Sequence record: PV400809.1
Length of the DNA stretch: 64,000 nucleotides
Direction: 5' to 3' (one strand)
A model generated the notes under the pieces. That model did not search any database, had not been told where the DNA came from, and saw nothing but the letters and a program-made list of their open reading frames with translations. The position numbers were made by a program, and so were the translations under genes. This document shows positions 1 to 64,000 of the stretch, one piece after another (within the stretch, counting starts at the first letter, position 1; the number at the start of each line of letters is the position of its first letter).

Positions 1-624
1 CCCACCGTCACGCGGTTTCGGAGGCTCCCAGGCTGCCTGCTCGATCTCATTCAGGAGATCCTGGTGGAAACGCACCCAGGCCCGAGCTACCCAACGGGAC
101 ATCAAGCCCTGGTCTTCAACGCGCTCCCCGGCTTCATTCTTGACGTATACCGTCGTGAAGTTGGAACCTCGGAAGACCAGCGGGACTTTGTAATCCCCTT
201 TGGTATACCCCAGGTGGATCACGCCGTTCTTATCCCGGATGATGGTAAAGGTCGCCTGAACAATCGGGTTCTCCGATTGACGCGCGCTGCCACCCGAGAA
301 GATCATCTGCTTCTTCGAAATCGGGATCTGACGGAACCCGAAGTTCGCATCATTCGAGGCCTCGATAATCGCTTCGAAGAGCGCGCCCCGATCCGAATAG
401 TTCAGTTCGACTTCTTTGTGGTTACTGTTGGAACCTTTCTCAAAGATGCCGTCATTGATCTTGAAGACAATGGGAAACGCCCCACTGTTCTTGCATTCGA
501 ACATCCCCTGCGCAGGGTACTTCGCTCCAGGCAAAGGTTCCAAGGTCGTTGGATGAGGCTGTTTCCAGTCATTCAGGAGGGTTTTCTTACGGGGGGTAAA
601 CTTGCGATGTTGATTGTCACTCAT
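1..624 (-). CDS. Conserved jumbo-phage protein running off the window edge; tentative ChmC (phiKZ gp67)-like nucleic-acid-binding protein
   Basis: Hand translation from ATG at 624: MSDNQHRKFTPRKKTLLNDWKQPHP...RAWVRFHQDLLNEIEQAAWEPPKPRDGG, open for 208 codons to base 1. Missed by the track because no stop lies in the window. The functional guess rests on synteny and a repeated strands-then-helix pattern only. Confidence 0.55.
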   Translation of the reverse strand, partial: MSDNQHRKFTPRKKTLLNDWKQPHPTTLEPLPGAKYPAQGMFECKNSGAFPIVFKINDGIFEKGSNSNHKEVELNYSDRGALFEAIIEASNDANFGFRQIPISKKQMIFSGGSARQSENPIVQATFTIIRDKNGVIHLGYTKGDYKVPLVFRGSNFTTVYVKNEAGERVEDQGLMSRWVARAWVRFHQDLLNEIEQAAWEPPKPRDGG

Positions 625-693
625 GAGAGGTTACCTTAAATTCGAAATTCCTAACCAATAAAGATAGAATCTTCAGTGAGAATAGATGGGTTA

Positions 694-1491
694 CTAACCA
701 TTCAGCATCAGTTGCAGACCAGCTCGGTCTACCCCTTGTGGCAGGTTGTTGATATGACTTCTGATTCGTCCCAGTGTTGTGGCGGATGTCCACTTATTAT
801 CCAGCGCCAGTTTCTTCACCAGCTCCTTAATCCCTGTTGAGGACGACATGAAATTGGTTGAACGGTCACCAAAGATCTGGATAGTGAACCGGTTAAATGG
901 CATGTAAAACAGATCCTCTCCTCCCGTCAGTTTGGTGTACCACTGGGTAAATGGTTTGGTTTTACCCGTATACGACTCCAACAGTATTAAACGTCCAACA
1001 CTGTTCGATACCGCGAGGTCCACCACGTGGTGCGTCAATACAATACCCCGCCCTTTGAATTCGGGCATGCCGATGTCTGTCTTAGACAACAGTTTCTCGT
1101 ATTTCGTATACAGCTTCTTTGCTGTCTCTTTCGAGAGGGTATCGTACCGGATTTGATTCTTCGTCGTAGGAAGTTTGAGATCCGCATGACGGAAACGGGT
1201 CTTAAGACCCGTATAGGTGGGATAATACACCACCAGTTCAACCGGTTTACTTTTACGCGCCTCTTCCATCCATTTCGCCAGGATCTTCAGATCACCGGTA
1301 ACCGCCTCTACCAGTTGATCTGATGTCAGTTGATCCTTTTCCTCTTTGGTCTCATACGCGTCATACGCATTCCGTATTAGCGTCATAAGGTTCAGCAGGA
1401 TGGTATCCGAATTACGTATTAGGGAAGCCGCATCACTCTCAAACGCCAACGATGTCCCTACGGACATTCCTAAAGCACCTGTACTTCTCAT
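694..1491 (-). CDS. Conserved hypothetical protein (phiKZ gp66 position)
   Basis: 265-aa ORF; its start overlaps the stop of the SbcD-like gene. Confidence 0.7.
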   Translation of the reverse strand: MRSTGALGMSVGTSLAFESDAASLIRNSDTILLNLMTLIRNAYDAYETKEEKDQLTSDQLVEAVTGDLKILAKWMEEARKSKPVELVVYYPTYTGLKTRFRHADLKLPTTKNQIRYDTLSKETAKKLYTKYEKLLSKTDIGMPEFKGRGIVLTHHVVDLAVSNSVGRLILLESYTGKTKPFTQWYTKLTGGEDLFYMPFNRFTIQIFGDRSTNFMSSSTGIKELVKKLALDNKWTSATTLGRIRSHINNLPQGVDRAGLQLMLNG

Positions 1492-2603
1492 AGGAATTCC
1501 TCCAGGACTTTCAAGGCTTCTTCGTCAGAGATCCCTTCCTTCTCGAAGACCCCTTGACATTCAGGTAACAGGGCTGACGCCAAGTTCTTTTTCGTTAACT
1601 GAGGGTAATCGTACGTTTGGTTATTGAACAGATCGTCTTGAACATGCTGTTCTTTGGCTTTCGCATTCTCCGCTTTAAAGCCAAAGTAGGGGAATTCTTT
1701 CTCAAAGATACGTATAACCGGTTTAACGATATCCGCTGCACCGCCCATGACCCGGATTTGACTGTGGTACGGGAGTTTCTTCCGACGGATGAACTGCTGA
1801 AGGTCCAAGACCAATTGTTCGGTCGTAATGTCTTCCTTGACTTTCAGGGTTAAATACGGGAGGGCGTTCTTATTTTCCTGGAAGGTTGAAGTGGCGGTTT
1901 CCTTCTCCAGGTCAAGCTCAACCAAATACCCCCCTTTCGGGTGTTCTTCCCCGTGGGCTGTACGGTCAAAGGAACCCGAACACCGCATCTTACCCACTTC
2001 AGAGGGGACGTGAATATGACCCGACAGAATGAAGTACTTAACAATGGTTTCCCATCGGGCTAACTGGTGAGCCTTGTGTCGTACTTGCACCGGCAATTGA
2101 TGCTCCCACGCACCATGAAACACAATCAAGTCCACTTGCTTCAGTTTGTGCTCATTGAGCAACGCCACGGTCTTATCCCAAATCTCATCAGGTGTCAGGG
2201 TTCCCATGTTGTCAGGAACACAGAGAATACTGAGATTGTTGAATTGGGGGTAATACTGAATGGACAAAGCATCCACATACCGGAAATCCATTCCCTCGGG
2301 AGCCAGCGTCTCCAAGTGTTTAGGCTGACCCCTGTCGTGGGAGTGGGTTCCTTCCAGTACTAGAACGGCTGTATGAGCCTTGTCGCACGCGTTCAGGTAA
2401 ACCTTGGCCCATTCCTTAAGTTTAATGAAATCAGGGTTAGGGGCCTCTACCATGCGTTCTGTGAGGTCCCCACCAAAGATCGACAGATCGATATTGTTCA
2501 GATCGTGATCTTTAAAGTAAAACGTCGACATATTCCCCAGTACATGAGTAGTGGGGGTTGTCTGGTGCAGCGTGTGGTGGTCGGAAGTCCAAAGAATCCG
2601 CAT
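1488..2603 (-). CDS. SbcD/Mre11-like metallophosphoesterase nuclease
   Basis: Motifs SDHH, GGD, EGTHSHD, FHG, SGHIH. Start reassigned to MRILWTSDHH at 2603, preceded by a GAGGGG RBS. Confidence 0.85.
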   Translation of the reverse strand: MRILWTSDHHTLHQTTPTTHVLGNMSTFYFKDHDLNNIDLSIFGGDLTERMVEAPNPDFIKLKEWAKVYLNACDKAHTAVLVLEGTHSHDRGQPKHLETLAPEGMDFRYVDALSIQYYPQFNNLSILCVPDNMGTLTPDEIWDKTVALLNEHKLKQVDLIVFHGAWEHQLPVQVRHKAHQLARWETIVKYFILSGHIHVPSEVGKMRCSGSFDRTAHGEEHPKGGYLVELDLEKETATSTFQENKNALPYLTLKVKEDITTEQLVLDLQQFIRRKKLPYHSQIRVMGGAADIVKPVIRIFEKEFPYFGFKAENAKAKEQHVQDDLFNNQTYDYPQLTKKNLASALLPECQGVFEKEGISDEEALKVLEEFL

Positions 2604-2625
2604 GAATAGTCTACCCCTCACTACC

Positions 2626-3459
2626 TTAACACGCCAACGGATCGAAGTCGGGATCGTCCGGCGATTCGTTATCCGCCTGTTCACTCGGTGCGTCAGCCAG
2701 ACGGTCTTCAATTTCATAATCTCCTAAACTCAGTTGGTTTAGGAATTTCAACTCATCCTGAGTCAAAGTCTCACCTTTGTGTTCTTTAAAGAACAGCGCC
2801 CGAGCACGAGTCAGGTCATCGGGATTGGTTTCAGTTCCTTTCCGGATAACATCCCGAATCCAGTAAACCTTGCGCTCCACTTCCGGAACGATCGAGAACT
2901 TCTCGAAGAAAGTCGGGGTAATCAAATCCGTCAGGGTCGTGGGTTTAGCTTCCAGACCTATTTTGCTATCCGCCAAGGCATTCGCAACCTTCAAGCTGGC
3001 GTTCAGGTTCTCTTTCTGGCGGTTGTCTTCACTGATATTGTAAATAGCCAGTGAGGCCATCCGGAGCTTGTACCGGTCATCCGCAGTCAGGGAGTTGGAA
3101 ATAATCGGTGGAACCAAGAGGGTCGGTTCGTATTTACCGGTTTCAGCATCCCGGGCGACCACCAATACAGACCGGGTTCCGTTAAAGGTAAAGGAACACC
3201 ATTCCTGGAAGGGGAAGTAGTTCACTCCGGTGGAATTCCCCAGCGCAAAGGGAATCAACCATTTCTGAACGAATTCCTTCTCTTCAATCACATGACTCAC
3301 GTTAAAGGGGAGTTCTTCTCCCGGCTCACCCAGCAGGAGTTTACCATCCAGTTCGTGGACTTTCAAGTCCTTCAACCAACCAAGGTCATTCTCCAGGTGC
3401 ATCTCTTGGATATGATCAGGAACTTTACCCCGGAAGTCTTCGTTGTGTTTGTCAGTCAT
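2626..3459 (-). CDS. Conserved hypothetical protein with acidic C-terminal tail
   Basis: 277-aa ORF within the co-oriented operon. Confidence 0.7.
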   Translation of the reverse strand: MTDKHNEDFRGKVPDHIQEMHLENDLGWLKDLKVHELDGKLLLGEPGEELPFNVSHVIEEKEFVQKWLIPFALGNSTGVNYFPFQEWCSFTFNGTRSVLVVARDAETGKYEPTLLVPPIISNSLTADDRYKLRMASLAIYNISEDNRQKENLNASLKVANALADSKIGLEAKPTTLTDLITPTFFEKFSIVPEVERKVYWIRDVIRKGTETNPDDLTRARALFFKEHKGETLTQDELKFLNQLSLGDYEIEDRLADAPSEQADNESPDDPDFDPLAC

Positions 3460-3863
3460 CGTTTAAGTCTCTCTAAGTCCAGAACTTTGTACAGTTCACC
3501 GGTGATCAGAATGGTTTGCGCCAAGTCATACTTCATATTGTCCACTACGACACGAGCGGTCAGTATGAGCCTGTAATTATTGACACTCCCAGTAACATTT
3601 TGTCGACTTACACCCACCATGACTTCGTCGAACAATTCCTCCAGGTACGCCTTGAATTTGTCCTGGACTTGTTCCACCATTTGATCGGGGTATTGAGCGA
3701 AGTCTTTGAAGATCATGTAGAAACTAGGAACCCCTCCAATCAGTTTACCTTGGTTCTCTCGGCTGGTAAACCAATAGGTCACATGACGTGAAATAGCGGT
3801 ATCAGGAGACTGAGTCTCCCACCCTAACTTACTGTCCATTGTCCCCACACAAAACCGCGCCAT
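3456..3863 (-). CDS. Conserved hypothetical protein
   Basis: 135-aa ORF with a 4-nt overlap with the downstream gene. Confidence 0.7.
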   Translation of the reverse strand: MARFCVGTMDSKLGWETQSPDTAISRHVTYWFTSRENQGKLIGGVPSFYMIFKDFAQYPDQMVEQVQDKFKAYLEELFDEVMVGVSRQNVTGSVNNYRLILTARVVVDNMKYDLAQTILITGELYKVLDLERLKR

Positions 3864-3923
3864 ACCGTTAACTCCCTAAAGAAAGAAGGCTCTCTATAGA
3901 AAGACAAAATAAAAGGTCATAAT

Positions 3924-3955
3924 AAACCAAGCAGGGAATCACCCCTGCTTGGTTT
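3924..3955 (-). terminator. Intrinsic terminator
   Basis: 13-bp stem AAACCAAGCAGGG/CCCTGCTTGGTTT followed on the minus strand by a T-rich run. Confidence 0.75.
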
Positions 3956-3962
3956 AGAGGCC

Positions 3963-4610
3963 TTACTCCTCGGTGGTTTCTTCTTCAGCGCTCTTCAGCT
4001 TATTCCCAGCAGGACTGGTGAGGTCGAACAGGGATTTAGCTCGATGGTGATCGATGGCCGCCCAGGTTTTCTGGACATCACACCGTTCCCTGAAGGAGAT
4101 CTTACCGCCTAGGCTGTCGTGGTAATGGGTATGACGTAGATGCGGTTTATCGTCCACGGTAGTCAAATTCAGCAACCCATTCATACTGCGGCGATAGAAG
4201 AGGTTCTCCTCCCCAACACCTGAACAGAACTTGCTGAACTCTCCCCCATACCCTTCGATTTCACCGTCCAGGTACAGCTGCATCATGGCGGGATTTGCCA
4301 TGATGTAGTCCCGCATATATCCCTCAGCACCTTGGAGGGCTTCAATACTCCCCAGGTAGCCAATGGAATACCGACCGACGTACTCCCCGTCGTTCTTATT
4401 CAACAGCCGTTTACCCATTTCCCACGCACGGGAGTTTACGAAGCTGGTAAAACAATCCAGGGTCTTCTTGGCTTGCTGTCCCAACCAGCCTCCAGCGTTC
4501 TGTAGGAGCGCTGTGGAGTTGTTTACGTAGTCGGCGTACTTGGCTATGGACTCTTCGGTAAAACTGCCTGAGATCGCGTGACTGAAGGCATTAGCACTTC
4601 GCATCGACAC
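3963..4610 (-). CDS. Conserved hypothetical protein (phiKZ gp59 position)
   Basis: 215-aa ORF directly downstream of the nvRNAP beta' gene. Confidence 0.7.
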   Translation of the reverse strand: MSMRSANAFSHAISGSFTEESIAKYADYVNNSTALLQNAGGWLGQQAKKTLDCFTSFVNSRAWEMGKRLLNKNDGEYVGRYSIGYLGSIEALQGAEGYMRDYIMANPAMMQLYLDGEIEGYGGEFSKFCSGVGEENLFYRRSMNGLLNLTTVDDKPHLRHTHYHDSLGGKISFRERCDVQKTWAAIDHHRAKSLFDLTSPAGNKLKSAEEETTEE

Positions 4611-4619
4611 TTCACCTCC

Positions 4620-6251
4620 TTACTCAATCGGTTTCTGTAGCATGAGGGTATTGAAGTTCATCAGGTTGGTAGCGGTTTGTCCCGCATACTTGCTGATCTT
4701 GAAGGGAACGTTGTTATCCAATACCTGATGATGACCTAATCCCCCGTAGGCTTTCGCTTTAGACTCCAAGTCAATCAAGAAGATGGCATACATGGAATCA
4801 CCATCAAAATCAGCATTGTAAGGACCGACTGAAGTAATGGGGATCTTAATACTCTCATCTTCCAGATCCCGGTTCACCCGCAGGTAATTGGTGCGTCGAC
4901 TGAGGTACTCAATCGAGGGGTTACGCCCCATTTGAACCAGGACTTTACGACTCTCCTCCGCACGCCGTAAGAACGCGTCGATTTCTGGAACGATCCGATA
5001 GGCCGCGTTATAGATCAACTTACGGGCACTCCGGGGGGTATGCCCTAACCGATAGAGGTGGTTCGTAATGGGTTGTTCCAGGATGGTAACGACCATCTTC
5101 CACGGCATAATCACTTCGGAGTGATTAATAATACCCGTTTGAGAGGTAATCACCGACCGACCCGTTAATGGCACCGGACCCGCACACACATGCTTACGGT
5201 TGATCCCGTGTTTATTAAACACGGCTTTGGGGTTATTGACACTCCTGAATTGATCAGCTAACGCCACCAAGTTCTTACCCACAATGTCTACATTGCGTTG
5301 CAAGTCCTTTTCAGTGAGTTGATAACAATTGCTGGACTTCATGGTATCCGCAATGGCGTTATAAAGCTTCGCTGTTTCAGGCTGATGCTCATAACTCCGT
5401 ACTTCTTTACCCACCCGTTCCAGCACCATGCAGTACCGACTGGGTACCTTCAAGTAATTACAGAACGCGATGTGTTTATACCGATGATACAGTTCCAGGA
5501 TCTCAGCACCTTCCCCTCCCCGGTACTTCGACCAGCGCTCCCCTGGACCTACCAGGATGTATTCCATAATCCGATCACAGTGATCATAGAACGTGTTCAG
5601 GTCAACATGGTGGATCTCCAAGTCACTGAGCATCTGGTTAATGGCAATGAGGGTTCCATTCCGTTGCTTCTTAACCTTGGTTCGATACAGCGGATCAATG
5701 AAGTAACGCGGTACGTTGATCTTGGGTGACGGGTTCCCTATGCTGATATTGTTAAAGAAGGTCGTAAAGAATCCGATGTTAACGAACTTCTTCACCCCTT
5801 CGGGGCATTTGAGCCAGATCCGGGTGTCTTCCCCTTGATCCAAGAAGAGTTCTGCTTTACTCCCACACCGTGGACACACCCGTTCGGTACCCAGGAGGTA
5901 GTTACCCCGGAGTCCCTTGCCGTCCTTACACAAACACCGCGCAACGGTATCAAACGAATTACCCTCAAACTCCATCCGGGTTAAACGACTGAGGGCTTCT
6001 CGGTCTTCTTCCAGATTGAAATCGAAGTCATTCAGGTAGACTTGCTTAAGACGGCTGGTATCGTGTAGGTAGTCGTAGTCTTCAAAATCGGGATAGGCCG
6101 GCATCGAGAACCGAGGATCATCCTCCAAGGAAAAATCCAGCTTACTGGCGTAGCCGACAAAGTCCTTAAGGGGATCCAGCACTTCTTCACTGTATTCCGT
6201 TAACCGTTTAATGGCCAACGAAAGACTCGGAGTCAGTTCAGGTAGTTCCAT
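4620..6251 (-). CDS. Non-virion RNA polymerase beta' subunit carrying the catalytic motif (phiKZ gp55-like)
   Basis: Intact YNADFDGD at 4797-4817, GRSVI and RNPSI segments, N-terminal Cys cluster CLC...CPRC; lies directly after the putative chimallin gene. Confidence 0.9.
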   Translation of the reverse strand: MELPELTPSLSLAIKRLTEYSEEVLDPLKDFVGYASKLDFSLEDDPRFSMPAYPDFEDYDYLHDTSRLKQVYLNDFDFNLEEDREALSRLTRMEFEGNSFDTVARCLCKDGKGLRGNYLLGTERVCPRCGSKAELFLDQGEDTRIWLKCPEGVKKFVNIGFFTTFFNNISIGNPSPKINVPRYFIDPLYRTKVKKQRNGTLIAINQMLSDLEIHHVDLNTFYDHCDRIMEYILVGPGERWSKYRGGEGAEILELYHRYKHIAFCNYLKVPSRYCMVLERVGKEVRSYEHQPETAKLYNAIADTMKSSNCYQLTEKDLQRNVDIVGKNLVALADQFRSVNNPKAVFNKHGINRKHVCAGPVPLTGRSVITSQTGIINHSEVIMPWKMVVTILEQPITNHLYRLGHTPRSARKLIYNAAYRIVPEIDAFLRRAEESRKVLVQMGRNPSIEYLSRRTNYLRVNRDLEDESIKIPITSVGPYNADFDGDSMYAIFLIDLESKAKAYGGLGHHQVLDNNVPFKISKYAGQTATNLMNFNTLMLQKPIE

Positions 6252-6283
6252 CGAATAAACTCCAAAAAGACAAAAGCGGAATA

Positions 6284-6315
6284 AAGGTTAGGGAGCCCGA
6301 AAGCCCCCTAACCTT
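6284..6315 (-). terminator. Intrinsic terminator
   Basis: Stem AAGGTTAGGG/CCCTAACCTT followed by TATT on the minus strand. Confidence 0.7.
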
Positions 6316-6338
6316 CACTCTTTCAGCACACTCTCGTA

Positions 6339-8351
6339 TCAGCCGAACGCAAAACCGCCCAGGAAGGCGTTCATGAGGTTCGGGTTGGACAGGGAACTAC
6401 CGCCTGCAAAGGCAGTAGTAGCCAGACCTGCACCCGGCACATAAACAGCCTGATTCGGACGGAAGCTGGCCGCGGAGTTCGCTGCGTTCATGCTACCCAG
6501 GCTTTCCATAGCTTGCGCCAGAGCTGCCATGAAGTTCGGATCCCAGACCGCTGCTTGCGAGTAGCTGTTGATGTGAACCGCACCGTTGAACAGCGATTGG
6601 TTCAGCTCCAGGTTGAGCTTCTGGCAACGGGCTTTGGGGTCTTCGTTGGTCACACCGTACATGACCGCCAGGTAGTTCATCATCGCCTGAGCACCGTTCG
6701 CACCTTTGTAGTGACCCAGCAGCATTTCATCCACTTCCAAGGTATTCAGTTTCTTACCATTGGGTGCTTCAGCCAAGCCGTTGACCACCAGGATCGGGGT
6801 GCGGTGCAGAACCGGTTTTTCCGGAGTCCAACCGGTGCGCGCCGAACGGTTCTGCTCGATGATCTGAGAGAACTTGTTCTTGGTCATCGCATCGATCACC
6901 GACACCACAATCCCCACTTCCTTAGAACGGTTTTGCTGGCTCAGCCGGCTGAGGAAGTTGTTGATCGCGGAATCCGGACCATTCAGGACGATGTTCGAAC
7001 GGAAGATCGCGTGTTGCGAAACGTTCTGACGAATCCATTGGTTAACAACATCGATATCCGTGATGTTTTTGTCATTCAGTTTCAGACGGTTCGGCGGGTT
7101 CACACCACCCAGCAGACTGTCGATACGCGGTTCCAGTGCGCTCAGGTTACCCCGTTGACCCACGCTCACCTTACGCAGTGCTTCAGAGAAGACGTAGTCG
7201 GTGTTGGTGGTCATCAGCAGGTACAGCCCGAAGAAGAACGGGAACAGACCCTGGTTGAAGTTCATCATCTCGCCGGCGTACGCGGTTTCCATGGTGATCA
7301 CCGGGTGCAGCGGACGGTAGCCGTGCGGGTAGACACCACCGGTCAGGTTCAGGAACTGATTGATCAGGTCATTGTGCTGAGCGGCACCGCGACTGGCAGC
7401 CAGGTTGGCTTGGTGAGCCTGCATGGTGATACCTGCGAGGCTGACGATAGCCGTAGCACGTGCGATCTCCTTGCTGTTGTTCTGGGAAGAGACACCACCG
7501 CTGCGGTTGAGGTCAGTGATGGTAGCTGCCACCACTTCCATGTTCGCAGCGCTCAGGGTGAACGCCTTGGTAACACGTTCCTGGATGGCAGTAACCCGCG
7601 CTTCCGCACAACCGTCTTTACCGAAGGGATGCTTCGGATCCGCGAACGGAGACGGGAGCGGAACGCCAGCACTGGCGATCTCGATGGTCGCACGGACCAG
7701 AACACCGGTTTCCCACTGGTTGGTGAGGTAACCCGCCAGCTTGGCCGAACGGTCCTTGGGATCGCCGGCTTCCGGGTGGTTCAGCATCTCCAGGTCAACC
7801 ACGACCATGTTGATGACTTCAACCCCTTTCGCGCCTTGCTGTTCCGCCACACGGGTGTAGTAAGACACCAGGTTCTTCATGACCGCTTCGTTGGCGTAGT
7901 TGGTCGGGGTCAGCGGTACCGAGATTTGCTGTTGGATACCGTTGAGGGTGTTGATACGGATCGACTCCGAGGAGATGGTCAGGTCCTTGTTGGAGAACAG
8001 GACACCCATTACCCAGAGCTTGTTATTGATGACTTTGTGCAGCACCAGGCCCGGGAGGATGCTGGAGATGCCGGCGGTCATTTCATCCACGTTCGGAACG
8101 ATGTTGCGTTGAGCTTCCGGAGTGGTAGCCTCTGCAATACGGGTGAAACGTTCCTTGAGGATCTTGGCGACTTCGGAGACTTCCACCATATTGCGGTTGT
8201 CCGAAGTCATCGAGGTCAGGCTGAAGAGGCCCGACAGACCGGTGGTGTCTTGACGTACACTGGCGCTCAAACCGTTGTCGCCGGCTTCTTCATCGGTCCA
8301 GGAAGAGCCCGGAGTGGTGGATTCGGACGAACGACCTTTATTCACAGCCAT
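6339..8351 (-). CDS. chmA: Chimallin (phage nuclear shell protein), putative
   Basis: 670 aa with strongly biased codons, lying between DNA polymerase and nvRNAP beta' as gp54 does in phiKZ; early-promoter motif upstream. Call rests on synteny and size, not an alignment. Confidence 0.75.
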   Translation of the reverse strand: MAVNKGRSSESTTPGSSWTDEEAGDNGLSASVRQDTTGLSGLFSLTSMTSDNRNMVEVSEVAKILKERFTRIAEATTPEAQRNIVPNVDEMTAGISSILPGLVLHKVINNKLWVMGVLFSNKDLTISSESIRINTLNGIQQQISVPLTPTNYANEAVMKNLVSYYTRVAEQQGAKGVEVINMVVVDLEMLNHPEAGDPKDRSAKLAGYLTNQWETGVLVRATIEIASAGVPLPSPFADPKHPFGKDGCAEARVTAIQERVTKAFTLSAANMEVVAATITDLNRSGGVSSQNNSKEIARATAIVSLAGITMQAHQANLAASRGAAQHNDLINQFLNLTGGVYPHGYRPLHPVITMETAYAGEMMNFNQGLFPFFFGLYLLMTTNTDYVFSEALRKVSVGQRGNLSALEPRIDSLLGGVNPPNRLKLNDKNITDIDVVNQWIRQNVSQHAIFRSNIVLNGPDSAINNFLSRLSQQNRSKEVGIVVSVIDAMTKNKFSQIIEQNRSARTGWTPEKPVLHRTPILVVNGLAEAPNGKKLNTLEVDEMLLGHYKGANGAQAMMNYLAVMYGVTNEDPKARCQKLNLELNQSLFNGAVHINSYSQAAVWDPNFMAALAQAMESLGSMNAANSAASFRPNQAVYVPGAGLATTAFAGGSSLSNPNLMNAFLGGFAFG

Positions 8352-8454
8352 GGGGTAAACTCCATCGTTTTCTTAAGAAAGGGTTTGCTTCGCTATAGCG
8401 GAATCGCGTAGTGTTTGCCTACACACACAAATATCCTTGTGGCGATTCACACTG

Positions 8455-8471
8455 GTAATATGGGTTTGAAA
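8455..8471 (-). promoter_or_regulatory. Early promoter candidate upstream of chmA
   Basis: TTTCAAA-CCCATATTAC; resembles the phiKZ early consensus TATATTAC with an upstream TTT element. Confidence 0.6.
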
Positions 8472-8629
8472 AATTCTAGCACCTGGTGACATTCCGGCTT
8501 TTTAGGCTGAAATGCTATAGGTACTTGTTCAAACTCATACCATTTTCGAAATTGCACTCCAACGACTCCCGGACGAACCGGGAGACCGTGGTGTGCTATA
8601 TAATAGTTCATCACTGGAAAAATACTCAC

Positions 8630-9730
8630 ATGCTAACCTTGTCATTCCCTAAACCGTCTAACACGGTTTATCCCCGGTTACGGTTCGGTGACTTGGGTAA
8701 CCTGCAACGGCAAACAGCGTTTAACCGTAAAGCCTTTTTCCACTACGTCAGGGCACAGCCGTTCCATACCGAGAACGAACACGTCCTGGTAGGATTACTT
8801 CAACAGTTAAGCATCAATAAGGATTGGGATCTCTCCTACGTGGTCAGTTATACGAGGTTCCGGGCGTATTCATTATGTACGTTGTTTAATATTACCTCGT
8901 TGGGTCATGTGGGTAAAGCAATCACCAATGGGTTCTACCGGAATAGTGTCCGGGAACACTGGTGTCTGATCGAGAATACCAAGCAATACAGTGCTCCTAT
9001 TGACTTTGTATCCATGTGTCCTGTAGTACCGCTATGTTCTACGGTTACAGAACGGAGTTATTCCCACCCCCTCAACCGGGATAAGACTGTTAACGGACAG
9101 ATCAATGACCTGGCCATTATGGGGGTGGACCTGGTGGAGTTGGCTGTTGCGTGGTGGGCGTACCAACAAATGGACTACGAGCGGGATACGGGTATACGGG
9201 CATTTGTTGCTCAGATCCCTTTAGCCAACGCCCAGTTGATTCACAATCAACTTACGGTCATTAACACCCTCTACGACCACTTCGTTCACCAACAACCACT
9301 TAAGAGTGTGATGAACTCGGACAAAGTGGTGTTTAATACGGTCAGTGAACAACGGCTAATGGACCTCTACCTGACTTTCCTGGGAGAGGCCTTAACAGGA
9401 CGTAGACTCTTTAACCTGGAACACCTCCTCGTTACCCTTGAGTCGATTTATAAACAACCCTACTTCAACTACGTTCCGGCGGGTAAGAACGCGTTGTTTA
9501 CGCAAACCAGTTGGGTTTGGGAACCGGCTTTAATGAAGCTGTATTCCACCTACTTGAGTATCTGCAACCACGGGAATTACCCCGCGGCTGACATTAACAG
9601 TGTGGTGGAACGAAGTCATTTGAAACGGGTGAATAACTACCAACGTATCCCTGAATCGTACTTCAAAGGATGGTTCTTGGAACTGGCAGACGAGTTGAAT
9701 ACGCTAAACCGTATTAACCTCAAGAAATAG
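8630..9730 (+). CDS. Conserved hypothetical, probably virion protein (phiKZ gp52 position)
   Basis: Long ORF on the opposite strand between polymerase and chmA; start reassigned to MLTLSFP. Confidence 0.7.
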   Translation: MLTLSFPKPSNTVYPRLRFGDLGNLQRQTAFNRKAFFHYVRAQPFHTENEHVLVGLLQQLSINKDWDLSYVVSYTRFRAYSLCTLFNITSLGHVGKAITNGFYRNSVREHWCLIENTKQYSAPIDFVSMCPVVPLCSTVTERSYSHPLNRDKTVNGQINDLAIMGVDLVELAVAWWAYQQMDYERDTGIRAFVAQIPLANAQLIHNQLTVINTLYDHFVHQQPLKSVMNSDKVVFNTVSEQRLMDLYLTFLGEALTGRRLFNLEHLLVTLESIYKQPYFNYVPAGKNALFTQTSWVWEPALMKLYSTYLSICNHGNYPAADINSVVERSHLKRVNNYQRIPESYFKGWFLELADELNTLNRINLKK

Positions 9731-9802
9731 TACGCTGCCATCTTGTGGGAGGTCAAGAAATTGACTTACCCAATAAGCTTATTGAAAAAGTTAAATAAAA
9801 AC

Positions 9803-9840
9803 TACCGAGAGAGGCAGGCTTAGGGCCTCCTCTCTCGGTA
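9803..9840. terminator. Terminator between convergent genes
   Basis: 12-bp stem TACCGAGAGAGG/CCTCTCTCGGTA, with TTTTTATT after it on the minus strand. Confidence 0.75.
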
Positions 9841-9885
9841 TGTCAGTGTTATTGATTCGCCTCGTTTCTGAGCGTAAACCCACCC

Positions 9886-11988
9886 TCAATGTTCATCAGA
9901 AACCAGCCTCGTTACCTTAGCATTTAAGATAAAGAGTCCTAACGCTTCTAGAATCGCATAAATGGATTTTAGGTTATGACTAACGATTCTGCGCTTGTCA
10001 ATAAACGGGATAAACTCTTTAGGGATTCCACCCATTTGATCTATCTGATCGGTGGGGATATAGATGGAACTCAGCTTATCTCGTCCTTTAAGGTGATTCG
10101 TCAACAGGGCTTTATAATTCGGGTCCTCGATGCTGTTAAAGAAGTCCTCCAGTTTCTTCTTACCGGTTAAGGTCAGGTTGATCTTGTAGGCCTTATATGG
10201 CAATGGGGGGGTATCCCCATACTTAGGAGCCAATACCTGGTCCCAGAACAAATGGTTGATGTACCGTTCGTTACTCTCTGGGTCTGTATACGCCGACGGG
10301 TCCTTAACCCCTTCAATCGCTAACCACGCCCAACCCCCTTCTTCCAGGTTGGCAAACAGTTGACGCTCGATGTCAGCCACTTCCCTCAAAATCTTAGGTG
10401 CATCCAGCTTCTCACGGGTGTACAATGCATCCAAGATTTTCCGCATGAGTTTCCCGGTGAACTCCCTCACCAATTCCGCAATCTTGACCCCTCGTAAGTG
10501 AACACCCTTCAAATCCAATTTCGGTTTCTTATTCAAGACCCCTTCCACCATGAGTTGCAACGCAAAGTAGTGTTTCGACATGGAGGTCGTGACATACGAC
10601 GCATACAAGTACTCATTCTTCATGTTCAACCGACGCTCGTACTTCTTAGCCACATTCATGTTGCGACTGAGTTTAGCATGCTGGTCGATCGCAATGTTGC
10701 GGATGAAGAAGGTTAGAACGCCATTGAACCTCAACGAAACCGTAGGGTCAGTCGAGAACTCCTGAATCAGTTGATCCACACTGTAAATACAGGCGTCTGT
10801 ATCAGAGGTCATTACGTTTTCACGAACCAACTCTTTCACGCTGTAAATGTCGGTGGGAGGGATAGAAGATTTGAGGAACGCACTAATGAAGTTCCCCCAG
10901 CGTTTCTCAACCTCCAAGTGATAACCATTCAAGAAGTTGATTTGGGCTTTACTGGACTTTTCCCCAAGCTTGGTTAAACACAGGATGTAATAATCCCCAT
11001 TCAAGGGTTTAGGATAATCCTCTTCCTTAACCCCTTCCGGAAACTCCGGGATATCGCACCATTCCTTAAAGAACCGTTTAATCAGATCTGGGTTGGTGGT
11101 ATACAGCCCTCTCAAATCCTGGGTACAGAGGATAATGGTCAGTTCTAAGGGGGTGAGATCCCTCAAGAACTGTTCAATAGCCCTGAGTTTAACAGGGTTA
11201 TCCCAGTAGTACGCGGTACACCGTCTCACCATGTCCATGACCTGGTCGACCGTGGCGTACGTCATCTCGTACTCATCAATCACCGTTTGGATTAAATCAC
11301 GGTCGGTGAACTGGAGCTGACTGACGAACAGTTCCATCGTCTTGTTGTAAGTTAACAACAAGCGGTTACCGGTAATTAACCGTTCATTGATCAGGTTAGC
11401 CGTACTGGTGAGGGCTCGGCAGGTGCTGGTGAGTGTCGTATGACCGGACTTATTGAACAAAGGGGTACCGGATGACGACATCCCGCCGGATTGAGAATTA
11501 TTAAAGATCTTTAAGGCATTCTGAATTTCATGGAACGCCTTCTCCGCTTCCTCGTCCCCAACGTCTTTAGCGGCTTGTTTCTTACCTTTGTACAACCGAC
11601 GGAACTCAATAAACTCTTCGGTGCCCGCCGCGTTAACAGATTGTTCTTCCTCTGTATTGGTATACGCGACCAAGGATGGGGAGAGGTGCCAGTTGTTCTC
11701 TCGGACCGCGTTAAAGAACTCCCGGGTTCCCATTACCGTCGGGACACGGTCTCCGTACTTGTCTTTCTTAAAGACCCCGAACTTGGCTTCTTTGAACCCA
11801 TTCTCATTCGGTACGAAGACCTTCTCACAAATCTCTAGCAGGTTCTCATAGTCCCACCCATACACAATGGAGAGGTAACGAGCCGCTAAGTAGTGGTACG
11901 CTTTCAGGAAGTTACGATTACTTTCATACGTTTTATCTATAAAGGGTGACTGATAAGGTTCAGTCTCTTGAGTCGCTGGAACATTCAT
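9886..11988 (-). CDS. Family B DNA polymerase, polymerase-domain subunit of the split phiKZ-type enzyme
   Basis: KIFNNSQSGG (KxxxNS motif), SDTD (motif C) and SKHY; no exonuclease motifs apparent. Confidence 0.85.
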   Translation of the reverse strand: MNVPATQETEPYQSPFIDKTYESNRNFLKAYHYLAARYLSIVYGWDYENLLEICEKVFVPNENGFKEAKFGVFKKDKYGDRVPTVMGTREFFNAVRENNWHLSPSLVAYTNTEEEQSVNAAGTEEFIEFRRLYKGKKQAAKDVGDEEAEKAFHEIQNALKIFNNSQSGGMSSSGTPLFNKSGHTTLTSTCRALTSTANLINERLITGNRLLLTYNKTMELFVSQLQFTDRDLIQTVIDEYEMTYATVDQVMDMVRRCTAYYWDNPVKLRAIEQFLRDLTPLELTIILCTQDLRGLYTTNPDLIKRFFKEWCDIPEFPEGVKEEDYPKPLNGDYYILCLTKLGEKSSKAQINFLNGYHLEVEKRWGNFISAFLKSSIPPTDIYSVKELVRENVMTSDTDACIYSVDQLIQEFSTDPTVSLRFNGVLTFFIRNIAIDQHAKLSRNMNVAKKYERRLNMKNEYLYASYVTTSMSKHYFALQLMVEGVLNKKPKLDLKGVHLRGVKIAELVREFTGKLMRKILDALYTREKLDAPKILREVADIERQLFANLEEGGWAWLAIEGVKDPSAYTDPESNERYINHLFWDQVLAPKYGDTPPLPYKAYKINLTLTGKKKLEDFFNSIEDPNYKALLTNHLKGRDKLSSIYIPTDQIDQMGGIPKEFIPFIDKRRIVSHNLKSIYAILEALGLFILNAKVTRLVSDEH

Positions 11989-12049
11989 ACGACTTTCTCT
12001 CTGTTCAAAACGTCTATTAAAAAAGACACGGGACGAAAAAATAAAGGTT

Positions 12050-12085
12050 CTACCACATCCCCTGTTTAAATAGAGGATGTGGTAG
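12050..12085 (-). terminator. Intrinsic terminator
   Basis: CTACCACATCC/GGATGTGGTAG stem followed by TTTATTTTTT. Confidence 0.75.
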
Positions 12086-12089
12086 TGAA

Positions 12090-12512
12090 TTAATTCTTGG
12101 TCGTGGTGGTGTCATGCACGGTATAACTCGCACCCAGGTTACGCAGCATGTTGGCAATAGGCCCCGCCATGGATTCCTGGTAATTGGTGATCGTGTAGGT
12201 GCGAATACGCCCTTCGATAGTCTTAAAGGTCGCATCGTTCACCCAGGGGACGCCAATGACCTCAAATTGCCCATTGGTGAGCTGTACCGCGAAGTACGGG
12301 TATTTGGAAGGATCGTCTACCCCACCCACTTTATTCTGGAAGTATTGAAACAGGTTACTGTGTTTTACATTGATCTGAGGATCCATGGCCTTAGCCGCTT
12401 GGTACGTCATAGAGGCTGAGATGACCAACACCCCCACCCGTTCATCCCCAAGGATGCCATTACGTACCAATTGGAAATCCACAATGTCATTGAGTCTGGG
12501 AGTAACTGCCAT
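12090..12512 (-). CDS. Hypothetical protein
   Basis: 140-aa ORF with a GAGG RBS. Confidence 0.75.
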   Translation of the reverse strand: MAVTPRLNDIVDFQLVRNGILGDERVGVLVISASMTYQAAKAMDPQINVKHSNLFQYFQNKVGGVDDPSKYPYFAVQLTNGQFEVIGVPWVNDATFKTIEGRIRTYTITNYQESMAGPIANMLRNLGASYTVHDTTTTKN

Positions 12513-12513
12513 A

Positions 12514-12894
12514 TTAACCTCGTATAAGCACTTCTATTTTGATCAGGGGTAACACCACGACTCTACCCTGAAGGTGAACCACCGCACACGGCCGTGAGCT
12601 CACCTGGAAGGTGTGGACAATGTCTTCCCCTTGATCGGAAAACAACACTTCGGTCAGTTGGGGATCCTCGTCTTCACTCTCAATCTCCAGGGAAGACCCC
12701 CATTCACCGTTCCTATTGAATGGTTGGAGGGTGGTTTCCAAGCGCTTTAAATGACGAGCAAGTAAGGCGTGGGTGAGGTACAAGTCAATGACATTCGATG
12801 GTGTATCCACCAGCAGGCCGTCAGTCTTCAACGAACGGTCTAATACGTATTCAGCTATCCGCTCATAATCAACTCGGAGGAAACGCTTTTTCAT
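12514..12894 (-). CDS. Hypothetical protein (small-gene array)
   Basis: 126-aa ORF overlapping its upstream neighbour. Confidence 0.65.
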   Translation of the reverse strand: MKKRFLRVDYERIAEYVLDRSLKTDGLLVDTPSNVIDLYLTHALLARHLKRLETTLQPFNRNGEWGSSLEIESEDEDPQLTEVLFSDQGEDIVHTFQVSSRPCAVVHLQGRVVVLPLIKIEVLIRG

Positions 12895-13192
12895 CTTGAC
12901 CGATCTCTGGGTAACCGAAAATAAAGGTGGCCATGTGGTTGTGGACCCTCACTTCCAGTAACCGAAGTAAAGGATGGTTCAACTTGAGTTGTTGGAACAG
13001 GCTCTTATCGTGAAAGAAACGTGTGGTGAGTGCCTGGTTCTCTTTTTCAATCGGATGCGTAAAGCCTGCTGACAGCGGGAATGGAATGTTCTCTTGGATC
13101 TGTAAGGCGTTCAACAACGCTTTATACGCCCCCAGGAATTCCTTATGATCGGTCAACGGGGGTATAGGTACTGAGTGGGACAAGGTTTTCAT
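12869..13192 (-). CDS. Hypothetical protein (small-gene array)
   Basis: 107-aa ORF overlapping both neighbours. Confidence 0.6.
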   Translation of the reverse strand: MKTLSHSVPIPPLTDHKEFLGAYKALLNALQIQENIPFPLSAGFTHPIEKENQALTTRFFHDKSLFQQLKLNHPLLRLLEVRVHNHMATFIFGYPEIGQDEKAFPPS

Positions 13193-13502
13193 CTTCTATC
13201 TCCAAGATAATGGTGAGGGGGAGAACTTTCCAGCTAACCAATCGCCCAGCCAGTGCTAACTCACGAATTTGCTGACTAATCGCCAGTAATGGCTGTTGAA
13301 GAGTGTTCCACAGGGTTTGAGCGGTCAGTTCATCCAATTCCAATTCATTGAAAATCAACTCTCGGGTCATTCCCTCGTTATGATCATTCATTCGCCAGAT
13401 ATGTACCAGGGTCGCTATCACCGAATAGGTCTGCTCAGGCTTTAAGCCAGCGTTCGTAAAACAACGGTTCACCAACGCGAGGGGAATGGTTTTCGTAATC
13501 AT
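13143..13502 (-). CDS. Hypothetical protein (small-gene array)
   Basis: 119-aa ORF overlapping both neighbours. Confidence 0.65.
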   Translation of the reverse strand: MITKTIPLALVNRCFTNAGLKPEQTYSVIATLVHIWRMNDHNEGMTRELIFNELELDELTAQTLWNTLQQPLLAISQQIRELALAGRLVSWKVLPLTIILEIEDENLVPLSTYTPVDRS

Positions 13503-13930
13503 AATAAATCCCTCTTATCGATCCCAACTAAGAGATTGCCATTCGGCAGCACCCGGTACACCACCGGGTGACTAAACGCGGTATAGGGGCTGGGGAGGGT
13601 TATTAAACGGCTTAAATGAGCTACTGCATCAGTCACCAACTCATTTCGATCGTCTGGTAACAGGTACTTGTCCGCTTGCCTACGGGGAAAGACGTTAGGA
13701 GACTCTTCCAACTCAAAGCCGCGATTAAAGACTAAACACTCATCAATGGCTTTCTGTAGGACCCCTAAGGCTACTTCGTCGCAATGTTCAGTAACCGATT
13801 TTCCGGTAATCTTCCCGGTAACTAGGTATCCAACCTGACTCCTGATTTCCTTTAACAACCACTGGACGTCGATCTGGTAGTACCGGAACTCTCCTTGGGG
13901 TTTTGCTAGATCGTAGTGAAATGATTTCAT
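13499..13930 (-). CDS. Hypothetical protein (small-gene array)
   Basis: Start tentatively reassigned to MKSFHYDL; weak RBS. Confidence 0.55.
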   Translation of the reverse strand: MKSFHYDLAKPQGEFRYYQIDVQWLLKEIRSQVGYLVTGKITGKSVTEHCDEVALGVLQKAIDECLVFNRGFELEESPNVFPRRQADKYLLPDDRNELVTDAVAHLSRLITLPSPYTAFSHPVVYRVLPNGNLLVGIDKRDLL

Positions 13931-14354
13931 TGAGCATCTCGACTTCTGGATGGTCACTAATAACGTCATTGAGACGAACCGGTTCTGTTGCATTCGAAGA
14001 CAATGCTTGGAGGGTTTCATCCAAATCCATTACAATACGGGCTTTATGATACCCACTCCCGACCTGCTTGAATTCCACCTTCGCCTTCAAACGACTGTCC
14101 CACCCCAGCTTACGCGCGGTGTGTTTAATGACCTTTACGAGATCCAGAACGATACGGTCGGTATTCAGTATCCCTACGTTAAACTCATAATGCTCCAACA
14201 GGTCATCCAGGATCCCGTCACACAAAGAAGGATTATTGAAGATACTCAAGGCCGTTTCAATCAAGTCCTTAATAATGGTCTCTCGTTCTACCCGAGACAA
14301 TTCAGATGGCATGAGGATACCATTCGTCATCTCCTTCACATTGAACAGTAACAT
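13788..14354 (-). CDS. Hypothetical protein (small-gene array)
   Basis: Start MLLFNVKEM at 14354 with an AAGGAG RBS. Confidence 0.65.
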   Translation of the reverse strand: MLLFNVKEMTNGILMPSELSRVERETIIKDLIETALSIFNNPSLCDGILDDLLEHYEFNVGILNTDRIVLDLVKVIKHTARKLGWDSRLKAKVEFKQVGSGYHKARIVMDLDETLQALSSNATEPVRLNDVISDHPEVEMLNEIISLRSSKTPRRVPVLPDRRPVVVKGNQESGWIPSYREDYRKIGY

Positions 14355-14368
14355 GGGACGAGATCTCC

Positions 14369-14662
14369 TTAATAAACAAATGTAATCAATAACCGTTGGG
14401 AGCACTTCCCAATCCCACGAATACGAACCTGTGCATCACTCGGTACACCGATCGTGAATTTCGTGATGTCCTCCTCCAGAGACGGAATAAAGACCGCAGC
14501 TCGACGATTCAGACTGCGTTCGTTCAGGTTGTGGTACCCTAACGCCTGTAAACAGTGTACCACGTCAAACCGGTCTATTTTCCTTAACACGACGTTTTTA
14601 CCTGAACCGGTAGGTCGGTATAGGTAACCCCTTGATAAATCAACAGAGAAGCTTATAGCCAC
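14369..14662 (-). CDS. Hypothetical protein (small-gene array)
   Basis: 97-aa ORF preceded by an AAGG RBS. Confidence 0.6.
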   Translation of the reverse strand: MAISFSVDLSRGYLYRPTGSGKNVVLRKIDRFDVVHCLQALGYHNLNERSLNRRAAVFIPSLEEDITKFTIGVPSDAQVRIRGIGKCSQRLLITFVY

Positions 14663-14751
14663 CTTCTAGCCCCTATATTTAATTAAGCCTGTATAATAAT
14701 GTCCATTTCAGTAAAAACCCATTATAAAAAATACCCCAAAGCGTAATAAAG

Positions 14752-14785
14752 GCTAAGGTAGGGAGCTCGCGCTCCCTACCTTAGC
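14752..14785 (-). terminator. Intrinsic terminator of phuZ
   Basis: Perfect 15-bp stem GCTAAGGTAGGGAGC/GCTCCCTACCTTAGC followed by CTTTATT. Confidence 0.8.
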
Positions 14786-14800
14786 GATTCACTGTCTGTC

Positions 14801-15763
14801 TTACAGCATGAAGCCCAGATCGTTCGATCCTTCCGAAATGTCCTTCTGTTGAGAGAAGTCAACGGCAGCTTGAGCTTGAACCGTTTCCAACCCTTCGATC
14901 TCTTTCTCCAGTTCTTCCAGGGCTTCACCGTGATCGAGGGTCACGTGCAGCTCTTTGATGTCCTCCGGACGATCACTGTTGGGGGAGAAGATACCCGTCG
15001 TCCGGTAAACCGATCCCATAAACCGAGGAACCACGTCATCGTTGTTCGGGTACAGGCTGGCGACCGAGACCGGTACCTTACCGGTATAGTCCGCTGCACC
15101 ATCCTGGTCGTAGAAATGAATACGACTCAACGCCGGCCTGGTTTTACCCCCCGCCGAGTAATTGAAGAAGCGTTTAATGTCTTCCTCATCGATTTCCGTA
15201 TTACCGGGATCAAAGAGGAGACTCAGGAGATTCAGTGAATCAATCGCCTGAAGGTTGACTTCCTTACGGGTCAGGTTCGGCGTATTGAGGAACTCCATGT
15301 AGCACACCGGACGGTTCAGCTGATTGGGTTGGCACTGGTTAGCAAAGGAACGGAGGGCATTGACTGCGTTTTCTTTATCCACCAGGGAGGTGTGTTCCGA
15401 GATCAGGCAGAGAATGACGTTCTTACCCGACTCGACCAGCAGGCGCAACGCAATCATCGCCATAACACGCCCAGTACCACCAGCGGTACTGGCTACGATG
15501 ATGTTGTGAACACCGGGACGGTGTTTCTTCAGGTTAGCGGCTACGAAGGGGAGGAGTTTATCGTAGTGCTTGGTGGAATCCTTACCACTCCCGTTCACCC
15601 CTTCGAGTTGCTCAATGGGGAACGCCGCCGTGAAGTTCTTATCACTGGTATCGAAGCCTACCATCCCCGCATCACTGTTCACACGCGTACGGGAATATTC
15701 TTTCAAACCCGCACCAATGTTGATACCCGCACCGCCCATGAGGTAGTATTGAATCTGAGACAT
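14801..15763 (-). CDS. phuZ: PhuZ/TubZ phage tubulin
   Basis: GGAGINIG N-terminal loop, STAGGTG tubulin signature, acidic C-terminal tail ending DLGFML; start reassigned to MSQIQYY. Confidence 0.9.
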   Translation of the reverse strand: MSQIQYYLMGGAGINIGAGLKEYSRTRVNSDAGMVGFDTSDKNFTAAFPIEQLEGVNGSGKDSTKHYDKLLPFVAANLKKHRPGVHNIIVASTAGGTGRVMAMIALRLLVESGKNVILCLISEHTSLVDKENAVNALRSFANQCQPNQLNRPVCYMEFLNTPNLTRKEVNLQAIDSLNLLSLLFDPGNTEIDEEDIKRFFNYSAGGKTRPALSRIHFYDQDGAADYTGKVPVSVASLYPNNDDVVPRFMGSVYRTTGIFSPNSDRPEDIKELHVTLDHGEALEELEKEIEGLETVQAQAAVDFSQQKDISEGSNDLGFML

Positions 15764-15860
15764 ATCGAATCGCTCTCTTTGGTTTACAGGGAAGTCATTA
15801 AAAAGGACTATTCTCCAATAGCCTGCTAATAATTTAGGTTTCAAATTATCTAGCGTAATC

Positions 15861-16062
15861 AAAAAAAAAAGACTAACGGGTGGGTAACCGCCGATATAAC
15901 CATAACACCACCCGTTAGCGCATCCAAGAGGATCAATAACGTTGTACCCTTACAGTGACCTAGAGAACCATGGCGTGGAAACAGGTCACTTTAACGGTAT
16001 AAGATATTCCCTCCTGGGTAAATAAAAAACAAAAGAAGTAAGACCTCCAGCTCTACATCATA
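15861..16062 (-). ncRNA. Candidate small RNA or attenuator upstream of phuZ
   Basis: No convincing ORF; AGTGACCT/AGGTCACT hairpin; 11-bp terminal stem CTAACGGGTGG/CCACCCGTTAG plus T10; early-promoter-like motif just upstream. Confidence 0.45.
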
Positions 16063-16080
16063 GTGACATAGAGCTGGAGG
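16044..16080 (-). terminator. Terminator hairpin overlapping an early-promoter-like motif
   Basis: 12-bp stem CCTCCAGCTCTA/TAGAGCTGGAGG, then TCTTACTTCTTTTGTTTTTTATT; contains CTCCAGC-TCTATGTCAC. Confidence 0.65.
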
Positions 16081-16271
16081 GGCGGAGCGTTTTGTAGGCA
16101 ACCCTCTCAAGCCTGACAGAATAGGCTTGGGCAGTTGAGGGGTGGTGGGTGTCTAACACTCCTAACCTTCCCACCAGGACCGGCGATGGAGTGAATGCAG
16201 GTCATCGGCATAAAATACCTGCACACTGTGGTTTCCATCGCCTACATTCTGAGTGTCTTACCCCCTAGGGA
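16081..16271 (-). ncRNA. Candidate structured RNA or long structured 3' UTR of the peptidase gene
   Basis: Consecutive stems GGCGATGGA/TCCATCGCC (with inner GCAGGT/ACCTGC), GGTGG/CCACC and CAAGCCT/AGGCTTG. Confidence 0.35.
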
Positions 16272-16820
16272 TTATTTTTCTGCCTTATCAGCGACCGGTT
16301 CAGGGCGCTTACTGGGGGTTGCTGGAATAGAAGGGAGTTCCCAGGTCTCAATACGACCACCGGAATAGACATCCAGCTTACAGGCCGCTTTAACTGCATC
16401 CACCGCGCTTTTACCAACCGCCATCACCGCACTGGCGTAAACGCTCCCTGATCCAATCGCAAACGGGGGTTGTACGCCCGACACCGTGAAAGCCATACTC
16501 CCGTCTCGTTGTTTATATGCTGAAACCATCCAAACATTACCCTGTTCACCCACACAGAGCAGATTCGAATCCCCAACGAGGTGGTCGGGTGCTTTGGTCT
16601 TAAAGGTAACACCCTCACTCAACAGTTCTTTAAAGGCCAACAGATCCGTCAGACTCCCCGACAAACCAAAACAGATAATACGGTCACCGTTGACACTCCA
16701 GTACTCTTCTTCCCCCGGTTCGTGGATTTTACGTTGCTCTCCGAGGTTGATCATATCGGCCCCGTTGACCACACGGGTATCCGCTGCCATTACACCGTCA
16801 CGATAAGCAATCGTTGTCAT
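16272..16820 (-). CDS. Ntn-hydrolase peptidase (HslV/proteasome beta-like)
   Basis: M-TTIAY N-terminus giving Thr1, plus AADT, GSGS and DVYSGG motifs. Confidence 0.85.
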   Translation of the reverse strand: MTTIAYRDGVMAADTRVVNGADMINLGEQRKIHEPGEEEYWSVNGDRIICFGLSGSLTDLLAFKELLSEGVTFKTKAPDHLVGDSNLLCVGEQGNVWMVSAYKQRDGSMAFTVSGVQPPFAIGSGSVYASAVMAVGKSAVDAVKAACKLDVYSGGRIETWELPSIPATPSKRPEPVADKAEK

Positions 16821-16892
16821 TACACACTCTTCCTCTTCTGGGTTTAACAAAACATATCAATACGAATAACCGTATTCTTTCATTACCCAATG

Positions 16893-16909
16893 ATAATGTA
16901 GAACTGAAA
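16893..16909 (-). promoter_or_regulatory. Early promoter candidate
   Basis: TTTCAGT-TCTACATTAT; 14/17 identical to the motif at 40681-40697. Confidence 0.5.
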
Positions 16910-16920
16910 TCCATTAACCT

Positions 16921-17446
16921 TAATTGCAATATTGCAGTATAAACCCTATACGCCGGCTTCCCTGTTCGGGAATGCCGGTCGGGGTAATTAACTTTGAAAG
17001 GGGTACTTCTTTAAGAGTAAATGAAATTTAGGGAATATTTAAAAGGTATTTTTCCCATTTTCATTTCCTCTTCATTTTTCCTTTTTTAAATAAAAAAGTA
17101 ATTTCCTATAATAATAATAAATAGTAAAGTTAAATTTTATTGCCTTATAAGCCCCTCCGGGGCTTATATAAAGAGCAAAAGCTATTACGGAGTAATAGGT
17201 TTTTCCTTCGGATTTTCTCTTTTCTCTTCTCTGGACTCTACCTTCGGTAGGGCCTCCTCCCCCAAGATTCTTTACTCCTTCACTCCACTCGCCGTAGGCT
17301 CATGTCGCTCAGTCCTAAAGAATCTTACCCCCTCCTCCAAAATGAGAATTGAGTAAGTGGAACATATAATGGAAACCGAATAATGAATTACTGGAAGATG
17401 TTATGATTCCCTAATCCTAGTTAACGGGTTTATATAAACCCGTTAA
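16921..17446. other. AT-rich non-coding region with clustered inverted repeats; candidate replication origin
   Basis: No ORF; A/T tracts; hairpins at 17146-17168, 17182-17198, 17238-17250 and 17264-17326; perfect 26-bp palindrome at 17421-17446. Confidence 0.45.
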
Positions 17447-17471
17447 GGTTTGTCAGACGAGGTCACCTTAA

Positions 17472-18320
17472 ATGAATCCAGTAGACCATGCGATCAATCG
17501 TGTCGTAAGTGGCAGTGATATCGATGAGTACTTGTTGAAGCTCGCTTTTGAAACCCCCAATGCGAACTATGCGGGGAATTGGTATAACCTGGTTAACCAG
17601 ACAACCGTGGAACAGGGTATACGGGAGAAAGTGATTCACCGTATTGTTCTACCGGAATGTAACGTAGGGGGTGGGAAGACGGAGTTGTTGGATCTGGGAG
17701 GATCCATGATCCGTGATCGGGGGAATGGGTGTGTAGAGGTGAACGTACCGGAAGCGACGACTCGGGGTGCTAAGATCATCAGTGTGACAGAAGTCTACCT
17801 GGGGAGTATGAGTTCCGCAGTTGGTCAGTTAGGGGCCGGGGTGAATGAGAACACGATGTGTGGGTCCGGAGTACTGAATGACATGATGGATGGCTTACTG
17901 GGGGGATTGAGTTCTAACCGCAGTATGCCAGTCACGTTCACCAATGTCCATATGACCGGTAATAACTGCTTTGTGATCTTTGGGTTGAATGCGGGAACGT
18001 ATTCCATGAGTGCTAAAGTAATCTTGGAATACGATGAAGGGATGAGCAGTATTCACCCTCGTCATTACCGGCAGTTCGCAGAGCTCGTTGAATTGGCCGT
18101 TAAGGCGTATATTTACAAAACCTGTAGGCGACCTACCCAAGAGGCGGTTTATCGCTCAGGCGTTCCCCTAGACGCCATACGGGACGATATACAGGCCTAC
18201 AGTGACGCGTGGACCCAATACAAAGAGTATTTCAAGAACACCTGGATCAACTGCATGACGTGGTCGGATAAACAAGCCCGTATTGAAGCAATACGGATGG
18301 CAACACCACGTCGGAATTAA
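17472..18320 (+). CDS. Conserved hypothetical, probably virion protein
   Basis: 282-aa ORF with a GAGG RBS; terminase-block synteny. Confidence 0.7.
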   Translation: MNPVDHAINRVVSGSDIDEYLLKLAFETPNANYAGNWYNLVNQTTVEQGIREKVIHRIVLPECNVGGGKTELLDLGGSMIRDRGNGCVEVNVPEATTRGAKIISVTEVYLGSMSSAVGQLGAGVNENTMCGSGVLNDMMDGLLGGLSSNRSMPVTFTNVHMTGNNCFVIFGLNAGTYSMSAKVILEYDEGMSSIHPRHYRQFAELVELAVKAYIYKTCRRPTQEAVYRSGVPLDAIRDDIQAYSDAWTQYKEYFKNTWINCMTWSDKQARIEAIRMATPRRN

Positions 18321-18336
18321 CCAAGAGGGGTTTTCA

Positions 18337-19698
18337 ATGTTAGTATTAGACGGAACGGAAGACCTCGTAGGGGGCCAGGGTGTTTTTAGTCTCTTTGAAG
18401 AGGCAAAGACTCCTGATAGTGACCTCTTAGGCGTGGAAGGGAATGAAGCCTTACTGTCAGGGGTGGAATTCCAGAGTAACCATGCCATTCTGGAGATCTT
18501 TACTAAACTGGCGACGTACTTGGAGATTACCCCTCGGTGGGCGAGTGATCTTCAGAAGTACGTGTATGCGTTCATTACCCGCCGTATGGGTGTGGTGGAC
18601 CACATGGAGTTCTTTGGGAGCCCGTACCTAGGGTTGCAGAAGATCACCTTTACTACCGCAGACCGTAACCAATGGTTCAATGACATCATTGACCTGGATG
18701 AAGAGGAACTCAAAGAGAACCTCCACAACGCGGCAGCCATTAAGAAAGAGTGGGCGGTCGTAGGGGATGCGTTCAATATGACCATTCCTTACTTGCTGTA
18801 CCGGATCCATCATTCGAAATTACCGGAGAAAGTCAAACATCAAGCCATGAAAGACGTGGTGTGCATGTACCACTACAAATGCCTCACCTCGATCATTCAC
18901 AACGACTATCCCTTTACCGCCCGTAAAGAGGTGGTCCTGGAGACCTATAACCGGTTGAGCTTGAAGTATGACATTAAACGGTATGGAAGCTGGAGGGCGT
19001 TGATTGAGGCTCGGGCGGAGTTTATCCTGAACCCTAAGACCGGTATCCACTACGAAGCCTTTACCCAGATGAACGATGATAAGAAAATCGTTTACATGGT
19101 AGGAGATATTCAGAACAGGCTTAGAAGGGCGATTAACGACATTAACAAAGTCTTCCACGATGTCAAGAACAAGACCAACATCGTTAAACTGGAGAACTCT
19201 AAGGTTAACCTCGGAGATGAACTGACCATTAAGTCGGTAGCGAAAGACGTGAATCAACACGTTCAGTACCTGGATCGTATCCTGACAGAGGAAACCTCGT
19301 TCTACAAGGAAGAGTTAATGAACTATGCAGCCAGTGTACTGGAGGATGTTCGGATGAACATGCTGACGTATACCCTGCAAGAGTTCCCTAAGCGGTACAA
19401 CAACCCCAAAACCCCTGAGTACAAACAGTTTGCTGAAACGGTCGTATTGCACCTGTTTGATTACCTGCACGCCAACAACATCAAACGCAGTAAAGTCTAC
19501 AACGTGTTGATCAAGATGCGCGGTGCTTACGGGGCGAGTCGGAGTCGGAATGACATGGTTAAGACGATTCGGGAATTAGGTGATCAGATTGTGATTGCCA
19601 TTACCGGACGTAAAACCCCTCAGTGGGTATTAACCACTCGTACTGCGTTGTGCTTGTTCATTGTACTGCGCGTACTGTCCAAGGATTATTTCGAATAA
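18337..19698 (+). CDS. Conserved hypothetical, probably virion protein
   Basis: Start reassigned to MLVLDG after an AAGAGGGG RBS. Confidence 0.75.
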   Translation: MLVLDGTEDLVGGQGVFSLFEEAKTPDSDLLGVEGNEALLSGVEFQSNHAILEIFTKLATYLEITPRWASDLQKYVYAFITRRMGVVDHMEFFGSPYLGLQKITFTTADRNQWFNDIIDLDEEELKENLHNAAAIKKEWAVVGDAFNMTIPYLLYRIHHSKLPEKVKHQAMKDVVCMYHYKCLTSIIHNDYPFTARKEVVLETYNRLSLKYDIKRYGSWRALIEARAEFILNPKTGIHYEAFTQMNDDKKIVYMVGDIQNRLRRAINDINKVFHDVKNKTNIVKLENSKVNLGDELTIKSVAKDVNQHVQYLDRILTEETSFYKEELMNYAASVLEDVRMNMLTYTLQEFPKRYNNPKTPEYKQFAETVVLHLFDYLHANNIKRSKVYNVLIKMRGAYGASRSRNDMVKTIRELGDQIVIAITGRKTPQWVLTTRTALCLFIVLRVLSKDYFE

Positions 19699-19745
19699 CC
19701 AGTTACAAGGAATTTATTCATGCAGACCGCATAGGAGCGGACAGT

Positions 19746-20042
19746 ATGCACGCACTCCCCTTGACCCAAAAGCTTCTCTGTTCGTGCCATACCCACACCA
19801 TGGTTAGTGTGATGGTGGAAAGTGGTTCAGCGTCACTCCGGGTGTTCATGATCTTCCCTTGGATCCCTACGCCACCCGGTGAACCCTCCAGGCCGCCGAT
19901 GTTCGACGAGAACTCGCCGAATTACCGTTGGTATCTGGATCAAACCGCCGCCTCTGAAGCCTTCACCCTGTTGGCCAACGGCAAGCCGGCTAAAGGCCAC
20001 ACCCTGCAAGAACTGGAACATGCACTGCTTGCTGTAGCGTAA
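19746..20042 (+). CDS. Hypothetical protein, 98 aa
   Basis: TAGGAG RBS 8 nt before ATG (MHALPL...). Confidence 0.55.
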   Translation: MHALPLTQKLLCSCHTHTMVSVMVESGSASLRVFMIFPWIPTPPGEPSRPPMFDENSPNYRWYLDQTAASEAFTLLANGKPAKGHTLQELEHALLAVA

Positions 20043-20097
20043 CCCTTGTAACTAAGTGGGTTATACCGCCCTTTCTGAAGCAGAAATAACCCGATAC

Positions 20098-20126
20098 CTC
20101 CTGGAGCCCCACAAGGGCTCCAGGAG
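20098..20126. terminator. Terminator hairpin between convergent genes
   Basis: CTCCTGGAGCCC/GGGCTCCAGGAG stem. Confidence 0.65.
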
Positions 20127-20135
20127 GGTCAGGTC

Positions 20136-23100
20136 TTATGCTGTTCTGCGTTGTTGCAGTAGGCGTTTGTTGCGTTCCACTTTAGCGTTCTCCAACAGCA
20201 CGTCAATGGTCATCATGCGATTCTGTTCCGGAGGCAACATCTTGGCTAACTTCCGAATCTCCACCTCTAGACGAAGTGCTAAGATATTGTCCTGGGTGCT
20301 CATCAGTTCTTCAGTTAGGCTGTGAACCTTACTCCGGACTTTATCGATGAGTTGAACCACGTACGGCTCATACTCGGTTCGTCCTTGGTTCTGGGCAGAG
20401 TTCAGTAAGTTGCGGGTGTCCGTTAGGGCAATCCCCGGAGGGATCCCGTACAAGGACTTGTTCTCCCCGAGCTTAATGAACCAGTAGCTCAGTAGCCACG
20501 CAATGACCAAGTCATCGTGCTGCTTCGCATCGTGGTCGATTCGATCCCCCTTGAGTTTCAGGTTGATCAATTCATCCGCGAGCTTCGCATAACAGAGGCC
20601 GTACCCGGTATTCCCAACCGCCTCTTGGATGAGGCCGTACAGGACGTCCCGACTGGTCTTGGTCGTTACGAACCCGAAGTATTGTTTATACTTCAGGTAG
20701 AACGCTTTATTCCGGTAAGCAAATTTGGTGTTCTGGACTTCCTCAAACTCCTTAGCGTTATTGACGGTGTCTTGGTAGATTTGGTTAAAGACCCGTTTAA
20801 AGGGGTCCATGCCCTTAGCCGGCAGCATAATCAACAGACTGTCGATCATGTGATGCGCGTAGTTACGCTCAATGATCAAGGTGCTGTTCTGAATCACGTC
20901 CAGCAAATCCACAACAATGGCTGTGACATCATCCAAGAAGGTTAAGGGATATCGTCCCACCCCAATGACCTTACCCGTCTTCATACTGCGAATCACAATG
21001 GTGCAGGCATCCTTGTTAATGGCTGAGGACGTATCCACACCAATCAGGAAATGGTCATTGTACTCCTTCTTTGCCATCTCCAACAATTCCTGTTGGGTCA
21101 CAAAGAAGTCCACGTACAGGTTACAGTCCCGATATTCCTTACTCCACACCACGTCCCGCTTCATGTTGTTAATGGCTTCCCGGGTCACATCGTCAAACAA
21201 CCGATTCTCCCCATCTTCCACCCACATGAGCAATAAGTCGATCTTGGCTTTCGCCAAACTCAATCCTAGCAGGTCAATGGTTTCCCGCACCCAGGCTTTG
21301 TCCTTACCCAGTTGAAGGTAATTGTACACCATGGAGACTGACGGAGAGGTTGTCTTCGTAGGGGAAGCCCTGAGTAACATCTGCCTCAAGTGACTCTCAC
21401 TGAAGCAATCAAAGAACTTCTCCCGCCACTCCGTTGCACTCATGAGTTTATTGAACATAAACTCCCCGCTGGGATGGAGCGTGGTATTGGGGGTCGTAAT
21501 GTGCGTAATCCCATACGGCAACCCCTGCTCTCTGCACAACGCCATTTCCGTTAGCGAGGACGGGGAACACCCGTCAATGATGGTGTCGATGAACCGAATA
21601 TACCCGGACTCATCGTAGTTGGTAGTCCCTACCCGTAACCCCCGACCGAGATCCCCTGCTGCATCCTGACTGATCTGAGGAACGTTAATGTACAGCGTAT
21701 TAACGTTATCTTCCCCAAAGGCCTTGTAGGTCAGACTGGTACCAGCATCCTTGTCCTTGTAGGTCGAGTTAATCAAATACGAGGGAATTGAACTCCGAAT
21801 CTGTTTAATAGCCGCAATGAACTGAGCTCGGTTATCCGACTTCAAGGTAATCAAGTGGCTGGTATACCCCCGCCCCATGATGTACGTTAACCAGAAGTCA
21901 ATCACCTGAACCGATACCGTGTTGTGGGTCACAATGAAGTCATCGGTCAAATACAACTGTTCACTGTTATCGACTTCAATACAGGTACAATCGTCATCCC
22001 CTACGAAAGTCACCCGCTCGATCAGCAACCGATTATCAAAGACGACATTCTCTTCCCTGAACTTGAACGGAGGTACCTCTTCCGGTAGGGTAATCTCTAC
22101 TCCGTTCTTGGTGACTTTACCGGTTCCACCTAGACTACGGGCTAAATACGCCAGTTGACCTCCTAGGACGCGATTTAAGGCTATAAAGACCTTACCCCTA
22201 CCAACCTTACCCCTAACGTCTAAAAACGCCTGTAAGAGGTCTCTCCGGGCGTTTAAAGGGGCTTCTAGGTATTGATCCGGTAAACCGTGTTCCCTGTTGA
22301 ATAAATAAGGTTGGTTATCAGTCCGTTCTAAGCAACTGTTAGCCACTCCCTGAATAACTGTTACCCCCCGAGGGAGATGATCAACTACGTACTGTTTAAC
22401 CGCATCCGTACGCGTGGGGATAATAACCTTACCGTCTTGATCTTGTCCGCAATAGATCAACCCGAGAACGTACGGGTCAATAGGTAGGTCCTGTTCACTC
22501 CCGGGTACCGGAGCCGGTAACGGCAATTGAAGTTTAACCTTCTTCTTCAACAGGTTAATGACATCAACGGTCGAATAGTCATTCCAGAGTGCACGTCCAT
22601 TGAGGCAGTTGGAATAATCCTTCAAGGTCCACAGATGTTCAGTCCCTACGTCTGTAGCTCGTCCGTCACTGGTAATGACGCGATACAACCGGCGTTTACC
22701 CTGGGGATGAATACCAATCACCTGACACGGCTTCCCGGAACGGTCCAGGACTTGATCCCCCACCCGTAGGTGTTCGATCCGTTTCCAAGTATCCTGAGGG
22801 GTAATAGTCTTCAGGGTATCCTTAGGTACAATACGGACCTTAGCACTGTTACGCTGCTGCTTACCCTGTTGCCGCGGCATGATCATGTAGGTGGTAATGT
22901 GATTCAAATACGACCAAATAAAGCTGATATTCCCCCGGTTCGCTAAGAAGGGCTGATTCGGCTTTAACCGACAGACTTCCCGTAGGAAGTACCAAAAGTT
23001 ACTCCGACACTCCTCCAGGACCCACACCTGTTGCTCAGGAGTGAGGTTAGGATCAAAGGGATCCACTCCTTTCAACAGGGGATTGTTCAATTGGAGAATA

Positions 23101-23402
23101 AAGTAAAAGTTATTGATTCCCTGTTGCCTGAACACTTCGGTGGTTCTGAGGAAACTGGTATTCCGGGTCTCCCGATCATAACCCGCTTGGTAGTTGAAAA
23201 AGTCCTTGAGAAAACGAACAGTCTTAATACCGCTTAAGCTGTCTTCATTGAAGTGAGCTAAAAGGGTTTCATCGTCTGTTCGAGCCTCCCAATCAATACG
23301 GAGGCGTTTATCATCGATCAGTTCTTTGGGTAGGTTGTTACATCTCAGGTACTTAACCAACCATTTAGCATAGGAAAGGGATGTGTTCTGTTCGTCTGTC
23401 AT
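20136..23402 (-). CDS. terL: Terminase large subunit, intein-containing
   Basis: After intein removal, Walker A reads PRQQGK-TVS; Walker B TTNYDE; nuclease acidic motifs GVDTS, IERN, HDDLVIAW. Confidence 0.9.
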   Translation of the reverse strand: MTDEQNTSLSYAKWLVKYLRCNNLPKELIDDKRLRIDWEARTDDETLLAHFNEDSLSGIKTVRFLKDFFNYQAGYDRETRNTSFLRTTEVFRQQGINNFYFILQLNNPLLKGVDPFDPNLTPEQQVWVLEECRSNFWYFLREVCRLKPNQPFLANRGNISFIWSYLNHITTYMIMPRQQGKQQRNSAKVRIVPKDTLKTITPQDTWKRIEHLRVGDQVLDRSGKPCQVIGIHPQGKRRLYRVITSDGRATDVGTEHLWTLKDYSNCLNGRALWNDYSTVDVINLLKKKVKLQLPLPAPVPGSEQDLPIDPYVLGLIYCGQDQDGKVIIPTRTDAVKQYVVDHLPRGVTVIQGVANSCLERTDNQPYLFNREHGLPDQYLEAPLNARRDLLQAFLDVRGKVGRGKVFIALNRVLGGQLAYLARSLGGTGKVTKNGVEITLPEEVPPFKFREENVVFDNRLLIERVTFVGDDDCTCIEVDNSEQLYLTDDFIVTHNTVSVQVIDFWLTYIMGRGYTSHLITLKSDNRAQFIAAIKQIRSSIPSYLINSTYKDKDAGTSLTYKAFGEDNVNTLYINVPQISQDAAGDLGRGLRVGTTNYDESGYIRFIDTIIDGCSPSSLTEMALCREQGLPYGITHITTPNTTLHPSGEFMFNKLMSATEWREKFFDCFSESHLRQMLLRASPTKTTSPSVSMVYNYLQLGKDKAWVRETIDLLGLSLAKAKIDLLLMWVEDGENRLFDDVTREAINNMKRDVVWSKEYRDCNLYVDFFVTQQELLEMAKKEYNDHFLIGVDTSSAINKDACTIVIRSMKTGKVIGVGRYPLTFLDDVTAIVVDLLDVIQNSTLIIERNYAHHMIDSLLIMLPAKGMDPFKRVFNQIYQDTVNNAKEFEEVQNTKFAYRNKAFYLKYKQYFGFVTTKTSRDVLYGLIQEAVGNTGYGLCYAKLADELINLKLKGDRIDHDAKQHDDLVIAWLLSYWFIKLGENKSLYGIPPGIALTDTRNLLNSAQNQGRTEYEPYVVQLIDKVRSKVHSLTEELMSTQDNILALRLEVEIRKLAKMLPPEQNRMMTIDVLLENAKVERNKRLLQQRRTA
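21921..22859 (-). mobile_element. Class 3 intein (313 aa) with a degenerate LAGLIDADG-type endonuclease
   Basis: Begins QQRNSAKV and ends FIVTHN before Thr+1; block B EHLW, block F CTCIEV and block G THN give the W-C-T triad. Confidence 0.9.
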
Positions 23403-23434
23403 ACATCAACTCCACGAAAACCCTATAACAATCA

Positions 23435-23463
23435 AGTAACCCTGGGCGTTGCCCAGGGTTACT
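23435..23463 (-). terminator. Terminator-like hairpin between the 61-aa gene and terminase
   Basis: AGTAACCCTGGGC/GCCCAGGGTTACT stem. Confidence 0.6.
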
Positions 23464-23487
23464 CTTTAACTATAGGATCAACCGCCG

Positions 23488-23673
23488 TTAACCTTCGGGT
23501 TCCAACCGAGTCCGTTCGTGAATGATGACGTGCTTAGCGCCGAACACCACCACTTCCGTCTTCTCACCGTTCTGAAGAATAACCTCTTGCGAGATATCTT
23601 CAGGCGTCTGGACCCGAACCACTACTTCCTTATCTTCGGTACAATGAGCGGTTACGTTAACCGTACTGGTCAT
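23488..23673 (-). CDS. Small beta-rich hypothetical protein, 61 aa
   Basis: Strong AAGGAGG RBS. Confidence 0.75.
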   Translation of the reverse strand: MTSTVNVTAHCTEDKEVVVRVQTPEDISQEVILQNGEKTEVVVFGAKHVIIHERTRLEPEG

Positions 23674-23685
23674 TTTGTTTCCTCC

Positions 23686-25410
23686 TTAAGGAAATTCAAC
23701 CGTTACACCGGTAACGGCCAGTTGCTTCTCATCACCAGACGTTTGGCGTTCTACCCAACGAAGGAACCAGGTCTTGCCCTTCTGAAGTTCAATGTTGATG
23801 GTGTTGTTCTTATTCCAATCCGAGATCGGATACCGCCAGGAACGCCCGTCTTCATGAACCAGGTAGAAATGAGTGGGTAAAGGAGCTTTCTCTTCATCGA
23901 ACCGATTGAAGCTAGGTTCGACCCCCCAATACAACGCTTTCAGCCAATCCGTTTGATTACCGTACCCGTTGGCCACATTGACCGTGGTAGCGACTCCGGA
24001 GTTCTTAGCGACAATGAACTTCGCTTCGTACGACGGTTTATTCTGCGAGAAGGACACGTCAAAGCGTTTACCCGGCCCATTGATGTCTTTATACAACACA
24101 ATGGTGGTGTACTGCCGGAAGATCACACTCTCGTACTGACTCGATACATCCCTCAAGTTCAAGTTAAAGATCAAAGATTGAGCAACCCCGTAGGCGGAAG
24201 GCCGCCAGACTTCACTCTTCTCATTGAACTTCACTTGAGCGGTCACATCAATGGCTGTTTTCCGATCCAGATCCAACAGCCAATGTTGGAGTCGATACCC
24301 CGAAATACTCGGATCCCATTGCGGGAAGGTGTAGATCTTCGGCGAGTAAGCGCCTTTAACAGGACCGGCTTCTACCGAATAGGTTCGACTGATATGATCA
24401 GGACTCCCGGGTTTGGCAATGTAATGCTGTTCATTCGCTGCCAGTTTAAGGGTCAGAACGATCTCACCCTCTTGACCCGGCCAGGTGGGACGCCATTCAT
24501 TCAACCCATACAGGTTGAACCGTTCGCCGTTCACCGGCATGGGCGCACTGGTGCTGCCGTCTGAGTAATGAATCACCGCCCTGAACTCAATAGCCGTTAC
24601 CAATACGTTCACCGGAATGATAATCTTCTCCGTATTGAGCGTGTTGGTAAACCACGGTGTGAGCAGTTCAATCTCCGTGACATACTTGGTACCAATCTGG
24701 TGATCCCGCATGTACGCACAGTGCTGGACCATTACAGGTTGAACCGGGGGAATGAAGTTACCCCCCTCGTCATAGAACACCAACGTACAACGTGTACCGT
24801 CTTTCAGGGCTTCCTCGTTCTCCGTGACACTGAAAGGACCCGTGGTCATAATCTCCAGGTTCGTACGATCTACGATCTCAGCCAACTTGGTAGGTACCTT
24901 GTTGCTGATCATATTCGCCGACTTGTCGTACTGAGCACTGATGATCCGACCGTTATCACTGGCGTCGTTACCGAGGTAGAGTTTAGCGTACGCTGCACCG
25001 GGTCGCATGATGGTGCTGTCAACGCGCGCCACGTTAGGCCGTTGACTGTAGTCCACACTCAGCAAGGCTTCACCCAGCAGAGGACCCCCTCGTAGACCGA
25101 AGATCCAGTCTTGTTCAGTCGTAGTACCGTCCTCACTGGTCCGAGGTTCCCACGGGACCAAGGTAGACTTCAAGGTCTTCCCCTGATAATCCACATGAAT
25201 CACCTCCAGGAACTGTTTATTAGGTACATCAATCACCAATTCCCGTTCCCGGGGGACTACGTACTTAACAATGTCCTCCGGCGGATGCTTGTCCGGATCA
25301 TAGATGTCAGGCAGGTAATGGATCCTGTACCGTTGGCCGTCATTCTCAGGAGCCAAATCAGTACCCGCCACCGCTCGCTCAGCACTCGTGCTGGGTTTGT
25401 TGTCAAACAT
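23686..25410 (-). CDS. Virion structural protein, baseplate-like (phiKZ gp26 position)
   Basis: 574-aa beta-rich ORF; synteny between terminase and sheath. Confidence 0.6.
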   Translation of the reverse strand: MFDNKPSTSAERAVAGTDLAPENDGQRYRIHYLPDIYDPDKHPPEDIVKYVVPRERELVIDVPNKQFLEVIHVDYQGKTLKSTLVPWEPRTSEDGTTTEQDWIFGLRGGPLLGEALLSVDYSQRPNVARVDSTIMRPGAAYAKLYLGNDASDNGRIISAQYDKSANMISNKVPTKLAEIVDRTNLEIMTTGPFSVTENEEALKDGTRCTLVFYDEGGNFIPPVQPVMVQHCAYMRDHQIGTKYVTEIELLTPWFTNTLNTEKIIIPVNVLVTAIEFRAVIHYSDGSTSAPMPVNGERFNLYGLNEWRPTWPGQEGEIVLTLKLAANEQHYIAKPGSPDHISRTYSVEAGPVKGAYSPKIYTFPQWDPSISGYRLQHWLLDLDRKTAIDVTAQVKFNEKSEVWRPSAYGVAQSLIFNLNLRDVSSQYESVIFRQYTTIVLYKDINGPGKRFDVSFSQNKPSYEAKFIVAKNSGVATTVNVANGYGNQTDWLKALYWGVEPSFNRFDEEKAPLPTHFYLVHEDGRSWRYPISDWNKNNTINIELQKGKTWFLRWVERQTSGDEKQLAVTGVTVEFP

Positions 25411-25421
25411 GAATATCCCCT

Positions 25422-28034
25422 TTAGTCACTGTTACTTACTTCAAAGTGGCCTTCAATGACACAGACAGACTTCAAGTAAAGGTCGTTCACTTGCTTAATG
25501 AAGACAAACTGGTTGGGTGTTACCGAGAGCAGTTCATCATTCGCGTAGGGCATAATGGCAAAATAGCGGAGGTCGTATTCCCGAATCACCGGGTCATACT
25601 TTAACCACCACTTGTACGGACTGACCTGTTCCTCAATGAACTGAGGACTGTACGTCTCTTCACCGTCTACTCGATTAGGAACCACCAACAACCGGTTCTT
25701 AATCGCATTCACCACCACATTCAGGAAGGGGCTGAACAACCGGTACTTATCCTGAAGGGTCGGTATCACCGGATCCACCAACGGCTTAGGACAGTATTCC
25801 GTTAAGTAATCACTCACCCGTTGATCAATCTCCCGACTCTCTTTATACCCTGGGAAGTTGTCATAGGGGACGACATACTTAATGGGTTGGAAGACATGTT
25901 TGACCATGTACGGTAACCCATTGAGGTGATTCCAGAGGTTATCTGGAGAAGACAGCTCGGCCGTAGGCACATCGTCCGTTACCACCAAACGACCTCCAAT
26001 GACGGTACGCGTTACCCGGTCTTCCCTCAGGTTATACCGTTTAAACCGTCCGATCACCCCACCGTCCACAAACCCGAGTTCGGTTTCTACCTTAGGACGT
26101 TCCTTATCCTCCCACAGGTCATGGCAACGCACCACAAACTGTTGAGCACCCGGTCGAATGAACTGTTTATTGATGATGTAGCAGTACCCGTTGTCAAAGA
26201 TCCAATCGACATTATCAATCAATGGATGACCGTTCATCCAAATATCGATTTGAGCAGGAATCAAAGGGACTGCCAATCCACCCGGTTCATAGATGTGGGT
26301 AATGGCAAAGCTCAAGCTGTGATCAATGTGATCCAGTTCAAACCCATAAGCCAAGGTCCGGGTATTGAAGACCACTACCCCACGTTGGTTAACGGGATCC
26401 AATCCTTTCCAGACTAAGACTTCATTAACCACCTCGTAGATCTTCTTATCCCCAGTGACATCCGTTAACGCACCGGTGATTTCCCCTCGATCCACATTGA
26501 AATGACTGGTATACACCCTGAACCCATCAAAGGGGTCTAAGGGCAGATCGGTATTGGTTACCACATAGTCCAACGTTCGTCCGTATTGACCACAGGTGAA
26601 CTCAACGAGTTGACACTTCGGATTCCGAGGTGCGTAGTACCGAATATTGTTGACATTGTGGTATTCCAACAGGCACCCGTTCTCATCATGTTCCCAAGCG
26701 GTACAACTGACTCGGTAACTGATGGGGATCTCAACCCCTCGACCACCCGCCTCGTATACCGCTTTAAGGGGAGTTTCACTGAGGACCCGAGTCGCCGCAT
26801 TGTACCCCACTGCTTTACGAGCGCCCTCTACGGTCAGCGCTTTCATTTGACTCCGGGTAAAACTCATCACCACCCCAGCTTCCAGATTAGGAGCGGTCCA
26901 CTCCGGTACCGTTGCTCGATCACCTGTCATGGCTTTAAGGATGTTTTCATCAGTCATCCGGTAGAGGTAACGGATCCGTTGATTATCATGTGGCCAAGGA
27001 TATTCCCAATCCGTTTTACGAACCAATACCAGGATACGAATATCCTTCACCTCACTGAGGTCCTTGTGGTAATTACTCGCGGCTTGGATCTGGTCATCCG
27101 CGATGGCAACATCCACATGAGTCAACTGACGAATCGTACTCACCGCATTCCGATGGAAATACAGACCTGTCGACCCTTTACCCAACAGGTAGTAATCGTT
27201 GTCATCAAAATACCGAAGGGTAAAGTCCCCTGGGCGTTTAGGAGGATGCAGGATCAGTTTCCGTTTCTTATCCAAGGTGGAATAGAAGTCTTGCAGGGTG
27301 TTGTACGCGTACAGCTCCGTACGGATCACAGTGGGGTCATGGAAGAACTCCACTACATCCCCTAGGACCAAATTAGGAATCGACCCTGGATTACCATGCC
27401 AATAGACCCCATTCACTGTTACCCCGGTAAACCCAGGCTTGGCTTTACAGGCTAAGTAGCGGTTATTAAAGACCGCCAGTTCAGCCTGACTCTCGTACAC
27501 CATGGTCTCATAGACGTACGGGTTACTGGCAGCATTCGCAGTTTGTTCATTCTTCGCCACGTCACTGGAAGCGGTGTAGCATCGAAAGAACATTTCCTGA
27601 CCCGTTGGCATGGGGTAGGTGTTATACTTCTCCAGGGCGATAAACGTGAGCTTATCGTACGTCATCATGACCCAAGCTTTATTCCGGCTGTACTGGTACC
27701 CTTTGGTGTTGTAGATATCCAGCTGAACACCCCGGCGTTTACACAGCTCGGCCAGGTTCATCCACCGGTCTAAGGGATTCCGTTTCAGTAAGTTGGTATG
27801 GAAGTTCCAATACCCTGCATCTAACCCCCCTACAGAAAAGACGTAATAGAACGTATCCCGCTTAGGCAAACTCCGCCATTTGCCCATAAAGGAGAAGTTG
27901 TCCACATCTCCGTAGTAGTCACTGAGCCGTACTGTACGCACCTGGTACTGGTTATTCTCTTCCGGGTTACCCCACAGGTGGTCTGTCGCGTAGGCCAGCA
28001 ATGGGTTATCCGTATCAAACCCTTTCATGGTCAT
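25422..28034 (-). CDS. Virion structural protein, baseplate-like (phiKZ gp27 position)
   Basis: 870-aa ORF; synteny. Confidence 0.6.
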   Translation of the reverse strand: MTMKGFDTDNPLLAYATDHLWGNPEENNQYQVRTVRLSDYYGDVDNFSFMGKWRSLPKRDTFYYVFSVGGLDAGYWNFHTNLLKRNPLDRWMNLAELCKRRGVQLDIYNTKGYQYSRNKAWVMMTYDKLTFIALEKYNTYPMPTGQEMFFRCYTASSDVAKNEQTANAASNPYVYETMVYESQAELAVFNNRYLACKAKPGFTGVTVNGVYWHGNPGSIPNLVLGDVVEFFHDPTVIRTELYAYNTLQDFYSTLDKKRKLILHPPKRPGDFTLRYFDDNDYYLLGKGSTGLYFHRNAVSTIRQLTHVDVAIADDQIQAASNYHKDLSEVKDIRILVLVRKTDWEYPWPHDNQRIRYLYRMTDENILKAMTGDRATVPEWTAPNLEAGVVMSFTRSQMKALTVEGARKAVGYNAATRVLSETPLKAVYEAGGRGVEIPISYRVSCTAWEHDENGCLLEYHNVNNIRYYAPRNPKCQLVEFTCGQYGRTLDYVVTNTDLPLDPFDGFRVYTSHFNVDRGEITGALTDVTGDKKIYEVVNEVLVWKGLDPVNQRGVVVFNTRTLAYGFELDHIDHSLSFAITHIYEPGGLAVPLIPAQIDIWMNGHPLIDNVDWIFDNGYCYIINKQFIRPGAQQFVVRCHDLWEDKERPKVETELGFVDGGVIGRFKRYNLREDRVTRTVIGGRLVVTDDVPTAELSSPDNLWNHLNGLPYMVKHVFQPIKYVVPYDNFPGYKESREIDQRVSDYLTEYCPKPLVDPVIPTLQDKYRLFSPFLNVVVNAIKNRLLVVPNRVDGEETYSPQFIEEQVSPYKWWLKYDPVIREYDLRYFAIMPYANDELLSVTPNQFVFIKQVNDLYLKSVCVIEGHFEVSNSD

Positions 28035-28039
28035 AACTG

Positions 28040-28918
28040 TTACCCGTTGAGATCATACGTGTAATCGATGTTCTTAAGGAAGGTATCCAGGATCCCTTTG
28101 TTGTATTTAGGATCCAATGCCATTCCCAGCGGTGTTTTATTCAGCGCCCTGAAACGTGCTGCACCATAGACAAAGGCCGTCAACAAGCAAGGTGCTTCAG
28201 ACGCAGCTTCAAAGACCTGTTTCCCCAGCCCCGTAAAGGCCAATCCACCCACCACAGCAATGAAGTCCTTAAGACCCATCCCTTTGAGTTTATACAACAC
28301 AGGATTCTTACGAATCTCACTGAGGAGGTCTTCCAGCTTACTCAGATGAGGGAGATCGGCAATGACCCCCAATACAAAGTCTTTTTCCATCCCGTACACA
28401 TTACGCAGGACATTCTCAACTACAAAGACCAGGTCATTGTTCGGGTTCTCTTGAAGACAAACCACATAATACCCAATCAACACCTTCAGGGTCGAAGACT
28501 CTACGATATCCAAACCACCCCGCATCGTTAACCGTTGGGTTAGCGCGTCACTAAAGGCTTTGGTTACCATATTGCGACTCAGCTTAACCGGACCGAAGTT
28601 CAACTCAGCAACATCCTGTTGTAGAAACGCCGCCAGTCGCATAATAGTCAGGTCATTCTGGTTCGTGACTCGGTTCTGTTTATCCCGGTACGGACGTTCG
28701 TCATACACCGTAATGGTTTGGCGGGTATGGGTCTGTAAAGTAATCGGAAAAGCAATGGTCGAAAACGGAACGTTGGTGGCGTGCGTAATAACGTAGACCT
28801 TGTCTTTCTTAGTGGGAGACAGATTGTTAGTCAGATGAAGGGTTTTGATGACTTCGTCTACGTGGTGAGACGCCCGGATCACTTTACCGACCGTGGTGTC
28901 ATAGGCATTGATCAGCAT
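28040..28918 (-). CDS. Virion structural protein (phiKZ gp28 position)
   Basis: 292-aa ORF divergent from the sheath gene. Confidence 0.6.
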   Translation of the reverse strand: MLINAYDTTVGKVIRASHHVDEVIKTLHLTNNLSPTKKDKVYVITHATNVPFSTIAFPITLQTHTRQTITVYDERPYRDKQNRVTNQNDLTIMRLAAFLQQDVAELNFGPVKLSRNMVTKAFSDALTQRLTMRGGLDIVESSTLKVLIGYYVVCLQENPNNDLVFVVENVLRNVYGMEKDFVLGVIADLPHLSKLEDLLSEIRKNPVLYKLKGMGLKDFIAVVGGLAFTGLGKQVFEAASEAPCLLTAFVYGAARFRALNKTPLGMALDPKYNKGILDTFLKNIDYTYDLNG

Positions 28919-29027
28919 GGTAGATATTCCTTAAAATAACATGTTATGTGACAGTGCCTTATTACACTGTACGGCCCTGAAAATGGGTTCATACGATTGC
29001 TTCAAACTTTTCCCCCACGAGGTTGCC

Positions 29028-31196
29028 ATGACTGTTTTCAACAGAATCGTCCCTGGAAAGGTGGACATTAGTGGGATTCGGGACAACTCTATTCCAGAAT
29101 ATGACACGTCCCCGCCAACCACCCCGCTCCACCTTCCTGTTATCCACGGTATCTTCCCCAAAGGAAAACTGGCGTCTAAAGCAGGCACCCAATGGGTAGC
29201 CCCCCAAGACGTCAAAAAGATCTTTGGTGACATTTTCGACGAGAAGTCGCCCTACTACAGCCCAACGTCGGTCCTGATCCAGGCCCTCGCCCTGGGTCGC
29301 CAGAACACCATTGGTATTCGCCGCCTCTCGGTCAACGAAGTGGTTTCGAAAGCCTCGCTCTCTGCGTTTGTTCAGAAAGTGGAAGTTCAAGCCTACGAGC
29401 GGGATGCCAACGGCCGTTGGAAGTATAACGAAAACGGCGAGCGTATTCCGATCCCGGGTAAAACCTACCCGAACGGTCTGAACATCGAAATCAAAATCGA
29501 TGATGCCGCAGCGGGTAAAGAACCCGGCGCGCTCGAAGTCCGCACCATCGCCGCCAGTGGTGATACCCCTGAAACCCTGGTACTCCCCCTGTTCGAAGGG
29601 GTGGCTGGTGTCGGTGACGAATACAACAAGTCGGGCCTTAACCTGGGTGTCCGTGCGGACGCGCTGAATTGGCGTTCCATTTCCGAATTCGTTCGGTCCA
29701 CGGGGACTTTCCCTTACGACCTCCGTCAGTTCACCGATGGAGTCGATGGGACTCGTGTGTATTCGAAAACCACCCTCCAACAGGAAAGTGCCAAGTTCAC
29801 CCTGTTCCCGGTGTCCCTCAACGGCGTTCAGTACAGCCTGCAAACGGGTTTCGGCTCCTTTACTGGTCGTAACAAGAACGCCCCGGGTAACCCGGTTCCG
29901 GCTCCGTTCAACGACCTGGTCGTTTACCAGGACAACATCGACACCCTGTGTCAGATGATGTATGTGGTGGAACAGCCGGAAAATGATACCCTGGTAGAAG
30001 TCGGTGTTCCCGGTGAGTACTACAAGCAGATGAACCCGTTCACCTGCACCAACCACAACGGCGCGCCTTACTACGCCATCACCACCTCGGGTGTTATCAA
30101 GTGGGACCTGAGCGGCGCTATTAAATCCTCGGGCGGTATTTCGCCGTTCCTGGATAAGGACGGTAAGGTACCTGATTACGTTACCAAGCCGACAGTCAAC
30201 GATCCCTTTGGTCTGCTGACTAACACCGAGCGTCCTCTCACTCACCTTCAGGCGTGGGAAATCACCAACAAACTGATGGTGGCGGATCTGACCAGTTACG
30301 TGAATGGTGTGGAAATGAAAGACACCACTCGTAACCGTCAATCGATCTTCTGGGATATTGGTTATTCCCAAGAAGTAAAAGATATCGCCGAGCAGTTCCT
30401 GGGTGCCCGTAAGGACATTCTGGTTGTAGCAGACGCCTGTGTCTGGAGACCGGGTGAGAAGAACAGTCTCGAAGAGATCTATTCTCGGGCTGCAATGATC
30501 ACCAATCGACTGCGCATGACGGTCGAGTCTGAGAAGTGGGGTACCCCAGCCTGCCGTGCAGCTGTGAACCTCATCGAAGCGAAAGTCACCGATGAACCGA
30601 CCGGCTGGTACTTCTCGGGTAACATCGACCTGGCCTATGCCTTTGCACTATGGGCAGGTAACATCGACGGTCTGATCGTCACTCCAAACGCACCGGATCA
30701 TGCGGATAACCGTAAACTCCGTCTGATGCACTCCCCCAACATCGTCTTCGAAGAAGATGAAGTGGCGGCTGAGAACTTCAGCAACGGCCATATCTCCCTG
30801 AAGCCTTGGGACTGGAACGTTCAAACGTACCGTCCGGGTCTCCCCACCATTCACCCGAACCCCGACTCGGTCCTCAAGGACCTGGCTAACCCGTTCCTGT
30901 GCGTGGCGATGGAGAAGATCTCCGCGGATCAATGGCGCATCGTTTGTGGTGACCGTACCATCACCGCAGATAACTACGCCTCCATCATGAAAGACGAGAT
31001 CGAGAGCGCGTGCCGTAACGCGGTAGGGGGTGAAGTCTCCAACATCGTCGCAGAAACGTTCTACGAAACTGGAACGCTCGGATCCCGTGCGAAACTGCGT
31101 GTGATTCTCCACGCTTGGTTTAACAAAGCCAAGTACATGATGGAATTCGATCTCTACGCTTACAACCAACAGGATCTGGCCACTACTGCGGCCTGA
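29028..31196 (+). CDS. Contractile tail sheath protein
   Basis: 722 aa from MTVFNRIVPG (GAGG RBS); WDxGY and WGTPxCRA-like segments; biased codons; followed by the tube gene. Confidence 0.85.
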   Translation: MTVFNRIVPGKVDISGIRDNSIPEYDTSPPTTPLHLPVIHGIFPKGKLASKAGTQWVAPQDVKKIFGDIFDEKSPYYSPTSVLIQALALGRQNTIGIRRLSVNEVVSKASLSAFVQKVEVQAYERDANGRWKYNENGERIPIPGKTYPNGLNIEIKIDDAAAGKEPGALEVRTIAASGDTPETLVLPLFEGVAGVGDEYNKSGLNLGVRADALNWRSISEFVRSTGTFPYDLRQFTDGVDGTRVYSKTTLQQESAKFTLFPVSLNGVQYSLQTGFGSFTGRNKNAPGNPVPAPFNDLVVYQDNIDTLCQMMYVVEQPENDTLVEVGVPGEYYKQMNPFTCTNHNGAPYYAITTSGVIKWDLSGAIKSSGGISPFLDKDGKVPDYVTKPTVNDPFGLLTNTERPLTHLQAWEITNKLMVADLTSYVNGVEMKDTTRNRQSIFWDIGYSQEVKDIAEQFLGARKDILVVADACVWRPGEKNSLEEIYSRAAMITNRLRMTVESEKWGTPACRAAVNLIEAKVTDEPTGWYFSGNIDLAYAFALWAGNIDGLIVTPNAPDHADNRKLRLMHSPNIVFEEDEVAAENFSNGHISLKPWDWNVQTYRPGLPTIHPNPDSVLKDLANPFLCVAMEKISADQWRIVCGDRTITADNYASIMKDEIESACRNAVGGEVSNIVAETFYETGTLGSRAKLRVILHAWFNKAKYMMEFDLYAYNQQDLATTAA

Positions 31197-31206
31197 GGAA
31201 TGAAAG

Positions 31207-32115
31207 ATGGCTAACGAAACGAACTTCCCTCATCGGTCCAGTACGACCCTACTCCCGAAGTCCGATCCCTTCGTACGGGCTCTGGACCTGCAAAACCGTC
31301 CGGTTATTAACGCCCAATTCGGGGGTATGTACGGTTGGGCTGGTAACGTCTTCGAGTATGTCAGCGCACAACCTCACGTCAGTCAACTGGGGTGGTGTAT
31401 TGTCCTCTCGACTCCTGCTGCCTTCTCCCGACTGCCGGGTGGCACTGCGTTGCATTCGCTGTGTAAGGCGTGGTTTGAAAACCGTTCTCAGTCGTTCGAA
31501 GGTCTCCGTGACATGACTGAGGTTCAGTTTGCTCAAATGGAATGGACGGGTCACGTACTCTCCATTCCGTCGGGCGCTACCCGTTCAATGGGTCAAGTCA
31601 CGCATACTGGTTACGATTGCATCGGTGAAGTGTTCACCAAGATGTTCAAGGTCTGGCAACAATGGCTGGTCATGGATTCGGAAGTCCTGAACGCCAAGAT
31701 TGTCATCCTGGATAATCCGGGTGACATGCTGATCGATGAAGTATCGGTCTCGTGCATCTACTTCGAACCCACCCACACCATGAAGGACATTGCTCACGCT
31801 GCCTTGGTGGTTGGTATGATGCCCCGTACCTCTGTTCCGATTGAAATCAAGCGTAACAAGAGCGAAGAAGGCGCAATCCGTCAGATCACCATGGAGTTCA
31901 CCGGTTTGGTGGAATTCGACACCCTGGCTGTGAAACAGATTGCTCGTCAGATGTTGAAACTCCTTCCGCTGTACAACCCGGATGCCATTGCTGCCCCTCC
32001 GGGCTTCAAACAGCGTTCTGCGGCTGTCACCTCGTCGCCGTCCGGTACCATCGAACGGATGATCGATCAGAAAGCCCAAGTGGACGGCGCTGCCGGTCAG
32101 TTGTACATGGGTTAA
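31207..32115 (+). CDS. Tail tube protein
   Basis: 302 aa, immediately after the sheath gene, highly biased codons. Confidence 0.8.
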   Translation: MANETNFPHRSSTTLLPKSDPFVRALDLQNRPVINAQFGGMYGWAGNVFEYVSAQPHVSQLGWCIVLSTPAAFSRLPGGTALHSLCKAWFENRSQSFEGLRDMTEVQFAQMEWTGHVLSIPSGATRSMGQVTHTGYDCIGEVFTKMFKVWQQWLVMDSEVLNAKIVILDNPGDMLIDEVSVSCIYFEPTHTMKDIAHAALVVGMMPRTSVPIEIKRNKSEEGAIRQITMEFTGLVEFDTLAVKQIARQMLKLLPLYNPDAIAAPPGFKQRSAAVTSSPSGTIERMIDQKAQVDGAAGQLYMG

Positions 32116-32134
32116 ACAAAAAAGGTGTACTGCA

Positions 32135-32168
32135 TACCCTCCCTACCCTTTGCGGGGTAGGGAGGGTA
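32135..32168. terminator. Terminator hairpin between convergent genes
   Basis: TACCCTCCCTACCC/GGGTAGGGAGGGTA stem. Confidence 0.75.
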
Positions 32169-32181
32169 CTGTATGGGTTCA

Positions 32182-32586
32182 TTACGCTTGGCAGAAGATA
32201 TTCCCATCTACGCACGAAACCTCATTGTTCTTGCGAATCATGACTTCTCTGAAGACAACAAAATCCTTCGAATGAGACGCATTGTGTTCCCCAAAGGGTT
32301 CGTGGTGCATGATGTAATGGTCCATCTGCTCTTCCGTAAAGTGTTCAGGAAAGGTCACTTCCCATCCATCATAACGGCGTTTGAAGATCGGGTCTGTGCA
32401 GTCCGGAGAATGCAGGATCCGTATCTTCCCTGCGTATACTCCTAACGAGAAGCTAAAAATACGACCGTTCTCTATTCGCTTAATGGAGTAACGCATACCC
32501 TTAGCTTCTAGATAGCGCTGAACAACTAGCAGCACGATTACAGCATATGTGGTCAGAAGCACCGCATTTGCGATAACGTTGTACAT
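32182..32586 (-). CDS. Hypothetical protein with an N-terminal transmembrane helix
   Basis: VIANAVLLTTYAVIVLLVV hydrophobic stretch; GAGAGG RBS. Confidence 0.65.
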   Translation of the reverse strand: MYNVIANAVLLTTYAVIVLLVVQRYLEAKGMRYSIKRIENGRIFSFSLGVYAGKIRILHSPDCTDPIFKRRYDGWEVTFPEHFTEEQMDHYIMHHEPFGEHNASHSKDFVVFREVMIRKNNEVSCVDGNIFCQA

Positions 32587-32598
32587 AGGTTTATCCTC

Positions 32599-33279
32599 TC
32601 ATCGAACGTTAAGTTCGTCCACGAATGGACCGATTTTCTTCTTGAAGTTGGATATTTCTAAAGCGAAAATGTCCTTAGTTGAAGTGGTGAACCCATCCCA
32701 TAGATTACCTTTAGGACCATATTCCTCCAAAAAGGCCTTATTCAATTTCTTAGAACAAGGGGGTAATCCAGTGAGTACAGCAAACTCGTCGTACAGCTTT
32801 TGATACTTCTGATTGACGACATCCGTTAAGCGCTTAGTGGTGTGAATGACCAGCTCAACGAAGGTGTAGGAAGACATTCGAATAGTATCTGCCCTGATAG
32901 GCCGACAGGATTGTGAAATGAAACGTTCGTCCTCAGGTGTAAAGATCCCGTCCGCATAATACCGAAGAAACATCCACCCTACTCCTGGAGAGACTTCATA
33001 GGGATGACGTTTCGTAATAGGACGACCCGTCTCAAGTAACAGGATAATAGTGTAGATAAGCAAAACATCATGTTCTGTTAGATTATCCTGGTGGTCTATT
33101 AGACGCTTAGCGACGTTAAGGGAATCCAGCAAGTAGTAGTGGTCATACCCATCCTGATGATTATGCTTCAAGTGGTTAAAGACCTTGTGTACTAAATCCG
33201 TGGGAATTCTACCGCCTAGGATAAGTTTGATGTCAGACAGTAATTTGATTTCTCCAAGGGTTTTCGCATCGGCTTCCAT
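32599..33279 (-). CDS. HD-domain-like protein, apparently degenerate
   Basis: Start MEADAK; HD-like scaffold with LLLETG where LHDxG is expected. Confidence 0.45.
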   Translation of the reverse strand: MEADAKTLGEIKLLSDIKLILGGRIPTDLVHKVFNHLKHNHQDGYDHYYLLDSLNVAKRLIDHQDNLTEHDVLLIYTIILLLETGRPITKRHPYEVSPGVGWMFLRYYADGIFTPEDERFISQSCRPIRADTIRMSSYTFVELVIHTTKRLTDVVNQKYQKLYDEFAVLTGLPPCSKKLNKAFLEEYGPKGNLWDGFTTSTKDIFALEISNFKKKIGPFVDELNVR

Positions 33280-33321
33280 TGGTGGTATCCCTTCTAGAAA
33301 AAAAAAATAAAGATTGGAACA

Positions 33322-33345
33322 GGGGGAGCAAACGCTCACTCCCCC
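33322..33345 (-). terminator. Intrinsic terminator
   Basis: GGGGGAG/CTCCCCC stem followed by CTTTATTTTTTTTT on the minus strand. Confidence 0.65.
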
Positions 33346-33352
33346 AACAGGT

Positions 33353-33808
33353 TCAATCTACAACCGTCATGTTGACAAAGGCACCTTCTTTTTCGAACTG
33401 CTCACGAAGGCTTCCTGTCACACAATGTTCGTAGGCTGTTTCTGTTCCGCTGTTCATAACTTGGATATAACCGCTTTTAGCCTTACCGTTATCATCCACC
33501 CCGAGGGTATAGAACCAGTTACCCGTCGGGTTGGTTATGAAGACTTCACGGGTAGCGAGATTGGTCTCACGGTGGTAGGAGAACTGTTTACCCATGTCAT
33601 TCCCAGGCTTGGTAAAACTGACTTGGACTTTTTCCGGGTACCCGATGGTCAGGGTCCACAGGTCACCTTGAGGAATCTGGGTCAGCTTGACCTCAGCACC
33701 GTCCTTCAAGGTGCAGTTGAACATGATTTCTTCATTACCCGCCGCATTGGCCAGTTGCAAGAACAGGAAAGTGAAGACGGTTGAAATAGACAGGAAAAAC
33801 GTTTTCAT
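33353..33808 (-). CDS. Exported (Sec signal peptide) beta-rich protein
   Basis: MKTFFLSISTVFTFLFLQLANA-A signal peptide; two Cys in the mature domain. Confidence 0.75.
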   Translation of the reverse strand: MKTFFLSISTVFTFLFLQLANAAGNEEIMFNCTLKDGAEVKLTQIPQGDLWTLTIGYPEKVQVSFTKPGNDMGKQFSYHRETNLATREVFITNPTGNWFYTLGVDDNGKAKSGYIQVMNSGTETAYEHCVTGSLREQFEKEGAFVNMTVVD

Positions 33809-33870
33809 GGAGTATCCTCATGTGTGCGAAAGTACATCCTTGTGGATGTTGGGTTTCATTCGTTTAGGTG

Positions 33871-34392
33871 TTAAGCAGACTCCCCCCAACCAAAGAACCC
33901 TGATAGTGCTTTAGACGGGGGTATTCCCTTTGGGGTTTTTATGATCTTCTCTTCCTTGTTCTTATCCTGCGTGCTCCGGTTCACCTGTTGAATCAAGCGA
34001 CGGAGACTGATACCGATGTTCTCTTCGATATCATAATCCGTAATCGCCAGACTAAATTGGGCGATTGAGAGCCGACTTCCTCCCAACATAAAGTCTAAGG
34101 CAGGGTTAGCGTTATACGCCAAGGCAAACTTGGATCCGGTCTTGTCACGACCGTTATGTTCGAAGATCACCACAGTACCGCAGTCCGTACCGATCAAAAT
34201 AAGACGACGACCTGTTTTAGGATCCAGTGCTTTAAAGACCTTACCCACTGGGAGTTGAAGTCTTACAGCACCCTCGTACATATTCCCTGAGCTCCTCCAT
34301 TCGGGATCAAAAGCCATTGAGTTATCTATGCGGGCTATCACGTTTTCGAAACGTTTAGCCAACTCAAGACTTTCGTCTAGTATCGCCAGCAT
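33871..34392 (-). CDS. Conserved hypothetical early protein
   Basis: 173 aa; AAGGAGG RBS; early promoter motif upstream. Confidence 0.75.
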   Translation of the reverse strand: MLAILDESLELAKRFENVIARIDNSMAFDPEWRSSGNMYEGAVRLQLPVGKVFKALDPKTGRRLILIGTDCGTVVIFEHNGRDKTGSKFALAYNANPALDFMLGGSRLSIAQFSLAITDYDIEENIGISLRRLIQQVNRSTQDKNKEEKIIKTPKGIPPSKALSGFFGWGESA

Positions 34393-34444
34393 AGAGCATA
34401 TCCTCCTTTAATTGACTAAGGAAACCAATGCCTTATTCACCCTA

Positions 34445-34461
34445 GTGATATAGACCTCAAA
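34445..34461 (-). promoter_or_regulatory. Early promoter candidate
   Basis: TTTGAGG-TCTATATCAC. Confidence 0.6.
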
Positions 34462-34487
34462 GAACATGCAAGTTAAAATACGACAAC

Positions 34488-34519
34488 CTACTGCCTAGCC
34501 CATTACGGCTAGGCAGTAG
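34488..34519 (-). terminator. Terminator hairpin after tmk
   Basis: 13-bp stem CTACTGCCTAGCC/GGCTAGGCAGTAG. Confidence 0.7.
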
Positions 34520-34528
34520 TGACGTGTT

Positions 34529-35182
34529 CTAATATTTATTACACAGGCGTTCCAGATAGGTGGTCATTTGATTGAACACCTCGTCTTCACTCACGGTGGC
34601 GTCAATGAGCGCACAGTCACGGCCTGTTTGCCCCATGCGTCGATACGCTGTACGGGCCTTTTCATAGAATTCAACCGTTTGAGAATCCAGACGGTTCATA
34701 CCACCCCGTTGATGGACCCGGTCCAACACCACCTCAACCGGTGCATCCAGAATGAACGTAAAGTGAGGCCAGAAGTCTTGGGTCAGTAAGCGGTGTAACT
34801 CCAGGATTTTCCCTACCCCCAATCCCCGGGCTTCCCCTTGGTACGCTATGGTCGTATGCACATACCGATCACAGAGTACAAACTTCCCGGCTTGCAAGCT
34901 GGGTTTAACCAAGGTTTCAAGGTGTTGTACCCGAGCCGCATTGAACAACAGGAGTTCCGTCATTTGGCAAGGGCCTTCTTCACCCTCATCCAGCGACAGG
35001 AGCAATTCCCTGATACGGTTACAGTACGGAGTCCCACCTGGTTCTCGGGTCTTAACCACATCCACACCACGTTCTACTAACCAGTTCGCTATGCGATTAA
35101 CAACAGTGGTCTTACCCGTTCCATCCAACCCCTCCACCACACAAAACATTCCGGAGTAGAGACTAGCGAAATTCATAGTCAT
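34529..35182 (-). CDS. tmk: Thymidylate (dTMP) kinase
   Basis: EGLDGTGKTT P-loop, TREPGGT, ELLLF and CDRY motifs. Confidence 0.95.
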   Translation of the reverse strand: MTMNFASLYSGMFCVVEGLDGTGKTTVVNRIANWLVERGVDVVKTREPGGTPYCNRIRELLLSLDEGEEGPCQMTELLLFNAARVQHLETLVKPSLQAGKFVLCDRYVHTTIAYQGEARGLGVGKILELHRLLTQDFWPHFTFILDAPVEVVLDRVHQRGGMNRLDSQTVEFYEKARTAYRRMGQTGRDCALIDATVSEDEVFNQMTTYLERLCNKY

Positions 35183-35358
35183 TTCCCGATTTTTATTTCA
35201 AAGTTGAATCGCTTGGGTTTCTCATACGTCTTGAGGATACCTGCGTCCCCTTCAGGTCTGCTGGGGTCGTACGGACGGCGTTCTTCAGGAATATGATCGT
35301 AAACCTTACCGAGGGATTCCAGCAGTTTACGGTCGATTTTAACATCGTTGTTAGCCAT
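35179..35358 (-). CDS. Small hypothetical protein, 59 aa (not in ORF track)
   Basis: MANNDVKIDRKLLESLGK...FEIKIGK*; GGAG RBS; stop overlaps the tmk start (ATGA). Confidence 0.7.
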   Translation of the reverse strand: MANNDVKIDRKLLESLGKVYDHIPEERRPYDPSRPEGDAGILKTYEKPKRFNFEIKIGK

Positions 35359-35381
35359 AACGAATACTCCAGTGTTGTAGG

Positions 35382-36299
35382 CTACTCTCTACTCCGTAAG
35401 ATATCATTAATCACACCCAAATAAACCCCCTTAACTTCTTCATAGTCATTCATCCAGTAACCGGATTTCCTCCTGATGATACCCTGGGTGATCTCATGCA
35501 GTGTTCCACCAAGATCATCTTCTATCTCTAGGTCTTTAGGGGTGGGCAACCCTACCAATAACCTCATCGCAGGGGTGGAGTCTTTCAAACGAAAGACAAA
35601 GCGTTGAGTCGGTAGAGGAATACCTGCCCTTTCCCACTCTACCTCCTTCTCCTTAGAGACCGTAAGGACCACTTCATCGTTCTCTTTTAGAGTATACCAA
35701 TGTGAAATGAGATTGGGGAGTACTAGCTCTTTCAATTCCCCGGGAAGATCGTTGTAAAGGATTCGCTTAGGGACATCCCACAATGGGGCTATAAATGGCC
35801 GACAACCTATGTCCGTGCCCGCCAATTTACCGAGTGTGGCGGGAAGATTCAACAGTACCTGGTAATCTGATTCACTCCATTCATTGATGTTTAACGTGTG
35901 TTCTGAGGTGTCTTCCTGTATGAACCCTATCCACGTACTGGGGAATAGGTGAATGTTACTCCGAGACGCCTGCATCATCCCCAATACCACATTCAGGGAT
36001 TGATTAGCAATATGAACGAATGGACTCTGTCTGTTGCTATCAATGGTGTAAATGGAAGGAACGGCCATACTCGTGTCCATCATCACGAAGGTCTTTCCAA
36101 TGGACCCTGGGTAGTCATCCGTGTGATCTCTGAAATAGTCTTCCACTTTAGCGAGTGCCATTAATTCCACCAAGGTCACGCATGCACTACCCGTGGCATT
36201 CACCAAGCAAGGATTCACTGTATGGCCTGCTTTCATGGCTTTATGATACATCGCCACAGATTCCACCCCACCACTCCAAGCCAAATTAATAACAGCCAT
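35382..36299 (-). CDS. PP-loop (QueC-like) ATP pyrophosphatase family protein
   Basis: N-terminal LAWSGGVES, later WIGFIQED and APLWDVPK; no C-terminal Cys cluster. Confidence 0.6.
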   Translation of the reverse strand: MAVINLAWSGGVESVAMYHKAMKAGHTVNPCLVNATGSACVTLVELMALAKVEDYFRDHTDDYPGSIGKTFVMMDTSMAVPSIYTIDSNRQSPFVHIANQSLNVVLGMMQASRSNIHLFPSTWIGFIQEDTSEHTLNINEWSESDYQVLLNLPATLGKLAGTDIGCRPFIAPLWDVPKRILYNDLPGELKELVLPNLISHWYTLKENDEVVLTVSKEKEVEWERAGIPLPTQRFVFRLKDSTPAMRLLVGLPTPKDLEIEDDLGGTLHEITQGIIRRKSGYWMNDYEEVKGVYLGVINDILRSRE

Positions 36300-36327
36300 T
36301 CTCTTTCCTCCAAATAAATAAAGAAAC

Positions 36328-36356
36328 CAGTAGGTAGGGGTATCCCCTACCTACTG
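36328..36356 (-). terminator. Intrinsic terminator
   Basis: CAGTAGGTAGGGG/CCCCTACCTACTG followed by GTTTCTTTATTTATT. Confidence 0.8.
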
Positions 36357-36365
36357 ATCGTCTGG

Positions 36366-36701
36366 TTATTGCGGTTGATAGTGAGCAATGATCTCTTTAA
36401 GTACCGCAGTGAGATCTTCCTCGTGGAAGGCGATCCGTTCTCGCGTGGACAGACTGATAATCCCCAAAGAGACATATTCACCCGTAGGGGTCAGTTTAGC
36501 CACCGGTGTTTCCCGGGATGGGAAATGGTAGAACCAAACCCCATTCGGACTGATAACGGCGGTCAACCCGTTACGACCTTCGGTCTGGTATACCGTGGGC
36601 GTTTGATCCTTCCCCTGTTCTTTAAGAACCTCCAACAGTTGGAAGAACGTGTCCAAAAGCGTCTTACTGGTTGCTTTGGTACAGAACGAATCCCCTCTCA
36701 C
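36366..36701 (-). CDS. Hypothetical protein
   Basis: 111 aa; 4-nt overlap with the Nudix gene. Confidence 0.65.
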   Translation of the reverse strand: MRGDSFCTKATSKTLLDTFFQLLEVLKEQGKDQTPTVYQTEGRNGLTAVISPNGVWFYHFPSRETPVAKLTPTGEYVSLGIISLSTRERIAFHEEDLTAVLKEIIAHYQPQ

Positions 36702-37516
36702 TGACCCTGCCCCTTGATGATATCCACAATCTGGTCAATCCGGTTGATGATCAAACCTGACCAAGGTTCGAACCCAACGAGTTCACCGTCATCCGATTTG
36801 ATGGGGGCATCTTTGTTGGTATGCTGAGCGATCAACTCTTTGACCGTAAACCACCCCATATCCTTGTTGTTCACTTCGTTGGACATATCGAACGTGGTGT
36901 TGTGTTCCACCACCGGAACCAGACAGATAACACCGACGTGAATATTCCCAACGTACCCGGGCTCACCCTTATCCATTACGAACCCAATAGGAAACGCCTT
37001 CTGAGTAACTTCTTCGGTGATATCACCCCGGTTAAATGAGTAGAAGGAGACCTCCTCCAGGAATTCACGACGGAGATTAGCCTCCACGGTATGAGCCCAA
37101 TCGATCACCGAAGTTTCCCCGTAGAACTTATCAGCTTCCAGGTAGTGGGAAATGTCTTCCTTCTCGATATGACCCCCGGGGGCCAGGGACAAGCAGCTAC
37201 TCAGGCGTTGATCCCCAGCTTTCTTGGTACGTTGATACACTGCGAACTCGATATTCCCATCGGTACTGATACGGTACGGGAGACCGTAGGCAATCCCTTG
37301 ACGGAAGAGTTCATGCTGGTTGTTCAGGGAACGAACAGAACCCATGACCGCACTATCCAGTTCGTTCAGGATCTTGATGGTGGCTTCTTGCCCCAAGATC
37401 GTGGCCTCGTTAACAGGCACCAAGGCTTCAACACTGGGAGAATGAACCCCGTAGGTGAATTCACCGTACTTCTTGAATTCGTGCGACTCTTTAACCACTT
37501 GTTTAGGGACGATCAT
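36698..37516 (-). CDS. Nudix-family hydrolase (predicted phosphoesterase type)
   Basis: YQRTKKAGDQRL, SLAPGGHI and RREFLEEV Nudix box elements. Confidence 0.8.
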   Translation of the reverse strand: MIVPKQVVKESHEFKKYGEFTYGVHSPSVEALVPVNEATILGQEATIKILNELDSAVMGSVRSLNNQHELFRQGIAYGLPYRISTDGNIEFAVYQRTKKAGDQRLSSCLSLAPGGHIEKEDISHYLEADKFYGETSVIDWAHTVEANLRREFLEEVSFYSFNRGDITEEVTQKAFPIGFVMDKGEPGYVGNIHVGVICLVPVVEHNTTFDMSNEVNNKDMGWFTVKELIAQHTNKDAPIKSDDGELVGFEPWSGLIINRIDQIVDIIKGQGQ

Positions 37517-37528
37517 GGAATAAACCTC

Positions 37529-37834
37529 TTAGTTGACAGTGGAAGTGGGGGGTGTTGCGGCTTTGAGTTTCTCTGAGATCTGTTCAAAGATCAGCGAGAG
37601 AGCTTTTTCAGTGTCCTTACGGCTAAACGGACTCCCTTCAATATTCACGGTGATATCACCGTCACTGGGGATTTCGATCGTGGCATACACCACACCCTCC
37701 TTCCCCTGTTCAATGACAATGAAGGTTTCGAGATGCCCCATCATAACCCTCAAGGGTTTATATTCAAACGTCCGAATCACCGAAGGTTCAGCTTCCAGCG
37801 CCATCTCGAACGTGATGATGTTATCACTTAGCAT
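37529..37834 (-). CDS. Hypothetical protein
   Basis: 101 aa; GAGGGG RBS. Confidence 0.65.
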   Translation of the reverse strand: MLSDNIITFEMALEAEPSVIRTFEYKPLRVMMGHLETFIVIEQGKEGVVYATIEIPSDGDITVNIEGSPFSRKDTEKALSLIFEQISEKLKAATPPTSTVN

Positions 37835-37836
37835 AT

Positions 37837-38508
37837 CTACCCCTCATGGTCTTGAAATCGGTTAGGCTGAATCATTAGGCGCGAGAGACCCTTCTTACCC
37901 AGCATGAACCATTGGATCTGTAACCCTATCCCTACAAGGTCCTCTTCCGTCAGGATGTCATCCATTACTTCGTACTTGAGGACCTGGTTTCCAGAATGGA
38001 TGCTCCCAATGAGGGCATCACTGTCCCCATTCACTACCGCGGCATACCAATCCGTATCGTTCAGGGTTTCAAAATACTCGTTTTTCGCACTGTAGTAACG
38101 GATAAGGTAACCCGTTTCACCCCGGATGGTCAGTCGAATCGTCCGAGACTCCGCCTCCCAGAAGGTCCCTTCCGCATCCGGTTCCGTAACGACGATGTGA
38201 CTCAGATGCTTTAACCCCCCTACCTCGATCAGTCCAGTGGGTTTAACCTTATTGATCTGATCTTTCAATTGGGTATGGATATCGGCCAACAACTCGGCAT
38301 CTACGAGATCCACTCGGTAACTGGAGAATGAGAACCCAGTTGGACTATCTTCAATCCGAGCAATCGTCCCTTCTGCATTCCAGAGGGTAACCTCCCAGCC
38401 TTCACCCTTACGGGTATAATCAAACCGGAAATACAGGTTGTTCTTGATAGCAATAGGGATACCGCGTTGATTGTCCTCCCAATTGATGGCTTTAAATAAA
38501 CGTTTCAT
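37837..38508 (-). CDS. Hypothetical protein, possibly two related domains
   Basis: 223 aa; AAGGA RBS. Confidence 0.7.
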   Translation of the reverse strand: MKRLFKAINWEDNQRGIPIAIKNNLYFRFDYTRKGEGWEVTLWNAEGTIARIEDSPTGFSFSSYRVDLVDAELLADIHTQLKDQINKVKPTGLIEVGGLKHLSHIVVTEPDAEGTFWEAESRTIRLTIRGETGYLIRYYSAKNEYFETLNDTDWYAAVVNGDSDALIGSIHSGNQVLKYEVMDDILTEEDLVGIGLQIQWFMLGKKGLSRLMIQPNRFQDHEG

Positions 38509-38533
38509 CGCGAACAGTCCTTGGAATAGGGAA

Positions 38534-38551
38534 GGGGTAGTTGCCTACCCC
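38534..38551 (-). terminator. Short terminator-like hairpin
   Basis: GGGGTAG/CTACCCC stem. Confidence 0.5.
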
Positions 38552-38560
38552 TAGGTAAGA

Positions 38561-38935
38561 TTACTCTTGCGGAGGAATGAGGGTGGTACGGTTGTCGCAG
38601 TGTTCCTTGATGAACGACCGGTGGATGGCATAGGTGACCATAACCAAGAACTTCTCGAGATACTCGATGAGGTTCTTTTCGTCAACGCTGGATTTCGGTA
38701 TCGAAAAGGTGATACCTTCGGAACGGGCGCGGTAATGCACCAGCAGTTCATCATCACGCTCGACGACGATGTCAGCAACCAACGCGCCCGGCCGCGCTTT
38801 CAGCTTGACCTCGCCGATGTAGAACTCGACGATCGACGCGTTCATCTGGAAGGTAAGGGTTTGGAGCCCGAACATCATCGCTTCGATACGCTGCTCCATT
38901 GGAGTCTCAGCCAAACTCTCTTGGGTGTATTGCAT
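38561..38935 (-). CDS. Hypothetical protein
   Basis: 124 aa; AAGGAG RBS; coupled to the upstream gene. Confidence 0.7.
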   Translation of the reverse strand: MQYTQESLAETPMEQRIEAMMFGLQTLTFQMNASIVEFYIGEVKLKARPGALVADIVVERDDELLVHYRARSEGITFSIPKSSVDEKNLIEYLEKFLVMVTYAIHRSFIKEHCDNRTTLIPPQE

Positions 38936-39180
38936 TACTTAAGCTCCTTACAGTTGATGGTCAAGGTAACAAGACCTTTGGTGATGGATTTGCGGGCTTT
39001 GAGGTATTCCTTGCCTTGCGAGAAGATGTTGTTCTGCAAGCCGTGATGTTCAACAACCTGGCGCATGGCGGCCGAGCATTGAGTTGAATCATCCAACAAG
39101 GTGGATGTTGTAGCAACGTTGTCGTTGTTACCCATGCTGAGGATGTTTATGGTGACCAACAGCAGTGCTTTCGCGCTCAT
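38935..39180 (-). CDS. Small protein with a hydrophobic N-terminus and two Cys, possibly exported
   Basis: 81 aa, MSAKALLLVTINILSMG...C...C. Confidence 0.6.
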   Translation of the reverse strand: MSAKALLLVTINILSMGNNDNVATTSTLLDDSTQCSAAMRQVVEHHGLQNNIFSQGKEYLKARKSITKGLVTLTINCKELK

Positions 39181-39968
39181 GGTAGTAACCTGTGTGCTCT
39201 GAGCGAGGGGTGCTCTTCCAGCATCCTTTCTCGCATGGGGTCAATGAAATCATGAAGAACCTCAATCAACCGACCACGGCTGAGGTCGGCAGTCCCGAAA
39301 GGTTCCTTGCGCAGCTTGCCGTGAGGGTTGGTACCAAACAACGCCAACGGCTTGCTCTCTTCGGTCTGCGGGGTAACCACATGTTCACGTAAAGCGAACT
39401 CCCAACTGTCGTCCGTCCAATGCACTGCGAGGGTGTAAGGGGGGCTCTCAAAGTCCCACTTGACGCTAACCCTACCTGGCAGAATCAGTGGACTGAGGAT
39501 GTCCTTGATACGCTTGGCGACGATCAGCAACTCTTCCTCGAACAATACCTCGCCAGAGAGACCTGTTTCGAAGTCGATGGTCGGCGCAAGATTCACCCGT
39601 GCAGGTGCGTTCTCAACTGCAATTTTGTAAGCGCCGAGGAGACGAATAGCGTCGGTCGAGTTGAACAGCTGCTCGTTGCGCAGGTTAATGTCCAAGCCCA
39701 GTCGGCCTTCATCGTCCGGTTCACTCACACCGATGGAGGCGATGTAGGTACTGCCGCATGCCGTGATCTTGTAAACCTCCATCGATTTACCACGGTTGAT
39801 AGTATTATCGAGAATGAACCCCGATTGACGTTGCGGGGTTGCTTCGGTGGCCAGGTGTACTTCGCCGCGCAAGTAGACCGGTGGGGTCTTACGCGGATCG
39901 TTGGTGTTGGCTAGGACCAGCCATTCTTTCAGGAAAGAAGCGAGGGTGTGCAGGTCAGTAGTTTTCAT
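39177..39968 (-). CDS. Hypothetical protein, possibly two related domains
   Basis: 263-aa ORF. Confidence 0.7.
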   Translation of the reverse strand: MKTTDLHTLASFLKEWLVLANTNDPRKTPPVYLRGEVHLATEATPQRQSGFILDNTINRGKSMEVYKITACGSTYIASIGVSEPDDEGRLGLDINLRNEQLFNSTDAIRLLGAYKIAVENAPARVNLAPTIDFETGLSGEVLFEEELLIVAKRIKDILSPLILPGRVSVKWDFESPPYTLAVHWTDDSWEFALREHVVTPQTEESKPLALFGTNPHGKLRKEPFGTADLSRGRLIEVLHDFIDPMRERMLEEHPSLRAHRLLP

Positions 39969-40091
39969 TTATACATGGGGTCCTTTCAACGTGGTAGATG
40001 AGGATAAAGAATGCGTAAGCCTGCTGTAATACTACCAATGATGTACTGGCCTTCAACCCCCGCACTCCTTAAATCAAAAAATAGTCCCTAT

Positions 40092-40122
40092 AAAGCTAGT
40101 GGTCCTAACGGCCACTAGCTTT
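40092..40122. terminator. Terminator hairpin
   Basis: AAAGCTAGTGG/CCACTAGCTTT with TTTAT on both sides. Confidence 0.7.
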
Positions 40123-40135
40123 ATTGAAGGAATGC

Positions 40136-40576
40136 TTACTCGAACAGCTTGGCGGCCTGTTCCTGGCTGGCCGTACGTTGGGTTTCCAACCAAACGGCTT
40201 GTTCTTCGGTATGCGTGTAATCGACTGCGGTGGTGCTTTGCCCCCACAGATAATCTTCACCCACTTTCTGTTTCAGGTGATGCTGGGAATTGATGTTCAA
40301 CCCCCCGAGGTTCAGGGTACCGTCGACGGTGGTCAGTTCCTTGTTGTTTTCGAATTGACTCCGGGCGATCTGGGAGGTGGCTGTTTCAACCTGCGCGCTG
40401 ATATCGTTGAAGAAATTGACATGCTGGAGAATGCTGTCTTGGGTAACACCCTTAGGCAGTTCCACCTTCTCCGAATCGAACGTGATGTGGTTGGTGGCCT
40501 TATTGTAGTCGTGCGCGTCTACCAGACCTTTAACGCCCTTTTCCATCCATTCGCCGTATTCTTTATTGATCGACAT
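40136..40576 (-). CDS. Hypothetical protein, probably highly expressed early
   Basis: 146 aa; biased codons; own promoter and terminator. Confidence 0.75.
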   Translation of the reverse strand: MSINKEYGEWMEKGVKGLVDAHDYNKATNHITFDSEKVELPKGVTQDSILQHVNFFNDISAQVETATSQIARSQFENNKELTTVDGTLNLGGLNINSQHHLKQKVGEDYLWGQSTTAVDYTHTEEQAVWLETQRTASQEQAAKLFE

Positions 40577-40680
40577 AACAACCTCTTACTGTCCAAAAGT
40601 GGTGGTGTGACGACACCAAGACAAAGCAAGGGAAGTGGTGTACTGCCCTCGTCAGGTAGGTCCTGATGTCGCTCACCCAA

Positions 40681-40697
40681 GTAATATAGACCTGAAA
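40681..40697 (-). promoter_or_regulatory. Early promoter (best match in the window)
   Basis: TTTCAGG-TCTATATTAC contains the exact phiKZ early core TATATTAC. Confidence 0.75.
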
Positions 40698-40715
40698 TCT
40701 TTTGGGCGAAACCCC

Positions 40716-41384
40716 TTACTGCTTGCAGGGTTGGTGCAGGAAGTTCTCCAACACATCCAACGGGGTTTGTTGGAAATCAACCGATCCGCTCTCGAAGTAA
40801 GTTTCTGCTTCCTTCAGCAGGTTCTCAAAGAACTCATCTGTAAACCCATTGTTACCGATCAACTCACTCAGGCTACTGGTGAGGTCAGGGTAGTCCTCTT
40901 CCGGGACACCCGGTTCATCCACACGGTACCCCAGGTAGTTAATCAGGATACGGGCACGATCCCGGGGTTTGTCTTCATCGGTCAGGATATACTCCACCAG
41001 GGTTTTATCAACTCCCAATACACGGGTGGCAACCAATTCGAACAACTGTTCGGAACTGTTCACTTCCATGGTACAAATCTTGTCCACAGTGGCTTTGGTC
41101 AGGACATGTTCATGGGTCAGAGTATGTTTGGACCACATGCCCGGCAGTACCCCCACGGTGTTCATATACAACTTAGCCAGCTTCGCCACATAGATCCGGA
41201 CCGCATCGGTTTTCTGAGTGGAAGTAAACACGCCTTTGATGAAATGGATGTCTGTATCAGCATTCTTGGAACGTTCCCATTCCTTCTGGGCGGTTTCCCA
41301 CAATACCTGGAGAACATTAAACCCTCCCTTCACCTCACGCAGATGAAGAACCAGGGTTTGGAAATTAAGCTTTTCAATCAACAT
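40716..41384 (-). CDS. Hypothetical protein
   Basis: 222 aa; AAGGA RBS. Confidence 0.7.
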   Translation of the reverse strand: MLIEKLNFQTLVLHLREVKGGFNVLQVLWETAQKEWERSKNADTDIHFIKGVFTSTQKTDAVRIYVAKLAKLYMNTVGVLPGMWSKHTLTHEHVLTKATVDKICTMEVNSSEQLFELVATRVLGVDKTLVEYILTDEDKPRDRARILINYLGYRVDEPGVPEEDYPDLTSSLSELIGNNGFTDEFFENLLKEAETYFESGSVDFQQTPLDVLENFLHQPCKQ

Positions 41385-41456
41385 AAGGAAATTCCTTCTG
41401 GTTTAGATAGATAGCCGCAACGGACTATAAGAATAAACAAACAGCTAAAATTAATA

Positions 41457-41488
41457 ACCTAGCCTTGGGGTCTACCCCAAGGCTAGGT
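41457..41488 (-). terminator. Intrinsic terminator
   Basis: 14-bp stem ACCTAGCCTTGGGG/CCCCAAGGCTAGGT followed by TATT. Confidence 0.75.
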
Positions 41489-41502
41489 GTGCTGGCTCAG
41501 GC

Positions 41503-42366
41503 TTACCGGAACACATCCAACGAACTGGACACAATCAACCGTGCGGGTTTGGATTGAGCAGGCGTTCGTCTACGGAGATCATCCAGCATTTCCTGTACTC
41601 GAACAAAGCTTTCTGTACCCGCATAACGTTCCGCCACTTCAGGTGAACGCATCTTCTGATCACAGATGAAGAAGAGCTCTTCCATGGTCGTGGTGAACTC
41701 CATTTCCCCACCCTCAGCGGAATAGTCGTCCAGAAGGCTCTCCAAGCCCGCTGTGAGGTGTTTACAGGCACGGAGTATACCCTGCTCTATGACAGCGTCA
41801 TACGTGCTCCAGTAGTCCACCTCGCGCGTTTTATCGCCAAAGTTCTGAGGCTTGGTTACCGTACGGATACTAAACGCCGTATTAATATCCGGATTATCCA
41901 GACTTTCTTGCAGCAGTTGTTTATGGTGTGGGTTCTTCGCCCACGGAATCACTTCAATGTCGTTGTAAACCGGATCATTCGGTCCACCCGTAAAGATCCA
42001 ATGAACTTTACGAATATGACCACAGACATTATCAAAATCAATGGTCCGAAGACGGTTAATCCATTCGAAGAGATCCGTGATCTGCTTGCGAACCACTTCC
42101 CCATTGACCAAGATCTTGTAATACTGGGGTGGATGACCGATTTCACAATACATCTGACCTTCGTTCACCCGACGGTCAAAATCACTGCCTGGACGGGCAC
42201 ACTCACGAATGTAGTCATTCACACGATAGGTAATACCGGAACGGTTAGGGATATTGAACCCCCCCGCATTGATCCGGTAGTACCCCGAACTGTCCATGGG
42301 TTTGAGAATACCCCGTTTACCACTGTTCGCCAGCAGGGTATTCTCAAAGGTTAAAGTATTACTCAT
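41503..42366 (-). CDS. Prohead (head maturation) serine protease, phiKZ gp175-like
   Basis: CEIGHP (His), AFSIRT (Ser) and TYDAV (Asp) motifs. Confidence 0.85.
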   Translation of the reverse strand: MSNTLTFENTLLANSGKRGILKPMDSSGYYRINAGGFNIPNRSGITYRVNDYIRECARPGSDFDRRVNEGQMYCEIGHPPQYYKILVNGEVVRKQITDLFEWINRLRTIDFDNVCGHIRKVHWIFTGGPNDPVYNDIEVIPWAKNPHHKQLLQESLDNPDINTAFSIRTVTKPQNFGDKTREVDYWSTYDAVIEQGILRACKHLTAGLESLLDDYSAEGGEMEFTTTMEELFFICDQKMRSPEVAERYAGTESFVRVQEMLDDLRRRTPAQSKPARLIVSSSLDVFR

Positions 42367-43087
42367 CTGGGACCCCTTTAACGATCATTTCCAGATCGGT
42401 TACTTTGGTGTCTTGCTTGATAATAGCAGCCACCGTGTTGTCTTGGAGGAAACCTCCGGTGAGTTTCAAGTAGGTGCCGTCAATCAGCATCGAGCTGTTA
42501 TTCAACCCTACCCATACCGGAGGGCGACCGTCTAGCATGGCTTGACTGTTACGATACGGATTATCCAGGTTATCCGGATCCCGCATCATAACAGAATTAA
42601 AGATCCGCATGTGTTGCGGCGTATCACCGACTTCACTGCCTGATTGTATCTTGGCGTTATCAAACAAGGAAGTGACATCATTGTCTGATAAGTACCAAGG
42701 AATCTTCGCGTAGAGGTCAAACTCAGTGAAATAGAAGTAGGGCTTATTGGGGTCTTGGATATACCGAAGGTTCTCAATAAGGGTATCCCCTTCTTCAAAC
42801 TCCAGGATAAGGTACTGAACACCATCAATACCCGTCTCCCGAACGTTCATAGGGGCCATTGTGACATCCGTCAACGCCACCCAAGGGGAGTAACACTCCC
42901 CCGGAATGACAACACCCGCCACTAACGTAGTGGTCACTTTATCCCCAATAAACGCTAACCCATGTTCAGTAAAACGTTTGGGAATATGAACTTCCAAAGG
43001 ACGATTCGCAGTGACACTGTGATCGTCGTGGAGGGTGTACGCCTTACGGATCTTACTTCGGTCTCGTACGAGAGAAGTAACGTCCAT
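42359..43087 (-). CDS. Virion-associated conserved protein
   Basis: 242 aa; synteny next to the head protease. Confidence 0.6.
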   Translation of the reverse strand: MDVTSLVRDRSKIRKAYTLHDDHSVTANRPLEVHIPKRFTEHGLAFIGDKVTTTLVAGVVIPGECYSPWVALTDVTMAPMNVRETGIDGVQYLILEFEEGDTLIENLRYIQDPNKPYFYFTEFDLYAKIPWYLSDNDVTSLFDNAKIQSGSEVGDTPQHMRIFNSVMMRDPDNLDNPYRNSQAMLDGRPPVWVGLNNSSMLIDGTYLKLTGGFLQDNTVAAIIKQDTKVTDLEMIVKGVPDE

Positions 43088-43090
43088 TCA

Positions 43091-44641
43091 TTAAACTCCC
43101 AGCAGTTCACCTACCAGCAGTTCGATCAACGCCCCATGGAGGCGTTCACGCTTGCTGTTGAGGTTGTCTTCCTCACCGAGCTTAACAAAGGTCAGTTCAA
43201 TGATCTCCGCAGCCAGTTCACACCCCAACAACTTCAAGAAGTTAGGGACGAGTTTGGTTTGGAAGATGACCTCTTTCGCCCGTTGAGCCTCAATCTCCAT
43301 GCTCACAGGTTCAACGCCACTGCTCTTGCGGACATCATTCTCGTAGAGGGTGTAGAGAACGTCCAGGTCACCGCTCAGGTTCTCTTCAATGAGGGTACGG
43401 ACCGAAGACCCTTCTGCATCCAAATGCTCATACAACGCCGCCCGAGCTTCTTCCCGTTCATTCAGGAACTGAACAATAGCCCCAACACTGTTGTTAATGA
43501 AATGTTTACGGGCATCTTGGTTCAGTGGACGGTGAATACCCTCGAAGTAGTCAGCCGTCAAGTTTTTAACCAGGTCAGGGTTATTGATGAGGTCCAGGAA
43601 GCCATTCGGACGACCAGTGAGACGCCCATAGATCGAGGCGATCACACAGTCGTTCAAACTCCCCCCATTACCCGTTACCGTCTTGAGGACCTCATCGCTG
43701 TAATACACGACGACATTACCACTCAATCCCTTAACGGTAACGTCCAGGGCATCAACCGGTTTAAAGTCCACCAACTTAGAGGCTTCAGCCTCGTAGATGG
43801 CCGCTTTACGGTTACGGTAGAGTTGAACCGTGTTCTTCAACGCAATGAGGTAATGGGTCATCCCATTCCACAACAGGTTGATATACGCCCGGTAATCCTC
43901 CAGCGACCCCTTAACCAGGAACGCCGGGTCTTCCTGACTGTACATCTTCGTCAAGATCACGTAGGTCTTCAGCAGCAGGTTAAGACGTACCGATTTCACA
44001 CGCGTAAAGTCAAAGGTCGCCTCACCCTTGTAGTGGAAAAGGGATTTGAGATCGGCCAGCATCGTAATCGCGTAGAACGCGTACACGATATCTTCGAGTT
44101 TGGAATCCAGGATGGCATTAATCTCTGGGTGAGACGTGGCCACATAATCCCGGATCTCCTGTTCCGTTGCGAATTCAAACTCCAACCGTTTCAGAACATC
44201 CAGACCCACACTATCAAACGATAGTGCCTTGTTCTTGACTTCAGTGGGATAAATAGCCGAGTCAAAGAACGGATCCGAGACATTGATGTACGTGATATTG
44301 AAATGACGCAACGACGCCCAGTTCAGATCACTTCGGCTGTACAACAGACCCACTTTCTCCTGGACGGCGTCCGCCATCGGGACGCCGTAGGACTTCACCA
44401 TCTCGAACGCACCGCGGATGGTCTCAGCGGCTTTGTCACTCCCCGCCTCAATCGCTGCCGAATGCTCCGTGATCTCGGAAGTCACTTCAACCACCTTATC
44501 CCGGAAGTCCTCCTCGTACGGGAACGCCCCATAACTCAGGGTATTCAACCCCTGAAGGATCGGGGTGGATGGGACTACAGTGCCTTCAGGGAGCGCGACG
44601 GCGATGTTCTCTGCCAACGCCAGGCTGTCCTTACTGATCAT
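43091..44641 (-). CDS. Virion-associated conserved protein
   Basis: 516 aa; synteny. Confidence 0.6.
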   Translation of the reverse strand: MISKDSLALAENIAVALPEGTVVPSTPILQGLNTLSYGAFPYEEDFRDKVVEVTSEITEHSAAIEAGSDKAAETIRGAFEMVKSYGVPMADAVQEKVGLLYSRSDLNWASLRHFNITYINVSDPFFDSAIYPTEVKNKALSFDSVGLDVLKRLEFEFATEQEIRDYVATSHPEINAILDSKLEDIVYAFYAITMLADLKSLFHYKGEATFDFTRVKSVRLNLLLKTYVILTKMYSQEDPAFLVKGSLEDYRAYINLLWNGMTHYLIALKNTVQLYRNRKAAIYEAEASKLVDFKPVDALDVTVKGLSGNVVVYYSDEVLKTVTGNGGSLNDCVIASIYGRLTGRPNGFLDLINNPDLVKNLTADYFEGIHRPLNQDARKHFINNSVGAIVQFLNEREEARAALYEHLDAEGSSVRTLIEENLSGDLDVLYTLYENDVRKSSGVEPVSMEIEAQRAKEVIFQTKLVPNFLKLLGCELAAEIIELTFVKLGEEDNLNSKRERLHGALIELLVGELLGV

Positions 44642-44814
44642 TGGTTCGCTCCTTGTTTAACAACACGCTTCGTGAGGGCCTTGCTGATCTTCTCAGCCTG
44701 AATACTGGGATCCAGCGGCGCAATGTACTCCAGTCCTACCTTACGGATCGTCTGTTTAACGAACTCCGCGGTATTCGCCAGTGCAATGACATTGTTGATT
44801 AGTTCTGCTTTCAC
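44638..44814 (-). CDS. Small hypothetical protein, 58 aa, GTG start (not in ORF track)
   Basis: AGGAGAG RBS; MKAELINNVIALANTAEF...KQGANQ*; ATGA overlap with the next gene. Confidence 0.7.
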   Translation of the reverse strand: MKAELINNVIALANTAEFVKQTIRKVGLEYIAPLDPSIQAEKISKALTKRVVKQGANQ

Positions 44815-44845
44815 AGGGAAACTCTCCTACGGAAAAGAAGGTGAA

Positions 44846-45724
44846 TCAATACGAAATAACGTGACGATTTTCAGGCAACAGACCTTTGTAATACGTGGTG
44901 TACAATGTAGAAGAAATTTCACCCAGGGTGATCTTACCATCCTTATCTACATCGAACCCCTTGTTCTGGAGATACGCTTTACTCCCCTGAAGGAAGAGGA
45001 CTTCATCCGCCTTCTTACCTACTGAGGCCGGATGGAAGATCGTCAGATAGAAATCTTCCAACTGGGTATACCGCTTACCCCGTTTCATCCACATTTCGAA
45101 GTACTTGAAGACCAGATCCAATTGAGTCAACTGATCCATGGATCGAATCACACTCAACGGAACATTCAAATCATTGGCGGCTGGACTCATGAATTGAATC
45201 AACCCGTACGCTTCAGAACCTGCCGCATTCTTAATAGATGGACTGAATGTCTGACCGGTCTCAAAAGCCATACAGGACATCAGCCAATGAGGCGCTCGGT
45301 GATTCGGTACATGAACACCGCACCAATCCTTCACTTTCGCCGTAAAGGCAGGACTGACTTTACCGCTCCACGCAATGTCGTAGGTCGGCGTGCGGTAACG
45401 CTCCTTGTACACCTCGAATGCCTTATCCAAGCCACTCAAGGTCCCATTCCCCCAAATACCATCCACAGTCAGGGAATAGAGACCCAAGAAGGCCAGATTA
45501 CGCTGGAGCGCTGTAATGACGTTATAACCACTGGCATCCGAGGTGGTGGGGAGACCGATACCTCCGGTATTCTTACCCACCACCTCGGCATACCCCCGGA
45601 GCAGGGTTTCAGTGGAGGAGGAAGTTCCCTTCCCCCACACACCGTCAATCTGCCCGGTATAAAGACCCAGTTCCTTGACCAATGCTTGCAGGTCTCGGTA
45701 ACCGTTCTTCGTCCGGAAGTTCAT
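44846..45724 (-). CDS. Modular endolysin: peptidoglycan-binding domain plus lytic transglycosylase (EL188-like)
   Basis: Two DGxWGxGT PG-binding repeats, AFET catalytic Glu, GLIQF motif; matches my memory of phage EL gp188. Confidence 0.92.
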   Translation of the reverse strand: MNFRTKNGYRDLQALVKELGLYTGQIDGVWGKGTSSSTETLLRGYAEVVGKNTGGIGLPTTSDASGYNVITALQRNLAFLGLYSLTVDGIWGNGTLSGLDKAFEVYKERYRTPTYDIAWSGKVSPAFTAKVKDWCGVHVPNHRAPHWLMSCMAFETGQTFSPSIKNAAGSEAYGLIQFMSPAANDLNVPLSVIRSMDQLTQLDLVFKYFEMWMKRGKRYTQLEDFYLTIFHPASVGKKADEVLFLQGSKAYLQNKGFDVDKDGKITLGEISSTLYTTYYKGLLPENRHVISY

Positions 45725-45726
45725 CG

Positions 45727-48700
45727 TTATTTACCTCTGTAGAGTTTAATGGCTTGGCGAGTGATCTGGAAACCATACTCATTAGCAACCAGCTTGTTCC
45801 TCAAACTGAGTACCATTCGGTTAAACATCCCTTTAAAGCTCGACTTCACATCAATTACAATCCCACTGGCAGTCTTAAGCGGTCTTTCCATGATACGACC
45901 CACAGTGGCTTTCATCTGGTTCCCAATGACATACTTATCCGCATTGGTACTCGGGTCTAACGACTCGATGTAGAACGTAATGAATGCCTTACCTGGACCT
46001 AACATGGGACGATTAAGATTGAACATCGTGGAAATGGCATTGTTCTCGACACCGGTTCCTTCCACCAACCCTTTCCGTTTCGTTTCCTTATCCTTCTGAA
46101 CAATGAACGAACGGAACGAGTCAGACATCTTGTCTAAGGGAGAGTTGTACCGAACATCGATGTGTACGATCTTTCCATGATGCTTCGAACGGATCTGTTT
46201 GATACCGAGTTTGTTGATGTCTGCTTCGAGCTCAGGAAGCTCCTCGCCCTCCACCAAGTGAGGCTCTTCGATATCACATAAAATCGTGTCCTGTTCGACG
46301 TAATCTCCTACCTTAACCCGCATCACCAGGTTGTTTGACACGTCCTCGGCAAACCGACTGGGTTTAATGAATGGGGTACGTGCTTCCATGGCCAATTCTT
46401 TCGAAATTGCAATAGAGTCCTCGTACACATCCTGGTCTTCCACCATAACGATCTGGCACATCTTACCCATCTTAACCCCGACCTGCCCTGGGCAGAAGGG
46501 GTCTCGACCGAACCAGTTTTCATCCCAGCCGATGACATCTCCCTTACGGAAGGTATCTCCGACCTTCAGATCCGTGGTACGGTTATGAGGATGGTATTCC
46601 CCACTGGCTTCTCCAATCACCAACCCCAAGGGGTACGAGTCCGTTGTTCCATCCTTGTATTCGACGAGTAAGCGATCGTTCTCCACTTTAGTGACCTTAC
46701 CATCTTCAGCGGCTACTTTGCTGTAAAGATCGGAGGTCCGGTGGGCCAGTACGTTCTCGTAACCCGTTCTCAGGGTAACGATCTCGTAGTTCTTAGCCAT
46801 CACTGCTTGAGAGGCCTGAGTCGATGTGAATACTGCTCGCTTCACATCGTCATGCGTTCCACCGTACATCAGGTTCATGGTAACCGAACCGTCACCGGTA
46901 GGGGTACGTTTGTTCTTGGGATCAACATTGCCTCGGAAATCAGCGATACCCGGATCAGAGGTGGTGTAGGTCACATACCCCACTTTACCACTGTCCTTGT
47001 TGGCTTCACTGATGACCCCTTTGTAACTCTCCAGCTGAGTCCGTGCGCGTTTGACCATGGTGATTTCACTACGACCACCTGTTCCACCAAACGTCACTTC
47101 CTCTTGGTCCTTCACTTGGTGAACCGGATTCACTTCTTCCACCAAGTTCGTAGACCGGTCAGTACCAATGGCAATAATAACCGCATCCGGGTTAAAGTCC
47201 AGTTTGTGTTTACGCCCTTTCCCTTTATTCCGGTATTGACGAATGGACTTTACAAATTCCGTGTAGAGATGACCTGCGAAGCGTTCATACCCTACAATGC
47301 GCTGCTCTTCAATCTCCACCTCGTGCCGACTGTAATCCGTTTCCAATGCCTTAGCTGCATCAATCAGCAAGTAATGGAAGTCTTCAGACAGCTTCATCTC
47401 TTTCAAAAGGTCTTTCGTAATGGGATCAATAAAGAGATCGAAGAGGTTCTTCATTTCCTGGAACTGAGATGGACGAACCCGAGGGTCTCCCATCAACGCA
47501 CTCCAGATACTGTTATTATTCAAATCACTCCGACTGAAGTTACTGATGTTGTTCAACTTCGGCATTCCACCAAAGATCAACGTGGTGAGCTTCTCCCGAC
47601 GGTTAAAGATCAAGTATTCGTCATTGAACTGAATCGCGTATTCATCCTCCGTCAATTTAGGGCGAGTCCCTACGGGTACCGAACGCGTCGTGGCTTTAAT
47701 CACCCGCAACAGTTCATCAATACCGAAGTAGAAGCACAGGACCACTCCCAACGGAAACGAATACCCGCTGATGTTAATCACCACGTGTTCCAAAGGCGCT
47801 TTACGAACATCAATACCGAGCAAGTCTTCAACAGTACCGAGTTCCTCTTCCCCTTTGTACAGGTTACCGTAATCATCAATGATCAAAGGTAATCCGTCCT
47901 TTACCCCAATCAAGAACCGATCAGGGCGGGTATAGGCTTTGAACTCAGGGTGGAGTTCCAGGAGATCCTTCAACCGGAAGTCCAATACCAACCCGTCGAC
48001 AGTAATGTACTTGTACTGACGGGCCAGAATGCTGTAAATCCGAGGGGCTTTAAGGGAGCGATCCCAAGTACTGCCTTTAGTGACCGTATACCCTTTCCGT
48101 TTACTCTGGAGGGAGATTTGCTTCACCATGAACGTAGAGAGGTTATCCACCATCTTCGGACTACGACTCACCATGAGCTTACGGTCATAATAGCTCGACA
48201 GCACCACTTCCCGGGGACTGATCTTCCGGAAGGGTTTCTCCCGACGTTGCAGTTGCATGTGTTGCTTAACACCATCAATGACGTAGGTGCCGTCTTTCAG
48301 CACCGTAGGCAGCCGAGTATGTACAGTGACCTGATCACCATTGACTTCGTGCAACTGAATGCTGTGGACCTCGTAACTGCCTTCTACGCTGACGACCTTC
48401 TCACGCCGGTAGTCGTTCATCGCAAAGCCAGCGTTCTGAAGACCCAACACCATTCGACCAATATCCCGGTGTAAAAACTTCTGAGGATATTCGATCTTGA
48501 GGGATTTGGCACGACTCCGCAACATGCTCTCATCCAGTACGGGGAGAAACTCACCTTCAATCTCTCCACCCAGGTCTTTAACCTCTTCGGGTTTAATCTG
48601 AATGAACTCTTCGAACGTTTGACCGTTCTCCATTTCAATGTGTTGATAACGGGTCGCTTTACGCATGAAGAAATCATGTTCAGCTACCGTCAGCGTACCT

Positions 48701-50046
48701 TCCTTAGCCCGCTCCTCTAACGCCCGCTTTACACCACTCTCAGGCGTCTTAAACACATTCTTGTTGGTATTGATCTCGGTTTGGACTTTCTCCACCTCCA
48801 GCAGTTCATCATCTACCGGCGATGTCCACTCTTCAAGATTTGAATCAGCACCTCGTTCTCCCGCTGTGTCTTGCTCTTCGTCATGTGCCTCGCCAGGTCC
48901 TTCACTTCGGCTGAAAACATCAAGGATAGAACCAGCAGGACGATCAGCACGGGGAACCGTGCCCGAGCCAGTATGGTCTCGGGTTTCTGGAAGATTGGAT
49001 GTTTCTTCTTCTTCTTCTCGTGACGTTCCCGCAGCCACTTGGTCAACGGTACCTTTCTCTCCGGCAATTGGGATGACATTTTTCGTTTCCTCTTTAATGA
49101 GTACATTCTCAGGAACGCCTCCACGAGAAAGATTCATCAAAGCCAAATAGAAACGTTTAACCGCATTATGGCGGGTCAATGTCTTCAGACTTTCAAACTC
49201 TTTCCGAGCAGAGGGGTAGGTTTTCTCGTCTTTAGGATTTGTCTCATCTAACCAACCCTTCAACAGCCCCAGTTGTACTACAATGACTTTACTTTGAGAC
49301 GTAAAGAGGATATGCAAATCCTTATACGCCTGGTCAGTGAGTTTACCGAACAAACTGAACGAATACTGGCCAAACAGGAACCCCAGTAGGTCCAACAGCC
49401 AATAGCAGTTCTCAGCCTTCGTACTCTCCAGCATATTGCGCATCAGGACAGGATGGCCGTCCTTAAACCCATCAATAAACCGCCCGTAGTCTTTCTCAAG
49501 CTCAACCAGGGACGGTAGGTTCAACGGCAGGTCAATCCGCATATACTGCCGACGCACCCCTTTCTCGGCTTCTGCATTGATGTTCTCAATGAGCAGGTGC
49601 ATCATGTTGTAGTATTTTTCATAATTCACGAAAATACTCGGACGGTAAACGAACCCCTGAGGAATCATCCCGTAGTTCTTAACGACTAGGACGTTCTCTT
49701 TGTTGTACACCGTGCTGATCTCACGCACCCAGCTGTACATGTAGTGACTCGCCCGGTACGCCTTAACCGCCTTAGGGTAGTCATAGGCGACTGTACGCCC
49801 ATGCCCCATCACCGGCTTATACCCGTCCCTTACAAACTCAATAAAGACCTCTTTAGGGAAGTTACTGATAAACGCTTCACTACTACCCGGTCCCTTTTCA
49901 TTAACCGTCTTCGGTACGAAGTGCAGTAAACTCCCCTTAGGAAGGATCACTTCACCAATACCCAGGACTTTAGGGTTTACAACGTCTTGTTTCTTACGCA
50001 GCACAAAGTGCTTAAAGAACTCGGAATACGTAATTGGATTGCTCAT
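45727..50046 (-). CDS. Virion RNA polymerase beta subunit (phiKZ gp178-like)
   Basis: 1439 aa; beta-like motifs GGTGGRS, KDSGKVG, FRKGDVI, EDSIAIS. Confidence 0.85.
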   Translation of the reverse strand: MSNPITYSEFFKHFVLRKKQDVVNPKVLGIGEVILPKGSLLHFVPKTVNEKGPGSSEAFISNFPKEVFIEFVRDGYKPVMGHGRTVAYDYPKAVKAYRASHYMYSWVREISTVYNKENVLVVKNYGMIPQGFVYRPSIFVNYEKYYNMMHLLIENINAEAEKGVRRQYMRIDLPLNLPSLVELEKDYGRFIDGFKDGHPVLMRNMLESTKAENCYWLLDLLGFLFGQYSFSLFGKLTDQAYKDLHILFTSQSKVIVVQLGLLKGWLDETNPKDEKTYPSARKEFESLKTLTRHNAVKRFYLALMNLSRGGVPENVLIKEETKNVIPIAGEKGTVDQVAAGTSREEEEETSNLPETRDHTGSGTVPRADRPAGSILDVFSRSEGPGEAHDEEQDTAGERGADSNLEEWTSPVDDELLEVEKVQTEINTNKNVFKTPESGVKRALEERAKEGTLTVAEHDFFMRKATRYQHIEMENGQTFEEFIQIKPEEVKDLGGEIEGEFLPVLDESMLRSRAKSLKIEYPQKFLHRDIGRMVLGLQNAGFAMNDYRREKVVSVEGSYEVHSIQLHEVNGDQVTVHTRLPTVLKDGTYVIDGVKQHMQLQRREKPFRKISPREVVLSSYYDRKLMVSRSPKMVDNLSTFMVKQISLQSKRKGYTVTKGSTWDRSLKAPRIYSILARQYKYITVDGLVLDFRLKDLLELHPEFKAYTRPDRFLIGVKDGLPLIIDDYGNLYKGEEELGTVEDLLGIDVRKAPLEHVVINISGYSFPLGVVLCFYFGIDELLRVIKATTRSVPVGTRPKLTEDEYAIQFNDEYLIFNRREKLTTLIFGGMPKLNNISNFSRSDLNNNSIWSALMGDPRVRPSQFQEMKNLFDLFIDPITKDLLKEMKLSEDFHYLLIDAAKALETDYSRHEVEIEEQRIVGYERFAGHLYTEFVKSIRQYRNKGKGRKHKLDFNPDAVIIAIGTDRSTNLVEEVNPVHQVKDQEEVTFGGTGGRSEITMVKRARTQLESYKGVISEANKDSGKVGYVTYTTSDPGIADFRGNVDPKNKRTPTGDGSVTMNLMYGGTHDDVKRAVFTSTQASQAVMAKNYEIVTLRTGYENVLAHRTSDLYSKVAAEDGKVTKVENDRLLVEYKDGTTDSYPLGLVIGEASGEYHPHNRTTDLKVGDTFRKGDVIGWDENWFGRDPFCPGQVGVKMGKMCQIVMVEDQDVYEDSIAISKELAMEARTPFIKPSRFAEDVSNNLVMRVKVGDYVEQDTILCDIEEPHLVEGEELPELEADINKLGIKQIRSKHHGKIVHIDVRYNSPLDKMSDSFRSFIVQKDKETKRKGLVEGTGVENNAISTMFNLNRPMLGPGKAFITFYIESLDPSTNADKYVIGNQMKATVGRIMERPLKTASGIVIDVKSSFKGMFNRMVLSLRNKLVANEYGFQITRQAIKLYRGK

Positions 50047-50225
50047 ACCTCAATATCCTCTAAGCCGCTCGTCGCTGCTTTAAACATAAAGAGAATCGGT
50101 TCATTGATCGGATCATACAAAAACCGACCTGTACCACTGATGTAATACTCCCGTTTCCCAAAGAGTTCGTAGGCCTGTTGTTTGCTGTCTTCCGCTACAA
50201 CAGAATGGCTCGACAATTGGTCGCC
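50043..50225 (-). CDS. Exon 2 of virion RNAP beta' (60 aa; not in ORF track)
   Basis: GDQLSSHSVVAEDSKQQAYELFGKREYYISGTGRFLYDPINEPILFMFKAATSGLEDIEV*; follows the intron terminal G; stop overlaps the beta ATG. Confidence 0.88.
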   Translation of the reverse strand, partial: GDQLSSHSVVAEDSKQQAYELFGKREYYISGTGRFLYDPINEPILFMFKAATSGLEDIEV

Positions 50226-50640
50226 CGCATTGGTCAGTCCATGCTAGGACCCGGCACGCTCAGGTGCCTGCCTGTCTATTAAACAGGGCCAGACTATATC
50301 TTGACCGTAGGGAATAGGTTTATTCCCCCTTAGGTCTCCTCCACTTCCACCCCCTTCCTTGGTAGGTGTACAGGGTCATAACTCCCTTAGTCGTTGAACT
50401 TTACGCGTGGGGTCTAACACCCGGTAGCGTCTTAGCGGCTGATTGTCCCTTGTTTACGACCCTTAGCGTTATTGGTTAGCGTAGGTCAGGTCTGCTGTTC
50501 TTTCTACCTTTCGGTCGCATTCACGCTTACTGTTTCCAGTTACGTTGTAGCCAACAGACTTTTGTGAACTCCCAGCAATTCAGAGGAATACGGTCTAGGA
50601 CTTTCGTGCCTAGCCGGACTAAGTGATGGATATAAACTCG

Positions 50641-51912
50641 TTAACGTGTGAGTTTCTTGAAACGATAACGGGAATGGAGCAACTTACCTTCTCGTGCGCA
50701 AACGATAACGGTACGGGGATTGGCTCCGGTGATTCGGGTAACTGCATCAACGCCATACACAATCGACGTCTCCTGGGTTACCGAATCAAACATTTCATAC
50801 ACAGCTGTAGCAGGGTGCATCTTGCGCCGGATGCATTCCAGTTCGTATTCATTCAAATCAGGCCAAGGGGTCTCGTCAGACTCCCGCTTGAATTGAAGGT
50901 CTTTAAAGGCGGATCTCGGGTTGGTGTTACTCAGGGACGTCAGGATGCCTGTTGTCCCTACCTGTGTTGCTCTAGAGGCCTCCGCCAATGAATTATACAC
51001 CGTGATTTCACCGGTGAAGACATTCCGGGCAAGGATCTTCTTACCCACAGGGGGTTTATAGTCCCAGATCTCTTGGAAGTCACGTTTATCTCCCTCCCGA
51101 CGAAGAACGTACCTGTTCTTGTACACCGAGCGAGGACGTTTGAGCACCAGACCAATACACCAAGAATCCACCTCCATGGTTCTGGCAAACTCATTTTGAC
51201 TGACGTACTTAAAGACTTGACCTAATTCCCTGTCAAAAACCTCCAGGGGATTATTGTCCGCTCTCGCTTCTTGATTGTTGCACGCTTTGAAGGAGTTGTC
51301 CTTAGCGGTAACCCAAATCAAGTTAAAGAGCTTGAAGTTCATCTTGTTACCGTCATTATGATCGACCATTAGCTTGGGGTAGCCCTTAGGCGGCTTACCG
51401 AAGGTCTCCGCCAGTAGCCGGTGGACATACTTGCGTTCATCCCCACTGACCACATCCAGTCGAACAAAGGGGTAGAAACTGTCCACAATGACCTTACCAC
51501 CCAGATACGGTGGGTAAAGATTCTTTCTAAGTGTTCGGTATACCACACCGTCTCGGTTGATTGCGTTGAGTTCAAACCCAGGGATGTAGTAGTACCCAGA
51601 GAGTTCAGGGTAAGGGATGCCCTCTTCAGGATAGACCAAGTAAAGGTTATCCGCTGCAAAGTTTTCTGCATCGTCATCCAGAAAACCTACTTTCACCTGT
51701 TCCCATTCAGAGATAGGAAGGTGGAACTTTCCTTCTCCATGGAGGATCATTAATCCCAGTTTGATCTTAACCAGTTCGTCTCCATCGCCCCGTGCGATGA
51801 AGAACGTGTTCCCGTCTGCCATCCGATGGACCGGAACATCCGTCTTATCAGTGACATTGAAAACTGTGTTGGTTGTAGACAACACGTATTTCTTTCCAAA
51901 ACACGTTAACAT
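50641..51912 (-). CDS. Intron-encoded HNH homing endonuclease with C-terminal NUMOD1-like repeats
   Basis: YVHRLLAETF...VDHNDGNKMN...NLIWVTAKDN; three helix-turn-helix-like repeats; AAGGAG RBS. Confidence 0.88.
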   Translation of the reverse strand: MLTCFGKKYVLSTTNTVFNVTDKTDVPVHRMADGNTFFIARGDGDELVKIKLGLMILHGEGKFHLPISEWEQVKVGFLDDDAENFAADNLYLVYPEEGIPYPELSGYYYIPGFELNAINRDGVVYRTLRKNLYPPYLGGKVIVDSFYPFVRLDVVSGDERKYVHRLLAETFGKPPKGYPKLMVDHNDGNKMNFKLFNLIWVTAKDNSFKACNNQEARADNNPLEVFDRELGQVFKYVSQNEFARTMEVDSWCIGLVLKRPRSVYKNRYVLRREGDKRDFQEIWDYKPPVGKKILARNVFTGEITVYNSLAEASRATQVGTTGILTSLSNTNPRSAFKDLQFKRESDETPWPDLNEYELECIRRKMHPATAVYEMFDSVTQETSIVYGVDAVTRITGANPRTVIVCAREGKLLHSRYRFKKLTR

Positions 51913-51915
51913 CTT

Positions 51916-51967
51916 TACAACTCCTTATGGTCGAATGCGAACACTTCCGCATACAATAGGAGTTGTA
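51916..51967 (-). promoter_or_regulatory. RBS-sequestering hairpin with an internal TATG late-promoter motif
   Basis: TACAACTCCT (51958-51967) is the perfect complement of the RBS arm AGGAGTTGTA (51916-51925); TATG at 51950-51953 lies between them. Confidence 0.7.
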
Positions 51968-51997
51968 TAGTGAGTTTATATCATGCATCACTATCTA

Positions 51998-53440
51998 ATC
52001 ATGGTCACTGTCGAGCAAAGCTTCTCTAGAGGGGTCTACGGACATGGCATCGAAGTAATCGGGATGGACTTCACGTTTAGGGAACCGTTTACAGGTTTCC
52101 CGTACACCCCAATCAATCGGATTACGAATGACCCGCTGACTCGCATTGGTGGTGGTACGTAGGTTAACCTTAGCCGGGAAGATAGAGCCAATTCCCGTAA
52201 TGGGATACCGGGTTTGTCCCGTAATCTGTTCTTCGATGACACTGTGGCAACTCAAGTAGAAGAGTTCCATGTAGGTGATAGGTTTCACCCATTTACGGTC
52301 TTTCCCTTGAGGGAGATCGTTGATGTCATGGAGAACACACACATCAGTCCCATCATCATAAATGAGGGCTAAGTATTTCCACTCAATGACAATGGGTTTA
52401 CTCCGTAGGGAGGGATCAGCAAACCCGTTGAAGAGTTTCATTAACCCGGTGGCGGTGGTCCATTTCTCTACCACTTCAGGGGAGACTTCAGCGTATTCGT
52501 ATTCCAGGGTCTTGGTATTCACCAGCTTAGCGGTTTGAGAGCTGGGGGTGAAGATGTTGGAGAGGTAACCGTTGGTTAACGCATTGATGCAGACATAAGG
52601 GAAGTTCAGTAGGGCTTGGTAGAGCCCCATGTCCGCAGAGTTAGGACCTACACCGTCGTCGAAGTCTAAACGTGTCCTGGAGACTTTACGGGCGGTAATG
52701 ACATTCCGGGTGCTGTTGTGAACCCCCCGGGTGGACATACGACGCTGGAGAACACCCCCTTTCCCTTGGAGTAAACCAAAGAGGTAATTATCCAATTCCA
52801 AGAAAGCATTCTGTACCCCCCACCGAACGGTATCGTAAAGGGGGTTCAGGGCATCTTCCTTATTCCCGAGGATCACCCTCACCCGGAACATTAAGGCGCG
52901 GTAGAATTCAGTGATCTCAGGTTCGGTATGGGAACCATCCGGATTGAATTGGATATCCCTGAGACCCGCGGGGATGACCAGGACCTTATCCGTTAACGCT
53001 GTCTTACGGAATTGGTTCGCCAGTTCTACCCGTTGTTTGCGTTTATGGGAGGGGGTCAGGGAGAAGACAGTTTCATCGAAGTGTTTCAGGAAGAAGGCGA
53101 AACCCTTTTCCCCTTCCAGGATGTTCGATTTTATGAAATCCTTCAATTCGGGATCCCATACCGCGTATTCCGATCCTTTCAAAATTGAATGATACAGACT
53201 TTTGATCTGTATAAGGGCTTTTAGGTAAGTGGGATTGAAGATGGGAAGTTTAACGTCGATATACGCTTCCGTGTTATCGCGTTGTTTACTACCCAGTTTA
53301 CCGAAGATGTCAAGGGAGAAGAGACCATCATCATTGAGGTTCTGAGTCATCCCTTCAAACGAGTCCGTAGACGTAATAGGTTTAAAGACACCCGGAACAA
53401 TCGTCCGGGGGTCTAAGAGGGTAATGTTAGTCGGTTTCAT
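51998..53440 (-). CDS. Exon 1 of virion RNA polymerase beta' (phiKZ gp180-like); spliced product 541 aa
   Basis: beta'-like motifs DGLFSLDIFG, VIPAGLRD, GKGG..RR; ends LLDSDHD at an in-frame TAG that is the first intron codon. Confidence 0.9.
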
Positions 53441-53470
53441 ACGGTTTCCTTATGCGGGAGTGCATTAACA

Positions 53471-56400
53471 ATGGCGGATAATACATTCGATGATTTCGAT
53501 TGGGGAGAGGATCCCTTTACTGGGGATATTGATTTCGATACCGATTTCGATGGGAAGAAACCGGGGTTCATTCGTTCGGTAGCAACCGGGTTTTTGTCAG
53601 GAGTAGTGAATCAGACAGTAGGGGACACCGATGCTCGGTTGAACACCCTGAAGATGGTCCTCCCTAAGACCTGGGGGACTGCCTTTACGACGGCGTCGGA
53701 TATTAACCGTCGTCGGAGAGAGATCGTAGACGAACTTAAACGTGAAAGCTACGACGCAGTCGTGGACCTCCAATACTTGGCTAAACGGGGTGGTGATAAG
53801 TTAGGTAAAATAGCTCCTAATAAGATCACCGGGGGTGTGGCCAGTGGGCTGACTCGGTTTAGTCAGAATGACTTCAGCAGTTGGAAGCCGTATACGTCGT
53901 CGGCGAGTGACACCCCGTCCATGGAAAATGTGGACGAAAATGATGTGAAAGACCTGCTGGGGAGTGAAGACGCCAACTCCCTGTTAGAGCGGGAAACGGT
54001 CATTGGGGTGGGTGAAAGTATTACCGCCATGATGACCGAAGTAGGTGGCCGCACCATTGGGGGATTGAATACCCTGAACCTGAGTATTGGGCGGAGTAAC
54101 CAACTGCTGGAACAAATGGTGAATTACCAACGTAAAGTTCAATTGAGAAATGATACCCTCAAGGTGAACCTGTTGGCACGTTCCTATTTGACCAGCGCGA
54201 AGTTCTACAAGTTCATGGAAGCCAGTAATCACCGGATGATTGCTGAACTGAAGACCATTGCCCTGAACTCCGCTAAGAGTGATTACGAAAAGACCACCCA
54301 CAGTCAAGCGATGCGTAAGAGCATTCGGGAATCGGTCTTCAATACGGTTAAAGGCTCCTTTGGAGGAATACGGGAGTTTATTAACGAGCGGTTCGGTAAG
54401 GATGCGCGAGGGGACGGAATCCGAGGTGCAGGTGACCTGATTGGTGCTATGCGCATGGCGGCGGAGATGTCGGAAGGCATGCCGCTCAACGTAGGGACCA
54501 TGGTGGGTAACGTTGCAGCCCAAATGTTCATTAGCAACCTCCCCCGGATGATCAATTCCCGGAAAGGGAAGGAATACGTTGCTAAGTTCAAGAAACAATT
54601 CCCGGAACTGGGGAAATGGGCGGATAACGCGTACGCGCAACTCACGGACTTGGGTAACGTAGCGTCGTATAACCTCAGTAATGCGGAAGGGATGGTCAAT
54701 ACCCTTTCGGAATACCACAACTGGGGATCCTCGTTTGACGAGGATGGGGACTACGAACAATACCTCAGTACGCTCCGTTCAGGTCAAAAGCCGTTGGGTA
54801 AAGTGGAATGGACGGTTATTAATACCCTGAAGAAAGGGGCGAATAAAGGCATGGCGGGGTTGTTGGATGAGATGTACCAACCCACCGGGAGTCGTTACAG
54901 CCTAAAACGTCGGGGGTTAATGGATGCCCACGAACCGGAGATCTGGAACAAACAGTCCTCCCGTACCCTGAATGAAGTGATTCCCGAACTGCTCAGTCAC
55001 ATTCACTTGTCGATTGAAAAGATCCGTACAGGGGATGATACCCTTAAAGCATCGAGTTATGACTACGTGCGGGGTAAGTTGGTCAGCCATAACCAAAAGG
55101 TAGCAGATACCTTTAACCGGGTGATGGATAAAGACCAATTCAAGTCCCAAGCGGATACGTCCCTTCGATTGGTGGATTCCATTGACCCCAATAAGGAATT
55201 GTCCAACGAAGCCCGCCGTGTATTGGCGATGCAACTGGTTCAGAATGCGGATAAACGGAAAGGGTTCAGTCCGTACCTGTACATGAACTTGGAGACCAAA
55301 GGAGTTAACCGTCAGGTAGCGGATGAAATCCGGGAATTGTTCCAACGGAATTTTGATATTACCCCGGAAGCCTTTACGGCCTTTAAGGAGGGCAGTACCC
55401 TGGACCGGGCGAGTGCTATTGCTCGTCTTCCCACAGAACAAGCCCGAGAACGCGCCGCTAAGTTAACGGAACAATCCAACCTCCTGGGTCGGTTTATGCC
55501 TGACATTGCCGAACGCGTCGATATGTTGCGTTCGTCCGGGTATTACAACGTCATGAAAGAAGCTGGCATCATCAAGTCTGAAAATGGCCACGATGAAGTC
55601 AATATGGACACCTTCCGGAACGTCCTCCAGTCCTTCATTGACAACCCTGACCGTGCTATGACGTATGACAACCCTCTGGAAGAAGCGGTGCGTAAGACCC
55701 GTTCCTTTGGCAGACGAGGAAGAGGACGTCGAGACGCCGGAGGTGTGATTGCGGCTGAGAACGCTCAGTTGAATGAAACCCTTCAGGGTGTACGGGAAAC
55801 TTTGGATAAACTCGGGGCGCATATTGAGCAGGGAGGTGTAAGTCGTTCGGGTCTTACGGATCCGTCTTCTCTGTTCACCGCTCTGAACGACCAGGTGACC
55901 CAAGGGAACAGCCTGCTGGGTAAACTGGTAGAACTGGGAGGGAACCGTAACGATATCCTCACCAAGATCTTGGAACGTCAACCCTACGAGAAAACCACCC
56001 CTGAAGCTGAAGAGGTCATTCAACAACAGAAACGGAGTATTCTGGAACGGATTAAGAGTACGTCGTTTGGGGATCTGTTTAATAAGGGAATAGACAAACT
56101 CCTGGATAACCAACCGTTGGTACTGGGTGGCTTACTGGGTGGATTGGCGGGTATGGCGATCTACAACCCGAAAGGCGCTGCGTTGGTAGGGGGTGGCTTG
56201 GCGCTAGGGATGGCGTATAACAAGTTGCGTGCCAGAGCGGCTGCTCGTCGAGCCGAGGACACGGAAGACCTGTACGAAGAAGGGTCCGATACCCCGATCC
56301 TTGAATCCTTTAAACTCTTTAAGGGTGAGTATCTGGATATGCTCACCGGGAAGATCATTCAGGGGTGGGATCAGATTACCGGGAGTATTAAAGACCTGGC

Positions 56401-59400
56401 CAACGGAGCCGTTATTGGCGCTAGCCGCTTAGCGGGTAAACTCTTTACCGAAGACAACAAGGAAGTATTCCTTAAAGGCCTGAATAAGGTGCGGGATCTC
56501 TTTATGAAAGCCTTTAACTGGCTGGATCCCGTTAACCGAGTGAAAGGGCTTTGGGATAAAGCTCGTACACGTCTGTACCGGATGGATATTTACATTGAAG
56601 GTGAAGACGAACCGGTTTTGCTGGGGAGTCGCTTTGGTAAAGGTCAATACTTCAAACGGAGTGGCGACGGGTTCGTTGAACTCCAGGGATGGGATGAGAT
56701 CGATGGCCCGGTGTATGACAAGGAAGGGAATACCCTGATCACGGCTGAAGAATACGACCGTGGACTTAAAACCTCCATGGGGACCAGTATCAACAAGCTG
56801 GGTGCAGGGCTTAAACAAGCCGGACAGTTCGGGTTGGATCTCTTTGGTAAACTGAAAGACCGTGCGGGCGGGTATGCGAAAGGCATGGGGGGTCGGGTTA
56901 AGAATCCGTTCAGTACGGATCACTCTCCGGTGGTCAATTCCGTGGATCGGATCTATTACCTCCTCTTGAAACATTGGGGGTATAACTCACCGGATGGTAG
57001 CCCCAATCCCTTTACTCCTCCAGTACCAGGTTCCCAAGATGCCCCAGAGGGCCCTCCAGGGTCCCTAGGAGATCGAAACGATCTTACCCTCACCGAAGCC
57101 CTTATGGAAAAGAATCCAGCGCTTAAAGACGCCCTGGAGCGCTTTAGAGCCGCTAAAGGAAAAGCGGGTGCGGGGGACAACACCGATCGGTTCCGTCGGT
57201 CAGCGTCGACCAGTGATACCACCCGAGCTAACTCACTGGCCGACCGCACGCAAAAACTCCAGGAAGAGAAAGACAATACCGTTAAGAATGCCATCATCTC
57301 GATTGCTGAAAACTTCGGTTTCGGTATGAAGGATGAGAAAGAACTCGGTAAGAAGAAGAAGTTCGGTATCTTCGGTCTCCTGAGCAGTTTGGTAGGAGGT
57401 GTTAAGAAAGGCTTCGAGTGGTTGACCAGCTTCCTGGGTTCTAAGGTCCTCTGGAGCGGGTTCAGTGCATTGTTTAAGTTCGGTCGTATGGGACTTAAAC
57501 TGTTGCCGATTATCGCTAAGGGCGTCGCTGGTGGACTCGGTGGGTTATTGAATGGTCTGGGTGGACTCGGACGCTTGGGTAAACTGGGTGCAGGACGCGC
57601 CGGTTTGATTGGCGCAGGTGCATTGTCTGCGTACGAAATGTACCAGGTCGCTACTGACGAAGAAACGAAGAAACTCGATACCACCGACCAAATCCTTAAA
57701 GTGGGTAAAGCCGGTAATAGTCTTTACCAACAAGTGGGTGCCACTGCGGGCTTACTGGGTGGACAGACCATTGCGAAATGGATTCTGGAGAAGGTCAAAG
57801 GAAAGAGTCCCACTACGGATGCCCTGGGGTCTTCGATGTACAGTCCCTTTGGAGTGATGTTGGGGACTTCTAAATGGGGATGGGATTCCCTGTTTGGTTC
57901 AGGTAAGGGGAAACAAACTGAACTACGGATGGTTCAGTACGGTCTCTCAGATCCTCACGGTCCTCTGGCGGCTAAAATCCTCAACGTTGAGAACCTGCTA
58001 AAAGACCATGTGGTGATTGGAAATGGGCGTGCGTCGCTGTCTAAGCAAGCGCCTATTGAGGAAGTCCTTCGTCTCTTCGTGGGTGATCCTCAAGACCGTA
58101 ATGAAATTGGTGAAGTCTTTACCTGGTTCAATGGACGGTTCAAACCCGTTTACTTGACCTACCTGGCCTGTTTGGATGCGGTTAAACTGAGGTCGTTGAA
58201 GGACTATGACGATTCGTCTGACTTAATCGTGTACAAAGTGGCTAAGCAAGCCCACAGTGCCCTCAGTGGGTTGGTGCCTTCCCCGTACCAGATCGTAGCT
58301 AAGATTGACAAGGAGACTCCTCTCCTTGATCAACAAATGACGATCATCCGGGTGGGTAACCTCCTGGAGGCTCTGAAGAAGTACGTCGGGGCTAAAGATC
58401 CCACCATTGATCCCTTTGCCGTTTCTACGGTTAAAGGCCAAAGTCTGGAGTCCCTCCAGAAGGAACGGGTTCAACTGGAACGGAGGCTGGAAGACCGCAG
58501 TACTCAGTGGAAAGACTTCGGGGAGAAGATGGAGGCCACCGATCGCCTGAAGGAGGTTAAAGGTGAAATCGATCGGTTAGGGAAAGCGTATACCGCCAAT
58601 GCGGTTGTCGGTCAGATCTATATCCAAGACCTGATGCCAGATGGTAAAGCTCTGGATATGCTTACTGCTATCCGGGTGGCTACCTACGGGAATGATAAGG
58701 ATGTCCCCTGGCGGGTCGAAGCTGTCCTCAAGTTGGAACGTCATTGTGAATCCCTGTTTATGGCGAAAGGGGATGACATGGTGTTCAAGGGCAACATAGG
58801 TGAACTCTTCGGTCGGTTCAAGGACGCCTTCCGGGTGGATGATCGGTACGTGGATGCCTGGTGCAAGTGGTTCAGGGATCGGTTCCTGCCGGTACTGACC
58901 AACTACATGACCCTGATGAAGAAATACCGTCGGGGGCTACCGGGTGTGGTTTGGAGAACCCTTTCCGCCACCGCACGGTATGAGATCGCCAAGGAACTGA
59001 CTCAAACCCAAGTCAATGGTGTCTTTGGCTTTACCATTTCAGTCTGGAACGTACGGGCGGCACCCTTCGCCTGGGAAACCTCTCCAGGGCGGTCGGATAA
59101 AGTTGACAGGATGTTGAACCTCTTGGGGGAAGCGTCGGTAGAAGCTAAACTCAAAGACCCTGAATTGGAAGCGGGTAAGACCAACGCCCAAACCTGGGCT
59201 GAGAAAATCAGTCCTCACCGGGTAGGGGGTGGGTTCACCGACCAACAGGCGAATGTTTCTACCCCGGAACAGTTCCGGTCTCGGAGAGATTCTGCTCTAG
59301 GAGGGATGTACGGTACCTTTGGCGGAGACGCTGGGAATACGTACAGTAGTGACGGTCGGTTCAGAACCCCTGAGAATGCTTTTGGCTTCACGCCCATTAC

Positions 59401-61102
59401 GGGTGATTCGGACACCAGTCATTTGGATATGACCGGTGTGCGTACGAACCAAGGAACGGATCGAGGGGTGAGTGTTCCTAAACCGTTGGCGGAGCAGTTG
59501 ATCATCCGTGAGATGCTGAAACAAGGTTTTACGGATCCCCGTGAAATCGCTGAAATGCTCGCCCTTACCAACTACGAGTCTTCAGGCTATTCCCGGACCA
59601 CTGAGAACATGAAGTACAGCAGTCCGGAACGCTTGGTTCAACTCTTCAGGGAAGTGAAGAGCATGGAACAAGCGAGAGCCCTCGTACAAGCCGGTGAAGT
59701 GGCCATCGCCAATACCGTGTACGGTGGGGGTAAAGGTGCTTCCTTAGGGAACAGGGAAGCTGGTGATGGGTACCGTTACCGAGGGCGTGGGTTTATTCAG
59801 CTGACGGGTCGGGCTAATTACCGGAGGGTTGGGCAAGAGCTGGGTATTGATCTGGAGAACAGACCAGAGCTGGCCAGTAACGATCCGAATGTCATGGCAG
59901 CAATTGCGGTGAACTTCTTCAGGAACTCTAAGCTCTTGAGGAGTATTAGCCAAACCGGTGACTTCGGTAGAGCAGCCACAGGGTTGAATGGAGGTAATCC
60001 GTTACCTGAAATGCCTCAGCGCTACGCGCTCTATCTGAATTACCTGAAGAAACTGCAAAGTGGTGAACTGACCACAGCTGATAAAACGGCTGGGAGTGGG
60101 TTAGGGAGCCAAACCGGGTCCGACCTGTACGGTCAAGAAACCCCCAGCGAACCCCAGCGTCCTCAAGTCAGTAGACCGGCTCCAGGCGTTGTGGGTGGTA
60201 GTCTGCCGTCCCTGAATGGAACCATGGGAGGCGGAGGGGGACAATACGGGTCAGGTGATAACGGTGGGATGATCGTTAACACCAATACACCGGGTAGCAG
60301 TGGACTGCGCCTGAAATCCCCTGAAGCCATTGCGGGTGGTGAACATCACCCTGCTGTGGAAGAACTGGGTAAAATCATTCAACAGACAGTTCCGGGTTTC
60401 CGGTACTTCTCTGCGCTGAATGACGCCTACCACGTCAATAAGGGGTCTAAAGGCGCTCATCCTAAAGGCCTGGCCTTAGACTTCACCCTGGTGAATGGCG
60501 CACAAGGAAGTGACCAAGCGGTTGCCATTGTAACGGATATTCTTCGTCGGGCAGGATTGAGCCCTCAGGAATTCCAAGTCATCAATGAATACCGCAGTCG
60601 AACGGCACTCGGTACGGGCGGGCATATCCACGCGGCCTTTAAGTCCCCTGAAGCAGCGAACAAGTTCCTTAACGCTGTACGAGGCGGCCAGTCCGTGAAC
60701 GGGCAGGATACCACCGGACTGGGAGGGGGTGTGGTTGGACCGATGCAACGGAACGTTCCACCTACGCCTACTCCCACCTTTGGTAACCCGGCTACGGATG
60801 TCCCGATCTCGACTCCGAGGTCTAATGAGGGTTCTCCACCTCCCTCTGCACCTCAACCGGTTCCGCCTGCGCCGTCTGAACCTGTTCCTCAGTCCCCTCG
60901 GGGTACCGAGGCGCTTACGACCACCCGTAGTGATGACTCTGCGTTGGTGGCTGAGCTTAAGGCCTCGTTGGGTAAACTGGGTGATAACAGTTCGGATACG
61001 AACAGTATTCTGGCTGAGATCTACAAGGTACTGGGTCGGATGGCGGAGATGCAAGACAAACAGGTGAATCAGGGAACCGATAAAACCGTCCGTTTGAATT
61101 GA
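53471..61102 (+). CDS. Giant tail protein (tape-measure-like, phiKZ gp181 position) with peptidoglycan hydrolase domains
   Basis: 2543 aa; Gly-rich hydrophobic segments; GH19-like YES...LGN...DGYRYRGRGFIQLTGRANY; M15-like HPKGLALD...GHIH. Confidence 0.85.
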   Translation: MADNTFDDFDWGEDPFTGDIDFDTDFDGKKPGFIRSVATGFLSGVVNQTVGDTDARLNTLKMVLPKTWGTAFTTASDINRRRREIVDELKRESYDAVVDLQYLAKRGGDKLGKIAPNKITGGVASGLTRFSQNDFSSWKPYTSSASDTPSMENVDENDVKDLLGSEDANSLLERETVIGVGESITAMMTEVGGRTIGGLNTLNLSIGRSNQLLEQMVNYQRKVQLRNDTLKVNLLARSYLTSAKFYKFMEASNHRMIAELKTIALNSAKSDYEKTTHSQAMRKSIRESVFNTVKGSFGGIREFINERFGKDARGDGIRGAGDLIGAMRMAAEMSEGMPLNVGTMVGNVAAQMFISNLPRMINSRKGKEYVAKFKKQFPELGKWADNAYAQLTDLGNVASYNLSNAEGMVNTLSEYHNWGSSFDEDGDYEQYLSTLRSGQKPLGKVEWTVINTLKKGANKGMAGLLDEMYQPTGSRYSLKRRGLMDAHEPEIWNKQSSRTLNEVIPELLSHIHLSIEKIRTGDDTLKASSYDYVRGKLVSHNQKVADTFNRVMDKDQFKSQADTSLRLVDSIDPNKELSNEARRVLAMQLVQNADKRKGFSPYLYMNLETKGVNRQVADEIRELFQRNFDITPEAFTAFKEGSTLDRASAIARLPTEQARERAAKLTEQSNLLGRFMPDIAERVDMLRSSGYYNVMKEAGIIKSENGHDEVNMDTFRNVLQSFIDNPDRAMTYDNPLEEAVRKTRSFGRRGRGRRDAGGVIAAENAQLNETLQGVRETLDKLGAHIEQGGVSRSGLTDPSSLFTALNDQVTQGNSLLGKLVELGGNRNDILTKILERQPYEKTTPEAEEVIQQQKRSILERIKSTSFGDLFNKGIDKLLDNQPLVLGGLLGGLAGMAIYNPKGAALVGGGLALGMAYNKLRARAAARRAEDTEDLYEEGSDTPILESFKLFKGEYLDMLTGKIIQGWDQITGSIKDLANGAVIGASRLAGKLFTEDNKEVFLKGLNKVRDLFMKAFNWLDPVNRVKGLWDKARTRLYRMDIYIEGEDEPVLLGSRFGKGQYFKRSGDGFVELQGWDEIDGPVYDKEGNTLITAEEYDRGLKTSMGTSINKLGAGLKQAGQFGLDLFGKLKDRAGGYAKGMGGRVKNPFSTDHSPVVNSVDRIYYLLLKHWGYNSPDGSPNPFTPPVPGSQDAPEGPPGSLGDRNDLTLTEALMEKNPALKDALERFRAAKGKAGAGDNTDRFRRSASTSDTTRANSLADRTQKLQEEKDNTVKNAIISIAENFGFGMKDEKELGKKKKFGIFGLLSSLVGGVKKGFEWLTSFLGSKVLWSGFSALFKFGRMGLKLLPIIAKGVAGGLGGLLNGLGGLGRLGKLGAGRAGLIGAGALSAYEMYQVATDEETKKLDTTDQILKVGKAGNSLYQQVGATAGLLGGQTIAKWILEKVKGKSPTTDALGSSMYSPFGVMLGTSKWGWDSLFGSGKGKQTELRMVQYGLSDPHGPLAAKILNVENLLKDHVVIGNGRASLSKQAPIEEVLRLFVGDPQDRNEIGEVFTWFNGRFKPVYLTYLACLDAVKLRSLKDYDDSSDLIVYKVAKQAHSALSGLVPSPYQIVAKIDKETPLLDQQMTIIRVGNLLEALKKYVGAKDPTIDPFAVSTVKGQSLESLQKERVQLERRLEDRSTQWKDFGEKMEATDRLKEVKGEIDRLGKAYTANAVVGQIYIQDLMPDGKALDMLTAIRVATYGNDKDVPWRVEAVLKLERHCESLFMAKGDDMVFKGNIGELFGRFKDAFRVDDRYVDAWCKWFRDRFLPVLTNYMTLMKKYRRGLPGVVWRTLSATARYEIAKELTQTQVNGVFGFTISVWNVRAAPFAWETSPGRSDKVDRMLNLLGEASVEAKLKDPELEAGKTNAQTWAEKISPHRVGGGFTDQQANVSTPEQFRSRRDSALGGMYGTFGGDAGNTYSSDGRFRTPENAFGFTPITGDSDTSHLDMTGVRTNQGTDRGVSVPKPLAEQLIIREMLKQGFTDPREIAEMLALTNYESSGYSRTTENMKYSSPERLVQLFREVKSMEQARALVQAGEVAIANTVYGGGKGASLGNREAGDGYRYRGRGFIQLTGRANYRRVGQELGIDLENRPELASNDPNVMAAIAVNFFRNSKLLRSISQTGDFGRAATGLNGGNPLPEMPQRYALYLNYLKKLQSGELTTADKTAGSGLGSQTGSDLYGQETPSEPQRPQVSRPAPGVVGGSLPSLNGTMGGGGGQYGSGDNGGMIVNTNTPGSSGLRLKSPEAIAGGEHHPAVEELGKIIQQTVPGFRYFSALNDAYHVNKGSKGAHPKGLALDFTLVNGAQGSDQAVAIVTDILRRAGLSPQEFQVINEYRSRTALGTGGHIHAAFKSPEAANKFLNAVRGGQSVNGQDTTGLGGGVVGPMQRNVPPTPTPTFGNPATDVPISTPRSNEGSPPPSAPQPVPPAPSEPVPQSPRGTEALTTTRSDDSALVAELKASLGKLGDNSSDTNSILAEIYKVLGRMAEMQDKQVNQGTDKTVRLN

Positions 61103-61114
61103 TCCATCTTAATA

Positions 61115-61136
61115 GGGGAGTACATCAGTACTCCCC
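61115..61136 (+). terminator. Terminator-like hairpin
   Basis: GGGGAGTAC/GTACTCCCC stem. Confidence 0.55.
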
Positions 61137-61169
61137 GCCTCTTTAGTTAACCTTAGGAATTTATTCACG

Positions 61170-63362
61170 ATGGCTCAGGTGACGACACGCGACCGGGACA
61201 TTATCACGAAATCGTTCCGTCTGTTAACCCGCGGTATCCCACCGAGTGAAGTATTAGACATCCTCGATTGGGACAAATATTTCAACGTTTTCAGTAGTGC
61301 AACAGGGGATAACCGCTTTGTGAACCCTGTGCCTCAATGGAGCCCTGCGACCGATCCCCGATACGGACGGTTAATGGTCACCCCAGAAGGGGGATTCGGC
61401 TCCATGTATAAAGAGATCTACGACAACAATGCCACTCTCTTAACCATTACTCCAGGTGTGGCTCAGTTCGCTGGTCTGCTGTCATTCATTACAAACATGT
61501 TCTCTCCCGCAGCGGCTATCATTGCCAACAAAGGGCGGGCACCCAGTCTGTCGTTCTACATGGGACAAGCCATCGGTTCTATCGCCTTTTGGCCTATGCA
61601 GCTGTTGAGTATCAGTACCCAATTTCTGGCATTCTTAGCAGATTCCCCCAAGCATCAGTTCTGGACTGTTAAGCCTGCGGTTGGGGCGTACACCATGGTG
61701 GCTACCGGCGTACTGAATGACTTCATGGTGAAACTGGGGTACATTGATCCCATCCTACCTAAGATGAACCAGCAACAGACCGATCCCCTGTACGGTCTTA
61801 AACCCGATTACGACAACAGTAAAGCCGTTTCCAGTCTGTCTACCCTTTTCCCTGATTGCGTCAACCAGGATGGGACTATTGACCTCATGCGGTTGGTCAA
61901 TAAAGGGGTGCGTAAACACCGGGTGATGTTGGAACGTCTGGCCTCTATGGACAACGACACTTCTATTAACTCCCCCCAACAGAAATTGGAACGAGCCAAA
62001 CAAATCCTTCAAGAAGTCACCTTCGATCGTTCGGTAACCGCTGGCAGACCTTCTCAAGAGTATATTGAAAAGGAAATGAGTACGGTCGGTAAATACCGGG
62101 GTGATAACGAACCCAACTATGTTGAAGAAGACAGTGCCTACCTCAACCGAGGCGCTTATCAAGACATCGACCCTGCACGTAATAAGCAATATGGAATTGC
62201 CAACCTTGAACTGGAACAACCTCCAACCGGACCTGACGGACAACCCACCTCCACCATGCAGCCTATGGGAACGGGTGGGTCTTATGGTACTTCAGCTCCT
62301 CCTGTAAACCCCAACGAACGGCCTCAACGCCCCTCTCCCGCCACTCCCTCAGTAACCGCTAATCCCGCTATTAACAATGGGGATCAGTTCTACTACGAAG
62401 ACAACCCTAACGATCGTACCTGGATGGGAGATATTTACGACCTCGTTAAAACCGCTGTAGCCGGTGGTATGGATGGGATCACCTTCCGCGTAGAGGGGAA
62501 CGGGGGAGCTACTCGGGATTCCTTCTCTAATAGCACTGGGCAATCGCCTATGGCGGAGAAGTTCAATTCCATTGTTCGCACTACCAATGACTTCACCTTC
62601 GATGTGGCTAAAGGTCAAACTGGCTTAGCCATTGTCGATGGACTGATTAACATTGTTAAAGACGCGGCTATGGGAGCCCTTTCCGGGTCTGTTATTGGAA
62701 ATATCCCCCTGGCTGTTGCCAATAACAGTTACGTCAAGATCCCTGACCACTGGACTGAATCCTCCTGCAATCTCCATACGGAGACCTACACCATTAAGTC
62801 AGTCTGTAACTACGCACACCCGTATGAGCAGATTGTTAAGATCTGGGTATTGATTTCCCTCCTACTGCCCTTAGTGGCCGGTAATACCTCAGGTGGTGGA
62901 ACCCATACCTCACCCTTCTACGTGAAAGCTTTCTGTAAGTCTCGTGGAATCATCCGTACCGGTCTGGTGACTCAACTGGATCTGACCCTGGGGGAAGGAG
63001 ATGCAGGGTGGACTCGTGATCGTAAACCGTTGAATATGACGGCCAGTTTACAGATTACCGATCTGGAACCCCTGGTCACCCTTCCTATTGATCGGTCCAT
63101 TAGCATCCTGGATCTTACTAATCCGAATGCGGTGGTCAGTCGTATTCTGTCGGATGACAGTGCGTTCAACAACTTTGCCAGTCGTATCACAGGGATGGAC
63201 TACCTGGATACCATTCTGCGGTGGTCGCGTTTGAACCGTCAACTGACGGGTGTGGTCACGGATATTAAGACCAGTATTCGTTCTGACAACATCGCGGCTA
63301 AAATCAACGATTCCGTGGTGGGTGATATACTTCGCATAACGACAAAACCTCTTGCAAGATAG
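61170..63362 (+). CDS. Virion structural protein, tail/baseplate (phiKZ gp182 position)
   Basis: 730 aa directly after the giant tail gene; AGGA RBS. Confidence 0.65.
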   Translation: MAQVTTRDRDIITKSFRLLTRGIPPSEVLDILDWDKYFNVFSSATGDNRFVNPVPQWSPATDPRYGRLMVTPEGGFGSMYKEIYDNNATLLTITPGVAQFAGLLSFITNMFSPAAAIIANKGRAPSLSFYMGQAIGSIAFWPMQLLSISTQFLAFLADSPKHQFWTVKPAVGAYTMVATGVLNDFMVKLGYIDPILPKMNQQQTDPLYGLKPDYDNSKAVSSLSTLFPDCVNQDGTIDLMRLVNKGVRKHRVMLERLASMDNDTSINSPQQKLERAKQILQEVTFDRSVTAGRPSQEYIEKEMSTVGKYRGDNEPNYVEEDSAYLNRGAYQDIDPARNKQYGIANLELEQPPTGPDGQPTSTMQPMGTGGSYGTSAPPVNPNERPQRPSPATPSVTANPAINNGDQFYYEDNPNDRTWMGDIYDLVKTAVAGGMDGITFRVEGNGGATRDSFSNSTGQSPMAEKFNSIVRTTNDFTFDVAKGQTGLAIVDGLINIVKDAAMGALSGSVIGNIPLAVANNSYVKIPDHWTESSCNLHTETYTIKSVCNYAHPYEQIVKIWVLISLLLPLVAGNTSGGGTHTSPFYVKAFCKSRGIIRTGLVTQLDLTLGEGDAGWTRDRKPLNMTASLQITDLEPLVTLPIDRSISILDLTNPNAVVSRILSDDSAFNNFASRITGMDYLDTILRWSRLNRQLTGVVTDIKTSIRSDNIAAKINDSVVGDILRITTKPLAR

Positions 63363-63409
63363 AACACCTCTTCTATTTTGTATTGATTAAAAGAACTTAT
63401 TCAGTAATA

Positions 63410-63441
63410 ACTCCCCTACCCCTTAATTGGGGTAGGGGAGT
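63410..63441. terminator. Terminator between convergent genes
   Basis: 13-bp stem ACTCCCCTACCCC/GGGGTAGGGGAGT. Confidence 0.75.
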
Positions 63442-63452
63442 CTTCGTTAGGG

Positions 63453-64000
63453 TTATTTAATGCGAATAGGGGCGTTCGGGAAGGATTGATTCAATACATC
63501 CGTTGCCCGTTCAGTCTGAAAGATCCCCCGGGTGGTTAAGAGGGGAATCAACTCTTCAACAGGTGTTAACAGGGTTACCATGTCGTCACTGATGTTCGAT
63601 ACCAACCCCAGGTTGTACGCTTTACCGAATTGGGTCTCCCGGTAATACCACTCTTTACCAGCTACCGTTTCTAAGACGTTTAAGAGTTTCGTACGAATGG
63701 CGGGGTGCTCTTCACTGTGGACTTGACTGTCGAAGGAGAACTTCGTAAAGAGGGTTTCAATGAAATCCGGGTATTTACTCAGTAAGGTATTCTTGCCTTC
63801 GGTGTTAATGAGTTCAAAGACCTTACTGATACTCTCGACATCCCCATTCGTAATCATGTACTGAATAGCTTCAATAAAAGCATCTTGTCTCAGAGAGAGA
63901 TACGGGTAGTTATCCCATTGGGTTTTATAACTGTCACTCATCCCGTACATCGCCGAGTTGTACAGGATGGCGTTGTAAAACGCCGATTGAACACTGACGT
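63453..64000 (-). CDS. 3' part of a gene entering from beyond the window end
   Basis: The frame stays open upstream of the track's ATG (…VSVQSAFYNAILYNSAM) to base 64000. Confidence 0.7.
   Translation of the reverse strand, partial: VSVQSAFYNAILYNSAMYGMSDSYKTQWDNYPYLSLRQDAFIEAIQYMITNGDVESISKVFELINTEGKNTLLSKYPDFIETLFTKFSFDSQVHSEEHPAIRTKLLNVLETVAGKEWYYRETQFGKAYNLGLVSNISDDMVTLLTPVEELIPLLTTRGIFQTERATDVLNQSFPNAPIRIK

Follow-up and report, generated by a model that had tools for sequence, protein, structure and literature searches.

A conserved, structured non-coding RNA with a terminator and a probable promoter of its own in the spacer before phuZ of EL-like jumbo phages

The spacer in front of phuZ, the gene for the tubulin PhuZ, contains a conserved, folded non-coding RNA that carries its own terminator and, judging from a box at its head, probably its own promoter as well. 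The window analysed here, 64,000 nucleotides of sequence record PV400809.1, comes from an EL-like (Elvirus) nucleus-forming jumbo Pseudomonas phage, and the genes and RNA features described below lie on its minus strand. The interval 15861-16080, which a sequence-only reading had taken as one small RNA or attenuator driven by a promoter hidden in a terminator, is two separate things: the terminator hairpin (16080-16044) that closes an upstream RNA, unit 1 (approximately 16216-16021), and a small RNA gene, unit 2 (approximately 15998-15861), which corresponds to the candidate RNA of that reading. Among the explanations considered, we lean toward a stand-alone unit 2 RNA of about 135 nt, transcribed from its own TATR-type box at approximately A15998 and not forming a leader of phuZ.

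Over the 631 nt around the locus, ten Pseudomonas phages belonging to the EL group (Elvirus) are 96-100% identical to the window. The plus strand of EL corresponds to the minus strand of the window, and the RefSeq record of EL gives the order HslV-family peptidase (gp15), a spacer of 506 nt, a 'putative phage promoter', and tubulin PhuZ (gp16). In the window, the gene upstream of the spacer, hslV (homologue of the HslV-family peptidase, EL gp15), is located at 16272-16820 with its stop codon at 16274-16272, and phuZ (EL gp16) at 14801-15763 with its ATG at 15763. The 191 nt of the candidate region gave a folding z of -5.1 against shuffled sequences, and the 256 nt upstream of it a z of -5.9. 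The number of terminator patterns (three found versus 3.1 expected) was not above chance, and the hairpins are considered real because of their covariation in relatives, not because of pattern counts. Rfam 15 covariance models run on positions 15000-17000 at E <= 10 yielded only chance miRNA-like matches on the hairpin, and on ten relatives yielded nothing at the gathering score. A scan for tRNA and tmRNA found none, a sigma-70 scan of the spacer found no host-type promoter, and the conserved loops showed no repeats elsewhere in the window above chance. Both modules are single-copy in EL, where no further copies were detected.

The EL-like phages are too similar to one another for a firm covariation test; in eight aligned EL-like genomes, with the alignment read by eye, six of seven substitutions in unit 2 keep or improve pairing, the types being A-U to G-U, U-G to C-G, and G·G to G-C. 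Uncultured relatives were collected by a word-based protein search with PhuZ, to which their homologues are 44-67% identical; the search for related loci with PhuZ returned only EL itself from IMG/VR and nothing from the JGI metagenomes. An ORF-free gap precedes phuZ in the contigs of all relatives; its length is 385-561 nt in ten relatives, as against 1.2 kb in relative L024, and where PhuZ identity is 50-67% it measures 385-535 nt. Of ten metagenomic relatives inspected by eye, nine have the same invariant blocks within an ORF-free spacer. The blocks common to the aligned spacers are AGGTTAGGAG, GTTGCCTA(C/A)AAAAC, TAT(C/A)TTATACC, CACGCCATGGTTC, and the phuZ promoter motif ATTTnAnACCTAnATTAT. 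Each module closes with a hairpin and a U-run, and the phuZ promoter follows the second module. No spacer ORF is common to the relatives, in agreement with the sequence-only reading, which had seen no plausible ORF, and a search upstream of phuZ in related phages by homology and covariance model, which it had proposed as a check, did find homologous modules. The alignment of the spacers, the shared invariant blocks, and the absence of a shared ORF altogether indicate that the locus holds two homologous RNA modules. In relative L024, with a PhuZ of 44% identity, the ORF-free gap of 1.24 kb (L024:1257-2500) contained neither the invariant blocks nor a match to either covariance model.

Some database records place ORFs of 29-43 amino acids in the spacer, in the form of PHANOTATE-style annotations in MIZ-Pa99, HHBS47_1, and vB_PQ1. 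These ORFs, however, cross the terminator hairpins, are not preceded by Shine-Dalgarno sequences, shift in frame with the length of the T-run, and have no counterparts in the relatives, and the invariant blocks fall in different frames. That the spacer encodes small proteins is considered extremely improbable.

For unit 2, a covariance model was built from six EL-like sequences with a hand-drawn structure. This EL-only model matched five divergent relatives, and after rebuilding it matched relative L021, which was outside the training set, with E = 2e-12, and relative L023 weakly. The structure begins with a long hairpin (15945-15999), for which the covariance model and RNAalifold agree, consisting of a closing helix (15999-15992 with 15952-15945), a lower stem GTGACCTG/TAGGTCAC (15990-15982 with 15962-15954), and an apical stem of 3 bp (15978-15976 with 15970-15968) whose CGCCA loop is conserved, as is GGUUC on the 3' side. 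The lower stem is the 8-bp stem noticed earlier, counted here as nine pairs including the flanking A-T. After the long hairpin comes a small covarying hairpin, AUCC-UCUU-GGAU (15922-15933), and then terminator 2 (15861-15918), in which a stem of 11 bp (15918-15908 with 15883-15873) is followed by T10 (15870-15861). With eight G-C pairs among the 11 and UC plus U10 after the stem, terminator 2 has the anatomy of an intrinsic terminator. Compensating changes were found in 10 of its 11 pairs with 100% of the cells paired, and U-rich tails follow the stem in all relatives, the T-run varying from T7 to T10 among the EL-like phages. The distance from T10 to the ATG of phuZ (15763), previously put at about 100 nt, was measured as 98 nt.

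In the 13-row alignment of unit 2, which like the other alignments used for covariation counts was fitted to the model, 93.7% of the cells were paired and changes on both sides were observed in 27 of 35 pairs. None of 500 column shuffles reached any of the five measures, and when the partners were slid by 1-3 columns as a control, pairing dropped to 26-42%. RNAalifold applied to the same alignment predicted the same helices. When MAFFT and RNAalifold were applied to the raw unit 2 sequences, terminator 2 only was recovered, because the MAFFT alignment is not structural. G-U cells outnumbered A-C cells (39 versus 5), indicating that the RNA of unit 2 is read from the minus strand. The minimum free energy fold of the single sequence pairs AGGAGG with CCUCUU; this pairing was rejected, because the relatives keep the small local hairpin instead. 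The AGGAGG (16010-16015) indeed has no ATG, GTG, or TTG at normal spacing, as had been stated, but the suggestion that it binds RsmA/CsrA or ribosomes did not hold, the element being not conserved and located upstream of the RNA start in the best model. Neither several conserved GGA loops nor an Rfam match, as would mark an RsmY/RsmZ-like sponge, was found.

Unit 1 is a pseudoknotted RNA closed by a 12-bp terminator. Its model, seeded from EL-like sequences, matched ten relatives with E values from 1e-7 to 1e-20, and in its conserved core (16044-16175) 95.1% of the cells are paired, with 28 of the 30 pairs compensatory. The core includes the helix Ha (16175-16170 with 16149-16144), the helix Hc (16141-16137 with 16106-16102), the hairpin Hb (16129-16123 with 16114-16108), and a pseudoknot between GGAGUG in the Ha loop (16162-16157) and CGCUCC (16089-16084); its invariant blocks are AGGTTAGGAG and GTTGCCTA. 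The complementarity in the pseudoknot is lineage-specific (GGGAG/CUCCC, GGAAG/CUUCC, GGGGGAG/CUCCCCC). In a permutation test of cognate against non-cognate pairs, 4 of 2000 permutations reached the cognate value, and alternative pairings gave no signal. The EL-like phages carry an extra 5' segment of about 50 nt (16271-16217), which is missing from the relatives and could add two helices, GGCGAUGGA/UCCAUCGCC and GGGGGUAAGAC/terminator 1 tail. In vB_PQ1 (L002 1700-1780, corresponding to about 16130-16056 of the window), a tandem duplication of 77 nt lies inside unit 1, from the hairpin Hb into terminator 1, and phuZ is also split into pieces in this record; the duplication is probably a problem of assembly or sequencing quality, not biology.

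The non-terminator helices bear on the possibility that the two modules are transcriptional insulators only, that is, tandem terminators that keep phuZ under early control while the RNAs are without function. As in known intrinsic terminators and tandem insulators, GC-rich covarying stems with U-runs stand ahead of the next promoter, and two covarying terminators are located directly upstream of an early-type promoter in every relative. Relative L018 (PhuZ 53% identical; L018:2331-2401) fits the same idea: it is a natural deletion variant, a minimal version of unit 2, in which the long hairpin is absent and the box, the small hairpin, and the terminator are retained. Unlike plain terminators, however, the units embed these stems in a pseudoknot and a long hairpin with invariant loops. 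The helices Ha, Hc, and Hb, the pseudoknot, the long hairpin, and the small hairpin covary as well, and the loops and linkers AGGTTAGGAG, GTTGCCTA, and CGCCA...GGTTC stay invariant down to about 50% PhuZ identity, none of which a bare terminator needs. A purely insulating role is regarded as unlikely.

The terminator 1 hairpin (16044-16080) had been described as a 12-bp terminator, and the stem seen in the sequence-only reading stood: 12 Watson-Crick pairs are read directly (17 pairs by the terminator scan), and covariation supports all 12. The tail (16021-16043) is U-rich but interrupted, UCUUACUUCUUUUG..., with five U among the first eight nt; it is T-rich in all relatives, and in the EL-like phages the extra 5' segment of unit 1 offers it a pairing partner. 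The sequence TTTATT(A)C that follows hairpins resembles the usual terminator tail in the window phage.

A different origin of the transcript had been proposed within this hairpin, namely that TCTATGTCAC (16072-16063), lying in its 5' arm and loop, is a variant of the early promoter. In this model, transcription from the TATG of 16070-16067 would yield an RNA of about 190 nt in which the 5' arm of the hairpin is missing, so that it reads on to T10. TATG is indeed the minimal motif of phiKZ late promoters (PMC4666361), but it is common by chance, with 282 occurrences in the window at equal density in genes and spacers. The early-type motif of EL has no match with three or fewer mismatches inside 16044-16080, and words like TCTATGTCAC are not enriched in the window (39 found versus 53.7 expected). 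The loop containing TCTATGTCAC and the TATG differs in every relative despite the covarying stem, and the site has GC, not the AT of the lineage's box, at -7/-6. A start inside terminator 1 is thus very unlikely, and a length of about 135 nt is more likely for the RNA than about 190 nt.

A better candidate for the start lies at the head of unit 2, where a nearly invariant box, TAT(C/A)TTATACC (15996-16006), contains the promoter-like sequence AT-y-N-TAT-R (16005-15998). The box reads ATCTTATA in the window, ATATTATA in some relatives, ATACTATG in relative L025, and TTATG in MIZ-Pa99; most sequences have A at +1, with G in its place in MIZ-Pa99 and L025. A box of the same class, ATTTTATG (16209-16216), lies at the head of unit 1, for which G16209 is the candidate start. 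In nine relatives, a box such as ATTGTATG or ATTCTATG is found at the 5' edge of unit 1, 10-16 nt past the stop of the upstream gene. At this place the EL-like phages have GTGTG where the relatives carry TATG, and a TATG box occurs 15 nt further on.

The distribution of AT[ACT]N-TAT[AG] was then counted. Within EL 1-50 kb (L004), each of the seven matches lies in a spacer; one of them precedes gp7 by 72 nt, and another precedes the large terminase gene by 69 nt. In the window, where spacers make up 8.8% of the sequence, they contain five of the ten matches, all five on the minus strand. In nine relatives, 21 matches are intergenic versus two genic, a class that was defined in part from the sites it then explains, 17 of these 21 being pattern-defining sites. 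The first conserved helix of unit 2 starts directly past the final purine of the box. The near confinement of this box class to spacers, together with the beginning of the helix after the final purine, points to A15998 as the most likely start of unit 2 transcription and to an RNA of about 135 nt. The box was also considered as a middle promoter element of phiKZ type (AAanTTACc at -24), and this was dropped for want of a consistent upstream element across the sites.

In phiKZ, late promoters have the form T(-3)ATG(+1) and are read by the non-virion RNA polymerase, and early promoters have an AT-rich conserved block at about -10 (PMC4666361, PMC7598289); all four positions of TATG are needed for the late promoter in vitro (PMC4666361). 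The boxes of units 1 and 2 resemble these late promoters in abutting the start site and in ending with TAT plus a purine (PMC4666361, PMC7598289). They differ from them in an extended AT at -7/-6 and in the last position: the relatives carry TATG at unit 1, but the box of unit 2 reads TATA, not TATG, in most lineages, with TATG in two. The class of RNA polymerase that would serve unit 2 is inferred from this box.

Two side observations concern the same motifs. The density of TATAG in spacers is approximately nine times that in genes (spacers hold 16 of its 35 matches in the window and 18 of 37 in EL), and both TATAG and AT[ACT]N-TAT[AG] can be regarded as candidate signatures of late or middle promoters in the EL lineage. 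The gap of 620 nt upstream of hslV contains another AT-y-N-TATG box, ATTATATG (17363-17370), at a distance of about 540 nt from the gene, and similar boxes followed by TCTT are located about 370 nt before the next gene in L018:422-429 and L025:172-179; the box at 17363-17370 may start another non-coding or long-leader transcript.

The main rival to an own promoter is that unit 2 has none and arises by read-through of terminator 1, as a 3' extension of hslV or unit 1 transcripts that is perhaps trimmed to a 3'-derived small RNA. The box would then be a single-stranded RNA recognition sequence, a role suggested by its conservation, which is far stronger than is usual for late promoters of phiKZ type (PMC4666361). 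The interrupted tail of terminator 1 also suggests that termination may be leaky. RNA-library sequences bear on the same point. In four RNA-library runs, low-depth contigs cover 16060-16261, 16011-16233, 16163-16297, and 15884-16029, and these runs also contain pieces of hslV and phuZ; the contigs tell of presence only, without strand, ends, or level, and DNA carry-over is possible. One of them (16011-16233) crosses terminator 1, and another (15884-16029) begins upstream of the box, 31 nt upstream of the proposed start of unit 2, in keeping with a degree of read-through at terminator 1. Against a recognition sequence in a read-through RNA, the box class is almost exclusively intergenic and occurs also upstream of gp7 and TerL, the same class stands at the start of unit 1 in relatives, no RNA partner was found for the 5' half of the box, and the first conserved helix starts directly after the proposed +1. 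Read-through without an own promoter is taken as a real but clearly less probable alternative to the stand-alone RNA.

An early-type promoter of phuZ, ATTTGAAACCTAAATTATT (15828-15846), annotated as 'putative phage promoter' in EL, is kept in all relatives, in each case between T10 and the phuZ start. The early-type motif of EL, ATTTnAAACCTAnATTAT, was searched in the window at three or fewer mismatches and gave six matches, about the number expected by chance at this level: that of phuZ (15844-15829), 8470-8455, 16908-16893, and three within genes. The match at 8455-8470, upstream of the nuclear-shell protein gene, has two mismatches, and that at 16893-16908, upstream of hslV, has three.

The predicted 3' end of the unit 2 RNA lies 14 nt upstream of the phuZ promoter, indicating that this non-coding RNA stands alone and does not form a leader of phuZ. 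The alternative left open by the sequence-only reading, a stand-alone small RNA or an attenuator of phuZ, is thereby divided: a structured RNA ending at a terminator is retained, but the attenuator part fails on anatomy, since the phuZ promoter is downstream of T10. A strong terminator on the same strand about 100 nt before the phuZ start is what a leader governing read-through into phuZ would show, but there is the conserved promoter in between, and no antiterminator pairing that could replace the terminator shows conservation. A crude duplex test of units 1 and 2 against the phuZ leader revealed neither co-varying pairing nor preference for the cognate leader, and thus no lineage-specific complementarity. 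Furthermore, the Shewanella phage FishSpeaker lacks such a spacer, its hslV adjoining phuZ directly. Attenuation of phuZ by unit 2 appears highly unlikely, even slightly more so than a start inside terminator 1.

Taken together, the stand-alone RNA would be produced as follows. Transcription of unit 1 would close at the terminator 1 hairpin (16080-16044) and its U-rich tail. The unit 2 box (16006-15996), of the lineage's TATR-type promoter-like class related to the phiKZ TATG(+1) late promoters, would then start an RNA of about 135 nt with a long irregular hairpin bearing the CGCCA loop, a small hairpin, and a strong terminator (15918-15861). This RNA may act in trans, through the conserved hairpin loop, on a protein or RNA partner, and the two terminators may in addition shield the early phuZ promoter from upstream transcription. 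The analysis yielded no partner or target for the RNA.

Short, terminator-bounded, non-coding RNAs have likewise been reported from other giant phages, namely sRNA001-011 of 201phi2-1 and the phiKZ sRNA upstream of gp182, which is also predicted in EL (PMC11512511, PMC10914365); they were found by ONT-cappable-seq, and like unit 2 they are conserved in position beside a conserved gene (PMC11512511, PMC10914365). The published RNAs, however, are mostly derived from 5' UTRs by premature termination, whereas at unit 2 the promoter of the gene is downstream of the terminator, and the published conserved jumbo-phage sRNA is located at a tail gene, not at phuZ (PMC11512511). No description of an RNA upstream of phuZ or between hslV and phuZ, and no transcriptome of phage EL, was found in the literature searched.

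Beyond the EL lineage, RisingSun (L010:1845-2500) and the Vibrio phage phiKT1019 (L012:1861-2500) have strongly folding gaps of about 650 nt (z = -3.1 and -7.7, respectively) with a terminator before phuZ. In FishSpeaker, where hslV and phuZ adjoin (L011:2479-2494), a gap of 667 nt lies further upstream. Run over the complete records of RisingSun, FishSpeaker, and phiKT1019, the models of units 1 and 2 gave no homologue, and the likeness of the RisingSun and phiKT1019 gaps to the EL RNAs is positional.

To our knowledge, very little work has been done on non-coding RNAs in jumbo phages that form a nucleus, with few sRNAs reported and none with a known function. The locus before phuZ offers a clean comparative case, with two adjacent single-copy RNAs, strong covariation, one pseudoknot, and invariant loops. 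Its strong covariation, candidate start and stop sites, fixed place beside the early phuZ promoter, and the L018 variant make direct experiments possible. The analysis also corrects the database records that annotate small ORFs in the spacer, and puts forward AT-y-N-TAT-R as a candidate for an extended promoter box in the EL lineage, which is without published transcription start sites. A wider proposal, that nucleus-forming jumbo phages share a functional module in the form of a structured-RNA locus beside phuZ, in which the EL pair and the non-homologous RNAs of RisingSun-like, Vibrio, and other chimallivirus phages do the same job, is a speculative one that we rate as rather improbable. If it is true, the job could be that of an RNA cofactor or decoy connected with the switching between the phage's two RNA polymerases, or with the biology of the nucleus and spindle, and unit 2 would be among the first such phage RNAs that can be tested genetically.

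What the first reader, a model, noticed from the sequence alone, without database searches (positions are those of the whole stretch)
17040..17340. Cluster of C-GNA-G triloop hairpins beside an AT-rich tract: candidate replication origin or ssDNA signal
Seen: within 155 bp there are five inverted repeats with 3-nt loops, and each reads C-GNA-G on one strand: 17146-17168 (10 bp, GGA, minus), 17182-17198 (7 bp, GGA, plus), 17204-17212 (3 bp, GAA, minus), 17238-17250 (5 bp, GAA, minus) and 17291-17299 (3 bp, GTA, plus, inside an 11-bp stem at 17264-17326 flanked by CCTCCTCC). They follow about 100 bp of A/T tracts in the largest non-coding gap. Established: d(C-GNA-G) triloops are unusually stable in DNA specifically, and N4 virion RNAP promoters use such hairpins. 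Inference: a cruciform or ssDNA element for origin firing, priming, packaging or nuclear-shell tethering.
Basis: partly seen in the sequence, partly recalled or inferred. Interest (0 to 1): 0.68.

Follow-up and report, generated by a model that had tools for sequence, protein, structure and literature searches.

The report
Conserved hairpin and AT-rich non-coding module
The largest gene-free gap of a giant Pseudomonas phage (an EL-like, nucleus-forming phage) holds a unique, strictly conserved block of small DNA hairpins next to the genome's most A/T-rich stretch and a phage promoter that points into it, which makes it the best candidate so far for this phage family's unknown replication start site, or else a new small RNA gene.

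Summary
The window is Pseudomonas phage vB_PaeM_GXNNE2, an Elvirus 97% identical to phage EL. All five C-GNA-G triloop hairpins are at the stated coordinates (0 of 5000 dinucleotide shuffles reach five), and no other 165-bp stretch of the 210-kb genome has more than two. They lie in the largest intergenic region, beside the genome's lowest-GC 100-mer.

New findings:
- Positions 17125-17351 form the longest invariant run in an 8.5-kb alignment of six isolates.
- In metagenomic relatives the stems covary while the loops stay C-GNA-G on one strand or the other.
- The 63-nt "rod" is flanked by mirror-repeat C-rich arms that covary in mirror fashion.
- A phiKZ-type TATG promoter motif on the minus strand (17370-17363) points into the cluster and is kept in 6 of 7 lineages.
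- The AT tract is the AT-richest site of the whole genome in several relatives too.

Best reading (about 0.38): a transcription-coupled replication origin or unwinding module, laid out as promoter, G-rich structured RNA, hairpins, then an unwinding tract. Main rival (about 0.30): a stand-alone minus-strand non-coding RNA of about 220 nt. There is no expression or replication data, no GC-skew signal and no Rfam match. The N4-promoter analogy is not supported.

The parts
16892..16910 (-). Class I phage promoter motif for the HslV-like gene gp015. It is the same motif that GenBank annotates as 'putative phage promoter' upstream of phuZ in EL.
   Evidence: PWM score is 24. There are about 20 copies in the genome, all on the minus strand and mostly 20-95 nt upstream of genes.
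16954..16983 (.). Imperfect GC-rich hairpin (H0), present only in the EL lineage
   Evidence: It appears as an insertion relative to the relatives in alignment A1.
17024..17150 (.). A/T-rich tract with roughly phased A/T runs; candidate DNA unwinding element
   Evidence: It holds the lowest-GC 100-mer of the 210-kb genome and is the longest AT-rich stretch. The orthologous tract is the only or top AT-rich site genome-wide in G002, G004, G006 and G007.
17125..17351 (.). Invariant core: no substitution or indel among six Elvirus isolates
   Evidence: It is the longest invariant run (227 bp) in an 8.5-kb alignment in which 4-7% of columns vary.
17146..17168 (.). H1: 10-bp hairpin with loop GGA on the minus strand. 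It is terminator-like when read on the minus strand (GC stem followed by TTAT).
   Evidence: Orthologues in L009, L037, L018 and L034 have different stems but always a C-TNC-G loop on the plus strand.
17177..17203 (.). H2: 7-bp (extended 11-bp) hairpin with loop GGA on the plus strand, followed by a T-run
   Evidence: A paralogue with the same loop and CT-rich tail lies in the genome's IGR 77800-78115.
17204..17212 (.). H3: 3-bp mini-hairpin with loop GAA on the minus strand
17213..17233 (.). CT-only tract. It is part of the second most pyrimidine-rich 120-mer of the genome.
17238..17250 (.). H4: 5-bp hairpin with loop GAA on the minus strand (the L027 orthologue has GTA on the minus strand)
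17253..17263 (.). Left C-rich arm, a mirror repeat of the right arm
   Evidence: one of only two homopurine/homopyrimidine mirror repeats in the genome. Mirror covariation is seen in L027 and L034.
17264..17326 (.). The 'rod': 11-bp outer stem, large pyrimidine-rich internal loops, and a 3-bp apex with a GTA triloop (17291-17299)
   Evidence: Of the cells, 90.8% are paired against 61% in shuffles, and 14 of 16 pairs show changes on both sides. It is single-copy in the genome.
17328..17338 (.). Right C-rich arm (mirror repeat of 17253-17263)
17363..17370 (-). Class II (phiKZ late-type ATnnTATG) promoter motif pointing leftwards into the rod; predicted start site is the G at 17363
   Evidence: 17 of 30 genome copies of the motif lie in the 7% of the genome that is intergenic. 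The same box sits 23-31 nt right of the rod in 6 of 7 lineages. TATG with G as the start site is from PMC4666361.
17135..17363 (-). Predicted minus-strand non-coding transcript of about 220 nt, running from the TATG start to just past H1. This is inferred, not observed.
   Evidence: The promoter, the H1 boundary and the invariant block coincide. There is no conserved ORF. Minus-strand RNA fold z = -2.7.
17398..17405 (+). Class II (TATG) promoter of the DUF7484 gene gp014, back to back with the minus-strand one
   Evidence: It is conserved in all relatives about 55-75 nt upstream of the start codon.
17421..17446 (+). 26-nt perfect palindrome in the predicted 5' leader of gp014. It is variable among isolates and is not part of the conserved core.

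Best explanation
The region is a cis-acting, transcription-coupled replication-origin (DNA-unwinding) module. It lies between the divergent promoters of gp015 (minus strand) and gp014 (plus strand). A third promoter, a phiKZ late-type TATG box at 17370-17363 on the minus strand, fires leftwards. The nascent RNA is purine- and G-rich, with G-rich boxes at 17338-17328 and 17263-17253, and its template is C-rich; that configuration favours a persistent RNA:DNA hybrid. The transcript passes through the conserved rod and the small hairpins, ends or pauses at the GC-rich hairpin H1 (17168-17146), and so arrives at the genome's most easily melted tract (about 17150-17024). There the RNA, after processing by the phage's own RNase HI, would prime DNA synthesis, as in phage T7's primary origin, T4 oriF/oriG and ColE1. 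Negative supercoiling generated behind the two divergent gene promoters would help melt the AT tract. It would also help extrude the inverted repeats, whose d(C-GNA-G) loops make unusually stable single-strand hairpins. Shown here: the anatomy, its uniqueness in the genome, its conservation, covariation of the stems, the promoter motifs and the AT extreme. Inferred: that the promoter fires, that an R-loop forms, and that replication starts here.
For: - Uniqueness in the genome: largest intergenic region; lowest-GC 100-mer; the only cluster of C-GNA-G hairpins; second most pyrimidine-rich 120-mer; one of two homopurine mirror repeats; the rod is single-copy.
- Constraint: 17125-17351 is the longest invariant run among six isolates.
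- The AT extreme recurs at the orthologous locus. It is the only 40-mer with at least 37 A/T in the 238-kb genome G002 and the 227-kb genome G004. It is the only qualifying 32-mer in G006 and one of two in G007. The primary sequence there is not conserved, so it is composition that is kept.
- The loop type is kept on either strand. H1 orthologues read GGA, GTA or GAA on the minus strand. Rod apexes read GTA, GGA or GAA on the plus strand, and are inverted to TAC in two lineages. Overall 18 of 57 triloop hairpins in the intergenic regions are of this type, against 8 of 322 outside (Fisher p = 7.5e-11). An RNA from one strand does not explain conserved U-N-C loops.
- A TATG-type promoter points into the module and is conserved in 6 of 7 lineages. 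All three clades keep the order: promoter, G-rich box, hairpins, GC hairpin, AT tract, gp015 promoter.
- The genome has an RNase HI gene but no recognisable Toprim, DnaG or Prim-Pol primase domain.
- From general knowledge: the T7, T4 and ColE1 origins combine a promoter with a downstream AT-rich or unwinding region; AT-rich flanks promote cruciform extrusion; d(GCGAAGC)-type hairpins are exceptionally stable.
Against: - There is no functional data of any kind. The one read-laying run gave only contigs, and the metatranscriptome run X18 had contigs on the flanking genes but none on 16812-17415. That is weak evidence, and it also counts against transcription.
- Cumulative GC skew follows gene orientation and shows no turn here.
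- There are no iterons, no initiator-like or replication gene nearby, and the cultured relative RisingSun lacks the region at this locus.
- G003 has its AT extreme elsewhere and G005 has none.
- The covarying rod, with conserved internal loops and wobble pairs only on the minus strand (4 versus 0), is more typical of a functional RNA than of origin DNA.
- The absence of a primase rests on only three Pfam models.
- The hypothesis joins several unproven steps.
Confidence: 0.38

Rival explanations
1. A stand-alone, trans-acting or regulatory non-coding RNA gene on the minus strand. The TATG promoter at 17370-17363 makes a structured, purine-rich RNA of about 220 nt (G-rich box, rod, G-rich box, three or four small hairpins) that ends at H1, a phiKZ-style terminator (GC stem followed by TTAT). 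The AT tract would be only a termination or insulation zone ahead of the gp015 promoter. Its target is unknown.
For: - The promoter motif is enriched in intergenic DNA and conserved in position.
- The invariant block 17125-17351 matches the predicted transcript.
- The rod covaries strongly, and wobble cells are 4 G.U on the minus strand against 0 on the plus strand.
- The minus strand folds better than the plus strand (z -2.7 versus -1.9; consensus -16.7 versus -8.8 kcal/mol).
- H1 tails are A/U-rich on the minus strand in all lineages.
- No ORF is conserved.
- Intergenic small RNAs bounded by a promoter and a terminator are documented in phiKZ and 201phi2-1.
Against: - It does not explain why the AT tract is a conserved genome-wide extreme.
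- It does not explain why loops that read U-N-C in this RNA keep their outer bases while the middle base varies.
- No Rfam family matches, even at E up to 10.
- The rod is absent from the L010 and L011 clades, which nevertheless keep the large gap, hairpins and AT tract.
- No RNA contig covers the region.
- H1 lacks a U-run, and the standard terminator scan finds nothing.
- GGA motifs are not enriched beyond other purine triplets, so an RsmA-sponge role has no support.
Confidence: 0.3
2. A purely DNA-level structural element unrelated to initiation of replication. Possibilities are a packaging-initiation (pac) site, an anchoring or partition site, or a supercoil-sensitive cruciform/H-DNA switch that insulates or couples the divergent promoters.
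For: - The mirror-repeat homopyrimidine arms with mirror covariation are the classical H-DNA/triplex signature.
- The inverted repeats and AT flank lie in the negatively supercoiled zone between the divergent promoters.
- The terminase large-subunit gene is 2.7 kb away and phuZ 1 kb away.
- The loop type is kept on both strands.
Against: - No repeats of the kind that centromere or pac-binding proteins usually use are present.
- The 64-bp spacer between the mirror arms is far longer than in known H-DNA.
- Triplexes rich in protonated C are disfavoured at neutral pH.
- No genome ends or read pile-ups could be examined.
- The idea gives no role to the conserved inward-pointing promoter.
Confidence: 0.15
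3. A long structured leader or attenuator for gp015. Late transcription from the TATG box reads through the hairpins and the AT tract into the HslV-like gene, and the hairpins tune read-through or mRNA stability.
For: The minus-strand promoter lies 520 nt upstream of gp015 in the same orientation. Hairpins H1 and H0 lie between it and the gene. The order of elements is conserved across clades.
Against: gp015 has its own class I promoter 70 nt upstream of the start codon. A leader would not need the genome's AT extreme, the mirror arms or strand-independent loop types. The 100% conservation exceeds that of the gene it would regulate.
Confidence: 0.1
4. N4-like hairpin promoters: the triloop hairpins are extruded and read as promoters by a virion RNA polymerase.
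For: The stem lengths (5-7 bp) and 3-nt purine-containing loops of H2 and H4 resemble N4 early promoters (general knowledge).
Against: No T7/N4-type single-subunit RNAP domain is found in the genome (although the control genomes were uninformative). EL-type phages use multisubunit RNAPs with sequence-defined promoters. Genes are absent downstream of the hairpins. Genome-wide, this hairpin type is not associated with gene starts.
Confidence: 0.03

Closest known systems
Transcript-primed origins: phage T7 primary origin (promoters 1.1A/1.1B plus an AT-rich region), T4 oriF/oriG (middle promoter plus a downstream unwinding element, R-loop primer), and ColE1 RNA II
   Same: A phage-type promoter fires towards an AT-rich, easily melted tract a short distance downstream. 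The RNA is structured and G-rich over a C-rich template. An RNase H gene is present. The element is single-copy and lies in a large intergenic region.
   Different: No origin activity has been shown. The distance from promoter to AT tract (about 220 nt), the dense C-GNA-G hairpins and the mirror-repeat arms have no counterpart in T7 or T4. The polymerase would be a non-canonical multisubunit RNAP working inside a phage nucleus.
Intergenic small RNAs of phiKZ and 201phi2-1 found by ONT-cappable-seq
   Same: Same phage family. A promoter is followed within 70-250 nt by a hairpin terminator in an intergenic region, giving a structured, non-coding product.
   Different: No sequence or Rfam similarity. 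Expression of the element here is unproven. It is tied to a genome-extreme AT tract, and its loops are constrained on both strands.
d(GCGAAGC)-type GNA mini-hairpins and ssDNA priming signals (phage G4/phiX174 complementary-strand origins; N4 early promoters)
   Same: The loops are C-G-closed GNA triloops, the motif known to make DNA hairpins exceptionally stable, and several are clustered within about 150 nt.
   Different: Those systems act on single-stranded genomes or use a single-subunit virion RNAP. This is a dsDNA jumbo phage without such a polymerase. The loops occur on both strands.
H-DNA / polypurine mirror-repeat (reverse-Hoogsteen hairpin) motifs
   Same: A perfect 11-nt homopyrimidine mirror repeat whose two arms change together in relatives.
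   Different: The arms are separated by a 64-bp foldable spacer rather than a few bases. Formation has not been tested.

Membership tests
Transcript-primed replication origin (T7 / T4 oriF-oriG / ColE1 type) | A promoter directed towards the initiation zone | tested here: inconclusive
   An ATnnTATG motif at 17370-17363 on the minus strand points into the module. The motif is enriched in intergenic DNA (17 of 30 copies) and conserved in 6 of 7 lineages. Promoter activity was not measured.
Transcript-primed replication origin (T7 / T4 oriF-oriG / ColE1 type) | An AT-rich unwinding element downstream of the promoter | tested here: met
   17024-17150 contains the genome's lowest-GC 100-mer. The orthologous tract is the genome-wide AT extreme in G002, G004 and G006 and one of two in G007.
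Transcript-primed replication origin (T7 / T4 oriF-oriG / ColE1 type) | A persistent R-loop or RNA-to-DNA transition, and origin activity | not testable with these tools
   Only assembled contigs were available. GC skew is dominated by gene orientation.
Iteron-type phage or plasmid origin (lambda, P1, SPP1) | Multiple direct repeats for an initiator, with the initiator gene nearby | tested here: not met
   Only weak two-copy direct repeats were found. The neighbouring genes are HslV-like, DUF7484, a phrog of unknown function, and PhuZ.
N4 virion-RNAP hairpin promoters | A hairpin with a 5-7 bp stem and a 3-nt loop | tested here: met
   H2 (7 bp) and H4 (5 bp)
N4 virion-RNAP hairpin promoters | An N4/T7-type single-subunit RNA polymerase encoded by the phage | tested here: not met
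   PF00940 has no match in the whole genome. The control genomes cannot contain it either, so this is a weak negative. Phages of the phiKZ/EL type use multisubunit RNAPs.
phiKZ-type late (nvRNAP) promoter | A TATG motif whose G is the start site | tested here: inconclusive
   The motif is present on both strands (17363-17370 on the minus strand, 17398-17405 on the plus strand) and is enriched about 8-fold in intergenic DNA. The definition is from PMC4666361. That paper also shows TATG is necessary but not sufficient.
Any Rfam RNA family | A covariance-model match at or near the gathering score | tested here: not met
   The best matches score 12-20 bits with E = 1-7, far below the gathering scores.
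Canonical intrinsic terminator | A GC-rich hairpin followed by a U-run | tested here: not met
   The scan finds none in 16500-17800. H1 resembles the phiKZ hairpin-plus-TTAT type only at motif level.
H-DNA (intramolecular triplex) motif | A homopurine/homopyrimidine mirror repeat with a short spacer | tested here: inconclusive
   A perfect 11-nt mirror repeat that covaries in mirror fashion is present, but the spacer is 64 bp.
RsmA/CsrA-sponge small RNA (RsmY/RsmZ type) | Excess of GGA motifs in unpaired regions | tested here: not met
   GGA is no commoner than GAG or AGG in the purine-rich strand. Against composition shuffles p = 0.10 in the window, 0.37 in L034 and 0.03 in L018 (p = 0.004 in L009 and L037).

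The most novel reading that the evidence does not exclude
This is the first identifiable replication origin of a nucleus-forming jumbo phage. It would be an R-loop origin in which the phage's own non-virion multisubunit RNA polymerase, starting at a late-type TATG promoter, makes a G-rich primer RNA. Strand-independent d(C-GNA-G) mini-hairpins and a mirror-repeat triplex clamp would hold the duplex open next to the genome's most meltable tract.
Probability: 0.3. Interest if true: 0.82.

Novelty: new variant of a known kind. Interest (0 to 1): 0.62.

Why it matters
Where and how nucleus-forming jumbo phages (Chimalliviridae) start DNA replication is not known. A 2025 review of their biology does not mention an origin at all, and my paper searches found no mapped origin. 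These phages replicate inside a protein shell that excludes most host proteins, and this genome shows no recognisable primase, so the priming mechanism is an open question. The module described here is a single, sharply bounded, testable candidate of about 500 bp. If it is the origin, it would allow origin-plasmids and engineering tools for these phages. If it is instead a late non-coding RNA, it is a new, strongly constrained RNA family with an unusual mirror-repeat architecture. Either way, the conservation of a DNA-type loop motif on both strands is an unusual evolutionary signature.

Tried and rejected
- Rfam, both strands, E up to 10: nothing credible.
- tRNA/tmRNA scan: none.
- Sigma-70 and terminator consensus scans: no excess over shuffles. 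A TTTAAA-16-TATAAT match inside the AT tract was set aside because these phages do not depend on host RNAP.
- Cumulative GC skew: it follows gene strand, with no inflection at 141 kb.
- Public reads: four runs were laid. X15 and X16 cover everything evenly and look like DNA libraries. X18 and X19 have contigs only on coding flanks. No starts, ends or depth could be read.
- Small ORFs: some GenBank records annotate peptides of 34-36 aa inside the gap. The frames are not kept in L009 and the other relatives, so I rejected them.
- 20-nt exact match of 17172-17191 to a coding sequence at genome 56602-56621. The gene is accessory and absent from EL, PaBa1, MIZ-Pa99 and phiRU, so it was not pursued as an antisense target.
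- RsmA-sponge idea: GGA is not specifically enriched.
- UNCG-tetraloop reading of the plus-strand loops: its register is incompatible with the perfect 5-10 bp stems.
- 6S-like RNA: considered because of the bubble-in-a-rod shape, but there is no Rfam hit and the apical stem is only 3 bp.
- Class I promoter scan of the AT tract: no site on either strand.
- Cultured relative RisingSun: the gap is absent at this locus.
- Literature: no paper on an EL or phiKZ origin was found.

Full report
**Identity and setting.** The window is 100% identical to Pseudomonas phage vB_PaeM_GXNNE2 (PV400809.1, positions 124001-188000). It is about 97% identical to phage EL, genus Elvirus, family Chimalliviridae. 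The finding lies in the divergent gap between an HslV-family peptidase gene (EL gp015, window 16272-16820, minus strand) and a DUF7484 gene (EL gp014, 17472-18320, plus strand). In other chimalliviruses the DUF7484 gene is annotated as a virion structural protein. phuZ lies one gene to the left, and the terminase large-subunit gene 2.7 kb to the right. At 651 bp this is the largest unannotated gap of the genome.

**Check of the observation.**
- In dinucleotide-preserving shuffles of the 166-bp core the mean count of C-GNA-G triloop hairpins is 0.076. None of 5000 shuffles reaches the observed five.
- The complete 209.7-kb genome has 113 such hairpins, and no other 165-bp stretch has more than two.
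- The A/T tract to the left (about 17024-17150) holds the lowest-GC 100-mer of the genome (17% against 49%). It is much the longest of only 12 AT-rich stretches.
- The neighbouring 17200-17320 is the second most pyrimidine-rich 120-mer of the genome.

**Constraint within the species.** I aligned 8.5 kb from six Elvirus isolates that differ from the window by 2-5%. In this alignment 4-7% of columns vary. The longest run without any change is 17125-17351 (227 bp), which is exactly the hairpin cluster plus the long inverted repeat. The AT tract and the leader of gp014 do vary. A coding run of 217 bp is nearly as long, so this shows constraint comparable to the most conserved coding sequence. It is not a unique statistical outlier.

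**Distant relatives.** Using the gp014 protein as a handle I collected about 30 loci from IMG/VR and JGI metagenomes at 41-76% protein identity.
- Those at 65-76% identity keep a divergent gap of 450-660 bp. The primary sequence of the gap is almost unalignable.
- Five lineages (window, L009, L037, L018, L034) have an H1 orthologue directly after an AT-rich tract. Its stem sequence differs in each, but its loop always reads C-TNC-G on the plus strand, which is GGA, GTA or GAA on the minus strand.
- Across 14 lineage samples, 18 of 57 triloop hairpins with at least 4 bp inside the gap are of the C-GNA-G type, against 8 of 322 in the flanking DNA (odds ratio 18, p = 7.5e-11). The samples are not phylogenetically independent, so the p-value overstates the evidence. 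The stems differ, though, so this is not simple inheritance of one sequence.

**The rod and its arms.**
- The 63-nt inverted repeat 17264-17326 is a conserved fold. A covariance model built from six lineages finds it once per genome, and only in the window/L009/L018/L027/L037/L034/L008 group.
- On the model-fitted alignment 90.8% of cells pair, against 61% in shuffles and about 40% when partners are slid. Fourteen of the 16 pairs show changes on both sides.
- The apex loop reads GTA, GGA or GAA on the plus strand in five lineages. In two lineages it is the exact inversion, TAC.
- The rod is flanked by two 11-nt C-rich arms (17253-17263 and 17328-17338) that are mirror images of one another, not complements. 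In L027 both arms carry the same extra T, and in L034 both C-runs are one base longer. The mirror symmetry itself therefore covaries.
- Only two homopurine/homopyrimidine mirror repeats of this size exist in the genome.
- Mirror symmetry is what a pyrimidine-purine-pyrimidine triplex (H-DNA), or a purine reverse-Hoogsteen hairpin on the other strand, requires. A polar single-strand-binding protein would not require it. That reading is inference.

**Promoters.** Two motif classes emerge from the genome itself.
- Class I is a 19-mer that GenBank already marks as a putative promoter upstream of EL phuZ. It has about 20 strong copies, all on the minus strand and mostly 20-95 nt from a start codon. 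One copy (16910-16892) serves gp015.
- Class II is ATnnTATG. Seventeen of its 30 copies fall in the 7% of the genome that is intergenic. In phiKZ, TATG is the late promoter of the non-virion RNA polymerase, and its G is the start site (PMC4666361).
- One class II copy (17398-17405, plus strand) serves gp014 and is conserved in all relatives.
- A second copy sits back to back with it on the minus strand (17370-17363) and points into the rod, 520 nt from the next minus-strand gene. The same box lies 23-31 nt to the right of the rod in six of seven lineages.
- A minus-strand transcript from 17363 ending at H1 would be about 220 nt long and would match the invariant block.
- Read on the minus strand, H1 is a GC stem followed by TTAT-like A/U-rich sequence, the pattern reported for phiKZ terminators.
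- The only wobble-type cells in the rod alignment are G.U on the minus strand (4 versus 0). The minus strand also folds better.
- No ORF is conserved, and the short ORFs annotated in some records are not kept in relatives.

**The AT tract in other genomes.** I searched complete relatives for the densest A/T stretches.
- The orthologous tract is the only 40-mer with at least 37 A/T in G002 (238 kb) and in G004 (227 kb).
- It is the only qualifying 32-mer in G006 and one of two in G007.
- In G003 the extreme lies about 10 kb away, and G005 has none.

Composition is therefore conserved at this locus in at least three lineages, while the sequence is not.

**Interpretation.** Two readings explain most of the data.
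- An RNA-only reading explains the promoter, the boundaries, the covarying rod and the wobble asymmetry. It does not explain a conserved genome-extreme AT tract. Nor does it explain why loops that would read U-N-C in that RNA keep their outer bases while the middle base drifts.
- A DNA-only reading (cruciform plus unwinding element) explains the AT tract, the strand-independent loop type, the loop inversions and the mirror arms. It gives no role to the inward-pointing promoter.
- A transcript-coupled origin uses all of these features. A phage promoter sends a G-rich, structured RNA over a C-rich template towards the most meltable DNA of the genome, in the zone of negative supercoiling between two divergent gene promoters. 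This is the logic of the T7 primary origin, T4 oriF/oriG and ColE1 (general knowledge).
- The genome encodes RNase HI but no recognisable Toprim, DnaG or Prim-Pol domain. That is compatible with transcript priming, but it is weak evidence.
- I rank the transcript-coupled origin first at about 0.38. It chains several unproven steps and lacks any skew signal, iterons or replication genes nearby.
- The stand-alone RNA comes second at about 0.30.
- Other DNA-level roles get about 0.15, a leader or attenuator for gp015 about 0.10, and N4-like hairpin promoters about 0.03. For the last, no single-subunit RNAP gene was found.

**Limits.** No expression, end-mapping or copy-number data could be obtained. 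The single read-laying run returned contigs only, and the one metatranscriptome that holds the phage had contigs on the flanking genes but not on the gap. The promoter assignments are motif-level. Lineage counts are small (five to seven). The model-fitted alignment leans towards the structure it was built from.

**Novelty.** I found no description of this element, or of any origin in EL, phiKZ or other chimalliviruses. Origins with an unwinding element and phage small RNAs are both known kinds. The strand-independent GNA loop constraint and the covarying mirror arms are unusual enough to call this a new variant of a known kind.

Noticed in passing
window 15764-16271 (gap between phuZ and gp015); TATG box at 16216-16209, minus strand: This is a second large gap (about 500 bp). 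It holds an 'orphan' ATnnTATG promoter 354 nt upstream of phuZ, then several hairpins, then a strong hairpin followed by a T-run. It is another candidate non-coding transcript or attenuator, already flagged by the scan as s1-412557.
   Followed up: partly
genome PV400809.1 77800-78115 (L003:27800-28115), outside the window: This 316-bp gap contains a paralogue of H2 with its CT-rich tail (same C-GGA-G loop; local alignment z about 4.3; 2 of 300 shuffles reach the score). It also has its own AT-rich stretch and a GC hairpin. It is the fourth most pyrimidine-rich 120-mer of the genome.
   Followed up: partly
window 17172-17191 versus genome 56602-56621 (minus strand): A 20-nt exact match links the linker plus left arm of H2 to the coding sequence of an accessory gene (XRX14778.1). 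That gene is present only in GXNNE2/GXNNA8 and HHBS8_1/HHBS47_1 and is absent from EL. The match could be a recombination scar or chance.
   Followed up: partly
whole genome (L002-L006): Typical gene-end hairpins of this phage are long, perfect 12-18 bp stems with a C-rich 5' arm, a G-rich 3' arm and 4-6 nt loops. They are usually followed by TTAT/TATT rather than a U-run. This is a different class from the triloop hairpins of the finding.
   Followed up: no
whole genome: No Toprim_2, DnaG_N or Prim-Pol domain was detected in six-frame searches, while a canonical RNase HI gene is present at 24041-24457 next to the DNA ligase gene.
   Followed up: partly
L048/L053 (PV472050.1, phage MIZ-Pa99): The record's taxonomy line places it in Pantevenvirales/Straboviridae, although the sequence is 98% identical to phage EL, an Elvirus. 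This is probably a mis-filed taxonomy.
   Followed up: no
L052 (PQ516283.1, phage vB_PQ1): The same gap is 774 nt instead of 621 nt and matches in three pieces. The record is 184 kb with 488 features, which suggests assembly or duplication artefacts.
   Followed up: no
window 17421-17446: A 26-nt perfect palindrome lies in the predicted gp014 leader. It varies among isolates, with indels at its centre, unlike the invariant core next to it.
   Followed up: no

Follow-up and report, generated by a model that had tools for sequence, protein, structure and literature searches.

Introns in RNA polymerase (RNAP) genes are known from several related jumbo phages. In the chimallivirus PhiPA3, a group I intron with the HNH nicking endonuclease gp210 lies beside conserved Asp residues in the gene for the beta subunit of the virion RNAP (vRNAP), and experiments have shown that gp210 nicks alleles lacking the intron and confers a competitive advantage (Birkholz et al. 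2024, PMC11620839). An intron of phiKZ homologous to the one described here is already in the literature, the 2005 record of phage EL marks ORF185 as a putative HNH endonuclease encoded in an intron, and the RefSeq record of Goslar carries an ncRNA 'Intron_gpI' in the vRNAP beta' gene, the exons of which are unjoined. A sequence-only reading of the present locus had mentioned RNAP introns of related jumbo phages as known context, which is right, though understated given these three cases. The locus lies in the window, a 64,000-nt stretch of record PV400809.1 with 100% identity to Pseudomonas phage vB_PaeM_GXNNE2, an EL-like jumbo phage of the genus Elvirus. Here, a mobile group I intron of subgroup IA, together with an HNH gene, very probably splits the vRNAP beta' gene within its DxDGD motif (DSDHD|GDQL).

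All features of the locus are encoded on the minus strand. Exon 1, the N-terminal part of vRNAP beta' (51998..53440; ORF list and sequence), consists of 481 codons ending in ...LLDSDHD, encodes the first two Asp of the DxDGD triad, and is directly followed by TAG (51997-51995). The intron spans 1772 nt in phase 0 (50226..51997), as defined by Rfam family RF00028, a covariation-supported structure, and a junction fixed by homologues. It starts with UAG, which is the in-frame stop, and ends with the omega-G at 50226. Exon 2 (50043..50225; phrog_2986, tblastn, and alignment) reads GGC GAC CAA TTG (GDQL...) from 50225 and continues for 60 codons (GDQLSSHSVVAEDSK...LEDIEV) plus TGA, contributing the Gly and third Asp of the motif and the C-terminal tail. 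Its TGA (50045-50043) shares ATGA with the ATG (50046) of the next RNAP gene, and the two exons add up to 481 + 60 = 541 aa. By alignment, the insertion point falls after the second Asp of the Mg-binding motif and before its Gly. The earlier reading had proposed this 481-aa ORF, the 1772-nt distance to a terminal G, and the 60-codon frame ending on ATGA, all of which hold at these coordinates. Its description of exon 2 as unlisted is correct for the first three codons, whereas from TTG (50216) onward the frame is listed as a 57-aa ORF. The downstream vRNAP beta-like gene (45727..50046) encodes a 1439-aa homologue of phiKZ gp178 (phrog_3148, E 0; gp178, E 3e-136) and is intact in GXNNE2, while the EL version contains a second intron.

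Assignment of the insert as a group I intron, IA-like in subgroup, is supported by its core. RF00028 (Intron_gpI) matches 50644-50272 on the minus strand over the full model (1-253) with 46.7 bits and E 6.9e-10, in agreement with the expectation of a covariance-model match at 50226-50640; no other Rfam match is found in the 64-kb window. The score is 3.3 bits under the Rfam gathering threshold of 50; long insertions in P5 and in the P7-to-P3' interval cost bits, and four homologous introns score above the threshold (51.2-53.9 bits). A hand-built P2-P9.2 model, supported by covariation, places the ribozyme core at 50237..50616 with P2 (GAAA loop), P3, P4, P5 and its extension, P6/6a/6b, P7, P7.1, P7.2, P8, P9, P9.1, and P9.2. 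The conserved helices P3-P9, including the P3/P7 pseudoknot, are present in both the full-length model alignment and the hand model. The P5 extension is composed of P5a (50559-50552/50497-50490), two GAAA hairpins, and P5c, while P7 pairs GACUA (50392-50388) with UAGUC (50296-50292). The P, Q, R, and S sequences anticipated by the earlier reading are found as AAUUGCUGGGA, AAUCAGCC, GUUCAACGACUA, and AAGAUAUAGUC, along with the exon-terminal U (51998) and the omega-G, and R and S do not vary across nine related introns. The extra stems that had suggested subgroup IA are also there: P7.1 (50387-50384/50375-50372) and P7.2 (50368-50365/50351-50348) sit between the 5' strand of P7 and the 3' strand of P3, as in that subgroup, and both covary, with compensatory changes in one and three of their four pairs, respectively.

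Across the nine related introns, 86.9% of cells are paired under the P2-P9.2 model vs. 27-47% with slid partners. Compensatory double changes occur in 43 of 83 pairs, and the observed values are reached by none of 500 shuffles. Within Elvirus, 13 of the 15 variable core sites are unpaired, one converts G.U to A-U, and one breaks a pair (binomial P ~0.01), a distribution indicating that the core helices are under purifying selection in this genus; the 85-nt 5' part of the intron has zero substitutions.

P1 was modelled with RNAduplex. The 5' strand (51972..52000) comprises exon GAU (52000-51998) with intron UA, a 3-nt bulge GAU, AGUGAUG (51992-51986), CAU, and GAUAUAAACUC (51982-51972). The 3' strand (50617..50639), which includes the internal guide sequence, consists of GAGUUUAUAUC (50639-50629), CAUCACU (50628-50622), and UAGUC (50621-50617). 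Together they form 23 bp at -22.2 kcal/mol, and no other 24-mer of the whole intron pairs as well as the true partner (-22.7 vs. a mean of -7.0, sd 2.5). The same P1 architecture recurs with differing distal sequences in VP4B, Vibrio phage 2 TSL-2019, PDCC-1, phiKp_32, and EL intron 2, and distal P1 covaries among relatives; in FishSpeaker, the proximal part has 3 bp only. All eight homologous introns examined in the same gene end in G, as here.

The proposed explanation draws directly on how the sequence is laid out, on homologues of each exon, on a ribozyme fold that covaries, and on the presence of an HNH domain; splicing of the GXNNE2 intron would follow established group I chemistry. First, the guide UAGUC would pair with exon GAU and intron UA, setting the exon-terminal U51998 opposite G50619. 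Next, a P7-bound guanosine would attack at 51998|51997, and the released 5' exon would attack after omega-G 50226, joining GAU|GGC for translation into a beta' fragment of 541 aa in which the Asp triad is whole. On unspliced RNA, translation would end at UAG, the first three intron bases, to give a 481-aa product. Since this product lacks the third Asp and a conserved 60-aa tail, splicing should be needed for an active enzyme.

It has also been considered, as an unlikely reading, that the intron is real but splices itself inefficiently, requiring particular conditions or a protein cofactor from phage or host and thereby gating production of the late virion RNAP. This would refine the main explanation and is compatible with it. 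Chaperones, for example StpA or CYT-18, are needed by many group I introns. The exon contributes just three bases (GAU) to the pairing with the guide, and a P10 pairing with the 3' exon was looked for and not found, so that splice-site definition looks weak on paper; in addition, a 1.36-kb ORF has to loop out before P1 forms. In a long-read transcriptome of phiKZ, splicing was not evident under the conditions used at the predicted gp56, gp72, and gp179 introns, which include homologous ones (10.1101/2023.10.13.562163). However, the catalytic core in GXNNE2 is complete and highly conserved, with R and S invariant and the helices under purifying selection, and ORF-less relatives (380-497 nt) retain the same core. 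Related phage IA introns, such as those of T4 td and SPO1, self-splice in vitro.

Far less probable is the absence of splicing, with the beta' gene divided into polypeptides of 481 and roughly 57 aa and a free-standing HNH gene between them. Division of RNAP subunits among several genes does occur in jumbo phages (PMC7598289), and the fourth codon of exon 2 is TTG, from which a 57-aa protein is annotated in the GXNNE2 record. However, a product started at TTG lacks Gly-Asp, leaving the third catalytic Asp encoded by no ORF, and no ATG, GTG, or TTG lies in frame upstream of GGC GAC back to a TAG. The gap is also filled exactly by a complete, covarying ribozyme with U at position -1 and G at its last position, and the junction is nucleotide-exact against intron-less homologues. 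In phrog_2986 (539 positions), exon 1 aligns to 5-486 (E 1.8e-192) and exon 2 to 487-538 (E 1.9e-8) without gaps, and the two pieces abut with neither gap nor overlap in alignments to RisingSun gp229 and OBP_277. The earlier expectation that homologous beta' proteins would align with the exon-2 peptide is borne out by this family and by intron-less relatives, which read through the junction as GSDHDGDALSA (RisingSun), GDFDGDALSA (OBP), and DSDHDGDQLNSN. Among 42 IMG/VR relatives, the junction region is uninterrupted in 30, 19 of which read DSDHDGDQL, and a further six loci have no insert. Tblastn detects the exon-2 peptide in 68 phage records, and the majority of the matches listed from outside Elvirus fall within annotated RNAP genes. 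G50226 is the sole intron end that restores both the frame and the DGD motif. The motif, DHDGD, is whole only once the exons are joined, and its restoration, as previously claimed, is exact relative to uninterrupted relatives, with DSDHD|GDQL in the predicted product and EALLDSDHDGDQLSSHSVVAEDSK as the junction-spanning peptide.

Identification of the protein as a virion-type beta' is likewise upheld by homology. A profile built from exon 1 plus four homologues matches the beta' chain of AR9 RNAP (7S00_d, 2e-7), and exon 1 is homologous over its full length to phiKZ gp180 (E 4e-77, 32% identity), in a shared gene order. Phage phiKZ gp180 is labelled 'structural head protein' in RefSeq, and homologues are annotated as 'virion-associated RNA polymerase beta' subunit'. 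From orthology and synteny with gp180 and from these annotations, the GXNNE2 beta' is probably packaged in the virion.

Least probable of all is that the GXNNE2 lineage has a decayed intron and a beta' pseudogene, as an Rfam score under the gathering threshold and the annotation of exon 1 as two overlapping CDS in one Elvirus record (HHBS8_1) might suggest, since exons, ORF, and core are kept at 97-100% identity in nine independently isolated, propagating Elvirus phages, the 5' part is free of substitutions and the helices are almost untouched, and in phiKZ-like phages early transcription is initiated by the virion RNAP, which is considered essential.

The mobile intron favored here carries a 423-aa ORF (50641..51912) in the terminal loop of P1. 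Its identity as an HNH homing endonuclease is based on Pfam HNH_3 (PF13392; 5.3e-11, 42.4 bits vs. a cut-off of 24.8), phrog_59 (2.9e-46), and a DH..N..N motif that aligns with residues 46-97 of I-HmuI (1U3E), while its C-terminal half gives only weak, sub-threshold NUMOD1 and group-I-intron-endonuclease matches. Homologous intron ORFs occur in FishSpeaker, Raoultella VB_ZK_P1, Vibrio phage 2 TSL-2019, Goslar, and phiKZ (gp179). The Shine-Dalgarno sequence of the endonuclease, AGGAG, is covered by a hairpin (51918..51965) in which CAACUCCU and AGGAGUUG flank an inner AUGCG/CGCAU stem (MFE -22.1 kcal/mol; z = -4.0 vs. 200 shuffles). With the ribosome-binding site inside the hairpin, translation of the endonuclease would be limited. 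By analogy with PhiPA3 gp210 and I-HmuI, the enzyme would, in co-infecting relatives, nick alleles that lack the intron, leading to homing or interference.

Homologous units of intron and ORF are found in the same gene of phiKZ, Goslar, FishSpeaker, Vibrio phage 2 TSL-2019, and Raoultella VB_ZK_P1, with an anomalous chimeric form in PDCC-1, and ORF-less introns are found there in phiKp_32 (380 nt) and VP4B (497 nt). The insertions occupy three positions 6 nt apart, one behind each Asp codon of the motif: the -6 site in phiKZ, Goslar, and Vibrio phage 2 TSL-2019, the 0 site in Elvirus and phiKp_32, and the +6 site in VP4B, FishSpeaker, and Raoultella VB_ZK_P1. The 5' exon ends in GAU in every case, and in the core-related members the guide (GUC) pairs with those three bases only. 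A tentative interpretation, held at well below even chance, is that a single homologous lineage of intron and HNH gene has shifted among three in-frame positions inside the 15-nt DxDGD coding motif. Since homing by an endonuclease places the copy of an intron at the position that it occupies in the donor, such shifts need another route, for which reverse splicing into a neighboring GAU followed by recombination is a candidate. Each position destroys the target of the other two, so that the variants may be in competition and mutually exclusive. No description of the three-position pattern was found in a limited literature search.

As the earlier reading predicted, automated annotation misses exon 2. 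No joined CDS exists in five tabulated Elvirus records or in the feature lists of the other four, and exon 2 is either missing or a small hypothetical protein; in the GenBank record of GXNNE2, it is a 'hypothetical protein' from its fourth codon. Because introns of this kind are already known in related phages, the main value of the split-gene finding is the corrected annotation.

Compared with known systems, the GXNNE2 intron resembles that of phiKZ in having an HNH-type ORF (gp179; 26% identity, E 2e-17) near the intron 5' end with the ribozyme core behind it, and a short unannotated exon 2 (61 aa) that closes just ahead of gp178. It differs in that the phiKZ intron is inserted 6 nt upstream, behind the first Asp (LGAD|FDGD), and has a shorter ORF of 357 aa; blastn finds no similarity of the phiKZ intron to the GXNNE2 core, and a P2-like hairpin behind its ORF is not evident from the sequence. 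Goslar gp205-gp206 is the same gene interrupted in the same motif by an intron with a homologous ORF (28% identity), though at the -6 site (LGGD|FDGD) and with a length of 2044 nt. The cores of phiKp_32, VP4B, FishSpeaker, and Vibrio phage 2 TSL-2019 are 67-71% identical with the same P1/P2 architecture, while Raoultella VB_ZK_P1 has a 28% partial core match only. Insertion is at the identical site in phiKp_32 (GDFD|GDQL), 6 nt downstream in VP4B, FishSpeaker, and Raoultella (DxDGD|QL), and 6 nt upstream in Vibrio phage 2 TSL-2019; where present, the ORFs of these relatives are 30-35% identical to the EL ORF. The PhiPA3 intron, in contrast, is in the gene of the other subunit (beta, the gp178 homologue), at a site (after ..HDD) that holds a 415-nt ORF-less intron in EL and is empty in GXNNE2. 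With the I-HmuI introns of SPO1/SP82 and the td, nrdB, and nrdD introns of T4, the GXNNE2 intron shares its location in active-site codons of an essential enzyme and an in-frame stop at its start, and it aligns with I-HmuI in the type of HNH motif. T4 introns also have an IA fold with P7.1/P7.2, which the GXNNE2 fold would resemble. Unlike these T4/SPO1-type introns, its host gene is a multisubunit RNAP and its P5 region has a large extension. The ORF is in the P1 loop, whereas T4 intron ORFs occupy different peripheral loops. The GXNNE2 intron is thus genuine and belongs to a type that related phages are known to carry.

On the minus strand, a 481-aa open reading frame (exon 1, 53440-51998) ends in ...EALLDSDHD immediately before a TAG, and a second frame of 60 codons (exon 2), starting GGC GAC CAA TTG at 50225, closes with a TGA that shares the ATGA at 50046-50043 with the start of a 1439-aa gene. 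The two frames are separated by an insert of 1772 nt (51997-50226), preceded by U and ending in G. These boundaries are those of the sequence-only reading, all of whose numbers on the exons and insert proved correct when checked on the minus-strand sequence. Across 3.6 kb, the region matches Pseudomonas phage vB_PaeM_GXNNE2 and its twin GXNNA8 at 100% identity, and phage EL and five other Elvirus genomes (Chimalliviridae) at 97-98%. The products of the two exons were searched separately rather than as a joined protein. The family phrog_2986 (539 positions, 'RNA polymerase beta subunit') aligns through positions 5-486 to exon 1 (E 1.8e-192) and through positions 487-538 to the 60-aa exon 2 peptide (E 1.9e-8), which is also matched in 68 phage records by tblastn; most of the non-Elvirus matches listed fall within a single annotated RNAP gene. 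In a protein alignment with RisingSun gp229 of an Erwinia phage (...GSDHDGDALSA...) and OBP_277 of a Pseudomonas phage (...GDFDGDALSA...), the two pieces meet exactly, leaving no gap and sharing no position. Homologous beta' proteins continue into the exon 2 peptide, as expected if this frame is the hidden exon that had been proposed. The junction region is uninterrupted in 30 of 42 IMG/VR relatives, 19 of these reading DSDHDGDQL, and another six are insert-free, with the exon 1 probe unaligned and the exon 2 match directly following the beta' match; the closest intron-less relative is 75% identical. Together, phrog_2986, the protein alignment, and the IMG/VR relatives therefore place the junction between the second Asp and the Gly of the DxDGD motif. 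Shifting either splice junction a single base within the UU or GGG run destroys the frame or the motif, and such alternatives were rejected, as were the readings of the region as a split gene or as a pseudogene.

A profile built from exon 1 together with four homologues matches beta' of the AR9 phage RNAP (chain 7S00_d, 2e-7), and phiKZ gp180 is a full-length homologue of exon 1 (E 4e-77). The downstream gene is homologous to gp178, the gene order is that of phiKZ (gp181, gp180, gp179, gp178), and both gp180 and gp178 carry the RefSeq note 'structural head protein'. The product of the joined exons would be a virion-type beta' subunit, its presence in the virion being suggested by orthology with the phiKZ genes.

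The whole Rfam Intron_gpI model (positions 1-253) aligns to 50644-50272 on the minus strand with 46.7 bits (E 6.9e-10), 3.3 bits below the curated cut-off, supplying a covariance-model match in the stretch where the ribozyme core had been predicted; it is the sole Rfam match in the window. Related introns were found by blastn and tblastn in the jumbo phages VP4B, FishSpeaker, PDCC-1, Vibrio phage 2 TSL-2019, phiKp_32 (two), and EL (a second intron), and four related introns score 51.2-53.9 bits. A structure written by hand for the window sequence was assessed on a MAFFT alignment of nine introns, and comprises P2, P3, P4, P5 with an extension, P6/6a/6b, P7, P7.1, P7.2, P8, P9, P9.1, and P9.2. 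On this alignment, 86.9% of pairing cells are complementary, a share that falls to 27-47% once the 3' partners are displaced by 1-3 columns; both sides have changed in 43 of the 83 pairs, and none of 500 shuffles reaches any observed measure. P7 and the R and S elements show no variation. The P5a helix, GUCUGUUG / CAGCAGAC, is out of register in the alignment and was checked one sequence at a time, proving complementary in all members with differing sequences. Judged by its sequence and modeled pairing, the insert is a group I intron, and the presence of P7.1 and P7.2 between P7 and P3' assigns it to subgroup IA. Of the 415 nt of core, 15 sites vary among GXNNE2, EL, and HHBS8_1; 13 of these sites are unpaired, and the other two are a G.U to A-U change in P5a and a broken end pair of P3; with approximately 44% of positions paired, two or fewer changes in helices have P ~0.013. 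The 85-nt 5' part is unchanged among the same three genomes. An exact-pattern scan of IMG/VR for P2 returned EL and VP4B only.

At the base of P1, exon GAU and intron UA pair with UAGUC (50621-50617), setting the exon-terminal U opposite G50619. Beyond a 3-nt bulge, P1 continues with AGUGAUG/CAUCACU and then a perfect 11-bp helix, GAUAUAAACUC/GAGUUUAUAUC, to total 23 bp at -22.2 kcal/mol, and the partner strand is the top 24-mer of the rest of the intron (-22.7 vs. a mean of -7.0, sd 2.5). Since the 3' strand of P1 begins one base past the stop of the 423-aa intron ORF, the entire ORF lies in the P1 terminal loop. ORF-less relatives form P1 likewise with short loops, and their distal helices are complementary despite different sequence. 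A local P1 hairpin within the first 40 nt (AUAGUGA/UCACUAU) was rejected, as it would leave no exon-pairing guide sequence and is far weaker than the long-range partner, whose architecture is conserved. P1 pairs three exon bases only, and no P10 pairing with the 3' exon was found.

The ORF matches Pfam HNH_3 (42.4 bits, cut-off 24.8) and phrog_59 (2.9e-46), and its DH...N...N motif aligns with that of the nicking endonuclease I-HmuI (1U3E). Homologues in the same gene occur at 34-35% identity in Raoultella phage VB_ZK_P1, FishSpeaker, Vibrio phage 2 TSL-2019, and PDCC-1, and at 26-28% in Goslar and phiKZ (gp179); a scan of IMG/VR with the intron-ORF alignment yielded nothing beyond known isolates. 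A predicted hairpin at 51918-51965 on the minus strand (-22.1 kcal/mol, z -4.0) buries the ORF's Shine-Dalgarno sequence AGGAG, an arrangement suggesting that the homing endonuclease is regulated at the level of translation.

Standard group I chemistry on this anatomy would ligate GAU to GGC, giving a product of 541 aa and ~61 kDa whose triad is D479, D481, and D483. The RNA junction would read GACCAUGAU followed directly by GGCGACCAA, and the product would yield the tryptic peptide EALLDSDHDGDQLSSHSVVAEDSK, while translation of unspliced RNA would end at the UAG of the first intron bases. In multisubunit RNAPs, the catalytic Mg2+ is chelated by all three Asp of the beta' motif, thus the 481-aa product should be inactive. 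We infer splicing, nuclease activity, and any part in phage competition. Experimentally, the nearest precedent comes from PhiPA3, where the HNH enzyme of the gp210 intron nicks the vRNAP gene of phiKZ, which lacks that intron (PMC11620839). Searching the literature gave no usable evidence on splicing or the proteome of EL itself, and a long-read transcriptome of phiKZ gave no splicing evidence at the predicted gp56, gp72, and gp179 introns (10.1101/2023.10.13.562163). This last result, the sub-threshold Rfam score, the sparse exon pairing in P1, and the failure to find a P10 leave room for splicing that is protein-assisted or conditional. None of these points favors a non-intron reading.

The finding is an accurate re-derivation and an annotation fix, not a new kind of element. 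The EL record of 2005 (AJ697969) notes ORF185 as a 'putative intron-encoded HNH endonuclease', the homologous phiKZ intron has been described in print, 'Intron_gpI' is already entered at this same place in the RefSeq record of Goslar, and introns in jumbo-phage RNAP genes have been described as frequent. No joined CDS occurs in the five Elvirus records that were tabulated, or among the features listed for the remaining four. All nine public genomes of the genus, of which some come from phage-therapy screening, list beta' as a truncated 481-aa 'RNA polymerase beta subunit' or 'hypothetical protein' and leave out or mislabel exon 2, which is missing in EL and is a small 'hypothetical protein' in GXNNE2 and HHBS8_1. 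The correct annotation would be a 541-aa beta' fragment, join(53440..51998, 50225..50046) on the minus strand, with an intron feature. In HHBS8_1 (1561-3004 of comparison locus L003), exon 1 is entered as two overlapping CDS (1561-2313 and 2192-3004), implying a frameshift or sequencing error in the record. In phiKZ (locus L059, NC_004629), RefSeq gp180 is 490 aa long and ends in ...LGAD, and a 61-aa exon 2 (FDGDTVSFNAV...) lies unannotated on the minus strand at ~10160-10346 between gp179 and gp178.

The beta' gene of several phages is split by homologous group I introns, and most of these carry homologous HNH ORFs; three insertion points are used, spaced 6 nt from one to the next and each lying behind an Asp codon of DxDGD. 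At the first (-6), the break follows LGAD in phiKZ (L059 10346-11786, LGAD/FDGD) and LGGD in both Goslar (L061 2320-4365, LGGD/FDGD) and Vibrio phage 2 TSL-2019 (L013 1179-2897, LGGD/YDGD). The window's position (0) is shared by Elvirus with phiKp_32 only, where the break follows GDFD (L014 2478-2859, GDFD/GDQL). The third (+6, DxDGD/QL) is occupied in VP4B (L007 3419-3917), FishSpeaker (L011 1090-2892), and Raoultella VB_ZK_P1 (L060 2096-3834). All 5' exons end in GAU, all introns end in G, and the guide sequence GUC is kept in the core-related members. In the ORF tree, phiKZ and Goslar stand apart from EL, FishSpeaker, Raoultella, and Vibrio phage 2 TSL-2019, and the latter clade spans all three insertion phases. 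Homing places the copy where the intron sat in the donor, so the shifts need another explanation; reverse splicing into a neighboring GAU is offered as a hypothesis only. If confirmed as single-lineage relocations, the staggered sites would be informative about how group I introns come to occupy new positions. Photobacterium phage PDCC-1 (L012, NC_048821, 1179-2900) carries a chimeric intron, the 5' part and ORF of which have exactly the sequence found in Vibrio phage 2 TSL-2019 (-6 site), while the 3' part resembles VP4B (+6 site). With the 12 nt coding YDGD absent, no catalytic triad can be encoded by the sequence as deposited, which stems either from an assembly that merged two tandem introns separated by a 12-nt exon or from the sequencing of a recombinant.

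In phiKp_32, an intron with a closely related core (L008 807-4743, RF00028 51.3 bits) and a phrog_59 HNH ORF splits another RNAP subunit gene, the part ahead of the intron aligning to phrog_3295 positions 3-402 and the part behind it to 403-696; several RNAP genes have therefore been colonized by this intron family. The window adds one more example of an essential phage enzyme whose active-site motif houses a homing-endonuclease intron, a position from which imprecise loss would be lethal. A second group I intron, ORF-less and 415 nt long, is present in the beta gene of EL and six other Elvirus genomes after ...GTHDD (EL: L015 460-874, RF00028 40.5 bits). The site is empty in GXNNE2 and GXNNA8 (between 46846 and 46845, minus strand), and is flanked by synonymous differences, GTG AAG in the window vs. 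GTC AAA in EL. This second site is that of the PhiPA3 gp210 intron, for which a role as a weapon between co-infecting jumbo phages has been demonstrated (PMC11620839). Elvirus, which also varies in the presence of the second intron, could be a natural test system for the intron-as-weapon idea.

Follow-up and report, generated by a model that had tools for sequence, protein, structure and literature searches.

The mobile introns found in polymerase genes of nucleus-forming phages serve as weapons between co-infecting phages (PMC11620839). How are the nucleases encoded in such introns restrained, and how are they eventually made? Our literature search returned no description of how intron nucleases of chimalliviruses are controlled, nor of ribosome-site hairpins in jumbo-phage introns. 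Since nucleus-forming phages of the family Chimalliviridae separate transcription from translation (PMC12908238), even the need to keep ribosomes off an intron becomes a question. Here, we address it at a single locus within 64,000 nucleotides of sequence record PV400809.1 (the window), which derive from a Pseudomonas jumbo phage of the EL type. A 3.5-kb region surrounding the locus is identical to Pseudomonas phage vB_PaeM_GXNNE2 and shares 97.6% identity with phage EL, both of the genus Elvirus, family Chimalliviridae. An earlier sequence-only reading of the locus had proposed that a hairpin over the ribosome binding site of an HNH nuclease gene blocks its translation on the long polymerase precursor, and that a late transcript starting inside the hairpin escapes this block, as in phage T4. 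The precedents it drew on, the silenced I-TevI gene of T4 and the TATG late promoters of phiKZ, are described in the literature as it stated them (PMC2988022, PMC4666361).

Results

A group I intron with an HNH gene interrupts the catalytic motif of a virion RNA polymerase subunit

All genes relevant to the hairpin and the intron lie on the minus strand. The interrupted gene, the intron and its reading frame are arranged as follows:

51998..53440, minus strand: exon 1, virion RNA polymerase beta'-N gene (residues 1-481 of Joad gp231 matched at 57% identity; PHROG 2986 profile positions 5-486 of 539)
50226..51997, minus strand: whole group I intron, 1772 nt (Rfam core; junction from the intron-less Joad homologue, between residues 481 and 482; gap size matched in EL locus L108)
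50641..51912, minus strand: HNH homing endonuclease gene, 423 aa (Pfam PF13392, PHROG 59)
50043..50225, minus strand: exon 2 (GDQLSSHSVV...DIEV; 71% identity to Joad residues 482-537)

The reference for the splice junction was the 539-aa beta'-N-like protein of Erwinia phage Joad (gp231), which has no insertion at this site. Exon 1 forms an open reading frame of 481 aa (53440..51998) that ends in DSDHD and is closed by an in-frame UAG (51997..51995), the first three bases of the intron. Exon 2 contributes a stretch of 60 codons (50225..50046) aligning with Joad residues 482-537, and its stop codon shares bases with the ATG that starts the next polymerase gene at 50046 (ATGA), an overlap also present in Joad. 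Because the joined exons align to Joad residues 1-481 and 482-537 without a gap and with the reading frame restored, the intron was delimited as 51997..50226, with the 5' splice site after U 51998 and G 50226 as the last intron base. The junction falls between DSDHD and GDQL, within the catalytic Asp motif of beta'-N.

A search with Rfam located a conserved group I core (RF00028; P3 to P9) at 50644..50272, directly after the HNH gene and the only one in the window. Its score of 46.7 bits (E 2e-9) is just below the Rfam gathering score of 50 for this family, and related loci score 49-93 bits. By this core, the U-G pair of P1 (see below), the terminal G and the restored frame, the intron falls in the group I class and is predicted to be self-splicing. 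For comparison, ONT-cappable-seq of phiKZ saw no splicing at gp179 (PMC10914365).

The encoded protein matches Pfam PF13392 over residues 161-207 (E 5e-11) and PHROG 59 (E 3e-46), and weakly I-HmuI (PDB 1U3E, E 0.002). Its N-terminus is conserved in homologues, and H164, H185, N197 and N206 are invariant across six of them. To judge from its catalytic motif, it is a putative I-HmuI-like homing endonuclease. Within the EL clade, 34 synonymous against 23 non-synonymous changes in the gene indicate that it is under selection, and among the relatives PhiPA3 gp210 is a tested, active nuclease (PMC11620839). The HNH gene being intron-encoded within the beta'-like gene, the long polymerase precursor carries it, as the sequence-only reading had assumed.

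The ribosome site of the HNH gene is the most tightly closed in the window

The leader of the HNH gene contains the following features:

51916..51967, minus strand: ribosome-site hairpin (10 perfect pairs; opening energy rank 1 of 53 genes)
51921..51925, minus strand: Shine-Dalgarno sequence AGGAG of the HNH gene, inside the 3' arm and 8 nt ahead of the AUG (51912..51910)
51950..51953, minus strand: TATG motif in the hairpin loop, a candidate promoter only; a start at G 51950 would leave a 38-nt leader without the 5' arm
51935..51952, minus strand: inner 7-bp hairpin in the loop (AUGCGGA/UUCGCAU), with its apical loop at 51945..51942

The 5' arm UACAACUCCU (TACAACTCCT in the second notation) occupies 51967..51958 and is the perfect complement of the 3' arm AGGAGUUGUA (AGGAGTTGTA) at 51925..51916. 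The pairing described from the letters alone is thus present with all 10 pairs, across a loop of 32 nt (51957..51926) where 33 had been given, and TATG lies between the arms as reported (51953..51950). Together with a 3-bp segment, the outer and inner stems form a stack of about 20 bp. For a 101-nt RNA with the hairpin, the folding energy is -25 kcal/mol (z -2.46), a value matched by 2 of 200 shuffles. Perfect inverted repeats with ten or more pairs and a loop of at most 40 nt are themselves frequent in the window (24, against 2.65 in shuffles), most of them being terminators in intergenic regions. The hairpin studied here is not one of these, since no U-run follows its stem; the real terminators of the window have GC-rich stems followed by CTTTATT.

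We compared the energy required to open the start site (-17..+4) across the annotated genes of the window. The HNH gene ranks first of 53 with 15.7 kcal/mol (median 6.4, sd 3.0), and its value lies 2.8 standard deviations above that obtained with shuffled upstream sequence. The proposed sequestration of the ribosome site is therefore borne out as the strongest in the window. Without the 5' arm, opening took about 6 kcal/mol, the window median, in place of 13-14, and an RNA with its 5' end at 51950 gave 6.1 kcal/mol.

Three predicted helices converge on the nuclease start site

The first placement of P1 by Rfam, just after the nuclease gene, contained non-standard pairs and was replaced by a long-range P1 in which the 5' splice site pairs with bases on the far side of the HNH gene. 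The helices predicted around the start site are:

51972..52004, minus strand: P1 and its extension, 5' strand (exon GAU, intron UA, AGUGAUG, GAUAUAAACUC), predicted duplex with 50639..50614
50614..50639, minus strand: P1 and its extension, 3' strand, beginning 2 nt past the HNH stop codon
51893..51910, minus strand: start-stop helix, 5' strand (G of the AUG and following codons), predicted to pair with 50662..50640
50640..50662, minus strand: start-stop helix, 3' strand (last codons and stop codon of the HNH gene), predicted to pair with 51910..51893
51968..51993, minus strand: local hairpin (AUAGUGA/UCACUAU) competing with the P1 extension for the same bases

Eight exon bases and the first 27 intron bases (52005..51971) were folded against the 26 bases 50639..50614; the resulting duplex pairs 52004..51972, has an energy of -25.5 kcal/mol (z -4.0) and was matched by none of 300 shuffles. 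The predicted helix consists of 5, 7 and 11 bp, and the splice-site U 51998 pairs with G 50619. Counterparts of the P1 extension that differ widely in sequence are also found on both sides of the nuclease gene in Raoultella phage VB_ZK_P1 and the Photobacterium/Vibrio phages PDCC-1 and TSL-2019 (loci L008, L010 and L011). The ORF-less intron of EL gp186/187 has a P1-type helix closed by a loop of 22 nt and carries a CAGUCC-type guide ahead of P2, as does the P1 3' strand of the window. Since the P1 pairing flanks the nuclease gene here and is closed by a short loop in the ORF-less EL intron, the nuclease cassette appears to be an insertion in the P1 loop.

The start-stop helix (-16.0 kcal/mol, z -3.3) includes a perfect 10-bp match of GUUAACGUGU with ACACGUUAAC, which has one mismatch in EL, phiRU and two HHBS phages. 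When extended P1, start-stop helix and ribosome-site hairpin were folded together, they formed a three-way junction around the start codon, with an energy of -62.3 kcal/mol. With three helices meeting at the nuclease start site, translation of the nuclease and folding of the ribozyme look mutually exclusive.

The hairpin recurs in relatives with unrelated leader sequences

Conservation in related phages, which had been suggested as a check, was examined at two depths. Both arms are identical in the seven sequences of the EL clade, which thus hold no covariation information. In this clade, 4.1-4.7% of sites vary in exons, nuclease gene and ribozyme, but only one in the 85-nt leader, namely 51944 (G to A) in the apical loop of the inner hairpin.

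At greater distance, HNH genes of 22-35% identity were found in introns of the same gene in VB_ZK_P1, FishSpeaker, PDCC-1/TSL-2019, phiKZ (gp179), Goslar and C-ZP2022, and further ones in introns of other polymerase or DNA polymerase genes in Totoro, Haymo, phiKp_32, PhiPA3 (gp210) and HPP-Temi; three additional related HNH genes come from metagenomic jumbo phages. A related-locus search with a four-member HNH alignment turned up only phages that were already known. A ribozyme core detected with Rfam follows each related HNH gene examined. Leaders of 12 other intron-borne HNH genes of jumbo phages are mutually unalignable, and in each of them a hairpin covers the ribosome site with its 3' arm. 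The z-scores of the 11 hairpins that were scored range from 1.5 to 5.8 (Haymo 4.9, phiKp_32 3.9, PhiPA3 gp210 3.3, L177 2.8, L158 2.4), all of the nine relatives analyzed first being positive over this same range, 1.5 to 5.8; some values are modest (1.5-1.9), and the hairpin of L028 is weak and was left unscored. No hairpin was found at the annotated starts of the HNH genes KTN4_075, KTN4_076 and that of OMKO1, where context or start is doubtful, and in an HNH gene antisense to its own intron (L029/L030) the ribosome site is free.

A hairpin over the ribosome site in 12 further leaders of unrelated sequence indicates that the lock is conserved in structure. Equivalent hairpins with different sequences thus recur in related introns, and this retention of structure without sequence, as read from the compared genomes, is the main argument for a translational lock.

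TATG in the hairpin loop and in related leaders

The late promoters of phiKZ are marked only by TATG, its G being the first transcribed base (PMC4666361); the motif is the essential start-site element (PMC4666361, PMC12809450), is necessary without being sufficient (PMC4666361) and is read by a pocket of subunit GP123 (PMC12809450). On the minus strand of the window, about 7.3% of 32-nt and 9.6% of 42-nt stretches contain a TATG, and its presence by itself is weak evidence. The motif is not enriched in intergenic DNA (2.3 per kb per strand, against 1.8-2.6 overall), does not occur 20-45 nt upstream of any other gene of the window, where most gene-upstream regions contain none at all, and was accordingly rejected as a general gene-upstream signal in this phage. 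An intergenic k-mer search of the phage returned terminator tails only, no host-type promoter was found in 51700-52200, and no other recognisable promoter signal stands beside the four bases.

We then counted TATG in a fixed window of -60..-10 in the leaders of related HNH genes, leaving out uncertain starts (PA7 L018, OMKO1 L021, KTN4_076, L160) and HPP-Temi, which is not a chimallivirus. Eight of the 14 independent chimallivirus leaders contain the motif, against an expectation of 4.2 from mononucleotide shuffles (P 0.03) and 2.0 from the locus background (P 2e-4); among control leaders of the beta'-N gene it occurs in 4 of 30. Without the window the shuffle test gave P 0.07-0.13, and no significance was reached with dinucleotide shuffling of the hairpin segments (P 0.3-0.5). 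In six leaders the G of TATG lies at -24..-26, a clustering reached in none of 5000 shuffles and for which TATG ranks first among all 4-mers; the G of the window, at -38, is outside this cluster. In every TATG-bearing leader the G lies at or past the end of the 5' arm. The hairpins of phiKZ gp179 and PhiPA3 gp210 have no TATG and contain TATAG instead. In the EL homologue of GP123, aligned at 19% identity, 4 of 16 pocket residues are identical (K158, H331, S334, Q466) and 3 are conservative, with changes at F151, N186, N398, Y399 and S402; several residues that contact bases are among those that differ.

Possible routes of release

How could a lock of this kind be opened? The sequence-only reading had the phage non-virion RNA polymerase start late in infection at the G of the loop TATG (51950), giving an arm-less and hence translatable transcript. 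The structural half of this proposal held, in that a 5' end at this G brings the opening energy down to that of an average gene of the window, and the start motif of phiKZ late promoters is present in 8 of the 14 leaders, six times at a fixed distance and always where transcription from its G would omit the 5' arm. The promoter half fared less well. The G of the window is off the cluster, the enrichment over shuffles loses significance without the window or under dinucleotide shuffling, TATAG replaces TATG in phiKZ gp179 and PhiPA3 gp210, TATG occurs at background rate between the genes of this phage and ahead of no other gene at a similar distance, and the GP123 pocket is only partly kept. 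In addition, the start-stop helix would persist in the arm-less transcript. An arm-less start lowers the opening energy but leaves this helix in place, and we therefore treat late bypass as possible rather than probable.

The lock might instead be a constitutive attenuator for which no dedicated release exists, and occasional spontaneous opening would yield the small amount of nuclease that homing requires. This would account for locks in leaders both with and without TATG, and is in line with nicking HNH enzymes acting in small amounts and with PhiPA3 gp210 being active despite a sequestered ribosome site and no TATG (PMC11620839). However, it leaves the fixed-distance clustering of TATG in six leaders unexplained, and useful leakage seems unlikely from a three-helix junction as stable as -62 kcal/mol. 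We consider this reading tentative as well.

It is quite improbable that the hairpin has no role in translation and is a structural or stability element of the intron RNA, a processing site of the RNase III type or a chance repeat. The stacked stems of about 20 bp have a length accepted by double-strand nucleases, and about 2.65 such repeats are expected per window by chance. However, the 3' arm specifically covers the ribosome site in relatives whose sequences differ, the ORF-less introns at this site and in EL gp186/187 have a short-loop P1 and no ribosome-site hairpin, and the missing U-run speaks against a terminator.

Very improbable is that the lock is opened by a ribosome, either one translating a short upstream frame that begins at the loop AUG or one ending at the exon 1 UAG: such frames do end on or beside the HNH AUG in VB_ZK_P1, Goslar and phiKp_32 (UGAUG, UGAAAUG, AUGA) and in Goslar, Totoro and C-ZP2022 no more than about 8 nt separate the exon 1 stop from the 5' arm, but in the window the loop AUG opens a 34-codon +1 frame that runs past the HNH start and has no ribosome site of its own, the frame stops after 1-6 codons in four TATG leaders (Totoro, Haymo, L158, L177), and unmasking by the ribosome at the exon 1 UAG was rejected because this stop is 27 nt from the 5' arm, out of reach of a terminating ribosome, at a distance that varies among relatives.

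Discussion

The hairpin over the ribosome site is probably a translational repressor of the intron-encoded HNH nuclease, whose gene sits in the terminal loop of P1 with three helices at its start site. We infer repression and its link to splicing from the predicted structures, from the rank of this start site among the genes of the window and from the recurrence of the hairpin in relatives. In the mechanism we propose, the nuclease gene would lie in the loop that closes a strongly elongated P1 helix of the beta'-N intron. In the precursor or the excised intron, the AGGAG hairpin, the helix between first and last codons and the P1 extension would converge on the nuclease start, so that the folded ribozyme would keep ribosomes off it. 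Conversely, a ribosome reaching the nuclease stop codon would be expected to unwind P1. The lock may thus hold nuclease output low and protect splicing of an essential gene. In T4, loss of the I-TevI hairpin impairs td splicing (PMC2988022). Because Chimalliviridae separate transcription from translation, shielding splicing from ribosomes may matter less here than in T4. A conserved ribosome-site lock at the tip of the splice-site helix would be a concrete answer, open to testing, to how intron nucleases are restrained.

As to release, the host gene encodes a virion polymerase, a class made from middle genes in phiKZ (PMC4666361), and the early/late contrast behind the T4 logic is therefore not evident at this locus. 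We can only tentatively put forward that intron HNH genes of nucleus-forming jumbo phages share a module of a ribosome-site hairpin and a TATG for the sigma-less polymerase at the 5' edge of its loop (-24..-26 in six lineages, -38 here). If this were true, the nuclease would be made only from a short, late, arm-less transcript, the T4 intron logic would have been rebuilt independently on a different transcription machine, and the TATG rule would extend past the close relatives of phiKZ. The fixed-distance TATG in several lineages offers a cheap test of the four-base promoter rule of phiKZ across the family.

Comparison with known systems

The closest functional parallel is td/I-TevI of T4, together with I-TevII and I-TevIII. 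As in the window, a group I intron in an essential gene carries the nuclease gene, whose consensus ribosome site, some 8 nt ahead of the AUG, is paired in a stable hairpin and whose end is part of the ribozyme structure (PMC2988022); translation would thus conflict with splicing in the window as in T4. The T4 gene combines the ribosome-site hairpin with an internal late promoter, whereas the TATG of the window is a candidate promoter only. In I-TevI autorepression, an operator that resembles the homing site overlaps the promoter. An operator-like copy of the homing site, unlike in T4, was not found in the leader of the window: its best match to the intron-less junction was 12 of 20 positions, reached by 204 of 500 shuffles. 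The window further differs from T4 in that its nuclease is of the HNH and not the GIY-YIG family, that the intron resides in a nucleus-forming jumbo phage possessing polymerases of its own, and that the nuclease gene sits in the P1 loop. In Physarum Pp.LSU3, the I-PpoI gene likewise occupies P1 at the 5' end of a group I intron; this is a eukaryotic rDNA intron with a nuclease of another family and another route of expression.

Aeromonas phage Aeh1 provides an HNH nuclease, mobE, with a hairpin-sequestered ribosome site on a long host-gene transcript (PMC2988022, citing Gibb and Edgell). mobE is free-standing and outside a ribozyme, with no P1 or start-stop junction, unlike the gene studied here.

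Nearest in gene content are PhiPA3 gp210 and phiKZ gp179/gp180, I-HmuI-like HNH proteins encoded in group I introns at the catalytic Asp of virion polymerase genes (PMC11620839). As in the window, the HNH gene precedes the ribozyme core and has a ribosome-site hairpin. PhiPA3 gp210 resides in a beta-like gene and the window intron in the beta'-N gene; the insertion point follows the first Asp for phiKZ gp179 and the third for the window intron; and the loop TATG of the window has no equivalent in the hairpins of gp210 and gp179. Taken together, the locus is a further member of the T4-type locks, for which the lock itself is well supported and a late bypass is no more than plausible.

Occupancy of the beta'-N Asp motif

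Eighty IMG/VR loci encoding virion polymerase beta'-N (L108-L187) were inspected for an insertion at the Asp motif. The motif was uninterrupted in 66 and interrupted in 11 of the 80, and the other three lacked an exon 2 match. In four of the 11 interrupted loci (L157, L181, L182 and L184) no HNH gene is present and the gap measures 354-470 nt; an intron core was confirmed by Rfam for L157, L181 and L184, but not for L182.

Homologous intron-nuclease units (window 51998/50225; related loci L008, L009, L010, L011, L012 and L013) occupy three distinct insertion points, all within 12 nt of one Asp motif, and a GAU codon lies immediately 5' of every one of them.

Insertion points at the Asp motif
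After the first Asp: phiKZ, Goslar, TSL-2019
After the third Asp: EL-like phages (window 51998/50225)
After GD: VB_ZK_P1, FishSpeaker

The PDCC-1 intron (L010, 2326 and ~4047) shares its 5' half with the TSL-2019 intron and resembles VB_ZK_P1 at its 3' end. The last base of its 5' exon is C, not U, and four codons of the catalytic motif, xDGD, would be missing from the predicted spliced message. A metagenomic jumbo phage (L029/L030, 1100-1477) has its HNH gene and the corresponding group I intron (93 bits) on opposite strands, and the ribosome site of this antisense gene, AAGGAG, is unpaired.

Loop motif and further pairings

TATG is under-represented across the whole window: the minus strand has 167 copies and the plus strand 115, whereas base composition predicts about 250 for each. 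In the leaders of VB_ZK_P1 (L008), Goslar (L013) and phiKp_32 (L025), the AUG of the loop TATG starts a frame of 8-9 codons, the stop of which either overlaps the start codon of the HNH gene or adjoins it (UGAUG, UGAAAUG, AUGA).

Within the ribosome-site arm, the hexamer GGAGUU (51924-51919, minus strand) has two further copies in the ribozyme:

~50573, minus strand: GGAGUU in the P4/P5 region
~50385, minus strand: GGAGUU directly after P7

The 5' arm of the hairpin could in principle pair with these copies instead of the ribosome-site arm. A terminator-like hairpin followed by AGUUUUCAAU (51866-51885, minus strand), a weak consensus match only, lies 27 nt into the HNH coding sequence. Elsewhere, a perfect 13-bp inverted repeat with a 22-nt loop (42301-42348) is found just within the upstream gene (gene start 42366, minus strand). 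The repeat gives an opening energy of 14.5 kcal/mol, second-highest among the start sites of the window, and may be another translational control.

An ORF-less intron in the next polymerase gene

In phage EL, the next polymerase gene is interrupted after ..GTHDD by a group I intron of ~415 nt that contains no ORF (L001:2387-2843; Rfam 40.5 bits). At the equivalent position, ~46846/46845 (minus strand), the polymerase gene of the window's phage is uninterrupted and lacks this intron; intron presence is therefore variable within Elvirus. The PhiPA3 gp210 intron occupies the same insertion site as the ORF-less intron of EL.
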